From: Octopus vulgaris
Taxonomy: Eukaryota
Length of the DNA: 64,000 nt
Direction: 5' to 3'
NCBI GenBank assembly: GCA_951406725.2
Contig: OX597832.1
Coordinates: forward strand, 24,862,001-24,926,000
In this document: positions 1 through 64,000 of the stretch, piece after piece
Layout of the letters: the number at the start of each line of letters is the position of its first letter
Position numbering within the stretch: position 1 is the stretch's first letter
Notes under the pieces: generated by a model
What the model was told of the DNA's origin: nothing
Seen by the model: only the letters and a program-made list of their open reading frames with translations
The model's database searches: none
Translations under genes and position numbers: made by a program

Positions 1-92
1 ATAAACACACACATCGCTCGGTCTGAGATTTGAACCCACGATCCCTCAACCGCGAGTCCGCTGCTCTAACCACTAGACCATGTACCTCCACT
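1..92 (-). mobile_element. tRNA-derived SINE (family C, OR-like), 5' head, cut by the window edge
   Basis: Reverse complement reads gtggaggtacatggtctagtggttagagcagcggactcgcggttgaggg...gggttcaaatc (A and B boxes); matches copies at 51696, 53178 and 60256. Confidence 0.8.
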
Positions 93-1021
93 ATATATAT
101 ATATATGTGTGAGTATATGTATATTTATAAATATGTACTCACATGTATATATACGTATACATATATATATGTATACATTTAAAATGTGTATTTGTGCACG
201 CATTATATATGCATATGAACTTATGTATATGTATATATTTGTGTTTTATTTGCGTTCGTATTTGTGTGTGTGCGTGTGTGTTTGTAAGATAAGAAAAATG
301 CTAAAAAAATAGAAAGGTTTTGAGGAATTTTGTTGAGGAATAGATAATACATGAAGCAAAAAAAAAAACAGTTAACAGGTTGGGCAAATTAAGCAACGGC
401 AAACACTCTCCCTGTCGTTTAATTGGTCATAATGACACCCACTCGAATGAAGGAATGCAGTTAATGTCATAAGCCTTGAGGGAACTCGATATCCCAATGC
501 ACATATTCATAAATGGTCTGCTCGATCAGGGCCGATGTGTTGCTAATGAAAAACAACAAGAACATCGACAACAACGACTCATAGATCGCAAATTCTTCCT
601 CTTCTCCTCCTAACCAATTTTATATCCCCGATTTAGCATCGTGTCCCTTTGTCTTCTGGGATGATATCAACAAATAAGTAATAATGAAAAATCGTTACCG
701 GTTCCTCGGAATCGTTTGGTGCACATTTCTTGGTCAACATTTCTTAATATCTTTCCGGAGCTACTTTCGTTTCCTGACAGAAATGGTTTTTACTGACAAC
801 CGCAATCACCAACGAAGGAAAAAAAAACCAGGATAGATTGTAAAGGAACTTGACACTTTATATTAATATATATTGGAAATATATTTTTGATAAGGATATA
901 TTCGAATTATATATTTATAATTCCGACAGCTAGGATAATTTAGTGCGATGGATTTGTTTCTTTCAGTTTGTATATATTTGGAGCCTGTATATGTGTGTAG
1001 TTGAGTGTGTATCCTGTATCG

Positions 1022-1415
<394 letters not shown>

Positions 1416-1904
1416 ATATTAGGTACACTCATGTCAACTTTATTACAACTTATAATTTCGTCCACATAATTTGGCATTGGCAGGTCACCAGTGGAACAGG
1501 GCCATCTTAAATCAGTTTTCTATTTTCTTAAACGGAGATCTATCGCCCAATAGTTAGCAAATGCTGCCAACCTGATCCATCACTTAGTACACAGGTGACT
1601 ATTCTGTGGACCACATTATCTTGAAAAAGCTTCCAGCCCTGTAGAAATGATTTCAAAAGTTAAAGTACCTGTCATATTTTTAATACACAGAATATTGGAA
1701 TGGGATGTTTTCGAAAAATCAATTTAGCAACAGACCCAAACTTTCTACAGACTAACAGTTGAAAATTAGCCGGAGGTGGTCATTATTGAAATACAATTAT
1801 ATAGCGAAATCTGATATATATTATCCTATCACAATAGGGCGCTTCCTTGTGATTTCATATAGAATATATTATTTACCACTAACATTCAGCTTTTTTAACA
1901 CAAC

Positions 1905-1939
<35 letters not shown>

Positions 1940-1949
1940 GTCGCTTGAC

Positions 1950-2282
<333 letters not shown>

Positions 2283-2961
2283 AGTCAAGTAATCCGGTAA
2301 TACTCAGAAAAAAAGTTCTTAATGTATATATGTATGAACCACATTATCACAGTATCGACCAAACCATCATTTGTTATACATCACTGGTCACAATGCGCTT
2401 CCATTTCTTTGTTGTTTACACCATTCTATTCCATCTTATCTCAACCGTCTTCCAAGTAGATATTTCTACTAGATTTTTCATGGAACCCTTCCAAGTAGAT
2501 TTTTCAGACCCCTTGAATACGACTCGGTAACTCATGGGTCCACAGTTTGTCTATGTACCTTGTGGTGTGTCTGACCCAGTAAGCTTCTGCTTTCAGTAAT
2601 CTGCGATCACACTGTGTATTCCGCTCCATTCTCGAATAATCTCATTTCGAATGTGCTTTCTTAATATATTGTTTATATGTTTATGTGAGTGATATATGCA
2701 GAATTTACCAAAGTAGGATTATCTAAGGAAAGAATCAAATTTGGAAACACCATATCAATGTCAGTCAACTGGACGTAGAGACGGCTCGGCCGTGGCCCCA
2801 TTCGAAATTGCAACTATAGTTTGGCGCTTTTGGGATGGCTGAAACAAATCAAAAATGTTTTTCTACGAGGAAGAAGTAGCGATGTTAGCCGGCAGATAGT
2901 GAGAAGTTATATGTCATGTAAAAATTGTGCATGACAACGAGTAGAGCATACAAATATTATG

Positions 2962-2964
<3 letters not shown>

Positions 2965-2996
<32 letters not shown>

Positions 2997-3370
2997 TGTA
3001 TGTATGTATGTATGTATGTATGTATGTATGTATGTATGCATGCATGTATGTATGTATGCATGTATGTATGTATGTAAGTATGTATGTATGTATGTATGTA
3101 TGTGTGCATGTGTGTACGCATGTATGTATATATATATGCATGTGTGTATGTATGTATGTATGTATGCATTATGTATGTATGTATGCATGTATGTATGTCT
3201 GTATGTATGTATGTATGTATGTATGTATGTATGTATGTGTGTATGTATGTATGTATGTATGTATGTAAGTATGCATGCATGTATGTATATCTATGTTCTG
3301 TTCCAAGCTGTTGCTGCTAACTTAATGGAATAGATACATCGTGGGGGTTTCACATTCATAGAAATGTGGT

Positions 3371-3408
<38 letters not shown>

Positions 3409-3526
3409 TATATATATACATATATATATAGATATATATATACACAAATATTTATATATATATATGCACATACACATATATATATATTATATATTATATA
3501 TATATACATATATATATTTTATATAT

Positions 3527-3565
<39 letters not shown>

Positions 3566-3593
3566 CATATATACATAATATACATATATATAC

Positions 3594-3641
<48 letters not shown>

Positions 3642-3650
3642 CATGTATAC
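2965..3650. repeat. (TATG)n and (TA)n microsatellite block
   Basis: Direct inspection. Confidence 0.95.
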
Positions 3651-3937
3651 TCATCACGCACATATATCACTTGGGTGCATGAGTTGATTATTAATTTTCG
3701 ATTCAATATATTTCATTAATTAAGTAAATATGACTCATTAACGAGAATCTACATTAATTATTCATATTGCTTTATAGTTTACTAATTGCAATTAATTAGT
3801 TTCCGTTATATTTGTCGCAAATAAGTTCAATATAGTCAGACACCAACGTATACTTACCACGCTTAATTAGAAATTTCGATGCACACCCAGACACACAGAC
3901 ACAAACACAGACAGCACATGTATACACACATACACAC

Positions 3938-3989
<52 letters not shown>

Positions 3990-4049
3990 ACATATATATG
4001 AATACATGAATATATTGATGTACTTATACATGCACATAGACATATAAGA

Positions 4050-4260
4050 TATAAATCTTAGACTCAGGTTGTTGGGTCTAGATTTGAAGATTTTGGTGTC
4101 CCCTTTTCTCAGGAGCAGCGTGATATACCGGTGTAAAATCAACCATGTTGGAGAACATAAAGATTAAAACTGCGGTTCAAAAAAAAAGTAAGCTGACATG
4201 GAGCTTAGTAGAAATCATCTGAATGTTGAAGTATTTTGTGTATCAAGATGGTTCACGGTG
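4050..4260 (-). pseudogene. Possible decayed LINE RT fragment (L1/Tx1-like)
   Basis: Minus ORF contains ITLLLRKGDTKIFKSRPNNLSL, resembling the RT motif ITLIPKKGD...WRPISL; weak. Confidence 0.35.
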
Positions 4261-4397
4261 GGATTCAAAAGGCCGATATCATGATTGTTGCTGAACAATT
4301 CTCTGGGAACACTGTAAAGCGCTGTAAGATGTGATAGGGGCCTCGTGAAATGCAATTTCCCCTAAACATTGATGGTCTCCGTAGATGTTATTCATCT

Positions 4398-4520
4398 CCA
4401 GGCTTTGATCGGTCCGAGGCTATAGTAAAGGACACTTGCCCAAAGTGCCACGCTGTGGGACTGAACCCGGAGCTATGGGGTTGGTAAGCAAGTTACTTAC
4501 CACACAGCCACTCCTGCGCC
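4398..4520 (-). mobile_element. SINE family A (tRNA head plus CORE-like segment), 5' half
   Basis: Reverse complement starts ggcgcaggagtggctgtgtggtaag...gggttcagtccc; same as the 11903 copy. Confidence 0.9.
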
Positions 4521-4579
4521 TAACAACAACGGCATGTTTTTATTCTCTTCGCAGAAGGGCAGTAAGTTGTAAGAAACCT

Positions 4580-4852
4580 GACGGCGCGGACAATATTCTT
4601 AGCTGCGTTTTGTCCGTCTTAGCGTTCTGAGTTCAAATTCTGCCGAGATCGACTTTGCCTTTCATCATTTCGGTTTCGATAAAATAAATACCAGTTGAGC
4701 ACTGAGGTCCATCTAATCGACTTGCACCCTCTCCTCAAATTGCTGGCCTCGGGATGAATTTTGAAAGAAATATTCTCTTCGCATACGGCGGCGAGCTGGT
4801 CGGATCGTTACCATGATGAGCAAAATGCTTAGCGCAGTTCGTCCGTCTTAAC
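4580..4852 (+). mobile_element. SINE family B (Deu/Nin domain): old copy followed by the head of a second copy
   Basis: gttctgagttcaaattctgccgagatcgactttgcctttcatc...gataaaataaataccag; second head ggcggcgagctgg at about 4787. Confidence 0.8.
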
Positions 4853-4994
4853 GGTTGGCGAAAAGTAAGGAGATAGACCAGCTACGTTTCATGGCTATTT
4901 TCATATGGTTGCATGTGTTTAAATGAATAACATACATACACACAAACACACACAGACACGACATATGCTTGTGGTTATACATGTAGGCGTACTA

Positions 4995-5182
4995 AGGTGG
5001 CGAGCTGGCAGAAACGTTAGCACGCCGGGCGAAATGCATAGCTGTATTTCGTCTGCCGTTACGTTCTGAGTTCAACTTCCGCCGAGGTCGACTTTGCCTT
5101 TCATCCTTTCGGGGTCTATAAATTAAGAACCAGTTACGCACTGGGGTCGACGTTTGTCCGCTCTGTGTTTAGTAAAGAAATA
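4995..5182 (+). mobile_element. SINE family B (Deu/Nin domain)
   Basis: ggtggcgagctggcagaaacgttagcacgccgggcg...gcctttcatcctttcggggtc...; flanked by the near-repeat tatacatgtagg(c/g)gta. Confidence 0.9.
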
Positions 5183-6313
5183 TATACATGTAGGGGTAGT
5201 AAAATACTTGTGGGTGGTAAAGAAATATATACGTGTAGGGGTACGTGTGTTTGTGCATGTGCGTATGTGTGTCGGTTTTGTTATACTCATATACACTCGG
5301 TAGTTTTATTGTCATTGTCTTAAATATGTCAGAGTAAATTAAAATTCTAATTAGAAATACTTAATTAAGAAATAATCAGGAGCATGGACAGAGGTTACTG
5401 ACATTAAATATATCGCTATTGTATACTTTGTTGCATCTAAATATCATTGACTCAACTTAAAATATTATTTAAGAAATCTATTGTTTGTTCTGATTCGATT
5501 GGCTGTGCCGTATTAGTTCAATAGATTCGGGGTCCATTGTTTCTTTTTAAATACCAATCGATTTTTGGCATGCTTAGATATTATTGAACAGTCATGGTTC
5601 ATCCCTTAAATACGTCTTATGATACTAAGAAAAATAAAGGTTGAACATATATTTTGGCATAGGCATAATCTCTGCGTTTATAAAGTGTGCTATGCGGCTT
5701 CGTGTTTGCAGGCTCGATCCTACTACGAGGTATTTTGAACAATGTACCTTCTAGCTTAAATCCGAGCAAACCAATGCGCTTAAGTGCATGTGTGCACATA
5801 TATATATCGATGCATACATGTATATAAATATATATATATATGTATATGCGTGTGTATGTGTTTGAGTGTGTGTGTGTGTGTGTGTGCATATATGTGTGTG
5901 TGTGTGTATGAATGTATATATATATATTCATATATGCATGTGTTTTGTGGGCTTGTCTTTGTGAGTGTGTATATATATATGCATATATATACCTACTTTC
6001 AAACACACACATACAATACACACACATACGGCGCACACCATCAGTTGCAAACACCATCACCGATGCAAACTACAATCGTTTGCTTAGAAGAAGCTTTTTT
6101 TTCGCTTTCTATAAATTTTCCGATATCACGCAGAAGCATTTGTTATGGTAGTTGAAACTTTTATCATAAAATAAAACTCGTAAACCCGGTGTCTCGTAAA
6201 GCAGGTACTCGTAAAATGACGCACCGCTTACTGTACAATACATATCAGAGTGAGACAAAATCTATCCCAGCATTTTGTACAATTTCTCGAATATATATAT
6301 ATATATATTTCTC

Positions 6314-6399
<86 letters not shown>

Positions 6400-6823
6400 T
6401 CAATTAATATTCCTAGCTGTCTGTGATGTATTTCCAAGAATGAACTCATATTTCAAAATTGTACGAATTTCTGACTTATCCATCTCTAAACAAAAATAGC
6501 AAAAATCGATTTTTAAATACCTTATAAAGCGCAAAATGATTTCGAAAAAAAAAGAAATAGATGTGTCTGCTTTCTAACAAAAAAAAAGGGTTGTTAAGAT
6601 ATAATAATGGCGCAAAATGAGCAGCTGACAAAGTTTACTATATACCTCACCACAAATTTTAGACTTGACGACCTAACACACACACACACACACACGTGAT
6701 TATTCTTAGTATAAATTGTATATTAAACGGGAATCAAACCACATGTTTGAATAGTAAGTCCTTGGAAGGATACCTGAAAATAATTCTTTTATGGAATATT
6801 CATAGCAATTTCCATTATTTACA

Positions 6824-6905
<82 letters not shown>

Positions 6906-6909
6906 ACCG

Positions 6910-6944
<35 letters not shown>

Positions 6945-6972
6945 GCTACTACTACTACTGCTACTACTACTA
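6824..6972. repeat. Compound (ACT)n/(GCT)n trinucleotide repeat
   Basis: Direct inspection. Confidence 0.95.
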
Positions 6973-7081
6973 CCGTACACTGTTCTCGTCATCTTCCAAT
7001 TCATTTGCAGTGGAATTCTCTTGTATGATATATCGAATTATTTCTTAACGTTTAGAAATACATACCTAAATACATGCATAA

Positions 7082-7186
<105 letters not shown>

Positions 7187-7832
7187 ATTATTTCCGTTAT
7201 TTTATCTTATAGATTCTTATATCAGCAAATACCGAATTTACCATTCTAATCCGTATCTTGTGATTCTTTTCGAAATACTGTTTGGGAAAAAAAAATCGTC
7301 GTGATATCCGTCGAAGACATATCTCGTTCGTGACCAATAGTTTAGCAAAGGCGATTACCTTTGACTTGATATCTTCGATTTCATATATCGATATGAAAGA
7401 GAATCATCTTCTTATTATTTATTTCTTAGTTTTTTTTAAAAATCTTTAACATCCGTTTTTTTTATTCTATTGTATTGTATTTCTTTCCGTTGATATATCA
7501 CCATTTTTAGTACATACTTGTCCAATAACACATAATATTTCTATATCTATTTGTTTTCCTTTGTACTAGTTTCATTCAAAGCGTCTATCAGACTATCTCC
7601 TGTCTTCTCTCATTTTCTCTTATATATCAGCTCAGTCAAACATACACACACATCCATGAACAGAAACATATCGATATTTACATAGCTTAATTTGTACTTG
7701 CATATATACACATATATAAATACATACATACACACCTAAAGACAAACATACATACATTCACCCCCTCACGCATGAGCACATATATGTGTCTCTGTGTACG
7801 TATATCTTCTCTTGCTTAGGCACACATGACTT

Positions 7833-7924
7833 TGATAAAGCCCCGGGGCAGTGTCGTGAAATACGGCATATCCAAGACACACCACATGCGCTGCCCAAAC
7901 ATAGGCCAGAAAGAACGAAAGGAA
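7833..7924 (+). repeat. ~92-bp direct repeat, copy 1
   Basis: tgataaag.cccggggcagtgtcgtgaaatacggc.tatccaagacacacca...ggccagaaagaacgaaaggaa recurs at 8936-9029. Confidence 0.9.
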
Positions 7925-7939
7925 TAAAGGAAGAACTTG

Positions 7940-8935
7940 GGAATTAATATTTTAAGGAACGTATAGTATGTTGTGCGAACTCTCAGTATACAGCAAACAT
8001 CTTGGCCCCCCAAGACATTTGCAGTACCAGTACTCACACCCACATTTGACCTTCTAACTGGTTATTCCCCGAGCTGCAGGTGACAGACGTAGTGATTCGC
8101 ATGTTGTTTAGTGTTGCTGGAAAGTTCAACTACAATGGAAATGTAACGAGGTAGGCTCTCCAAGTAATGTTTTGGCTGTGATCTTAAACCTGTATTAATG
8201 TCATATGGAGCAGGTATTGTGACACTGAAGCAACGTATGTAGCAGAGTAAAGAGTTCAGTCACTAATTGAAACTAATTGAAACAATGAAACTTATTACAT
8301 AATTAGGAGAACATTGATAAAATATATTTATTAAAACAACAAAAGTAAAAGTCCACTTCATTGAGAAGATAGAGCGTGGATACCTGGAACGAAAAATACT
8401 AGACGTAGGAGGAATTGATCACATCTAAAGTTTAGCATTGAGTAAGGACAAATTTATAACATACCACATTGAAGACTATTTCTATAGAATTCAAGGACAC
8501 GAGATTTCCACTGGACAACAAATATAGGCTGTGCAAAGATAAAACTGAAGTAAGCAACGATATTATTGCCAATTGCGAGAAAATGTGTTCTGGGTTATGT
8601 TCTTATGAGATATAAAAGGCTGACCAGAAAATTCTGGAATAGAATAAAAGAGAGAAAATTATGACCAAATGAAGTTGAATAATTGATATTGATGGATGAA
8701 AATAAAATTGGTGGAAATTTAAAATTAAAACAGCCACTAAATTAAAATACAACCGGCCAGATATTGTGTGGGACCCCAAGAAATAGATATATTCTGTTGT
8801 GAAATCAGCTGGATATTGAAGTCGTTAGAAAAATACAAGTGAAAGATAATATCTACTGAGCGTTGATAAGGGACTTGAGAAGGCAGTACCCAAGATACAC
8901 TTTCTAATTCAAATTAGCATTGTAGCCACAGGATA
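7940..8935 (+). pseudogene. Decayed 3' part of an RLE-type (R4/Dong-like) non-LTR retrotransposon ORF
   Basis: Broken frames give TFAVPVLTPTF (post-RT), LCKDKTE...IIANCEK (zinc-knuckle remnant) and WWKFKIKTATKLKYNRPDIV..EIS (PD-D/E RLE nuclease). Confidence 0.75.
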
Positions 8936-9029
8936 TGATAAAGTCGCCGGGGCAGTGTCGTGAAATACGGCGTATCCAAGACACACCATATGCGCAAGCC
9001 GAAACACAGGCCAGAAAGAACGAAAGGAA
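8936..9029 (+). repeat. ~92-bp direct repeat, copy 2
   Basis: Aligns with 7833-7924 with few mismatches. Confidence 0.9.
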
Positions 9030-9304
9030 GAGGAAAATTTCTACGAGTATAGGACTGGTACTTAATGGAATGAGTTGAAACTGACGAGGGGGAGGATTTG
9101 AACTCAGATCATATACAGCTGGGACAATTATTGCAAAACAATCTATCCCACATGAGTAACCACTGCAGAAACCAAGCGCATTGGTTTGTGTGTGTGTGGT
9201 AGGTATAGATAATTATGCATGCACTTACACACGTAAATTTGAGTGAGCTTATACATATACCCACATAAATATGCATACCTATATCCCTATTTATGCATGA
9301 ACAT

Positions 9305-9376
9305 CCTCCAGAAGAAAAGCTCTACCTTGTAATTTGTCCCATCTGTGTGCAGCCCTGTATGGCCAATAAAGAAACT
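9305..9376 (+). repeat. Dispersed repeat tail shared with 23755-23824
   Basis: ctcca.aagaaaagctctaccttgtaatttgtcc..tctgtgtgcagccctgt.tggc.aataaagaaac occurs at both loci. Confidence 0.8.
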
Positions 9377-9386
9377 TATCTGTTTG

Positions 9387-9492
<106 letters not shown>

Positions 9493-9552
9493 GGCCTGTC
9501 TGTCTGTCTGTCTATCCATCCATCTCTATCTTTCTCTCGCTCACTCTCTGTT

Positions 9553-9596
<44 letters not shown>

Positions 9597-10123
9597 TGTC
9601 TATGTACGTATTAACGTTATGCACGCGTTTGTCTAGTTTTTGATGAGCAGGAAGATAAAACACCATGTTACGTTGTGACGTATAAATAAAGAAGCGAAAA
9701 ATCAAACAAAAACTAAAAAAACGGGCACACAAAAAAAAAAAAAATAATCGAAACAAAACAACCTACGAAAATGCATAAAGTAAAATAAGGAAAGAACAAA
9801 CAAAATTTAGGAGTGACACGAAACAAATGATTCCCTCTTCATCTGTAGCTTTTATATCGCACAACATATATTTAAGATTCTGTTTCAGGACTCACAAAAA
9901 AAAAAAACAGAAGGAAAACGAAACCATTACAACATGTCTGTGTGTCCTTGTAGCCATTAAAACAAACACATAAACCGCCATATATTCAATTTATACGTTA
10001 TTGCTATTGAATAATAAGGTCTTCATCGTATAATAATAACAATAGACGTTATTACATATCAAAGTATTTTGTTAGATATAAACGCAACCGACGTGTGCAC
10101 TTTTATCACATATATAGTCATTA

Positions 10124-10188
<65 letters not shown>

Positions 10189-10308
10189 GTTATTATTATT
10201 GTTATTGCAATAATAATTATATACAGTATTAAGTATCAAAGTATTTTGCGGTACATCCTCAACTTATATAATCTCTTTTAGTATATTATTGCTTTGTAAT
10301 AATAACAA

Positions 10309-10377
<69 letters not shown>

Positions 10378-10408
10378 CTATATATATCTATATATCTATC
10401 TATCCATC

Positions 10409-10440
<32 letters not shown>

Positions 10441-10495
10441 TATAATATATCAAACTATCTATCTCTCTCTCTCTCTATCTATCTATATCTATCTA

Positions 10496-10594
<99 letters not shown>

Positions 10595-10629
10595 GTCTGT
10601 CTATCTGTCTGTCTGTCTGTCTGCCTGCC

Positions 10630-10664
<35 letters not shown>

Positions 10665-11045
10665 ATGTATGTATGTATGTCTGTCTATCTGTATGTATGC
10701 ATGTATGTATGTATATATATGATATTAGGTATAAAAAGTCTTTCCGTTAGATATATATCTCACCAATATATTAACTTTTACCGTATTCTATTTGTTGCAG
10801 TAATGATAGCTTGATATCTTCAAAGTCTGTCATTATACGACTACGTGTAATATGGTACTTTTTACTTTATTAGTATTTTATAACAATGGTGGTGGTGGTG
10901 TTAGTGATGAAGATGATGATGACGGTGGTGGTGGTGGTTGCAGTGGTGATGACCGTGATGATGGTGATGGGGATCATAAGTAAGAAGTGGATGGAGGATA
11001 AGTAAGAGTAAATGAAGAGGGAGGAAAAAGGGAAAGCAATGAGTA

Positions 11046-11146
<101 letters not shown>

Positions 11147-11180
11147 GTAATAATAATAATAATAATAAGAAGAAGAAGAA

Positions 11181-11590
11181 GGAGAACGATAATCTGAGAC
11201 TATGATTTTCAGACGGGTCGTGTAATCGAACACCTTCAGCCGGATGTTGTCATATTGAGTAAGAGAGGCAAATACTGTCAGATCATTGATGTAGCCATAC
11301 AAAATGACATGAATGTTGTGAGTAAAGAGGTTGAAAATATCACCAAGTACTCTGAATTGAAAGAGGAAATGGCAAAACTGCATGGAATGCGAGAGGGTGA
11401 AGTAAAAGTGATCCCAGTGGTGATTGGAGCGTTGGGCTCAATCAATACTTCTTCGGAAAACTGGAAAATCCATGCAAGATTGATGTCTTGCCAAAAGCAG
11501 CCTTATTGGGCACAGCGCACGTCTTAAGGAAAGTATTATCTGTCTGAGGTCCTTGGTATGACTTTGTACCTATGCTGTGTTAAGAAGGAA
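11181..11590 (+). pseudogene. 5'-truncated R4/Dong-like LINE: RLE endonuclease C-terminus and 3' UTR
   Basis: DFQTGRVIEHLQPDVVILSKRGKYCQIIDVAIQND...KYSELKEEM...VIPVVIGALGS...KAALLGTAHVLRKVL; lies between (TAA)n tracts. Confidence 0.9.
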
Positions 11591-11619
11591 TAATAGTAGT
11601 AATAATAATAATAATAATC

Positions 11620-11800
11620 GCTTCTACTAAAGGCACAAAGGCCTGAAATTTTGAGGGAGGACAGGCGTTAACATCGATACCAGAGTTTCACTGGTACTTA
11701 AGTTATCGACCCGGGAAACGCAAATCGTGCAATCGGACGAAACAGACGAAATGCCGCTTTGCATCTTGTAGGGAGTGCTAACGATTCTGCCAGCTCACCG
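11620..11800 (-). mobile_element. SINE family B, old copy
   Basis: actggtacttaagttatcgaccc...gctaacgattctgccagctcacc is the reverse complement of the family B consensus. Confidence 0.75.
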
Positions 11801-11902
11801 ATTTATATTCATCAAACCGACGGGAGTATCTAGAAACTTGATCACTGATATTTTTCCATGGTTTAGTATAAATAACAATCTTATCTGTTTATTTTAAACT
11901 AT

Positions 11903-12074
11903 AGGCGCAGGAGTGGCTGTGTGGTAAGTAGCTTGCTTACCAACCACATGGTTCCGGGTTCAGTCCCACTGCGTGGCACCTTGGACAAGTCTCTTCTACT
12001 ATAGCCTCGGGCCAACCAAAGCCTTGTGAGTGGATTTGGTAGACGGAAACTGAAAGAAGCCCGTCGTATATATG

Positions 12075-12108
<34 letters not shown>

Positions 12109-12321
12109 CATGCATGTTTGTGTGTCTGTGTTTGTCCCCCTAGCATTGCTTGGCAACCGATGCTGGTGTGTTTATGTCTCCGTTACTTAGCGGTTCGGCA
12201 AAAGAGACCGATAGAATAAGTACTGGGCTTACAAGAGAATAAGTACCGGGGTCGAGTTGCTCGATTAAAGGCGGTGCTCCAACATGGCCGCAGTCAAATG
12301 ACTGAAACAAGTAAAAGAGTA
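11903..12321 (+). mobile_element. SINE family A, full length, with internal (TA)n(TG)n
   Basis: tRNA-like head, CORE-like ccttggacaagtctcttc, internal microsatellite, 3' half ending gactgaaacaagtaaaagag. Confidence 0.92.
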
Positions 12322-13346
12322 TTGAAGACATCTTAAACGAATCTAATAAAATATTTCATGTATTTTCCATGCACGCATTCAGAAATAAACGCATTGTCCG
12401 ACGCTTAATACGATATGCACTAATGCAAATTTTAAACTCTTTATACAAATTTGAGCCAACGAACCAATACATTATCCGAACAATTTCTCTCACCAAAATG
12501 AAGTCAATTTTCCTATATACGTTGTCGTTAGTTTCCAAATTGGAGTTCTGAGCGAAATAAAGCATAAGCTGCGGTATGGCCAGATATATCTGAAAAATAA
12601 AGATTATTTAACGTATTTAGTAAAGTCTAGGCGGACTGGAAGATGTAATGAAGAACAGAAGTCAAGGGTGTTCAAATGATTCTGGTAAAGCTGTGATATA
12701 GTTGAGGTGGTCTTGGTGGTGGTCGGGGATAGATACATAATTTAATTTAGTCAATTCATTTTCGTTTTGATGCTGAGTTTGTTCTCAGCAACATTTTAAA
12801 AGTTCTGCAACTTATGCCAATAATTAAATCAATGTTCTCTGCGTGAGCTTAGAAGTGTTTCGTCTGCGTCTGTGGCTCTGAGCTGTTTTCACAAGGCATT
12901 TTATTCACACACGTTAATGATGTCTGGTTTTGGTCTGGTTTCCGTTGTTGTTGTTGTTCCTGTTTAAATCCTGGTCTGTCTCGAGAGAACAGGCCTACGA
13001 GACAGTACGTTCCGTCCGTCAATATCCGCTCTGCTTCCGTGTGTCTATATTTTCGTAATCTAATGTTGCCTTCCGTTTATTCGAAAAAAACTTGTGTATG
13101 GTTTGTAGGATGTTTGGCCTGGATTGTTATTTCTAGCAATCCAGATAGCCATGGAGGCGTGGGCTAAAATGATTGACAAATAAACAGCTAAGCAAAACGT
13201 CGGGTGTTCAAACTGCGTTGCTGGTGATGTATAGTGGTCAAAGCTGCACCTCTCAACCGCTCGGTTGTTCTAATTGTTGTTCTAATTGTTGCTGTTTACT
13301 CTCGATCAATCATCAGTCGCCTGTCAATCATCATGGTATTTATTCA

Positions 13347-13573
13347 GCGAGCTGGCAGAAACAGTAGCACGAAGGGCGAAATGCTTAGCCGTATTTCGTC
13401 TGCCGTTACGTTCTGAGTTCAAATTCCGCCGAGGTCGACTTTGCCTTTCATCCTTTCGGGGTCGATAAATTAAGTACCAATTACGCACTGGGGTCGATAT
13501 AATCGACTTAATCCGTTTGTCTGTCCTTGTTCGTCACCTCTATGTTGAGCCCCTTGAGGGTAGTAAAGAAATA
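13347..13573 (+). mobile_element. SINE family B (Deu/Nin domain), young copy
   Basis: Contains gcctttcatcctttcggggtcgataaattaagtacca; ends gtagtaaagaaata. Confidence 0.92.
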
Positions 13574-13579
13574 TATACA

Positions 13580-14319
13580 TATAGGGGATCCGATGGGTAA
13601 ATCGTTACTATTTTATATTTATAATTTCGCGCATGCGCATTGTTTGTTTTTGATATTGTCGACTACACAGTATAGTAGGGTCAGTTGGGCAATGTCTGTG
13701 AGAAAAAGAGCATCATGACGCAATTCATTCTGCCAGAAATTTGGAAACGACATGTTTTAAGCTTTGCATTCCCGCTGGAAGCTCCAGTAGGAACATTTCA
13801 CAGTGTTTGGGTGTCAATCTGAGGAGAGTGCAATCTGAGGACCATTAACGAGAGTGCACCCAGTCAACATCATGGTGCTTGGTGTGATCGCTAGTAATGA
13901 CGACGTTATGCCTCCATTCATCTTCCCACACGGCCTCAAACTCAATACGGAGGCCTACATCAAGTGCCCGGAGGGGGTAGTGCTGCCCTGGGTCAAGAGT
14001 GCAGCTGCTCAAAGGCAACAACAGAGTCCTGTTTAGCAAGAGGACTCCGCACCATGCCACACAAGCAGAAGAATCCAGTTACTGCTCTCAGACCATTTCT
14101 GCGACCACACCGCCCTTAAACAAGGAGACCATCCAGAAGAGATACTGGAGATTCGGAAGTGGTAGGGAGGTCGTGGTTGAAGCCAATGGCGATTTTATTA
14201 AATAAATTTACTCTTTAGTATTTCAAGATATTTTTATGTAACTTTCGTAAATGAGATGTGTTATTTTCACTTTTGTGTAATTTAATGTAATTTATACAAT
14301 TCATTCACCACACCCTGTA
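13580..14319 (+). mobile_element. Internally deleted Tc1/mariner element, maT (DD37D)-like
   Basis: HPVNIMVLGVIASNDDVMPPFIFPHGLKLNTEAYIK...QEDSAPCHTS; right end cacaccctgta; homologous to 37381-38005. Confidence 0.85.
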
Positions 14320-14335
14320 TGTTACGTATATGTGC

Positions 14336-14400
<65 letters not shown>

Positions 14401-14438
14401 TGTGTGTTTGTGCATAAATGTGTTTATATGTATATATA

Positions 14439-14488
<50 letters not shown>

Positions 14489-14600
14489 CGCATACGTACG
14501 CATGCATACATATAAACACACACATACATACATATATATGTATATATACATATATACATATATATGCATATATACATATATAAATATATATATATATATG

Positions 14601-14676
<76 letters not shown>

Positions 14677-17121
14677 ACATATATTTATATATATATATAT
14701 ATATTTATTTATCGTGCAACAAGATATTAAGTAAACTATTTAGCAAAACAATAGTTGTTTGTCTTGTTCCGCTATCAAATTTATTGACCCTTGGCATTTT
14801 TTTCGATGTTTATTCCTTTCATATTTTCAAATTATCTTCCACCATCGCTTTATAGATGTATATATATATTTTTTATTTGTTTATAGGTTTCATAATCCAA
14901 TAAGTACCTCCATTTTGTTTTATATATATTTTCCGTCATCTGTGATGAAGTTTTTGCTTTCGTACTCATTAATATTAAATCTATTATCGTCTTTAATTTT
15001 TTGATCGCTGTCGTAGTTGAATACATAATTCGATATTATATACGTTTGTTTTATGTATGATTTGATTTCGAATTCCATCTGGGTTAATTATAGATTTGCA
15101 ATGGCCGGGGGGTTTTAAACGTTCGATGGAATGTTATCCCCGTGTTTCTTCATTAGTTACGCATTCAAATATTTATTTTAAATACAAATTCCTTCCACCA
15201 GCAACACCACCACACAAACAGACAGACAAATGGATTGATAAATAGATAAATGGGTGAATTGAAGAATAAGTCGATTGATAGACAGGCAGATAGATAGATC
15301 GATAGATAGATAGACAGATACATAATACATACATAAAGGTCATGCGCTGTTTATCTTGATACGAGATCACTATGCCGCGTACATATGGGTGTGATGCATG
15401 TGCCTGCTGCACCCTTATCAGACAGGTAGTTATGATGGGTATAATGGGCTTCGTATATTTTACCCCATTGTCACTTTTATGGCATGCACTGTTCTCTCAT
15501 ACATACACACACATAATGCATGCATACACCATACATACATATATACATCCATGCATGCACGCTTACTTAATAATAAATACATACAAGCATGCAGACATAC
15601 ATGCATGCAGACATACGTGCATACATACGAGGAATTATTTAATCTGTGAATTGCATTCTTCCAAGGGTGATTCTATAACTTGATAATGAACTTCTAGCTG
15701 GGGCCCTGTCAAGTGTTACTTATCCGGGACACAATAGATCTGTAAAAACTAGTGGGTAAGAAGTGATTCCGACCTCGTCAAAACCAATGAACCCTCGAAC
15801 ATATTCTCTTCTTCTCTGATGCAGCAGCGTTTGACACTTCTTGTGAAAAAAATACCTTGTCTTAATGTATTAGTTACAGGAGGAGATATGAATGTTCATC
15901 TCGCAAAGGACGAATGCAAATACAGCTTCCATGAATCAACAAATAGAAATGGAAAATATCTGCATGAATCTGAAATTGGTCTTCTCTGTTTTATCACAAA
16001 ATATCAAAAGTGAGTTGGCAAGCAGTGGACATTTACATACCCAAATGGCACAAAAGCACAATCAAACTACATATCCATTAACAAAATAATGGGCAAACAG
16101 TGCCACGAACAACATGATATTTGAATCGTTTGATAACTGAACCACATGATACTATCAGCTAAAATTCATCTCAGTTTCGCATCAAACAAAACGCCTGAGA
16201 TCAAATGTCTATGCTACAACTGGTCATCTCTAGCAAGTCCTGATATTTGTGGTCAATTTGCAATTACATTAAGAAACAGATGAGAAGCCTTGCAAAATAT
16301 TTTTGGAACCACCAATCCCAAAGATGACTTAGAATTTTGTCACTGTACATAAGCAAGCAGCAGATAAATGAATACCTCTCAAACAAACTGTTATGCATCG
16401 AGTTCCCTGGGAAAATTTAACTGTTATGGAAAAGAGAGAAACAATTAGAAAGATTTCATAACAAAAAAAAGAACAAACTCTACAAAATTAAACCTAAAAC
16501 GGTTCACAAAAGAACAAAATGAATTAACCACAGAATATTAAAAAAATGCAAAAGCTTTGTATACAAAAAACAAATCAACAACATCGAAGTTTCTGTTGAC
16601 AATAAACAATCATCTATGGAATGGAAAAATTCTAAACTAAATGGAAGAAATAACTCCTCAAAATCCAAACTGAAAGCAGCGATTGAAGTTGAAGAGCTGA
16701 AACTATGGAGAAATCATCTATTTGGTAAAGTAACTGAAATTGCCAACTTTAAAATTGGAAAGATCATTCGTCATCAACTCAACATATAAGTTGGAGAGCT
16801 TTCTATGCAAAAGCTGAAAGCAGTTATAAAATCATTGAAGAACAGAAAGAAGCTGGTTTGGACGAAATCCCAACTGAATTTGAAAGCGGAGAAATTTAAT
16901 GACAGACTTCTTCGACTCTGTATTGCTATGCACATTCAAAAGTGTATAGAGAATTGAAATAAAGGATTGGTCCTCCCGTTTCCAAAGAAAGAAGATCTCA
17001 GTGTCACCAAAAATTTCAAGAGGAGTACTCTCACTGCCGTATCTGCCAAAGTTTACAATGCTATGCTACTGAATCGTATCTGTCTGGAGATCAAAATATT
17101 CATGAGGATAAACCAGAATGG

Positions 17122-18180
<1,059 letters not shown>

Positions 18181-18631
18181 CTTATTCTCTTAATATTTCA
18201 GTTTGAATTTGTAATCATAAAGTGTAATGTTTCTCTTCATTAATTTTAATATATAAGATTAAAACAACGTACAAACACACACGAACACGCACACTCATAT
18301 CTACATATCCACACATGCATACACAAAATCGCGCGCCGACCCACCCATCAATCTTAATGTGTCGACATATAATGCCCGAAGTGTATTTATCTTTATCTAC
18401 ATATATCAATAAAACTATACGATTGTATAGTCTCTTCCAGTGTGTATGCCTATGTATATGTATGTGTGCATCTACACACACGCACGCACAAACATACACA
18501 TGCACTCATCAACATATTTGTATGTGTGCATGTGTGTATGGGTCCATCAACACGTGTATGCGTGTGTAAGTGTATGCGCCTTTGTTTCCAGTGTTATTTT
18601 CAAATGTTTGTAACTTTCTATAGTTTTACTT

Positions 18632-18662
<31 letters not shown>

Positions 18663-18677
18663 TTATCTATCTATCTG

Positions 18678-18744
<67 letters not shown>

Positions 18745-18748
18745 GTCT

Positions 18749-18825
<77 letters not shown>

Positions 18826-19006
18826 TGTATATACATATATATGTATATATATATATACATACATATATGTACATATATATATGTATGTGTATATATATAT
18901 ATACATACATACATTCATACTTACATACATACACATGCACACATTTACTCACACACACATACGTATATATATATATATATGTGCATATATATATATATAT
19001 ATATCT

Positions 19007-19063
<57 letters not shown>

Positions 19064-19519
19064 ATATATGTATATGTATGTATGTATGTATATATATACA
19101 ATATATTAACATGAGTGTGCCTGTGTGAGTGTATTTATAACGCTATTTTGCAATCTGTTTGTGTGTTCGGATATTTTTATTGCTATTCTCGCCTACCATT
19201 TATTGTCTTTTGTTCCGCAAGGAATAGAAGAATAAAAACGTAATCTGTTGTCAAAACGTATGATAAGATCATAATTTTCTATTGTATTTTCATTTCGTTT
19301 TGTGTGTTTTGTATTTTTATATGATTTATATATTTATTTAATTTTTTAATGATTCTTAAACAGAAATAAACCGAGGCACTGATTATTGTGTATCTATAAT
19401 TGTTATTTTGATTCTAATCTAGAAATATTTAATTTAATTTAATTAAAACGTATGCTTTGCAATATCTTGTATTTTCGCTAAACCGTCCTGAAAAAAGATT
19501 AGGAATTTTGTATAATGGG

Positions 19520-19665
19520 GATGGATGTGGTGGTGCCGTAAGAAGTTTGATTCTCAACCACATGGGCCCGGGTTCAGTCCCACTGCGTGGCAACTTGACC
19601 TGCTGTCTTCTACAACCTCAGATTTGCGACTGGATCTGGTAGATAGAAACGTAAAGAAGCATGTC

Positions 19666-19670
<5 letters not shown>
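19520..19670 (+). mobile_element. SINE family A, degenerate 5' half
   Basis: caaccacatgggcccgggttcagtcccactgcgtggca...gtagatagaaac..aaagaagc. Confidence 0.75.
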
Positions 19671-19722
<52 letters not shown>

Positions 19723-19837
19723 TACACACAATTATCATTAATAATAAAGTGTGAAATTAATTAATTTAGAAATAATCATTAATTTCACCAAGTAGAGTTC
19801 TGTATGTAAAAGACCCATTGAAGGAAGGTTTAAGTAA

Positions 19838-20082
19838 TACTAAGTAATTAAGGGCTCAGCAACGATTTGCCTCACTACACACTGAATTTAGAAATAGCAG
19901 TCAAGATTTTTGGCCATTCTTTCTACTTAAAAGGGAGATCCCAGTAAAACCAAAGCACTTAAAAAACAAACGACGCAGGTAAAAGAGAAAGAAATGACGA
20001 AAATCTTTCTATATTAAGTTACCTACTGACCTAAATTCGGTGTGTGATGAGGCAAATCGTTGCTGAACCCTTAATTACTTAG

Positions 20083-20084
<2 letters not shown>
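19838..20084. repeat. 54-bp inverted repeat pair (19838-19891 and 20031-20084)
   Basis: tactaagtaattaagggctcagcaacgatttgcctcactacacactgaatttag versus its reverse complement, about 4 mismatches. Confidence 0.9.
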
Positions 20085-20113
<29 letters not shown>

Positions 20114-20300
20114 ATATATATATATATATATGTACACACACAGTATTCCGAATAAGCACGCTTGTACCGAAATGCAATTCGAAAAAGCCCGCCATTTACA
20201 TAGATGTGTAAGGGATAAACATACCTACATGCTGCGCTGGATACGATAGCTGTTCGCCTGGTATGTTGTTTTTGTTTATTCATTATATATCTTGAATTAT

Positions 20301-20358
20301 GCACACACTGAAGAGTAAAGAGCGCATATAATTGCGCTGATTACGAAATCACAGTGTG
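20301..20358 (+). ncRNA. Hammerhead-like motif (core boxes intact, stem III unclear)
   Basis: CTGAAGA-GTAA.AGCGCA/TGCGCT.TTAC-GAAA, flanked by cacac and gtgtg. Confidence 0.5.
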
Positions 20359-21084
20359 ATATGTGGCTAAATCCTGTCTTTAAGTGGCTTGCTTCAAGAA
20401 TCGTTTCGGTACGACGTGTTTATTTATTTTAGTAGTTTTGACTTTAAGAGTCCCTCCTAGCGTGAGTCATCTATGTATAATAGTGCCCTCTATATAATAT
20501 ATATATATATATATCTTATATAAATACATACATATCAGTACTCTTTATGATCTCTAAAAGTATCACTAGCGCCAAACATTTTAAGAACTAACTCAATACC
20601 TGGCCATATCTAAAATATCTGGTGTTATTCTGTTAAATTATTTGGTAGTTTAAATATCATGCTGTCTGAACAGATATACTCAAAGAAAAGCGATTATTAT
20701 CATAAATGACTAAGTTCATTTTGCTGCTTTATGTCAACGCTGTTGAGAGCATTTCGCAGTTTTCTGATTTTGGTTATTTTCCTTTTATTTCCAGTAATAA
20801 TAAAACTTTTGAAATCCAGACTTGGTGTTTTGCCTATAGTCTCCTTGTGTGGCGAAATTACGTGTAATAGAATGATTTTGATTCCTGGAATGACGGAGAC
20901 AAACATAAGGCTTCGTTATAGAAATCTGGTGGAGTTAAAGATTCCAGAGGCAATAGAAATTCCATTATGAGACATGATACATTAGGATTGGGAACTAATA
21001 AGTTAGAAAGGAGATTAATAAACATATTTTCATACGTGAGAACATATTTAGTGGTCAGTACACGTACGTACACACACATACATA

Positions 21085-21135
<51 letters not shown>

Positions 21136-21219
21136 ATAAAAATGGTAAGACCACAAAAGAATGAAAGAGACCTCGATATTATGTAAATAGAGGAATTTGT
21201 CTGTAAATGTAATTGTCAC

Positions 21220-21269
<50 letters not shown>

Positions 21270-21392
21270 ACATATACATACAAACAAGCACACATACACA
21301 TGTATTTGTATAATATTTAGATTAAAATACGAAAAGTTATTGAGTCTGCATCCGCTATCGAGTTATATATTTATACATGCATACGTACATAC

Positions 21393-21463
<71 letters not shown>

Positions 21464-21492
21464 TATATACATATATACATATATATATACAG

Positions 21493-21556
<64 letters not shown>

Positions 21557-22800
21557 AGGGATGTGTGCGTGTTTCTATAACACAGTTACAGGCAAAATGA
21601 ACAATTGCCTCTATCTAAGAACGATGTTAGCATTCAGCGCAGTCGTGGTCGATTTCGGTATGAGATCATTACATAGTTGTAAGCAATTAAACTTGTCTGA
21701 AAATTACTAACGACAGCAACTTTGAAGAATGCTAAAATGGCCGCAGACACTACTGCGTGATTATGAAATTTACTTTGTATCTACGTGGTTTCAGGTTGAA
21801 CCCCATTGTGCTGCACTTCGGGCAAATATCTTCTCGCATTACTAAAAACGCTTTGGGGTTGAAATTTAACTGAAAGATCTACCTAGAAGTTTTTCAAGGG
21901 GTCTCTGATTATTATTGTGCGATAGATTTCATCAGTCAGTCGATTTATTTCACATCATCGCATTTAATGTTTTCCATGTTCACTCTGCCGCGTATCATTC
22001 TGAATAGGTATACATTGTAAGAATTAATTATTCCTTTCCTTTTTTTCTCATGGGGCTCGGAGTCCTTCAAAATGATTATAGGGTCCACCTCCACCCTTCC
22101 ATCCACCGGATTCGATGGCGCTGGAAAATATGAGATATAGTCTCGATTACATTGACGCCATTTCCCTTCTACGGAATTTAACATTTTTATATCGATTTAT
22201 CTCCTTTACAGAATTGAACCTTGAAATATTTTTTTTTGCCACTAAATACATTCTCAGTTAACTAAAATTTTGATGGTTCCTTTCACTTTGGTATGCTTAT
22301 GCCCACTCAAATATTTGTTTTATTTTATTTGACATCGAATGTAACCTTAAGTAATTTCTCAACCTTTTCACCTCGCCGGTTTTTTGTCAGGTTGCCATGT
22401 CTCTAAGTATTTCTGATATATTATTAAGATTTCTTATATATTTATTATGATTTAACTTATATCATTACAAAGTGATATAAGGTTGCGAAACAAAGGACTG
22501 CTCGACGGACAGAGTACTTAGCAACATTTTTTCAGCTCATAATGCTCTGCGTTCAAAATTTCACCAGGGCAAACTTTGCTTTTCACTTCCGGGTCGATTA
22601 TATAGGTACTAGGTGAGTAATCTATAAATCTTTCACTCTTCTACTTTCACTCTCTCCATCTCTCTTTCCTTATCTATCTATCTCTCCACACCAAATGTTT
22701 GGAATATTATCTATGATTCTATGATTCTAATCATTATTATATAATTAACTTTTGCTAACACCTATAATTACTATTCCATAGAAAATGAAACAATGTATGA

Positions 22801-22890
<90 letters not shown>

Positions 22891-22931
22891 GCACACACAG
22901 ACATGAGTTATATACATATACATATACATAT

Positions 22932-22975
<44 letters not shown>

Positions 22976-23832
22976 CATTGGAGGTCTATACGTGCAAATT
23001 TACGTATTTACGTAGGTAGATATTTCTAATGAAAGTTGATAATCATATAATGTTTAACGCTTTGAAAATATTTGTACTAATTTAGCACGTTTGATCGGGT
23101 AAATTTAGTGTATAAACACTCGTTGCGTAAGCAATTTTTGTATTCTTGCTGTTCTGTTAATAAAACTTACCTAAATAATACACTCATACAGAGGCACCTC
23201 CACAGATAAATATGTATGTATGTACGTATGTTTGTATGTATGTATGTATGTATGTATGTATGTATGTACGTATGTATGTATGTATGTATGTATGTTTGTA
23301 TGTACGTATGTATGAGTGTGTGTGTATGTATGTATGTATGTATGTATGTATGTATGTATGTATGTATGTATGTATGTATGAGTGTGTGTGTGTATGTATG
23401 TATGTATCTACCTATCTATTTATCTATCTGTGTATCTATCTATCTGTCCGTCTATCTTGGTACCTATATGGATATTACGTAAGTGCATATACATACACAC
23501 ATGCATACGTCGGAACAATCATCCATACACGACACCCATACACTTGGGTTTCAAGGCATCAACACATACACACACACACACACACATGTTTAAATTTATT
23601 TAACAACTTTAGTTCGGGAAGTGTGATTCTGCTGCCGTGCTGGGGCGCGGCCGTTAACTTTGCTTTTTTTTTTTATTTTATTCCCCCCTTTTTTGTCCTC
23701 TTTCTTTCCCTTTACGATCCCTTTTGATCGAAAACCAAACCCCCTTTTTTTTACCTCCAAAGAAAAGCTCTACCTTGTAATTTGTCCTGTCTGTGTGCAG
23801 CCCTGTGTGGCTAATAAAGAAACATATCACTT

Positions 23833-24010
23833 TACTTAGCGGCATTTCTTCTGTCTTTTACGTTCTGAGTTCAAATTCCGCCGAGGTCGTCTTTGCTTTT
23901 CATCATTTCGAGATCGATTAAAACGAGTACCAGCTGTGTACTGAGGTCAATGTAATCGACTAACCTACTTCCCTAAAATTTCAGGCTTTGTACCTATAGG
24001 AAAAAAAGGA
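23833..24010 (+). mobile_element. SINE family B, 5'-truncated
   Basis: acgttctgagttcaaattccgccgaggtcg...gagtaccag. Confidence 0.85.
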
Positions 24011-24354
24011 TATTGAATCTGTGTCTCGAATGCAAATAAACGTAACTTGTATTCATAGCATATCGTATTACGAAACAAAATGGTAAAAAGTAAAAAGATA
24101 CAAGACCCTACCGGAGATAAATATAAATATCCATGTATAGAATTAAGTATTGCAGGAAGAGTTTCAAGAGAATTTTAGCAATGTTTACATAAGTTGTAAT
24201 TCACAGGCTATAGAATTGTCTTTAGCAGATAACCATCTTGGAAAAATATGTAAAGACAAAGGTACAAATCAACAAAGGCGTGCGTTTGCCTAACTGATCA
24301 ATATGACAATGTTGCGAAAGAATATCAATACTGCTATTGTACGTGTGTGCTTGT

Positions 24355-24413
<59 letters not shown>

Positions 24414-24498
24414 ATATATACATATATATACATGCTTATATATATGTGCTTATATATATATATTTATATATGCTTATATATATATATATATATATATG

Positions 24499-24533
<35 letters not shown>

Positions 24534-24786
24534 GCACACACAAGCATACGGACATACTCACACACAGAAGCACACATATATAGACATCTATGTATATACA
24601 CATGAGCCTACCTCAGGGCAAGAAACACTGGTGAATGCAGCAGCATAAAACTCTCTCATTCACCAAATGCCACATATCATAGGAAGTTTCGTGTTGTAAA
24701 GCTGTCGCAAAACTAACGGCGTTGCTCCAGGATTACCGCGCTCATCGAGTTGAAACTAGTTAATGTGTTAAAGAGTCATATGTTAC

Positions 24787-24943
24787 ATCACCCCAGTACT
24801 GTAACTGGTACTTAATTTATCGGCCCCGAAAGGATGAAAGGCAAAGTCGACCTCGGCGGAATTTGAACTCAGAATGTAACGGCAGACGAAATACCGCTAA
24901 GCATTTCGTCCAACGTGCTAACGTTTCTGCCAGCTTGCCGCCT
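24787..24943 (-). mobile_element. SINE family B
   Basis: Reverse complement of the family B head and Nin domain. Confidence 0.9.
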
Positions 24944-25045
24944 TTGAAATATTTCTGTTATGGTAACTTCAAAGCAGTGCATGAGTATGGCACTCATGAA
25001 TGAAACAAGGAGACATATCAGAAAAAAAAAATCATATTTTGTCAG

Positions 25046-25947
25046 TAGGAGATGGTATCAAAATGTTCCAGGACTTCTGTTTGATAAAAAATAAATTATT
25101 CACCTAGGTTTAGCATCAGCCCTTTCGAAATAGCCACCTTGCGCAGTAATTCATCAGTCACAGCGTTACTACTACTTTTAGAATCCATGCTGGAATTTGT
25201 TTCCCGTAAGCTTGACGAGGAGCTTTTACGATTCGCTTTGGACCTCTGGTGTTAAAACGGCGTTCTTTTAGCTGTATTTTCATCTTGGGGAAAAGATGGA
25301 AGTCCGTAAGTATTAAATCCGGCTAACAGAGTGGGTGCAGAAGCGATACATATTGCTTTTGGCGAGGAACTCAAGAGTGAGAAGAGCATGGTGAAGAACC
25401 CAAATCTTCGTTCCACAGACCCGGTCACTTCGCCGAATGTCCCCCTTCAAACCTTTCAAAATGTCGAAGAAGAACCCTCAATTGACAGTCTGACCCATCA
25501 GGGCCGAAATATTCTTGCACAATACCACATTTCCGGATGTGACGCTCCTGGCAGGCCTTTCGGATCGCTCATCGTTTCCCAGAAACGTTCTTCCACATTT
25601 GAAGCGCCGTGCCGCTCCACACTTTTGCGCACGACCCATTGCCCCGCCCCTGTAAGCTTGCCGAATCATGTTCAATGTCTCTGTAGCAGACTTCACAAGT
25701 TAAACGCAAAGATTTCGCTTTGGTTCTTTGTTCCTACCCATAAAAAAAAATAATCGCAGACTTCTGCATACATGGGATCACAAAAACACAAACAAATTTC
25801 ACAACTAGCGAAGTAAACACAACGATGTCCTTCGATACACTGCTTCATGAATGTCAACAGCTAGCTCTCACACGACACGCAACCATGTGCTGCCATCTGT
25901 TGGGGCGCTACAGAATTAGACTGAGAACTATTTGATGCCACCTTGTA
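25046..25947 (-). mobile_element. Internally deleted mariner element with imperfect TIRs
   Basis: ORF KSATETLNMIRQAYRGGAMGRAQ..RRFKCGRTFLGNDERSERP (mariner HTH); ends taggagatggtatcaaaatgttcc and gaactatttgatgccaccttgta. Confidence 0.85.
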
Positions 25948-26404
25948 TGTTGAAGAGTTGGCCGTCGAGCGTATTTTGAGGATGTGGCCGTTGGACAAAC
26001 TATATACACAACACACGCATATTTAACGCTGAAATTACGCCCACTTTTCCATGTACACAATTCTATAAAAAATGTATAAGGCTTTTTGTTTATCGACCGA
26101 ATGTTATAGGAGTTATCCTGACATTTATTTAGTTTCTTATTTTATGGATGTTGCTAGGATTGCGTTTTTTTAAATGCTTTCGCTTCCTTTCAAACTATAC
26201 ATACATACATACATTCATACATACATAGATACATACACATACGCATGTATGTATTTATTTATGAATTTGTGTATATACGAGTATTACGCAAAACGTATTC
26301 TTCGATGGCTATAGATTGCAGAAACCGTTTTTTGTTTTACGGTTATATCTTTTCACAAGAATAAACAATATTCTTGTTTATATCGATATACCCGGTACGC
26401 AGAT

Positions 26405-26486
<82 letters not shown>

Positions 26487-26687
26487 AACACACACACACA
26501 CACACACACACACTCATGGATGTATATATGTATGCGTGTGTGGCTGTCTGTGTGCCTACGTGTTTGTGTGGGGGTGTGTGAGTGTGTGTGTGCGCATGTG
26601 TGCGCGTGTATGTATATATATATAATACAATTGTTTGTTTGTATTCCACCTGCCTTCGTCTTTTGTTTATTTTCATAAAGCTTCCCG

Positions 26688-26720
<33 letters not shown>

Positions 26721-26916
26721 TGTGCTTGTGTGTATGAGAATTTATATATTATATGCATTTACATTTATACAAATGCACATTATATATATATATATATACA
26801 TATCTTGTGTATATATGAATACAACTGTATCTCTCTGTCTCTATCTGTCTCTATCTATTTCTCTCTACATATATGTATAGGTGAGGGTGTTTGTTTGAGT
26901 GTGAGTGTGTGTTGTT

Positions 26917-26965
<49 letters not shown>

Positions 26966-27233
26966 ATGTATATACACTTCTCCATCTTTTTTCAAAACAA
27001 CATCCAGATCCACTTGCCGCTCCTATTTCCATCTTGAGTGTGAAGCATATTCTTCCAAGAGGTATAGGCGAGATCTCTCTACTAATATGGGTTGTATATT
27101 TTTAGAAGCCATAATGAAAACAATCACAGCTATTTCGAATGCATTCATACGTAATCGTCAAGTGGTTGAGAAACAGATTGTTACTAAACTCATTCAAACT
27201 TAAGTGTAAAAAACATCAACTATTGGTTTGTTC

Positions 27234-27400
27234 AGGCGCAGACGTGGATGTGTGGTAAGTGGTTTGCTTAAAAACCACATGGTTCCGGGTTCAGTCCCAC
27301 TGCGTGGCACATTGGGCAAATGCCTTCTACTATAGCCTCGGGTCGACCAATGCTTTGTGAGTGGATTCGGTAGACGGAAACTGAAAGAAGCCCGTCGTAT
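27234..27400 (+). mobile_element. SINE family A, 5' half ending at the internal (TA)n
   Basis: Matches the 11903 head. Confidence 0.9.
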
Positions 27401-27419
27401 ATATATATATATAGGTATG

Positions 27420-27476
<57 letters not shown>

Positions 27477-27548
27477 AGGGAGGGAGAGAGAGAAATGGAG
27501 AGATAGATAAATAGATAGATGGACAGACAGACAGACGGACAGATAGAC

Positions 27549-27622
<74 letters not shown>

Positions 27623-27656
27623 TCTGAAAGATAAAGGGAACGTATATAAGAAAATA

Positions 27657-27687
<31 letters not shown>

Positions 27688-27769
27688 GTATATGCATATT
27701 TCAAAACTTAACCACATGTAAATCGTTGGCGACTTTTTCCTCCGTCTTCCTTTTCTATTGGACTTACCT

Positions 27770-27804
27770 GTTTCTGAAGAGGAGCGCTGATCGAAACATT
27801 AAAC
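27770..27804 (+). ncRNA. Minimal type-I hammerhead-like motif in a Penelope-like repeat (about 27715-27880)
   Basis: GTTT-CTGAAGA-G-GAGC.GCT.GATC-GAAAC-ATT-AAAC; stem I GTTT/AAAC; substitutions in stems II and III. Confidence 0.55.
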
Positions 27805-28186
27805 CATATTTTTTCCTTCCCTGAGTGTCTGCTAATACACGTTCTCGCGTTGTTTTTTATTTGTTTGTTATTCTTTTTGGGATTCACTCCTCCTCCTCGA
27901 CTCTCTCGTCGCTGATACGTGACGCAAGAGAATCTATCTTTCTTCTCCCTACCTTCCTAAAAACAAAACGTGCTTATACTGTCCCCTTTCATAAGCACAT
28001 CTTCCTATCGTGTTGGCTTAACAGCCCTCACCGTTTTTACTGTTTTGTTCTCACTACCCTGTTCTTGTTACCACCTTCACTCTCAGCAAAAATTCACAAA
28101 TTTTATTTAATTTGCTTTGTGGGAAGGACTGTTTCAACGAAGTCGCGTCTTGTCCTTGCCCGTCTGTCCGACCGTCCGTCTTTCTG

Positions 28187-28390
<204 letters not shown>

Positions 28391-28626
28391 GCTATCTATT
28401 TATCTCTCCATCCATGCATCCATCCATCCAACCAACCAACTATAAAACACGGGCGGACAATCGAAAGGATGTATCATTGAACACATTCGATGTGTGTTAC
28501 ATATATTTCTCAATTGTTTTACTCAGCTCCATATGACTTCATAATATTCCGGTACGTATGGCATGTTTATCTCATCATGAAGAATTATCAATCACACGCC
28601 CCCTCATTTATATATATATATATATA

Positions 28627-29145
28627 TATAGTCTGATCTACTCATAACGGAACTGATGCTATAAAAAGAAAGCGACTCAGATATATTCGGCATTTCTTCT
28701 TCATTCTGAAGCCACTTATTTTGTACAGCATCATTTTCATTCACGGAACCCTTCTTGAGACCCCTTTTTGAGATAGTGAGCAGCTGCATCGTCGCATTCT
28801 CTTGCACTTCCTCTACGCCCACAAATCTTGTTTTGTTCAAGTGAGATTTGCTTTTTGCCTAGCCGTGGACCCACGTTTCGTCCCCTTTTATAACACTTTT
28901 CAAACGTTAGGAAAGAGATGTTGCACCACTGTAACCCAATAATTTCTTTTCCTGCATTCTTTTTTCGGTTAGCCACATGATACACACTTTACTTCCAAGC
29001 ACAGCTATAATCAGCAAAAATGACCGAGAACGTTTAAACTCAGTGTGCGTGCGCAACAACTTCAAGATCAATCCGTGCCAAGCTGTTTCACTTTAGCTCC
29101 GTTACCATACCAACATTTCTGATACCTTTTGATGAGACCTCATGT
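28627..29145 (-). mobile_element. Internally deleted mariner relic
   Basis: Minus strand ggggacgaaacgtgggtccac encodes GDETWVH (first catalytic Asp motif); TIR-like end gataccttttgatgagacctc. Confidence 0.75.
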
Positions 29146-29161
29146 ATATACACACATATAT

Positions 29162-29220
<59 letters not shown>

Positions 29221-29346
29221 CACGCATATATATATATATATATATATGCATATGTATATATATATACATATATATATATATGTATATGTATATATATAAA
29301 TATATATATATGTATGTATATATTTATATATATATTTATATCTACG

Positions 29347-29378
<32 letters not shown>

Positions 29379-30088
29379 CACATATATATACATATATATA
29401 CATACATATATATATATATGCATATATTTATATATATATATATTTATATCTATCTCTATATATATTTATATTTATATATAAATATAGCCAGTGGATCATA
29501 TATTCATATGCATATATGTATATATATCTATACACACATACACACACACACACACATATATATATCTTTATACTCACATATATATATATATATATATATA
29601 AATATAAAAATATATATATATATATATATATATATGAGGTATATATATGGAAAGCAAGGATTTTGCTGACGTTTCATAGTTTAAATCTAATATCTACAGC
29701 TCCAAGCTACGTGCTATCAATCAATTTATGGTGGTACATCATGGTGACATTAACTTTCTTACCATCCGACTCGACCACCCGTACGTAATCATTACAATCG
29801 TCATCTGAATAAATTATGGCGTTCCGAGAAAACTAAGAGATTGAAAACTTGGACGAACGTCAAAAAAAAAAAAAAAAAGAAAAAAAAGATTTCTTTGCGT
29901 TTCCACAACATAATTTGAGGCAATGAATCAATAAATTGCATCTGATACGTTACAGAATTATTGATATTTGAGCACCTCATACGTACATACAGGTATAAAG
30001 GCATACGCGCGCACGAGGGGACATTAATATATATATAGATATATAACTTTATATGTATATGTATTTATATATATGTATATATATAGGT

Positions 30089-30125
<37 letters not shown>

Positions 30126-30153
30126 CATATGTATATATATATATATAGGTATG

Positions 30154-30243
<90 letters not shown>

Positions 30244-30298
30244 AATAGAGAATTAGATAAATAGATAGATGGACAGACAGACAAAGGGATAGATAGCC

Positions 30299-30373
<75 letters not shown>

Positions 30374-30478
30374 TAGTCTGAAAGATAAAGGTTACGAATG
30401 TAAGTAAATATGTATATGTGTATGTACGTATATGTATTTATACGTATTTATGTATACACACACACACACTCACTCACA

Positions 30479-30573
<95 letters not shown>

Positions 30574-31386
30574 ATAAAGGTGGAAAGATTGGTATTGGCG
30601 TATGTAAGAGCTTGAAGATGTACGAGGTAGGAATTCTATTTATCTTACATCAAGGATATTCCATCCTCTACGCCGTAAAATCGCGCAAAATAAATTCTAC
30701 GTATTGATCATTCAGATCTTATAGATTTACTAACATACTCTTTGATATATTCAACCACACACACACACACACACACGCAGGCATTCACACGAACATGCAA
30801 TCACACAATTACACACGTACATACACAGAGTTACGCGTGCATCACACTCTAAGAAAATAAACCTGTTCTTATTCTCACGAAAATGACCTCCACCCGTATT
30901 GCGATGAGGTCGTGACACCCTGTTCTATACGATCCACATTACAGTTCGTTATGCAAATCAACAGACTAGACTCGAGTTTTTACCTCTTTACATACGAAGA
31001 AAATCTTTGCAGTTTGACTCTTTATACAACAATAAATATCAGGTTTTGCAATTTTTGTGAAATTTCTTATAGCGATTGTATTTATATATCATATGTCATC
31101 AGACAAATGCTGTTCTGTGTTTTTTTTTTCAGAAGCTAGGGTCTCTTGTTACGGATTAATTATACTTATGATCAGATTAGATACACTAGGTTTTACGCAA
31201 CTCAGAAATAATTCAATTTACGATACTTCTACATCGTCGAGAAGAATTTCCCATATAGCACAAACATTCTCGATTCCTACATACGTGTGTACGTACGTAC
31301 GTACGTATGTATGTATGCATGTATGTATGTATGTATGTATGTATGTATGTATGTATGTATGAATGTATGTATGTATGTATGTATGG

Positions 31387-31450
31387 AAATAGCAGCCAAA
31401 ACTTGAATCTAAAACCATGTGGTTTTAGAGTCAAGTTTTGGCTGCTATTT
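31387..31450. repeat. 31-bp-arm near-perfect palindrome
   Basis: aaatagcagccaaaacttgaatctaaaacca-tg-tggttttagagtcaagttttggctgctattt; 1 mismatch. Confidence 0.95.
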
Positions 31451-31486
31451 GCAGTATGGAGGTATCTCTTAGATACCCTAAATTAT

Positions 31487-31530
<44 letters not shown>

Positions 31531-32169
31531 TCATATACATATCTATATCTGTCTGTCTATCTATCCATCTATTTATTTATCTATCTATATGATACAAATA
31601 GTTATCTAACCAGTTGATTAATTAAGGGTCAGTCAACAGAACACATCACCCCGTATCACGTCGTCACCTACCTCTTGTTGTCTTTCTGCTGTTTTTTAAA
31701 CGACCTCTGCTCCTAGGTAATTGAGACCTGTGCATAATTCACATCTAGATCACTCAAAATATTCGCCTCACTTCTTTTCTTCATATAAACATTAGTCCAA
31801 TCTTTAAACTCCGCAAGTTAATGGACACTTAATTAGCAATAGTGTGAAAGCTTCACGGTGAGGCAATTTATCCACCGGTTGACAATAACTAATTTTAATT
31901 AACAAAAGGAAGTATTCTCTCGACAATAAAATGCTATGATAAATATTGTCACTGATATATATTGCAATTTTGCAATTTTATTAATAGCAAATGGAAATGA
32001 GCAGTATATGGTGGTTCAAGTATTTGATAATAGAGATGTACAAGCCGTTAAAAATTCGAGGTGGTCACAGTTGGATTACCTTTCATCATAGATCTAGAGC
32101 TTGGTCGCTGTAGAGAACTACCTTCAACACTGCCAACAGCAAGAACAAAAGTATTAATAACAAATAGAA

Positions 32170-32470
32170 CAGGTATGGCGGTGTGGTTAAGGTTCTCGCC
32201 GCGCAACCATCTAGCTCCGGGTTCAGTCCCACAATTCGGCATCTTGGATAAGTGTCTTCTTTCATAGCTCCGGTCTAATTAGGAGAGATGGAAACTGTGG
32301 AATATGTATATGTGTGCCTGATTTTGTCTCATCACGGTTTGACAACACACCGATCGAATACATACCAGATTTGAAAAACGTACCATAAATCCTAGGAGTA
32401 AAATGTTTGACTAAAACCTTCCGGGCGATACCCCAGTATGGCCGCAGTCTAATGACTGAAACAAGTAAAA
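32170..32470 (+). mobile_element. SINE family A, old copy
   Basis: ggcggtgtggttaag...ccgggttcagtccc...atggccgcagtctaatgactgaaacaagtaaaa. Confidence 0.8.
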
Positions 32471-32999
32471 TATAGAAGAAGCCATATGTACATTTTTATA
32501 AAGAGCTGTTCGCCATCTTTTTCAGAAGCCCTGTAGTTTTGCTACGAGACCTAAAATCACAGTGAGACAGGACATATGTTAATTAAATGTATGAATACGA
32601 TTTTGTACACATAATTATTCATATCCCACGCTGTAATGATACTCTAGGAATTAGCAAACAGAATATATTAAGACTCATATAAATATAATTAATGACAGTG
32701 ATACGAATTACGTTTTTCTTTATAAATATTAATTCAAATGGAAACTAACATTTATAAATCAATCAATTTAAAAAAAAAATTCTCGTTCCCATCTCCAATT
32801 GATGTAACCGCTTCAATATTAAAATATCGAAATAGTATGTTTGTTTATCAATTTTTGTGATGGCGGCTATGAAATATAAATGTTATATCAGAAACGAAGT
32901 TATTTAATATACTAACTTATACGTTGCGTTATGTAATATCATCGTATCGATCAGATTATCGGATGATGTTAAAAACCGCTGATCAGAACGCACTCACTC

Positions 33000-33085
33000 G
33001 CATTTTTGTAGCTTACCGTAATCAACCCGCCTACGTTCCCCCGGGACGGAACTCCAGAACTATTCCGCGAACTTTTTGATGCCAC

Positions 33086-33091
<6 letters not shown>
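33000..33091. mobile_element. Mariner terminal remnant
   Basis: gaactttttgatgccacctcgta matches the TIR at 25921-25947. Confidence 0.6.
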
Positions 33092-33143
<52 letters not shown>

Positions 33144-33174
33144 TACACCCCCACACACATATATATATATAAAT

Positions 33175-33312
33175 CGGGCTCATTTTCGTTTCGGTCTACC
33201 AAACCCACTCACAGGACTTTGATATACCTGAAGCTTTAGTAGAAGAAAGCTGCATAAGTTGCTACGCACGGGGATATTATCCGAAAATTACGTGCTTGGG
33301 AAGTAAACTTCT
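33175..33312 (-). mobile_element. SINE family A, degenerate 5' half
   Basis: tctaccaaacccactcacagg...tagtagaaga...aagtaaacttct. Confidence 0.65.
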
Positions 33313-34742
33313 CTTTCTCTCACTGTATTTCTCTCTCTCTCTCTTTCTCCCTCACCTGTCTTAGATGAGAGAAGCAGCCCACGAAATTGAAACCGAAAGT
33401 GAAACTGGAAATTACGGACAAGTTAATATCAAAGCAATGCTAGTGATCAGCAAATATAACAGAAGTTTTGAATGATATGAAACATGGAATGCTCTTGGTA
33501 TGAGTGCACAAATTGCAGTCGCTGCAAGCAAAAGTTCCATAAAATGAAGAAATCTTTCAAGAACCGAATAATAATATTAGCAAGTTTTGGGTCTTGATAT
33601 GAAGTAACACGACTTAGAGGAGTTCCCCGCCAGCATAAGAGATGGTCTTCTATAATAATAAAAGCGAAATTATGTCAGTCCGTCTGGGACCCCTGTATCT
33701 TAGTCTACAAAGACATATTACATTGTCCCTTTTTGAAATCAGGATGAGCCTGGGATTGAAAATCTGCCGTTCATTTGGCTTTTGACCATCCAGCATTGAG
33801 ATCTGATTTGAAAGTATTTGGATTGCTATTTCTAGCAGGTAAAGCTTGGCTGAATCACGCCATCTTCGTTGGCGAATGTCAGATGACGTCAGAGATTTAG
33901 GGGAGAGAAATAACGTTTGGTTCGTTAATTTTATGTCGAGATAAGAACCTCGAGACAAATTGGTCAGCAGATGGAATCCAACTTTGGACTAGAAAATTAA
34001 AATGATTGCATTACAAAATTAATTCTCATCCGTCCTTAAACCCTGATAAAACACCTTCGAGATATATAGACATTATAGATTTATTATAGCCATGCTATTT
34101 AACTCTCTTTAATTGTGAGCCGCAGGGTCAATTAGCCCTCCGCAAGAGCCAGCTCAAACGTCAGCATGGAGTGCAACTTTTAAGCTGGCAACATAAAATC
34201 CGAAAGAGTTAAATATAAAAGTTTATGACTCATTTCCTTGTATGTGACGGGAAATTTGACTATGGATATTAATAAGTTTATAAGATAATAGCTGTACCAT
34301 TGTAAGTAGAAACTGATGCAGTGTAAATACCTGATATGAGGTGGTTATCATCTGGCAATATAAGGGTATCATAACATTATATGTACAGACTGAAAGGCTT
34401 AGCATAACCACGAACACATACTCATGCTTACACATATATATATACACACGTTGGTGTGTGTTTGTGTGGAGAAGGGGATTTCTTTCTCTGTTCGTATTTA
34501 TATATGCGCACATATCTGCACTTATTCAATAAATTCATCACAATCCAGTGTATATAACAAGTGTGTATGTATGGATATATGTATGTTTGCATGTTTGTAT
34601 GCATGTATGTATGTGTATATGTAAGTATGTAGGTAAGTACATATGTATGAATATATACATCCAACAATACATATGGATATATATGTATATATATATATAT
34701 ACACACACACACAAATATCCCATATATTAGCGCGGACTAAAT

Positions 34743-34780
<38 letters not shown>

Positions 34781-34877
34781 ATATGTATGTATAAATATAT
34801 GTATATGTATATGTGTGTGTATATATGTATGTATATGTGTGTGTATGTATGTATGTATATGTATGTATGTATGTATG

Positions 34878-34909
<32 letters not shown>

Positions 34910-35302
34910 TGTATGTATGTATTTATGCATGTGTGTATATTACGTAACATGAGCATGCGCACTCCGCACTATTTACCCACGAACACCAAAGTTGTATATC
35001 AATAACTATTTCGCCGATATATTATGCATAATATGAATTATCATCCGATATCACTGTAAACATCACTTTCAATAAGAGAGAAGGAAAGAGAGATTGAGAG
35101 AGAAAGACAGAGAGTCACGAAGAAAGAGAGATAGAAATAGTGAGGGCGGTGGGGAAAGAGGTAGAGACGCAAGGTTTCTTCTAGTAATTGATTCAAGATA
35201 ACTGCTGGAACTTGTCAAAGCAAACTAACACGTGATCTTTCTCGTTTTCATTTCATTTCTTCTGTTACTTTCAACCTCACTTTTCACTCCATTTTGGCAA
35301 TA

Positions 35303-35797
35303 CACATACATACCTACCTACCTACATTCATGCGTACATTCATACATACATACATACATACATACAAACAAACATACATACATATATACATACATACATA
35401 CATACATACATACATACATGCATGCATGCATACATACATACATACATACATACATACATACATACCTACCTACCTACCTACATTCATGCATACATTCATA
35501 CATACATACATACATACAAACAAACATACATACATATATACATACATACATACATACATGCATGCATGCATACATACATACATACATACATACATACATA
35601 CATACATACATACATGCATACATACATTTATACATACATACATACATTTATACATACATACATACATTCGTAAATGCATACACACCTTCATACGTACATA
35701 AATTCATACATAAATACATACATTCATACATGCATACATACATACATACATACATTCATACATAATACATACATACATACATACATACATACATACA
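35303..35797. repeat. (CATA)n degenerate microsatellite with an internal higher-order duplication
   Basis: Block cctacctacattcatgc..acattcatac..aaacaaac..atgcatgcatgc occurs twice. Confidence 0.9.
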
Positions 35798-36057
35798 TGG
35801 ATGCGTTGTGTATATGAAATTTGTGTGTATGTATATATTTATATATATGTAGATAGGTAAATAGATAGATAGATATACATATATATGTATGTGTCTTTGT
35901 AAATGTGTATGTATATATATACGCACACACACATGTCTCCATATATAAATATATGGAGACATATATTGAGTTTTGTTTCACATCTGCTCTACCAAATCCC
36001 TCACGTTATCTCTCTACACACATACACACATACACGCACAAATGCACACACACACAT

Positions 36058-36108
<51 letters not shown>

Positions 36109-37380
36109 AGTGTTTTAGTGTGTGTATGTGTGTGTATGTGTGTTTGTATGTGTGTTTGTATATATATATATATATACATATATACACTTAAATATACACT
36201 GTGTTTCTTCATCTATTTCATACTTCTAACTTTCTCAAATTTTCGCTGATTATTTAAGTTTGTTTCGTTCCAAATGTCTCTCCAAACAATTTAATCCTCT
36301 CGTTTGCTTTGTATCATTCGTTAAAAGCAATTATATAAAACTCGTATCTCGACGAATTTCATATCAAAATTTGGTTAAATATATTACTTGACAGCCTGAC
36401 TATAGAAATTTAAAACCAAAGAATTGTTGATAGAAGGAAATTATTTTGCGATAAGGAATATATATATTTTATATGGCGGAAGAGATGAACGTTATCAAAT
36501 TTTATATGCATCAAAATGATGTTGTATGATCAACGGCTGGCCTCTTTCTCGTTTTCTCTCTCGCTTTTTCTGCTTGTCTCTCTCGCTCTTTCTCATTAGC
36601 TGACTGTAGAAGTTACGCTTAGAGAAATTTATCAGCGAAATATTTATTGATATTCAACTGTTATGTGGCGGATAATTGATGTGGAGTGTGGATGGTATGA
36701 CACGTATCAAAAAGCAGAAAAAAAAAGCATCCAACTTGCCTTTTGTTTTCGCGATCTCAATGATGTGTTGTAAAGTTAAAATTACGATAAACTGCTCTCT
36801 ATATCTAAGAGGCACATACAGTTATCATGTATGATATAGTGCTTTTGATATCATGTTTTCTTAATGTTTTCTTTCAGTTGTGATGAATTTGTTCTGTATA
36901 TCTAAACTGCTAATACGAATCTTACGTATTATATAGAATTTCATAAAAAAAAAAAAAAAAGAATTTCACAGAAAATTAAAATTCTTATTCAGCAGAAATA
37001 CGGAGATATTTCTATTGATTTATTATTATAGCAGAACTTGTGAATAGTTGCTTAGTTGTTTGTGCATTCATGCTAACGAATCTGCTGAGGTTGCAACGGG
37101 GCTGAAAGTTGAAAGGGCCTGTAGAAATTGTGGAGCAATGATGAAATAAAATCTGAAAGCATTTCGTTTGTAAATCACCCGATTTACTCTAGTTTTCTCA
37201 CATCAGATGTGCACACACAAGTACATCCGCTTGCGCTTATACGCAGGCGCGCATATCAGATGGTGGGTAAAAAGTGAAACTCGAATAAATAATTTTACTG
37301 TAAGAAAGACAAAGTCTCATATTTGATACAAGATCCTTTCCTGAGGAAAAAGATCTATACACCCCCCACACACACACACA

Positions 37381-38005
37381 TATCGGGTGGGATGGGTAAA
37401 TTTTCTATTTTTAATTTCGTGCATTCACATTCTTTGTTTTTGATTTTGTGGACTACACAGTATAGTAGGGTCAGTTGCGCACCGCATGTTAGAAAAACAG
37501 CACCATGGTTCAATTCAATTCAGAAATGTGGAAACGATATGCTCTACTGCTTGGCATTCGCGCCGGAAGCTCCATTACGAACAATTCAGAGTGTTTGGGT
37601 CTCAATCTGAAGACAGTGTAATCTGTGGACATGTACTGAGAGTTATAAGTATCAAACATCCTGTCAAAATCATGGTGTTTGGAGTGATCACTAATGATGG
37701 CTACGTTATGCCTTCATTTATCTTTGCACACGGCTTCAGACGCAAAATGGAAGCCTACAGCAAGTTCCTGGAGTGGATTGTGCTGCCCAGAGTAAAGCAG
37801 AGTCCGCTGAAAGACTATGTCTGGCGACAGGACTCTGCTCCATGCCAGACAAGCATAAGAACGCAGTCATGAGTGTCAGACAATTTCTGTACACACATCA
37901 GCCCTAAAATCTGGTCACCTAATTCTCTCTACTGCAACCTGCTTGATTATTAGGCATGAGGCGCAGTTGAGCGAGAGGCCAACAAAACTCCTTGTAAAAC
38001 CAAAG
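37381..38005 (+). mobile_element. maT (DD37D)-like mariner relic, 3'-truncated
   Basis: KHPVKIMVFGVITNDGYVMPSFIFAHG...YVWRQDSAPCQTS...WSPNSLYCNLLDY; same 5' end as the 13580 copy. Confidence 0.88.
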
Positions 38006-38031
38006 ATAGACGGAAGGCAAGGGTTATCGCA

Positions 38032-38079
<48 letters not shown>

Positions 38080-38109
38080 ATGTGAGTGTGTGTGTGAGTG
38101 TGTGTGTGT

Positions 38110-38333
38110 GTGTTTATGCATCTGTGGTTGTCCCATCCTCCATCAATTGACAACCGACGTTGGTGTGTTTACGTCCCCGTAACTTAGCGGTACGGTCAAA
38201 GACACCGATAGAATAAGTACTAGGCTTACAAAGAATAAGTCCCCTGGGGTCAATTTGTTCGAATGAAGACGGTCATCCAGCACGGCCGCAGTCAAATGAC
38301 TGAAACAAATGAAAGAATAAAAGAGTAAAAGAA
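38110..38333 (+). mobile_element. SINE family A, 3' half
   Basis: ttgacaaccga.gttggtgtgtttacgtccccgtaacttagcgg...gactgaaacaa. Confidence 0.88.
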
Positions 38334-38384
38334 TACACGAATGTACATATATACACACCCACACATATAAATAAATACACACAC

Positions 38385-38476
<92 letters not shown>

Positions 38477-38555
38477 CATACTTACATACACGCGCACACG
38501 TGTACAGTTACACGTACACGCAGATACATATGTATATATATATATATATATGTGC

Positions 38556-38592
<37 letters not shown>

Positions 38593-38600
38593 GTATATAT

Positions 38601-38663
<63 letters not shown>

Positions 38664-38719
38664 CATAGAGAGAGACATAAAGAGATATATACAGATATAC
38701 ATATATATATACATATTAC

Positions 38720-38758
<39 letters not shown>

Positions 38759-39294
38759 TAGATAGATATACATACACGCAAACACACACAGAAACACACA
38801 TATATACGCATACATATACATGAAGAAGCGCATAGATAAATATATGCACATATATTCATTTAATTAATATGTGCGCAGGTGTGTGTATCCATACATGAAT
38901 CTGTGTATTCCGTGTGTGTGTGTATGTGTCTGGGCCTCAAAATTACAGTTCTGTCAGGATAGCTTCCAATGGCAATAAATCAAGTTAGAAATGAAATAAT
39001 AAAGAACGTGAAATTCCTGCAAACACCTACACTTCCTTTCCTCAACAATATGATGTAATTAAGTAAAAATTATATTTCCATCAATACAAAAGTCTGTTCC
39101 GATAATTTAATTAACAAAGAAAATTATATTTCTTAAATATTATTCATTGTCTTCGTAATATTTATCAAAATAATGCTGATTTGTAACAGAGGAAAATGGC
39201 TGATATTTATCATCGAAAATTCTCAGGATATTTTACGTATCCAGCATTCAATAATCCTGTTACGATCCTGTCATTTTGGTCAGTATTTGGGGGG

Positions 39295-39441
39295 TTATTT
39301 ACATTATTTACATTTGACGGATATTTGTTCTCATCTTGTTTGTTGTTAACACAACGTTTCGGCCGATATACCCTCCAGCCTTCTTCAGGTGTCTTGGGGA
39401 AATTTCGAACCTGGTTTCTCATTCCTAAGGTATTTTTCGAA

Positions 39442-39482
<41 letters not shown>

Positions 39483-39494
39483 TATTATTATTAT

Positions 39495-39547
<53 letters not shown>

Positions 39548-39984
39548 TTATTATTATTATTATTATTATTGTTATTATTATTATTATCATCATCATAATC
39601 ATCATCATCATCGTAATCGTCATTATTATTCTGCTGTGTTCCTGGGAGAGTCATTTTGTTTTTGTGCCTTATAATTTAACACACTCACCAGTAATATTTC
39701 CACTTATTTCTTCTTTTTGAAATGGAAATTTTACCGGTGAGTGTGATAAATTATAAGGCACAAAAAGAAAATAACTCTCCCCAGACACAACAGACTATGC
39801 TTCAGCACACGAACTCATATAAAGAATCTTGCAAACCAAATCCAAAAACGAAATATTATTATTATCACTCAGGTCACTGCCTGGAATCGAACTCGGAATC
39901 TTGAGGTCAGTAACCCACGCTCTTAACCACTACACCATATGTAAATAATGTACATAATTCCTCATCTCTTAAACGTAGAACTGT
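39295..39984 (-). mobile_element. Composite tRNA-head SINE/retrozyme-like element with a hammerhead tail and 13-bp TSD
   Basis: TSD agtatttgggggg at 39282-39294 and 39985-39997; A box 39927-39937, B box 39883-39892, hammerhead 39348-39393. Confidence 0.75.
39348..39393 (-). ncRNA. Minimal type-I hammerhead ribozyme
   Basis: Minus strand GACAC-CUGAAGA-A-GGCUG(gaggguauau)CGGCC-GAAAC-GUU-GUGUU: intact core, stems I and II, palindromic minimal stem III, GUU triplet. Confidence 0.75.
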
Positions 39985-40524
39985 AGTATTTGGGGGGATA
40001 TTTTAAGCTGTTTGCTTTTGAGATGATCCAACTATAATACCGATAAAAACCTTTTAATAAATTTTAGTCGACCTTTTCTGGGTAAGTTATTTTATTGGGG
40101 TTCTTAGTAAATATGTATTAAACAATAAAGAATTTTAGTTTATTTTATCGGGAGCTTGTTTATTTATTAATCCTAATTTTTGGCTGTGTTTATTCGTGTG
40201 TGAGTGAGCCTCTGTATCTAAACATCTAGTTTCCACGTATTCGTTGATGTGTATGTACCTCCTGACAGTTTGGTTAAATCTATAGATGTATAGAATATAA
40301 TTTTAGTCAGTGTGACCAAAGTATATTTCATTTTGGTCTGTGTTCAAAATGTTGCTTTCTATTTCATTGAAGGTGATATTTTAATTGTAATTAATTCGGA
40401 GTCTTTGTTTGAGTTTAATTAATTCGGAATCTTTGTTTGTGCTTGTTTGTAATGTGTGTGAGTGTGTGGGTATCTAGTTTTCGAATATTTTCTGATGTGT
40501 TATTTCCTTATGTAACAATGAAGT

Positions 40525-40842
40525 TGGGTGGCTTGGTGGTTAAGATATTTCATCTCATGATCCTAGGTCGTCGGTTCGATTCCCGGCGGCGTGTTGTGTC
40601 CTCGAAGGAGACACTCTACTTCACTTTCCTTCAATCCACTCTCCTGGCAAATAATGAGTAGTACTTCTATTTCAAAGGACCGGCCCTGTCACATTCCTAG
40701 TCGGGTTGAATCTCACTAAGAACTCCTTAAGTGTAGGTATGTTTGTCGAGCGCTCAACCACTTGCATGATACATTCTCTCGCAGGCTGTTCCGTTTATCG
40801 GACCTACTGGAACCCCCATTGTCGTAAGCGACGGAGTGCCAA
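40525..40842 (+). mobile_element. tRNA-derived SINE family D
   Basis: gtggcttggtggttaag...ggttcgattccc head; body homologous to the minus-strand copy at 53884-54117. Confidence 0.8.
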
Positions 40843-41427
40843 TTTCTTTCTGCAACATTCTATTTATTACTCCACGTCTTCATATCAACTTATTATTCAT
40901 TAAGCCTAACTAATTGAAATTATCCATCAGTTTAGGGCAGACGGCGAAATATGGCGGCTATTTAAAGATTTCATTTCGGAAATACACTCCGAGTTTATCG
41001 CTTATTTAAAATTATTTTTAGCGGCATACATTATTGAATTTTCATTCTCTGTGTGTGTATATGCTTGTGAATCTATGTATACGTATGTATATATATATGT
41101 GTGTGTGTATGTGTGTGTATGTGTGTGTGTGTGTGTGTGTATGTGTATGAGTGTGTGTGCTCGGGTTTCTGGCTTCCATTTTCTTATGTGTGTGCGTGTG
41201 TGAATTTTCGAAATGTTCTTATACTGTAACCTATTCAATCCTCCACGGCTTGATACCAATGTATCATTGTTTGCCAAGCCTGACTAATTGCAATTATCCA
41301 TCAATTTGTCACAGACGGCAGCGTGTGTTGGCCATTTTAAAATTGCAGCTTACAAACACACACGGCGTTTTACAGTTACTTAAAAATATTTTCTTATTCA
41401 TTTAAGATTCCTGGCATCGAAGTCTAT

Positions 41428-42100
<673 letters not shown>

Positions 42101-42646
42101 GATGACATCAACATTTCCACCATAATATCATCAACACAAACAAGACTTATGAGAAGACAAACACCAAAGGGCAAGTTTAGAAAGAAGTGAACAGAGTCTT
42201 AGCAAAACAGTGGGAAATGGCGAAATTGATGTGTTTCAATTTAGTAAAAGCATCACTTATTGAATTTGCTTTTAAAAAGACAAAGTGTCAAATATATAAA
42301 AAGGGAGCACAGGAAAAGGCGTGCGGTGAGGTTCATTAATTTTACCCTACCACTGCAGTAATTGTAATATAATTAATGTTACATTAATATAACTAATGTT
42401 TTTTTTCTTTTCTTTTTTTGCAGTACTAGTGGTGTTCAGAGTTAAGATGTCTATTTAGTGGCCGAGTCCACCTCGCTGGAAATATTTCTGATGTGGTTTC
42501 CTTAACAGTTATTATGGTGTTGTGTTATTCCAAAGTGAAAGCTGGACAATGTGAGAGCTAAGGGGGAGATTATTACAATAGGGGACGGCACCTCAAGGTT
42601 TTATTTTCGTCGTTTCGACATTCATATGGAGTAAGGTTCTCCAACC

Positions 42647-42877
42647 TATTTCTTTATTAACCACAAGGGGCTAAACATAGAGTGGACAAACAAGGCCAGA
42701 CTTATGTATTAATTCGATTACATCGACCCCAGTGCGTAACTGGTACTTATTTAATCAAAACCGAAAGGATGAAAGGCAAAGTCGATCTCGGCCGTATTGG
42801 AACTCAGAACGTAGCGGCAGACGAAATACTGCTAAGCATTTCGTCCGGCGTGCTAACGATTCTGCCAGCTCACCACC
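42647..42877 (-). mobile_element. SINE family B, full length
   Basis: tatttcttta..ccacaaggggctaaaca...gaaaggatgaaaggcaaagtcga...ctgccagctcacc. Confidence 0.9.
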
Positions 42878-42987
42878 CAGCCACGGACCAGTACCGGGCC
42901 GCAGGTCATTCGGCACTGGGCCGCACAGAAAGAATGAATTTTAAATCATTATTTCTGTTTTATTAATTTTCGCAGTTTGTTTGTTAA

Positions 42988-43197
42988 GGTGTGGCTGTGA
43001 GGTGGGACGTTTACTTCCCAACCACAAGGTCCCAGGTTCAGTCCCGAGCGTATCACCCTGAGATTTGTTGTCTCCAAAGTGCTACATTCCTTTATTCTTT
43101 TATTTGTTTCAGTCATTTGAGTGCGGCCATGTTGGAACAAGCCTTTGGTCGAACACATCGACCCCGGGACTTATTCTTTGTAAGCCTAGTACTTATC
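42988..43197. mobile_element. SINE family A head (+) next to a family A tail (-)
   Basis: ggtgtggctgtg..caaccacaaggtcccaggttcagtccc followed by tgtttcagtcatttga.tgcggccatg...aagcctagtactta. Confidence 0.7.
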
Positions 43198-43299
43198 AAA
43201 TCGTGTTTATATACATTTTATATACATATATACATATACTTACACATATAAATACATACATATGTACATTATGTATACATGCATATATGTATGCATGTA

Positions 43300-43362
<63 letters not shown>

Positions 43363-43535
43363 AACTAGTTAGGAAGTTTCCTTTGTTTGCAATGACGTAG
43401 TTCAGTGTTCGATCTAAGAGCGAGGTAATTTGGTCGAGTATACATAAGCACCCTCTAGGACCATCTCACGTTGTGAGTGAAAATAAGGTAAGGACAAAAA
43501 CTCTGAACAGACGCGCGTCAAAGGGAATGTGATTG

Positions 43536-43927
43536 TATCGGGCTGAGTCAAAAGTAAGCAAAGTTTTGAAACATGAAATTCATCCCAATATATTTCAACA
43601 ATGCGGAAATTTTATTCATCATTTTCGAACCGACCACCCACTGGTCATTTTCCCACCAAAAGTTTCGTTGATATCGCGAGCAGTTTCAGCAGCTTTACGT
43701 CCTTTTTTGAAGTTGAATCAAAATAGCTTTAACATCGCGCTTTGACACATCCATTTCAGATTATTGTAACAACGGGGGAGAATACCAATGTCAATTTGGC
43801 AAGTCTATGTCTGTATTATCAGACAGTTACAAAAAAAAAATGTCTAAAATAAATTCAAAACTTTGCAAAATTCCGGTATATATTCTTCATGGTTCAAAAC
43901 GATTCTTACTTATTACTCATCCTGATA
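43536..43927 (-). mobile_element. Internally deleted mariner (Hsmar1/cecropia-like N-terminus) with TIRs
   Basis: TIRs tatcgggctgagtcaaaagtaag and cttacttattactcatcctgata; minus strand encodes MDVSKRDVKAIL..FKKGRKAAETARDINETFG. Confidence 0.85.
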
Positions 43928-44548
43928 ATTTAAACGACCCGCATTTTTTATTAAGGAACACAATGATTCTGCTTGCAGATAACATTAATGCTGTATATGA
44001 GAGTAATGTTGCATATAAGAGAAAAATGTATATACAAATAGTTCCGTTAATTGAGTCGTATCCTCATCACGAGACTGACTGAGATCCGTTTCCGTTCTGT
44101 TTATATATAAAATGTATTTATAGGTAACATCACTTGTGTTCCTTTATTAATGGTAAAAGAAATACGAGTTAGACTACATAAAAAGCTCATTTAACAAGAA
44201 ACTCATTAATTTAGAATTGAAAATGTCATTTCTACATTTGTGAAATGAGCCTGTGGCATTTTTACCGCGATGGTGGCCTTTAATATCTTAAAATGGTCCA
44301 TCGATTGATATGATATTCCTGTAATAAAGTAAACGTGATTAAACTATTGACATACATATGTATAGATTTATATCTCACTCTCTCACATACAGTTTCTCAG
44401 TTTCTTTGTATGTATGCATGTATGTATGTATGTATGTATGTATGTATGTATGTATGTATGTATGTATGTATGTATGTATGTATGTGTGTATGTATGTATG
44501 TATGTATGTATGTATGTGTGTGTGTGTATATATGTGAATTTATGTATA

Positions 44549-44588
<40 letters not shown>

Positions 44589-44737
44589 CATGAAGGAAGT
44601 AAAAAGAGGCCTTTAATTTTCAAAATTTCTGATCTCAGCGTCTAAATAATGTTTCCAGTGGTGTAGAATTTATTTACAATGTAATTATTCTTTTTCATTC
44701 CAGGAGTCATTATATTAAACATTTGCGAAAGGTAACC

Positions 44738-45100
44738 ATGCCACGTACAAAATATTCAGCAGAACTGTCAGATTTTCAAAGAGGTCGTATTGTTGGACAA
44801 GCTGAGGTTCCTCTTAAGCAGCGAAAAATTGCCGAAAGTCTCCAAATTCTTCTTGCTGCTGTTAATAGAATTATACTGCAATTCAAAAGCCAAGGAAAAG
44901 AATCAACAGATTATCGTCCCGGCCGACCTGGGCCCTCGGAAATGAAGCTTCGCTGTTTGAAGAGAATTGTGGAAAACGAACCCCGTTCGAAGGCTTCTGA
45001 CATTGCAAAACAGCTAGAAGCTAGTCCAAGAACATGTGTTACATATCTGCATAAACTTGGGTATTATGGACGAGCAGCTAGAAGAAAACCTCTCCTTTTG
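44738..45100 (+). pseudogene. Tc1-like transposase N-terminal (paired-like HTH) fragment
   Basis: MPRTKYSAELSDFQRGRIVG...RPGRP...LHKLGYYGRAARRKPLL; catalytic domain absent. Confidence 0.88.
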
Positions 45101-45179
45101 TTAAGTAATGGGCTAAGGAGATGTCAGAAAAATACATACATGTAATAGTATTAAAGTTACATCCAAGCCATACACTGCT

Positions 45180-45470
45180 AATGTATGGCTGAATGGCTAA
45201 GAAGCACGCCTCGCAAACGAAACGTCTATAGTTCGATCACATTGCAGGGCAACTCGAGCATGTTTTTTTTTTTACTGAAGCTGTACCGAAGGAACTGTGT
45301 CTGTTCTTCAAAATTACAACCGTGCCATACTGTGCCAGCCTGATTCCGCTTAAGCATTACGTGAAGAGTGGATTATGCGTGTCCATGGAATATTCAACCA
45401 CCTGTACTTTAACGTATTGAAGAAACCGTTTAGTCGATCAAACAAGTGAAAAAGCTATCGTCGAAATCGA
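45180..45470 (+). mobile_element. Degenerate SINE related to family D
   Basis: tggctgaatggctaag..gttcgatc head; cgtgtccatggaatattcaaccac resembles the family D body. Confidence 0.5.
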
Positions 45471-45544
45471 TAGAGATTCATTTACTATATCTAAGATTTG
45501 GAGGATTGGTACTAGTCTCTCTCATATTTTTTTTAGTTAGGAAA

Positions 45545-45785
45545 AGGCGGTGAGCTGGCAGAATCATTATCGCATCAGAGAAAATTCTTAGCAGCGTTTC
45601 AACCGTTGCTGGTGTGTTTACGTCCCCGTAACTTAGCGGTTCGGCAAAAGAGACCGATAGAATAAGTATTAGGCATACAAAGAATAAGTCCTGGGGTCGA
45701 TTTGCTCGACTAAATGGCGGTGCTTCAACATGGCCGCAGTCAAATGACTGAAACGAGTAAAAGAGTAAAAGAAAGAGTAAAAGTA
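45545..45785 (+). mobile_element. Chimeric SINE: family B head plus family A 3' half
   Basis: aaggcggtgagctggcagaatc (B) joined at about 45600 to aaccgttgctggtgtgtttacgtccccg (A). Confidence 0.8.
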
Positions 45786-46191
45786 TAAACATGGTTTCGA
45801 AAACATCGTAACATCACGCAGTGTCATACGATATCAAAAAATATAATTCTTTGACATCGTATGACACTGTGTGATACTAAAATCAGTGGGTGTACAAGTT
45901 TATTGGAAAAGATTCCTATCAAATGCAATCGTATATGCAATCTTCATATGTAATTCACTTGCTGTCTCAAGTAGTTCTAGAGTTTGTTTACCCTCTGGTG
46001 ACCGAGATGAAGTGCGCATGCTTCTGCGTTGAAGTGTCATACGCGCGCGCATGTTTGATTAAAGGAATGTTTTCGAGTGGTAGTTTCTAATCTTTACTGC
46101 AAAGTTTCAATATTTCCTTCGCTATCTGTAGTTTTTACTTGCCAATGTATGTATCTCTGTCTCTCGGTATGTCTGTCTCTCTCTCTGTCTC

Positions 46192-46245
<54 letters not shown>

Positions 46246-46249
46246 CATA

Positions 46250-46426
46250 TAGGAGAGTTCACGAAAAACGCAAAAGACGAAGACAAGTGGTCAAGTGGTA
46301 TAGAAAACAGACAGATGTATTAGTATAACGCTCAGGAAGAGAAAACGTCTTTCACGTTTCGAGCCTACGCTCTTCTACAGAAAGGGACAGAAAAAAAAAA
46401 CAAGGAGATAAAAAAATGTGTAGTGG

Positions 46427-46430
<4 letters not shown>
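46250..46430 (-). mobile_element. Penelope-like short repeat with a degenerate hammerhead (46349-46384)
   Basis: Minus strand CTTT-CTGTAGA-A-GAGC.GTAG.GCTC-GAAAC-GTG-AAAG; lies between (TA)n tracts. Confidence 0.65.
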
Positions 46431-46477
<47 letters not shown>

Positions 46478-46741
46478 CACGTGAAATATATATATATATA
46501 TGTGTGTGTGTTTGTGTGTGTGTGTATGTGTGTGTATGTGTGCGCATGTATCTTCTGTGCATACATCAGACGGTGTATTAAAATAGATACGTATATATGT
46601 AAAATCCTGCATAGTTAACTGTATGGATGCAGAAACGTGAGCAAATAGATTCAAATAAATTAATCAATCTATTTATCTATATTTTTTGTCTATCTATCTG
46701 TCTATCTATCTGTCTATCTGTTTCTGTCTCTGTCTCTCTCT

Positions 46742-46826
<85 letters not shown>

Positions 46827-47359
46827 CATACATACACACAAGCACACAAACGCATATATATATATAATTGCGTATTCAAATAGATTTATACACACACTTA
46901 TGCAAACTTACTCGAACCGCAACAGGGTCTGTGTATTTCTGAAATCGTATAACTGAAACAGCCAGTCTTAACAATTATCTACGCCAGCATCGATATCGTA
47001 CATCGAAAATATTGCGCAGCAAATGCAAATGAACGCAGGATAAGAAACATAATGTAAAAGTGCAAAATTTGAAATCCCCTGTAAATATTATAACTTGACA
47101 TTTCAATTGGCTCCAAGAGCCATGGTTCCGTTCTTTTAAAAGACTAGACAACGGTGTTTGTTGTGTTTCAATGGAATCCTTAGAACGCTATGATCAAAAG
47201 GTCAATTCTTAACGATTTCGGTTTAAGCAGATCGGAAGCACTCCAGATATTCCGATATTAGTTCTTCACATTAAATATAAATTTATAGATCAACGTTCAG
47301 TTGTTTACTTTCTCTTACATGTAGCTGCCTTCCCACAAACGCGAGCGCACATACGCATG

Positions 47360-47405
<46 letters not shown>

Positions 47406-47486
47406 TATGTATATATATATATACACATACATATATACAGGCATATTTATATATGTTTATATAAATATTTAAACATATATATATAC

Positions 47487-47527
<41 letters not shown>

Positions 47528-47761
47528 AGTATACATATGTTTAAATATTTATATAAACATATATAGATATGACTGTATATATGTATGTGTATATATATAT
47601 ATACATATGCATATATATATATATATATATATGTACACGTACACATAAATTTATTCCATACATATGCATGTATTTAGGTGTGTATATATATATATATATA
47701 TTTTTATATGTGTGTGTGTACGTATGCGTGCATATGTTTATATAAATAAATATATGTAAAT

Positions 47762-47855
47762 AGGCGCAGGCGTTGCTGTGTTGTAAGAAGTTCACTTCCA
47801 AACCAAAAGGTTCCGGGTTTAGCCCCACTGCATGGCATCATGAGCAAGTATCTTT
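47762..47855 (+). mobile_element. SINE family A head
   Basis: aggcgcaggcgttgctgtgttgtaagaag...ccgggtttagccccactgc. Confidence 0.8.
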
Positions 47856-47949
47856 TTTCAAATTACAGAACACCATTTTTTTTTTTTGGTTCGCTGTTTG
47901 ACCCATAGATTAAATCTAGTTCTGTCTCAACCCGCTGCAAATATAAAAG

Positions 47950-49120
47950 AATGCGATAAGTTTTTTTCACAGATAAAATCATTTTCGTTATTTTTTGCAT
48001 GTCGACCAAACGCGTGTATCTATTAGATACTGGAATTAAAAAGCGATTTCCAAAGGTGGCGCCAATTCGCTGATGCTTGAGTCATTTGTAGATAGAAGCA
48101 CTTCGTAAATATCATGATCGGCTTACTGATTTATTTCTAAACACCATTAATATTTCAAGTAAATGTGGGACGGAAAACTATACCTATTCTCATGCGGTGT
48201 AACCTAATTTACAAAATTGTGAATCCAATTTTTTGTTAAATGTGTTGGGAGATATTTTTATTTACACAAATGCAGCATATGACATACTCCAGAAAAAAAG
48301 GCATTTAAAATATCCTACTGTAAATGAAATTGTGAAAGTTTTGAAAGAAAAAAAGCATGCATTTTCTAAATTTTGGGTTAACGTTGATGGCGTGTATCCT
48401 CAACTGAAGAAAAAAAACTGCATTTGAAAGAGAAGAACGATACAAACAGCTGTTGTACAAAATCATAGATTTAATTTGCAAGGAAATTGAGATAGGATTT
48501 CAAAATTTAAACGAATTACATTTTTTAGCGCTTCTCGATCCAATGAGACAAAATAACGATGTCCAGGAATCGTCTCTAACTTGCCTTAAACATTCTTATG
48601 GAAACCATTTCGACAGCCAAGAGTTAAGAAGCAAACTTACTGCTTTGTACAAAGGTTCTGAACTAAAAGCGAAATCCGTTCAAGATTTACTTTGCATTCT
48701 GCATAATAGATGAAACTTTGCCCCAGTGAACAAAGCTTTGTGAATTAATATTAATACTACCAACAACAGGTGCTTCAGTGGAGCGCTCCTTGTCATACTT
48801 AAGGGGAATTCATAATTATACAAGCAATTCGCAGGAGCAAGGAAGGTTGAGCAGTTTAGCTCTCATTGGCATAGAAGAAGCCGTTTTAAAAAGCTTAAGG
48901 GCGATACCATCTACAATGATGTTATCAACAATTTCATCAAGAAAGTGAGAAGGATTGAAGTTAACATTTAAATAAAATATGTAAGATTTTATTTGTGATA
49001 TTTTTTTTTATTTTAAAAATAGCTGTATGATATGAACATGTCAATTTGATTCAAATATCTGTGTGACAGAAAATTTTGGTCATTGCTTTCCCAGCCAGAA
49101 ATATCACCACACGCCCTTTG
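47950..49120 (+). pseudogene. Decayed hAT transposase 3' half with hATC dimerisation domain
   Basis: KLCELILILPTTGASVERSLSYLRGIHNYTSNSQEQGRLSSLALIGIE...YNDVINNFIKKVRRIE; upstream FLLNVLGDIF..YDILQKK; frameshifted. Confidence 0.88.
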
Positions 49121-49198
49121 ATTTAATGCCGATATATTTGAGTCAAATATATCGGCATCAAATTAAAATAAACATCTCTTTACAATACCTCACATATC

Positions 49199-49420
49199 TC
49201 TTTTACTTTTTACTTGTTTCAGTCATTTGACTGCGGCCATGCTGGAGCACTGCCTTTATAGTCGGGAAAACCGACCCCCAGAGCTTATTTTTTAAAAGCC
49301 TAGTACTTATTCTATCGGTCTCTTTTTAGCCGAAACGCTCAGTTACGGGGATGTAAACACACTACCATCGGTTGTCAAGCACAGACGCACAAACATACAC
49401 ACACACACACATACATACAT

Positions 49421-49461
<41 letters not shown>

Positions 49462-49625
49462 ACGGGCTTGTTTCAGTTTCAGTATAACAAATCTACTCAC
49501 AAGGCTTTTGGTCGGCCCGAGGCTATAGTAGAGGACACTTGCCCAAGGTGCCACGCAGTGGGACTGAACCTGAGACCATGTGGTTGGTAAGCAAGCTACT
49601 CACCACACAGCCACTCCTGCACCTA
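49199..49625 (-). mobile_element. SINE family A, full length, with internal microsatellite
   Basis: Reverse complement of the 11903 structure. Confidence 0.92.
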
Positions 49626-50140
49626 TACCATGAGAGGAGTCATATATACCATTGACATATATCATGCTCTAACTATTTCGTGAGAAAAAAAAATCTCTAC
49701 ATACGCATTCAAAACTAAGAAGAGTAGATATTTTAGTGAAGAGAACATCGTCTGAGGAGTGATTCACGCGGATGTCCAAGTAGATTCACCCGAGTGTGAC
49801 TCGTCAGTGAAGTGTAACCAATCCGTACGTTTCTAAGCGATGTTTTTTTCCCTTCCGTGTTATCGATATCAGTCAATAGTACATTCACTGATATATCAAA
49901 TGAGTGTCATAAATTAGGTGGACTCAATTGAAACAGCAAGAAATTAGAACATTCATGCATACAGTCACACACAGCTACATACATGTGTTCTAATGTGCAT
50001 AAGTTTGTCAGTGTGTGTGTGTGTGCGTGTGTGTGTGCAAGTGTGCACATATGTACATACATATGTATAATATATGTATGTGTGTACATACAATGATGTA
50101 TGTATATAATCTGTATATATATATATATATATATTTATAC

Positions 50141-50203
<63 letters not shown>

Positions 50204-50304
50204 CAGATTATATATATATATATATATAAATATATATATATATATTCAATATTTTTAAAACTTTTTTTTCTCTAGTTTCAGCTCAGAGTTGCGGCCATGC
50301 TGAT

Positions 50305-50398
<94 letters not shown>

Positions 50399-50467
50399 GA
50401 AAATATGCACACTTATCTATCTGAAACATCATCGAATTCAGTGATGTATGTATTATGCAAATTTGTA

Positions 50468-50505
<38 letters not shown>

Positions 50506-51695
50506 AGTATGTTGTAGATAAAGTAACAAATGCTTATATCCCAGACGACAACCTATGCCTGTATCATATCCACCAATACAATAATTTATGTTCAAATTTA
50601 CAAATGTACACATCTACATGACACCAGTATGTTATGAAGGTTAGCATATGTATGGCTAATGTATCTTGACATGTCGGTGGTAAGTGTCGCTAAATTTATG
50701 CTGATTCAGTCACCAGATAATTGATAGAGTGATGAAGTAGAACAAAGCCACGTAAACAAATTCACTCACTATCATATATCGATAAGGACATTATGCTTTT
50801 CAATCAATCGATTAAAAATATTTCATGCGGAAACATACTCACGTATACATTTGTGCTGAGGTAGTCATAGAGATATAACAATATCTGTAACTCTAATGAA
50901 TTTATGATCTACATAGAAGGCGAGACTCGGCTCAGTATAGATGAATTGATAAGAAGTTCAGTTTCTTTATTATCAAGTCGCGGGTTCGATCCCAGTATGT
51001 ATGACATCTTGGGAAAGTCTATTTTTTTCTATAGCCTCGACTGGGCCCATACTATGCGAGTCAAACTGGCATGTCGGTAAATGTATATGGACACATCGAG
51101 TGGATTATGTATTTTATTCAAAAAGGTATCACCTTGTCACTCATTATATTAAAGCTGTACGTGTCCCATGCTAATGGAAGTTCACCATGGACGTTGATGA
51201 TTACCCATTCAGTTTCGAGAATCGATTAAAGCTTTCCATCAATTTTTTTCTTTTTGCAAATTAAAGTGAAGCATTTAACCTACGATGTAGGTTACATTCA
51301 TTATCAATTACATCGATACTTTGTGGACTTTGATCCTCGTTCCAGACCGCTGATATTGGATAAAGCATAAAACACTTATTGTCCGAAAATTAGTAGGTCA
51401 CTTCTCTGAATCTAATTGATTTGTTGAGTAGATAAACAAAATGGCTGCTTACTTTCTTGGAATTGTTCACGTGATGTGGACGTCTTTGAATGAGGACTCA
51501 GTAAAATCGACATCTTTTTCAATCGGCAGAAGAAATGGTTACATTTGCTCCGTTTGTATGCCTTCTACGTAGGTTATACACACACACAAACACACAGACA
51601 CAAACACACAAACACACACACTGTTTCCGTATAGCTTCTGTCAATTAAATCATACTTAAGTGATTATGAAACCCTTTTCATAATCACCCTTCTTT

Positions 51696-51968
51696 CACCC
51701 TTTTCAATCCTAGCCAGGCTCATGGCCCTGTTTCCCGGTTTCTGTGGCGTATGCGTTCACCCCAGCCAGTCCATTGCAGCGTTACTCAAGAAACAGGAAG
51801 AGAGAGTGAGAGAAAGTTGGGGCGAAAGAGTACAACAGGGGTCACCACCACCCCTGCCGGAGCCTCGTGGAACTTTAGGTGTTTTCGCTCAATAAACACT
51901 CACAACGCCTGGTGTGGGAATCGAAACCGCGAGTCCGCTGCACTAACCACAGGGCCATTGCGCCTCCA
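51696..51968 (-). mobile_element. SINE family C with a V-domain-like tail
   Basis: Head ggaggcgcaatggccc; minus-strand tail gcaatggactggc...acagaaaccgggaaac. Confidence 0.85.
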
Positions 51969-53145
51969 TAACCTGAGTAGTTACTTACCATATATAAACA
52001 ATAATAAAATTCGACAGCTATTAATAATATATTAATACATTAGTATTAAGTTAAGGGTATTGTTAATAGTCTTATATTTATAGGTAAACTTATAATGATT
52101 AACTCCTTTTCCTGTTCAAAGTATTTTCATAAGTTTGTCCCAATCGTCCATGCTTGTTTCAGATTTAGTCCTTGTATCATATGTTTTCCGTAATATAAAG
52201 ATTTCCTTTCATAAACCGCAAGTTACCTGTGGCGGTTAAGAAAATAGGGAATGTGTGCCATTTATGATACATGGATGCTAGGTAAACATGCCTCGTGCAT
52301 CACATATGACACAAACGACAAGCAGTATTATTCGAGCAACGATTTAGTCCTACGATAGAGAAGACACGCAAAACCGACTTCAAAACCAGAAACACAAAAC
52401 GGCTTTCAAACTCAGCTTAATGCAACCGTGAGCATTAGCTGTAAAATATTCATTCTTCTCCATGTTTGATTATTAAATTGAAATTACATGAGTAATTAAA
52501 TTTTATTCATTATTCTCCGTTAATTGATTTGGTTATTATCTAATTATACGCTGAAGTTAAATGCAAACTATTGGCTTCGAAAGACAAACTGTAATTTGCA
52601 AACGGCTGACATTAAAATGGTTGTTCCCTATACAATTGTTTGTTCCTCCATCAATTTTCCACTGAGAAATTCGGCTTTTATAACAGATTAAATATTGAAC
52701 TATCGATATTTATTTAAAGAGGAATTTATTGGAAATATTTTGAATATCTTGGTCCTGTATTTACGCCAATATCTCAACAAAGACCAAGCGTTAATTGCAT
52801 CAATGACAAAGAGTAAAAGAATGAGATCAAAATAAACCGTAAACCAACACCTAATAACAAACGTTATACATTGTTTTAACGAATCGAACAAGCCGAGGCA
52901 GAAGAGAATGCGCTCGTTTCACATCTGTGCTTTGAGTTTAAATCATGAAGAGGTCGCCTTTGCATGTCATTCGTTGTTAGGGTTTAGATAGCCTAATGAG
53001 ATGCCTGGATCTGGCTCCTTGAGTTCTGACAGCAGCACCTTCGAAGACTCGGTCAAAATCGTTGGCATCTCCTGAGAGGTAACCGAAGTGTGTCAGTGTG
53101 TAAATATTTATATGCATATATACATGCACATATATACATGTAAAA

Positions 53146-53177
<32 letters not shown>

Positions 53178-53182
<5 letters not shown>

Positions 53183-53432
53183 CCTTTTCAAGCCTAGCCA
53201 GGCTCCTGGGCCCTGTTTCCCGGTTTCTATGGCGTATGTGTTCCCAGCAGCTGTCAGTCCATCGCATCGTTACTCAAGAAACAGGAAGAAAGAGTGAGAG
53301 AAAGTTGGGAGCCTCGCGGAGCTTTAGGTGCTTTCGGTCAATAAACAGACGCAACGCCCGGTCTGGGAATCAAAACCGCGATCCTCCGACCGCAAGTCCG
53401 CTGCCCTAACCACTGGGCCATTGCGCGTCCAC
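53178..53432 (-). mobile_element. SINE family C with a V-domain-like tail
   Basis: Homologous to 51696-51968. Confidence 0.85.
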
Positions 53433-53445
53433 ACAAACACACACA

Positions 53446-53612
<167 letters not shown>

Positions 53613-53883
53613 TCCTTTATCTTTTTTCAAGTGAAAACTTTGAGGAATTTTTTAGTTGAATGAATTGACACCAACACCAGCCCATATTGTGATGGACTCA
53701 TCAAATATTTATTTAGAAACTATATTGTTCTAAATTAATTGTAAGAAAAAAGAACTAGTTGGAAAATACCAAAAAAAAAAAAAAAGAAGAATTTGAAGGA
53801 AAAAGAAAGTGGAACACAGTCGTGTATTCAATGCATTTTATACGTATTAATGTATGTACACACGCGTCGCACACATATATTAA

Positions 53884-54117
53884 ACTGGCGTTCCGCCGGT
53901 TCAAATGACAAGGGTTCCAGTTGACACGATCAAGGGAACAGCCTACTAGTGAGAATAACATGCAAGTGGCTGAGTACTCCGCAGACACGTGTATCCTTAT
54001 AGCTTAGTTCTCAGGTAGATTCAGAATGACAAAACAGAGTGTGACAAGGCTGACCCTTTGAAATACAGGTACAACTCATTTTTGCCAGGTGAGTGGACTG
54101 GAGCAACATGAAATAAA
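53884..54117 (-). mobile_element. SINE family D, 5'-truncated
   Basis: Reverse complement aligns with 40620-40842. Confidence 0.8.
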
Positions 54118-54203
54118 GTTCGATATTTAAGAGACGAGGAATTATATACATTATTTACAAGATTTACATTATTTGTCCTTGTCCTCATCTTGTTTGTTGT
54201 TAA
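54118..54203 (-). repeat. Tail fragment of the 39295-39984 element family
   Basis: tttaagagacgaggaattatatacattatttac...tcctcatcttgtttgttgttaa joins the two terminal pieces seen at 39295-39350 and 39940-39975. Confidence 0.7.
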
Positions 54204-54443
54204 TCTAATCGACTGGTCTCCTCCCCAAAAATGTCGGGCCTTGTGCCTAGAGTAGAAATTAATGGTGAAATGGACTATTATTAATTATGGTTTTTTCAAT
54301 GAAAATTCATTCAATGCATTGTAACGAGACATTCTCCCCTCGATTTTGGCTTTATCAGAATTAGGGTTCATAAATACATTTAACACACATACACACACAC
54401 ACACAAACAATATATATATATATATATACATACATATATATCT

Positions 54444-54516
<73 letters not shown>

Positions 54517-54894
54517 TAAGATATCTACCATAAACGTGCAAAGTTATGTTTAATCAGAAAGAAACGGGACCAGATAAATAGTAATATTCGCTAGAATATA
54601 AATTCGATCTTAAGATTGACGACGTATTGAGAGATAATAAATTGTTGCAGAGTCGTTATATTCTCAAGGGCCTTGGAGATATCGTCTCTTCTCCATGTCT
54701 AAGTATTGCTATAATATATTTAATTTCATCATAAAGAAAATAGAACAGGTGAACTCATTATAAATGAATTGAGAAATGGCATTGTTATTTATTACCTTTG
54801 TTTTGTTTTGTTTATTATCTCTCTGTAATTTAAAATTAATGAAGGGTATTTTTATAAATTCATTAACGTATAAACGATAATATATTATAGTTGC

Positions 54895-55110
54895 TACTGT
54901 AAGACAGCGTGCTAGCAGAATCGTCGGTACGCCGGAGAAACTGGGTTGCGGCATTTCGTTTGTTTTTACGTTTTGATTTTAAATTTCGCCGAGGTCTGAT
55001 TTATATTTTATTTGTTGAGGGTCGATAAAACAAGTACATGTTGAATACTGGGATCGATGTTGTCGTCAAACTCCCTCCTATGAAGGTGCTGACCATGTGT
55101 CTGTAATAGG
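54895..55110 (+). mobile_element. SINE family B, old copy
   Basis: gctagcagaatcgt...cgccgaggtc...gggtcgataaaacaagtac. Confidence 0.7.
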
Positions 55111-55971
55111 AATGAATATATTGTACTTGCTATATATATTTGCCACGCGAACCATTGATGTATAGATCAAGAGAAACTTTCAACAACTGCCATTTAAGTC
55201 CTTTGTTCGTCTCATCTACTTGCTCTATATGGTCGAGTATTCCGCAGCCACAGTGTACGGTAAACGATAACAGCCTGTAGAATGAACTAATACGATTGGG
55301 TACTTCAATCACGGGTAGCATATATCTGACCTGCTCAAACACAGTTTTCTCCACTCATACTGTATACAAGGATCGCGAGATTATGGGAGTCCATAATATT
55401 TTTATTATTAAATAAATAGGCAGCTTATAAATAGGTGGCACAATCACTAGAGCTCCCCAAAATGCCTTGTGCGATTTGTTCAGTCTATGTACTTTTTGAT
55501 ATCAAATCCGTCCGAGAATAATTTTGACATTCATCACTTTACCAGTCGACAAAGTAGTCTAACGGTAAAGTACTGCTATCCCTGGTAACGGCTAACCACA
55601 TTTCCTAAAACATTGCTGACATTGTACTTTAACCAACAATTATTGTATATATATATATATATATAGTCTGTACTTTAGGCATGTATGTAGGCATTGTATG
55701 TAGCCATTGTACTTTATCTATGTAGGCATTGTACTGTAACCCAAAATTATATGTATGTAGTTTGTATATGTATATAGATGGTTGAGTATGCGTATATGCT
55801 GTTTTGAAATATTTATGTAATGCGGCGTGAAAATTTTCATTTTAATTTATTTTGTTTTTCGCATGCTTCAGACCGTTATTTGAAAGGACTAATGAAACAA
55901 ATCCATTCTTTAAAGGTGTATACTTAAACCAGTTTTGATCATATTGTTATTTCTGTTCTATTTTAACAAAA

Positions 55972-56009
55972 TTGTCCGATGAACGGGAATGTGAAACTCT
56001 GAGTAACAG
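55972..56009 (+). ncRNA. Minimal type-I hammerhead-like motif (U4C variant)
   Basis: TTGT-CCGATGA-AC(gggaat)GT-GAA-ACTC.T.GAGT-A-ACAG: palindromic stem III, GUA triplet. Confidence 0.55.
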
Positions 56010-56808
56010 CTTTTGTTATATTTCTGCTGCTTTTAAATAAAGCATATTACTCTACCTCTGGTATTTGTGTACTCTTTTGTCCACCTTGTTTCCACTTTGT
56101 TTCCACCTTCCTCAGTTAAATGACGAAGGATTACGTAATGGAGGGTATTTCTTTTACATATCAGCAAGTCTGAAACGTACGTAGGAAAATGATTTCAAAA
56201 TATCGCTATTTCGTTCGATTTCATTGTCACAACTGAAGCGAGTTACGATGCCCATATAACTTTCCCTGACTTGACTCCACTTATGCTGATCCTCAAACAA
56301 CGATTTTAAGATGTTTGTTATATTTGTTTAGGTACCAAAATTCCAGCGCCGTGTACCGCTTCTTAGAGTAAGCCGAAATATCTATATGGGCGTGGGTTGG
56401 GGTGCATGTGTGTTTGCTCAATACTCCGTGTGCATTAGTGGTTTCTTTCACTAGCATACATTTTTACGCATATAAGTGTACCTTATGCGTTTACTTAATG
56501 GGAGATATAAGAACAGATAAAACAATTGTGAGAATATTCCTCAAGCAGGAAAGAAAAATACATTGGCATAAATCGTTTCAAAAAATATGATAAATCTCCT
56601 TTACCACGAAAGCAATTATCCCAAACTTCAGAAATTTTTTTGTGAGAAAATAAAACACTTTTGTGTTCTTGTATTAAAATCGTTAGAGGGAAATACGACC
56701 CACGCTATGTAAGATTATAGTCGTAAAAATGTTTAGCGTAGCTGCATATCTTGCCATATTCATACTGATATACATATACATAGATATATAGATATATACA
56801 TACATACA

Positions 56809-56844
<36 letters not shown>

Positions 56845-57034
56845 CATATATATACACATAATATACATTATATATATATATATGTATGTATGTATATCTG
56901 CAAACACATATAGATATACATAAATATATATATACAAGCACATATATATATATACATAAATATATATATATATATATATATATGTTGCATGTTTATACAC
57001 ACATAATTAGGTACCCACAGGCACAAAAACGCAA

Positions 57035-57095
<61 letters not shown>

Positions 57096-57519
57096 CACAC
57101 ACACACATAAAGATGTTATGTGTGAATGTTCATATACATACACATACATGAATAAATGCATAAATATATCGTATATGAAAAAATGTGATTATATATACAT
57201 ATATATATACATACATATGTGTGTGTGTGTGTTTATATGTCTGTGTTTACTTACGCATACATATATGCATGTGGATATTTAGCTAAACATATATACAAAT
57301 TAGTGATTGTATAATCGTGTTTTTGCGTGTTGCGGCTGTATGTATCTTGGTTTTTTCCAGCTTATCTCTGCACACATCAGTTTGTCTATGTGTGTAAAAG
57401 TATTTATTCTCTGAGAAGAGAGATCTATATATCAAAATACTTTATGCTATCTAAACATCACCCAAACAAATGTCGCCTCCTGCTCACCCTGTCACTATAT
57501 CTCATTCTCTGCACACACA

Positions 57520-57559
<40 letters not shown>

Positions 57560-57712
57560 GTGTGTGAGTATGCAGGCGGATGTGGGTCTCTCTCTCGCTA
57601 TCATTTATTTATAAGAACGTACATTTCAATATTTGACGACTGTTTATTTAAATTTTTTATTCAATTCAATCACAATTTATTTTAAAGTACAACTTTAAGT
57701 ATGTGACACAGG

Positions 57713-57759
<47 letters not shown>

Positions 57760-57910
57760 CAATATCTATATTTATATCATAGACCTATATCCATACACAC
57801 ACACATATACACACATATACATATGTATGTATTTATGCATATACGTATATATATGTATACTCTTATAAAAAAACATTTGTGCTTATATATATATATATAT
57901 ACATACATGC

Positions 57911-57954
<44 letters not shown>

Positions 57955-58330
57955 GTACATATATGTATATGTATACACATATAATAGTTATATATATATA
58001 TATATATATTATTTATAAAGTTTGTCATTTTTAGAGCTAAAATAAATATATATTTTTTAAACATCATTTATATCTGCATCTTATCTCCGTCATTTCTTCT
58101 CATTTTCTTTTATATTTTTATTGTAGATATTTTAACTCCCTGAATATCTAGGTCACGCTTCATCTTCTTTTCTCACACCCCTATTTTAAAAAAATATCGA
58201 TATATTTTTCGATACATAAATCTTCACAAACCGATATGTAATATTATAGAAAATCTGATGTGGAATGAATGCTTTTCTTTAAAATAAATAAAAGTGATGA
58301 ATTCACACTGCTATTTTGCTTTATATATTA

Positions 58331-58667
58331 CTAGCAGTATCGCCCGGCGTTGCTCGGGTTTGTAAGGGAAATAACTATATAAGCATTTTTAGAGAGTTAT
58401 AGCCAAAAAATAGCAAAAAAATGCATTAAAAATGGAAAAAAATGATGGTAATTTTTTTTTTAAATCGTTGACTCATCGTAGACATTTTTAGAGAGTTACT
58501 TCCCTTATATAATAGCGAAAAATGCATTAAAATGGAAAAAAAGGGCTCGATATGAATCACGACTATAAGATACCCGGTTTGGGTTAAACTGCACCGCAAA
58601 ATGTGGGAGTAGTTAGGAATCTAAATCGTAGGAGACAGACACACAACCTCTCTTTTATATATAAAGA
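58331..58667 (-). mobile_element. Non-autonomous Helitron
   Basis: Minus strand starts TCtttatatataaaag and ends cccgagcaacgccggg (hairpin)-cgatactgCTAG; internal short repeats. Confidence 0.85.
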
Positions 58668-58811
58668 ATTGTGGTTTCTCCAAGAATTCCTTGTTTTACA
58701 AAGTACAGTGTTTCTGTTTGTAATATTCGACTGTAATTTTAGGGGGCAAGATGTCAGAATCGCTCGCGCGCCTAACAAAACGTTCCTTCTCATTTCCTCC
58801 GGGTTTTAGTA

Positions 58812-58957
58812 TACCGTAATCTGGGGTGAATAGGGACAATAACCGGGAAAAAATATTTTAGAACACTAAAGTTTGAGATGACTCAAATTGTGTTCAATTT
58901 GTGCTCAATTTGAGTCATCTCAACTTTTTTTCCTGGTTATTCACCCTGATTATGGTA
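58812..58957. mobile_element. MITE-like fold-back element
   Basis: taccgtaatctggggtgaata / tattcaccctgattatggta; inner arms ttgagatgactcaaattg / caatttgagtcatctcaa; TA ends. Confidence 0.75.
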
Positions 58958-58974
58958 CTTAGTTTAAATTTTAC

Positions 58975-59470
58975 CGTTATCAAGCTTGCCTTTCATCATT
59001 TCGGAGTCGATAAAATAAGTATCGATTGAGAACTAAGGTTGATGCAATCCATTTAACACTTTTTCAAAGAATCTTTGGTGTACTTCTGCCAAAATATAAA
59101 GCCATTTAGTCGGCGAGGTGAAAGAATCGTTAGCGTGAGGTACAAAATGCTTGACGCAATTTTTCTCGCTTCATTAGATTCTGTGTTCCGATTCTGCCCT
59201 TGTCATCCTTGCGTTTCACCCTTTCGGAATCAGATAAAGTAAGTTCCAGTCAATAATTGGTGTTGCTGTAATGGACTTATCCACTTCGCCACAGTCGCAA
59301 GTTACTGGACATTATCAAAATTTGAAACCACAATCTCGGCGAGATGAATGAAACGTTCAAAATCGAAAATAGTGCTTTCCCACATTTCGTCGGGATCGTA
59401 ACATTCCGAATTTAAATCGTGCCGTGGTCAACTTTGCCGTCTAAGGATGCAGGGGGCGATAAAATCAGAT
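58975..59470 (+). mobile_element. Three head-to-tail decayed SINE family B copies
   Basis: Nin-like ttgc.tttca.c.tttcgga...gataaa recurs at about 58987, 59209 and 59434. Confidence 0.65.
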
Positions 59471-59489
59471 ACCATTCATCAGACTTGAA

Positions 59490-59810
59490 GAAATTTTCTA
59501 GTCGAACGAATCGACACCAATATATAATTTTTGTTAGGCCTGGTACTCATTCTGTAGAACTCTTTTAGAGAACCACCAGACTCCGGGGAGGTAAACACAC
59601 TAACAGCGGCTTTTCAAGCCGTAGCAGCACAAACGGATATATGTATAAACGACGAGCTTCTCTCAATTTCCATCTACCAAGTACATTCCCAAGGCTTTGG
59701 CTAGCCCGAGGCTATAGTAGAAGACATTTGCCTTAGGTGCGACTCAGTGGGACTGAACCCGGAACCATATGACTGGCAAGCAAATATCTTACCACACGGC
59801 CACGCCTGCA
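59490..59810 (-). mobile_element. SINE family A, old copy
   Basis: gaggctatagtagaagacatttgcc..gggactgaacccggaacc..accacacggccacgcctgc. Confidence 0.8.
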
Positions 59811-59839
59811 CCAGACGATCATCGGAAGTTCAAGTAATC

Positions 59840-60090
59840 CAAGAATACATCTTTCTATTGAACGATGATTAAATCTGAGCTCAGTAATACTATCCATTAT
59901 AAGAAGAAACAGATTACACCACCTCTTACTGTTATCTTCATCCGAAACTTCATGCAGAATGGTCAGAATCTGTTTGTTACCCCATGTTATGCATTTTGGT
60001 ATCCACTCATTTCTGTACCAAAACTTTCGCCCTTGTGCGAGCCTTTTTTCTGCGCCTTCTTCTTTTTTCTGTTTTTGTTCGGCAGATGAC
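59840..60090 (-). pseudogene. Possible PIF/Harbinger nuclease N-terminal relic
   Basis: RKFWYRNEWIPK...ILHEVSDED...NLFLLIMD..TEL resembles the RxWVRxW...LxELxxED...NFLRMD...EL pattern of Harbinger transposases. Confidence 0.45.
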
Positions 60091-60255
60091 GATCTACGAC
60101 ATTTAGAATAATCAGAGAACTTTAGAAAAGTTATCGTCACCATTCTCCTCATTTGGTTAATTAATTAGAAAAGCTAGCAAACAAAGGAACAAACCAAGAT
60201 TAATGATCCGAGGTAGAAATAAACTACATACGTGCCGACGTTCAGCAGCAGGCTC

Positions 60256-60614
60256 TGTGGAGGCGCAATGGCCCAGTGGTTAGGGCAGCGGACTCGCGGT
60301 CGGAGGATCGCAGTTTCTATTCCTAGACCGAGCGTTGTGTGTGTTTATTGAACGAAAACATCTAAAGCTCCACGAGGCTCTGGCAGGGGATGGTGGTGAC
60401 CCCTGTTGTACTCTTTCGCTCCAACTTTCTCTCACTCTTTCTTCCTGTTTCTTGTCCCCGACTTCCTACGCAACCGCTGATCCTGGATGCGCATTCATCC
60501 ATTCGTCGATGCTCTCGGTGTCGGGGGTTGACCTGCTTTCCCTTCTGCGTGTCTTACGAATATCAAAGGACCACGATTCGGACCGCTCGGACCGGACCGC
60601 TCAACAGCAACAGA
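60256..60614 (+). mobile_element. SINE family C, full length, alternative tail, 12-bp TSD
   Basis: TSD agcagcaggctc at 60244-60255 and 60615-60626; head tggcccagtggttagggcagcggactcgc. Confidence 0.92.
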
Positions 60615-61613
60615 AGCAGCAGGCTCCATTACCAAATTTTAAGCATTTGCGTTGATAACGCACTAAAAATATGTAATGTTTAAATCCATAAGTCTGAGCA
60701 TAACCAGATATTTTCGTTTCTAACAACCGGAATCTATATTTTCAAATTCATTATTGAAAAAATAAGAGAATTGTTTAATTAACAAATTAACTGCGCAGTG
60801 AGGTAAGAACACCAAGCTTTTAGAGAGAGAATGGACAAAAATAAATGTTAAGCATTAGTATATAAAAGCCATTAACATCGAGGTATTAAATAACTGCACA
60901 TTTGTACGTGTTTAAATATTAAATATTCAACAGGTATATTTGTTAACACTTGTCTTTTAACGAACAGAAGTAGAACAGAAACAACGTACGGGATTATATA
61001 TAGTCTTTGCGAGGACAAATAATTGAATTGCTGAAAAGTTTAAAGAACGAAAGAATGCGGTGGCAAATAAAGAAATAAAGACGAAAGGTTGTTAAAATAT
61101 TAAACGGTGTTAAGTAGAAATTATATATAGCCTTTTATCTCAATTATATCAGTTAATAAGTCACAGTATTCAGGTTTAATTAACGCTAATGCTTTGCGTT
61201 TGGAACGCAATGATAAAAAAAACTGTAATTATGTTTCATAAAATATAACATTGATTATAATTAAAATGTATTTGTAGATATATTCACTTGAACTTTTGTG
61301 AATGATTAATGCGGTGTAGCTCTGCTCTGTTTTCCTTTCTTCTTTCTTTCCTTTATTAAATTATTTAGTCATTTATTCATTTATTTATTTATTTATTCAT
61401 TTATTACTGTGTTCAGTCGATAGAAATAAATGAACTCTTCATAATTTATTCACAACACGGCACCATCCGACACGTTCGCGTTAATGAATCTACGAGTCAT
61501 TTAAACTGCTTTATTCAATAAGTTATTTTAACGTTGCACAATGTATTTTCTAGATACGTACATACACACATAAAATACATGCATACATACACACGCACAT
61601 ATATTATCTACAC

Positions 61614-61730
<117 letters not shown>

Positions 61731-61970
61731 GTGTGTGTGTGCATCTGTGTAGATAAATATGTTTGCATGTATGTATGTGTGTATATTGATTTCTTCTTTT
61801 TAAATTCTGCTGGAATGAATTAATGTAAAGTTTTAATTTCATTTATATATGTATGACTATGCTTTGGTCGTTTGTTTACTTATCTTATCCATATGAAATT
61901 TTAATGTATCTAAATGCCATACCTGTACAGGTGCGTGGTTTTTACCGATGTTCAGTTGAACATTTCTTAA

Positions 61971-62295
61971 TTTATTATCTCCGTCTTAGCGAAACCGGAA
62001 GTATAGGTTTCAGTCGCTGGATGGATTCGGAAGAAACTTTTAAGAATGTTTGGCCTCATGGCAGGCACAAACTGATTAGATTTTGGGGTCGATCCACTAC
62101 CGGACAGGGATTCTGGATTATTTTACCTGTTTTTGTACTTAACTTTTGAGAGCGGTCGTGTTTTTAGTATTCTCGTTTGTGAGAACAGTCTAGTTTATTT
62201 CAGATAGTCTCATTTTAAAATTCATCTCTGGCTAATAGTTGAAAGGACGTTGGTATTGCCTTGGCGGCGGTCTGAGCTCCCTGAGTGCTCTTGTT
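61971..62295 (+). mobile_element. Helentron-associated (HINE/DINE-1/pearl-like) non-autonomous element
   Basis: 5' ttattatctccgtc..., 3' ggcggcggtct followed by the hairpin gagctccctgagtgctc; T-rich flanks. Confidence 0.65.
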
Positions 62296-62679
62296 AAAAA
62301 TGTAATTTATAGGCTTTATATCATTAATGCTGTAAGTAATAGCATCGGTGCTTACAAGTTTCCAAAGAGCCACCATTTTCTTATTTGCATTTACGATTGG
62401 AAGAATGAGAAGGGAGTGTCTGTACAGCTTAGGTGGAAGAAATATCAGAAGGTGATTTTGTTGGAAAGAACTTGTTTATCGATTTTCTCACCAACAACGA
62501 TATTTTTTCGCAGATGTATAAATATAGACGTACTGAAATTTTCAATTATTTTACTTAATGTGAAATAGCGATCCTTTATGCGGCTTAAATGCCGCGTACC
62601 ATAGTTTTGTTGTTTTTCTTAGAACCACAGGACAGACTTCTTTGATGAAGAGAAATGAATCTACACGAGTAACAAATTT

Positions 62680-63125
62680 TGGCACAGGTCCAGTAATTTA
62701 TTGAAGTGGTAACTCTATTTCATCGACCCCAGTGCTCAACTGGTACTTGTTTCATCGACCCCCGACAGGATGTAAGGCAAAGTTCACCCCGGTGACATCT
62801 GAACTTAGAATTCAAAGTCGGAAGAAATACCTTTTTCTTTATTATCCACAAGGGGCTAAACATAGAGGGGACAAACAAGGACAGACATAGGTATTAATTC
62901 GATTACATCGACCCCAGTGCATAACTGGTACTTAATTTATCGACCCCGAAAGGATGAAAGGCAAAGTCGACCTCGGCGGAATTTGAACTCACAACGTGAC
63001 GACAGACGAAATACGGCTCCGCATTTCGCCCGGCGTGCTAACGTTTCTGCCAGCTCGCCGCCAGTCGGAAGAAATACCGTTAAACATTTCGTCCGTCACA
63101 TTGACCATTATTCCAGCTGGCCGTC
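62680..63125 (-). mobile_element. Old SINE family B copy split by a younger copy
   Basis: Body 62680-62831 continues at 63063-63125. Confidence 0.8.
62832..63062 (-). mobile_element. Young SINE family B copy with 16-bp TSD
   Basis: TSD agtcggaagaaatacc at 62816-62831 and 63063-63078. Confidence 0.93.
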
Positions 63126-64000
63126 AAAGATAAACGAAGCCATATTATTTCAGTTAAGTTACCCATGCTTCCACGAAGGCTTCAAACAACGTTTCCTCTG
63201 TTATCACTGGAAGAGTTCTCTGGCTCGAGCTCGATAGGTTCCCATCAGAAACGATTGGAATGATATTTTCCGGATGGATATTGAGGCGTGACCAAATGAA
63301 CGCGAACCACCAAAAGATAGAACGATGGCTGCAAAGTATTCTAACCGACATTCGTACAAATCTGTCAATCGCTTTGCATAATTAGTGTACTCACCCACCT
63401 GTTTAAGTATTTTAAATCATATTTATGTACACCGCAGCCCTCATGGGTGTGAAGTTGTTTGTTATCGATCGTAACATATTCCAGTGTAGATTGTTTGTCT
63501 GGTATATCTTGGAGAAAATTCTTCAGGTTATTTGAGAGAAATCTTAAAGAATATCGCACTATATTTCATACTTCAGGGTAGTTTATTACACTTAGATTTA
63601 ATTTAGAATCTCAGCCAAGTCGACGCTGTCTATTTTATTTTATTATTATTATTTTTTCTTGCCTACGGTGTCAATGAAATACTTAACTTTCTAAGTGGAT
63701 TGTCTGCAAGAGATATGTAGAGTTTACTATCTCAGCGGCAATGCAACAGATTCGTTCATATACTCTTCCAGCATCATACGAAAGCAGAAGCTTCTTAAAT
63801 AATTCTGTCTCCCTACCTAATTAACAGAGTTCTATAGCTAGAGAGAATGATATTGCCTCGAGCTGTCGCTCAAACTCAGAAAGTTGTCTGCAATAAATCT
63901 CCGCAATCATACTCTGATATTAAAAACTAATTCATAACGAATAACGTTTAAGAAGTTATAAAATGTTTGACAAAACGGAGAACTGGTATTGATTTGTTAA

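Follow-up and report, generated by a model that had tools for sequence, protein, structure and literature searches.

An abundant SINE-like repeat of Octopus vulgaris with a tRNA-like head and a hammerhead is the solo pseudo-LTR of a Penelope/Poseidon-type element

Which described elements resemble a short octopus repeat that carries both a tRNA-like head and a hammerhead? As portrayed in those portions of the cited papers that we drew on, Poseidon_Ac (PAc) of Anolis carolinensis encodes a reverse transcriptase (RT) with a C-terminal GIY-YIG in an ORF of ~835 aa that overlaps a hammerhead, and two internal 3' end points bound a 30-40-nt tail inside the start of this ORF; in vitro, reverse transcription of the anole PLE has two internal starts (PMC11167929). 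PLE insertions come with an inverted, truncated partner and have a 30-40-bp tail at one end only (PMC8557442). In the minimal hammerheads of PLEs, helix I is short, helix II is long and preceded on its 5' side by a single unpaired base, and the 15.2-16.2 core is palindromic; they occur as dispersed single motifs, interpreted as truncated PLEs, and as opposite-strand pairs 100-700 bp apart; the portion of that paper used here describes no Pol III head (PMC4209133). Non-coding PLE derivatives with a 3' end common to autonomous families are known from Chlamys, for instance the non-autonomous MRC1, whose clade is not that of the Penelope/Poseidon type and lacks canonical hammerheads, and for which, within the excerpted text, no tRNA head appears (PMC8557442). 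In Schistosoma, SM-alpha and Sj-alpha have a Pol III-type promoter followed by a hammerhead; they are arranged in tandem and set free by cleavage, and single copies have lost the promoter (PMC6765202). Metazoan non-LTR retrozymes, finally, are ~300-nt non-coding units with a type I hammerhead and PLEs as proposed helpers, arranged in head-to-tail tandems that give rise to circular RNA (PMC7229834, PMC7761336). That PLEs mobilise small non-coding elements is a published proposal for which few pairs have been identified (PMC7761336).

Here we report that a repeat in a 64,000-nt stretch of Octopus vulgaris DNA (the window, to which all positions refer) is the solo pseudo-LTR (pLTR) of a decayed Penelope/Poseidon-type element of the same genome, PLE-B. 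The usual partners of SINEs are LINEs; a sequence-only reading of the window had seen in the repeat a SINE that employs PLE rather than LINE machinery, and this much is borne out by two-armed inverted insertions with one long and one short 3' end and by target-site duplications (TSDs). We have high confidence in the PLE origin and mobilisation of the repeat. The reading had further envisaged an autonomous PLE sharing the tail, and PLE-B is such an element; however, it carries the whole unit, head included, and matches the repeat in majority sequence and divergence, so that the notion of a separate SINE borrowing a PLE tail has to be given up.

The window copy lies in AT-rich, gene-poor surroundings within a 2.8-Gb genome. 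Its long arm bears the short 3' end and its 45-nt arm the long one; the two meet head-to-head at 39939-39941 with a 3-nt microhomology (Table 1). The elements first read from the sequence are in place: identical 13-mers flank the copy, the A and B boxes and the hammerhead lie where they had been located, with a GUU site at the predicted cut, the tail piece at 39940-39984 is inverted relative to the remainder of the element, and the two tail pieces are contiguous in the second fragment. Helices I and II of the hammerhead fold, helix I with 5 bp and helix II with 6 bp after one unpaired A, and a palindromic core replaces helix III. The 43 codons of the ORF start in the window match the N-terminus of the PLE protein P0001 (11/20 identical, pairwise E 7e-5). 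A repeat-like stretch at ~53890-54117, which we take to resemble a common SINE of this genome, directly adjoins the second fragment, and short frames at 37444-37872 and 44633-45145 resemble, by eye, decayed pieces of Tc1/mariner transposases.

Table 1. Positions in the window of the features of the repeat copy and of a second family fragment.
Feature	Position	Strand	Remark
Left TSD, 13 bp	39282..39294	+	Same 13-mer at 39985-39997
Right TSD, 13 bp	39985..39997	+	Same 13-mer at 39282-39294
pLTR body, arm with short 3' end; carries PLE ORF start, hammerhead and proximal tail	39295..39444	-	96% to family majority positions 1-150
First 43 codons of PLE ORF, ATG 39422-39420, open as far as TSD	39294..39422	-	N-terminus match to PLE protein P0001
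Minimal type I hammerhead, PLE type, predicted cut 39353/39352	39348..39393	-	Fold; architecture as in PMC4209133 (portion consulted)
Expanded (AAT)n/(AGT)n/(GAT)n tract, variable head-body spacer	39445..39630	-	Wide length variation among copies
Nested ~225-bp hairpin repeat, 62-nt arms and one-sided extension	39631..39853	.	Approximate boundaries
tRNA-like head, from family head position 5; A box 39937-39927, B box 39892-39883	39863..39941	-	
Second, inverted arm with long 3' end (PLE tail)	39939..39984	+	94% to majority positions 129-177
Second, more decayed family fragment, tail pieces contiguous	54117..54203	-	82% to majority positions 96-175

The hairpin within the copy had been recognised correctly, although its arms measure 62 nt at 90% identity (39644-39705 and 39720-39781) instead of the 66 bp initially given. 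Whether it was a secondary insertion had been left in doubt, and this is now settled: the hairpin belongs to another family, with 1765 first-look candidates and flanking repeats of its own (6-17 nt), and was inserted later into the (AAT)n tract of the window copy. As none of seven other hairpin copies lies inside a PLE-B-type element, the hairpin is ruled out as a part of the unit formed by the tRNA-like head and the hammerhead; in Rfam, its miRNA matches all fall below the gathering score. Members of the hairpin family (L218-L224) have two inverted arms and a ~50-nt extension on one side, and the four copies outside microsatellites have flanking repeats of 8-12 nt, a layout resembling two-armed PLE insertions; by analogy, the family may represent the end of a further PLE-type element. 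The (AAT)n spacer often contains or adjoins foreign sequence (L003, L018, L060, L131, L150 and the window copy), and such seemingly frequent targeting by other repeats may explain many head-less bodies.

How large is the family, and how constant is its layout? With the body, the head and the hammerhead-tail as queries, first-look searches gave 2012, 1561 and 1227 candidates, of which the best 30 per query were analysed (87 loci after dropping three duplicates), so that the locus samples are biased towards well-kept copies. The monomer of ~275 nt comprises a 78-nt head, (AAT)n and a 176-nt body. Head and body are linked in 21/30 body-query, 18/28 tail-query and 26/29 head-query loci, the last of these fetched by the head alone and bearing both parts on one strand, in agreement with the head-tail linkage read from the window. 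Five family loci were found in twenty 10-kb stretches at round coordinates (200 kb only), which translates into tens of thousands of copies, roughly 20,000-160,000 on this 200-kb sample alone; 38 loci (~154 kb) fetched for another element held no family locus. Three head-query loci (L039, L049, L058) have a head followed by (AAT)n with no adjoining body and represent interrupted copies or head-only retrocopies, and eight near-identical copies of one insertion on contig C31 (L151-L158), with mostly common flanks, are apparently the result of a segmental or tandem duplication.

The coding parent is tied to the repeat at both ends. At locus L019 a decayed RT/GIY-YIG-type frame runs into the head; with the DNA of this locus as query, the head lies behind the ORF end in 28/30 loci (eight near-identical duplicates on one contig and the query locus included). 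With the 5' part of the ORF as query, the body lies directly upstream in 14/30 loci, an alignment of 11 shows continuity from the tail into the ORF in ten, and pLTR sequence flanks the ORF on both sides in L210, L214 and L215 (hammerhead-containing pLTR). In the order of the unit, the ORF is thus followed, 29 nt after its stop, by the head and (AAT)n, and then by the ORF start with the hammerhead and the tail, after which the ORF continues. The majority sequence of 61 pieces holds one 842-codon frame, with 835 aa from an ATG that lies in the body, upstream of the hammerhead, and this ORF reads through hammerhead and tail (hammerhead core at +35, predicted cut after +70, long end at +154). Over residues 11-831 the identity of the majority protein to P0001 is 56%, and that to an 836-aa Anolis protein, which we infer to be PAc, is 37%. 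A natural 375-aa piece gives an RVT_1 match (E 2.4e-10) and has 46 longer, full-length homologues, and the majority frame combines RT with C-terminal Cys-x-Cys/GET motifs; motif and homology point to a putative C-terminal GIY-YIG-type endonuclease, with no Pfam GIY-YIG match, and the identity to P0001 and the Anolis protein together with the overlap of ORF and hammerhead argues for the Penelope/Poseidon type. The ORF pieces are 5.7% diverged from the majority, the best being 95% identical to it, and none is intact, so that PLE-B looks inactive now. In L200:4365-4789 and L183, ORF pieces abut the beginning or the middle of the body, which suggests template jumps, and backward joints in the contigs of run X17 are similar.

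A second PLE family of the genome, PLE-A, was considered as the partner and ruled out, since this young GIY-YIG family with 781-codon frames has a different hammerhead (U3-A8 core), a different tail and (AT)n ends. Its copies (L121-L128, e.g. L126:1081-5772) are 98-99% identical and have an intact 781-codon RT/GIY-YIG frame, another ORF farther upstream that is up to 479 codons long and has no Pfam match, and the U3-A8 variant hammerhead in the pLTR; PLE-A looks recently active.

The mode of insertion is that of a PLE. Two arms joined head-to-head, with tails outward, are present in 46/87 loci, and 40 of these 46 have one long and one short 3' end, at body positions 166-176 and 140-158, respectively; as a 9-nt repeat blurs the short end, the extra tail is ~26-36 nt long. 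A TSD of 10-16 nt accompanies 26/46 two-armed loci, and 14 of the 26 are of 12-13 nt, compared with 0/271 among mismatched flank pairs. Since the TSD sequence varies between loci, the 13-bp repeat of the window copy is a true TSD, as had been supposed, and not part of the element. Two-armed copies with long and short ends fit the description of PLEs (PMC8557442, as excerpted), and the two 3' ends match the two internal starts of the anole element (PMC11167929, likewise). The 3' part of the unit stems from PLE coding sequence, stops at either of two fixed ends and lacks a terminal repeat, unlike a SINE-type tail, which is LINE-derived, ends in poly(A) or a simple repeat and is primed at one end. 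Where both end types are present, the arms overlap by at least 30 nt in 36/40 loci and by at least 100 nt in 27/40; L1-style twin priming on one RNA is ruled out by the latter, and two templates or re-reading are needed.

PLE-B shares with PAc the general architecture set out above, including a long end 84 nt after the predicted cut as against ~82-89 nt, the latter calculated from numbers in the consulted part of PMC11167929. It differs in the tRNA-like head and (AAT)n of its pLTR, the T4-free sense strand and the mass of head-started solo pLTRs; that part of the paper mentions no tRNA-like head for PAc. Unlike SM-alpha and Sj-alpha, PLE-B copies form inverted pairs, keep the promoter at their 5' end, contain a hammerhead of the minimal type and can be assigned to a coding parent.

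What is new in PLE-B is the presence of a tRNA-like head within its pLTR. Compared with an incomplete set of 33 genomic tRNA loci it aligns best to tRNA-Arg (score 55; maximum of 43 in 300 shuffles), and the A and B boxes are in place and well kept in the majority head, which upholds the description first given. Rfam returned no match at the gathering score in the window and, with the threshold relaxed to E 5, detected no tRNA and no hammerhead in the region, and ARAGORN called no tRNA in five loci; the labels tRNA-like and hammerhead are putative assignments by motif, fold and alignment. Among 54 head-bearing arms from loci not selected on the head, 35 have a 5' terminus in the interval from -6 to +8 (head coordinates), none ends at -30 to -11 and 4 run on into the ORF end, the corresponding numbers for 36 arms of head-selected loci being 28, 1 and 4. 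Most copies thus begin with an A/B-box head, as expected of a SINE. The head-body-ORF copies L209 and L210 also begin at the head (positions 5 and 1, respectively) and carry no 3' UTR in front of it. Metazoan Pol III transcripts end at T4, and the 2,584-nt sense strand of the PLE-B majority sequence has no T4 run, against 2.9-4.6 predicted for the ORF by four null models (P 0.007-0.024; the test, made on a majority sequence, is of moderate strength). In three natural PLE-B copies, T4 runs number 1, 1 and 2 over 2.2 kb, and PLE-A has 8. In a set of 80 related loci from metagenome contigs, 19 have ORFs of at least 450 aa, 17 of them distinct; T4 is absent from 0/17, with 148 observed against 125 expected. 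The 5'-end pile-up and the T4 absence suggest that Pol III transcription likely starts at the head. Translation of an uncapped Pol III RNA would be a difficulty for this reading, and the PLE-B protein may come from other transcripts. An A/B-box pattern search in 318 kb of the 80 related-PLE loci gave three matches (L263, L308, L323), of which the one in L263 belongs to a tRNA-like element of its own that precedes a truncated ORF, the other two being known from their pattern context. Three raw RNA-seq runs from an organism of the same label, mapped to L209, gave thousands of reads in both orientations, ~85% of which continue into unlike sequence, with no pile-up of starts or ends; with strandedness not on record, they say nothing on Pol III, cleavage or circles.

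Taken as a whole, the repeat is probably a solo pLTR of PLE-B, copied from a Pol III transcript that started at the head and inserted by the PLE-B enzyme. Pol III would start at the head and meet no T4 stop in the element. The reverse transcriptase/endonuclease of PLE-B would nick both target strands ~12-13 nt apart, each nick would prime at one of two internal sites just within the ORF, and the two cDNAs would extend in the direction of the RNA 5' end before being joined head-to-head. A copy primed in the first pLTR of the RNA would be the ~275-nt unit, and one primed in the second would comprise pLTR-ORF-pLTR. Solo copies would retain the promoter and the priming sites and could be re-copied in the manner of SINEs, the hammerhead being carried along, mostly uncleaved. 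In a more specific and tentative form of this account, which we put at somewhat below even chances, the whole 2.9-kb PLE-B unit would be transcribed by Pol III from a captured tRNA promoter, and a single RNA with two internal priming regions would give both pLTR-ORF-pLTR copies and a self-propagating tRNA-headed SINE that arose from a Penelope element and is moved by it, without a circular or tandem precursor.

Could the short copies instead be ordinary 5'-truncated PLE copies, made from Pol II or read-through transcripts, in which the head, left in the 3' UTR by an old tRNA-derived insertion, merely travels along and stalls reverse transcription through its structure or the adjoining palindrome? 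PLEs are heavily 5'-truncated (PMC8557442, in the part consulted), short copies equal ORF-linked pLTRs in sequence and age, and a small palindrome lies exactly at the head start, where it could stop the cDNA or fold it back irrespective of a promoter. Furthermore, 4/54 and 4/36 arms pass the head into the ORF end, and only two ORF-linked copies reach the head start, which likewise speaks against the Pol III reading. However, termination per nucleotide reaches 0.05-0.08 at the head start, as opposed to 0.006-0.009 within the structured head and 0.001 upstream, and simple truncation leaves both the T4 absence over 2.58 kb and the well-kept A and B boxes unexplained. We regard truncation as unlikely, if still the strongest competitor of head-started Pol III transcription.

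Far less probable is an independent tRNA-derived SINE with a PLE-derived 3' end and its own master genes, the junctions between ORF and head having arisen by later recombination. It would account for the numerical dominance of short copies over ORF-bearing ones, as the ORF 3' end is found in 0/5 family loci of the 200-kb sample and summed contig depth falls ~100-fold just beyond the tail, as well as for the three head-query loci without an adjacent body and a slight difference in 9-mer repeat counts (small n). It is contradicted by the constant position of the head after the ORF stop (28/30 loci), by the head in front of the ORF in L209 and L210, and by the lack of a lineage distinct from the autonomous partner: short and ORF-linked pLTRs (36 vs 64 body hits and 46 vs 36 head hits) have common majority bases and equal divergence (6.0 vs 5.4%), with no fixed diagnostic differences, and at the few positions with nominal p<0.05 the majority is unchanged.

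What, then, is the role of the hammerhead in defining the ends of the element? Its conserved core and helices I and II are of the minimal PLE kind, as had been noted, with the architecture known from PMC4209133 (portion consulted), and self-cleavage is predicted. That self-cleavage defines the RNA ends does not hold up, however, since the 3' ends lie ~50-58 and 84 nt beyond the cut site. Only 10/107 arms reaching the hammerhead stop near the cut (positions 88-101), and 1/130 starts exactly at it (position 93). The core mismatch is 5.8% vs 7.3% elsewhere (71 copies), with no clear selection signal; a core conserved no better than its surroundings is expected of dead insertions. The predicted dimer fold returned no intermolecular helix III, and no RNA joints at the cut site are among the best-supported joints listed (86 further joints exist; the library type is unsuited). 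The circular RNA that had been suggested as a possibility is likewise unsupported, and so is the tandem layout of retrozymes: most copies have the head-to-head arrangement, in which each strand carries a single hammerhead, and a same-strand pair (L076) is rare. It is highly improbable that the repeat is a non-LTR retrozyme, in which the hammerhead would cut multimeric RNA into monomers, and these would close into circles before a PLE reinserts them: an intact-looking core, a borderline 5'-end excess near the cut (10/32 arms in 88-101, P 0.049, window chosen post hoc) and the proposal of PLEs as retrozyme helpers (PMC7761336, excerpt) are outweighed by the head-to-head instead of tandem copies, ends off the cut, a head-first unit order without permutation at the cut, and the uncleaved RNA that is the main template of the anole element (PMC11167929, excerpt).

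Has the repeat been seen before? Ohshima and Okada reportedly described the octopus tRNA-derived SINEs OK, OR1 and OR2 in 1994. These are 270-410 nt long, and the window repeat may be one of them; the catalogues may well contain the short repeat as a SINE already. OR2 appears among the CORE-SINEs in PMC4758252 (part consulted), and a search of the open literature found no link of OK, OR1 or OR2 to a PLE or a hammerhead. No tRNA-headed pLTR or Pol III-driven PLE was found by full-text searching of open PMC and bioRxiv, and the consulted portion of PMC13282606 with its one supplement mentions neither hammerhead nor Poseidon.

The element is an abundant Penelope/Poseidon-type PLE with a tRNA-like head in its pLTR, yielding SINE-like solo copies. 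With PLE-B the parent has been found, and what looks like a SINE is the terminal repeat of that parent, which opens a route to a SINE without tail capture. The tens of thousands of two-armed, TSD-bearing insertions provide genomic support for the two-site internal priming of the anole element in vitro, and they add to the anole picture that the two priming sites are used on opposite target strands and that the arms overlap. If Pol III transcribes the whole unit, this would offer a simple answer to how PLEs rebuild the 5' pLTR, and it would be a rare case of a protein-coding transposon under a tRNA promoter, an unusual mode of transcription. Part of the SINE annotation in such genomes may be PLE termini.
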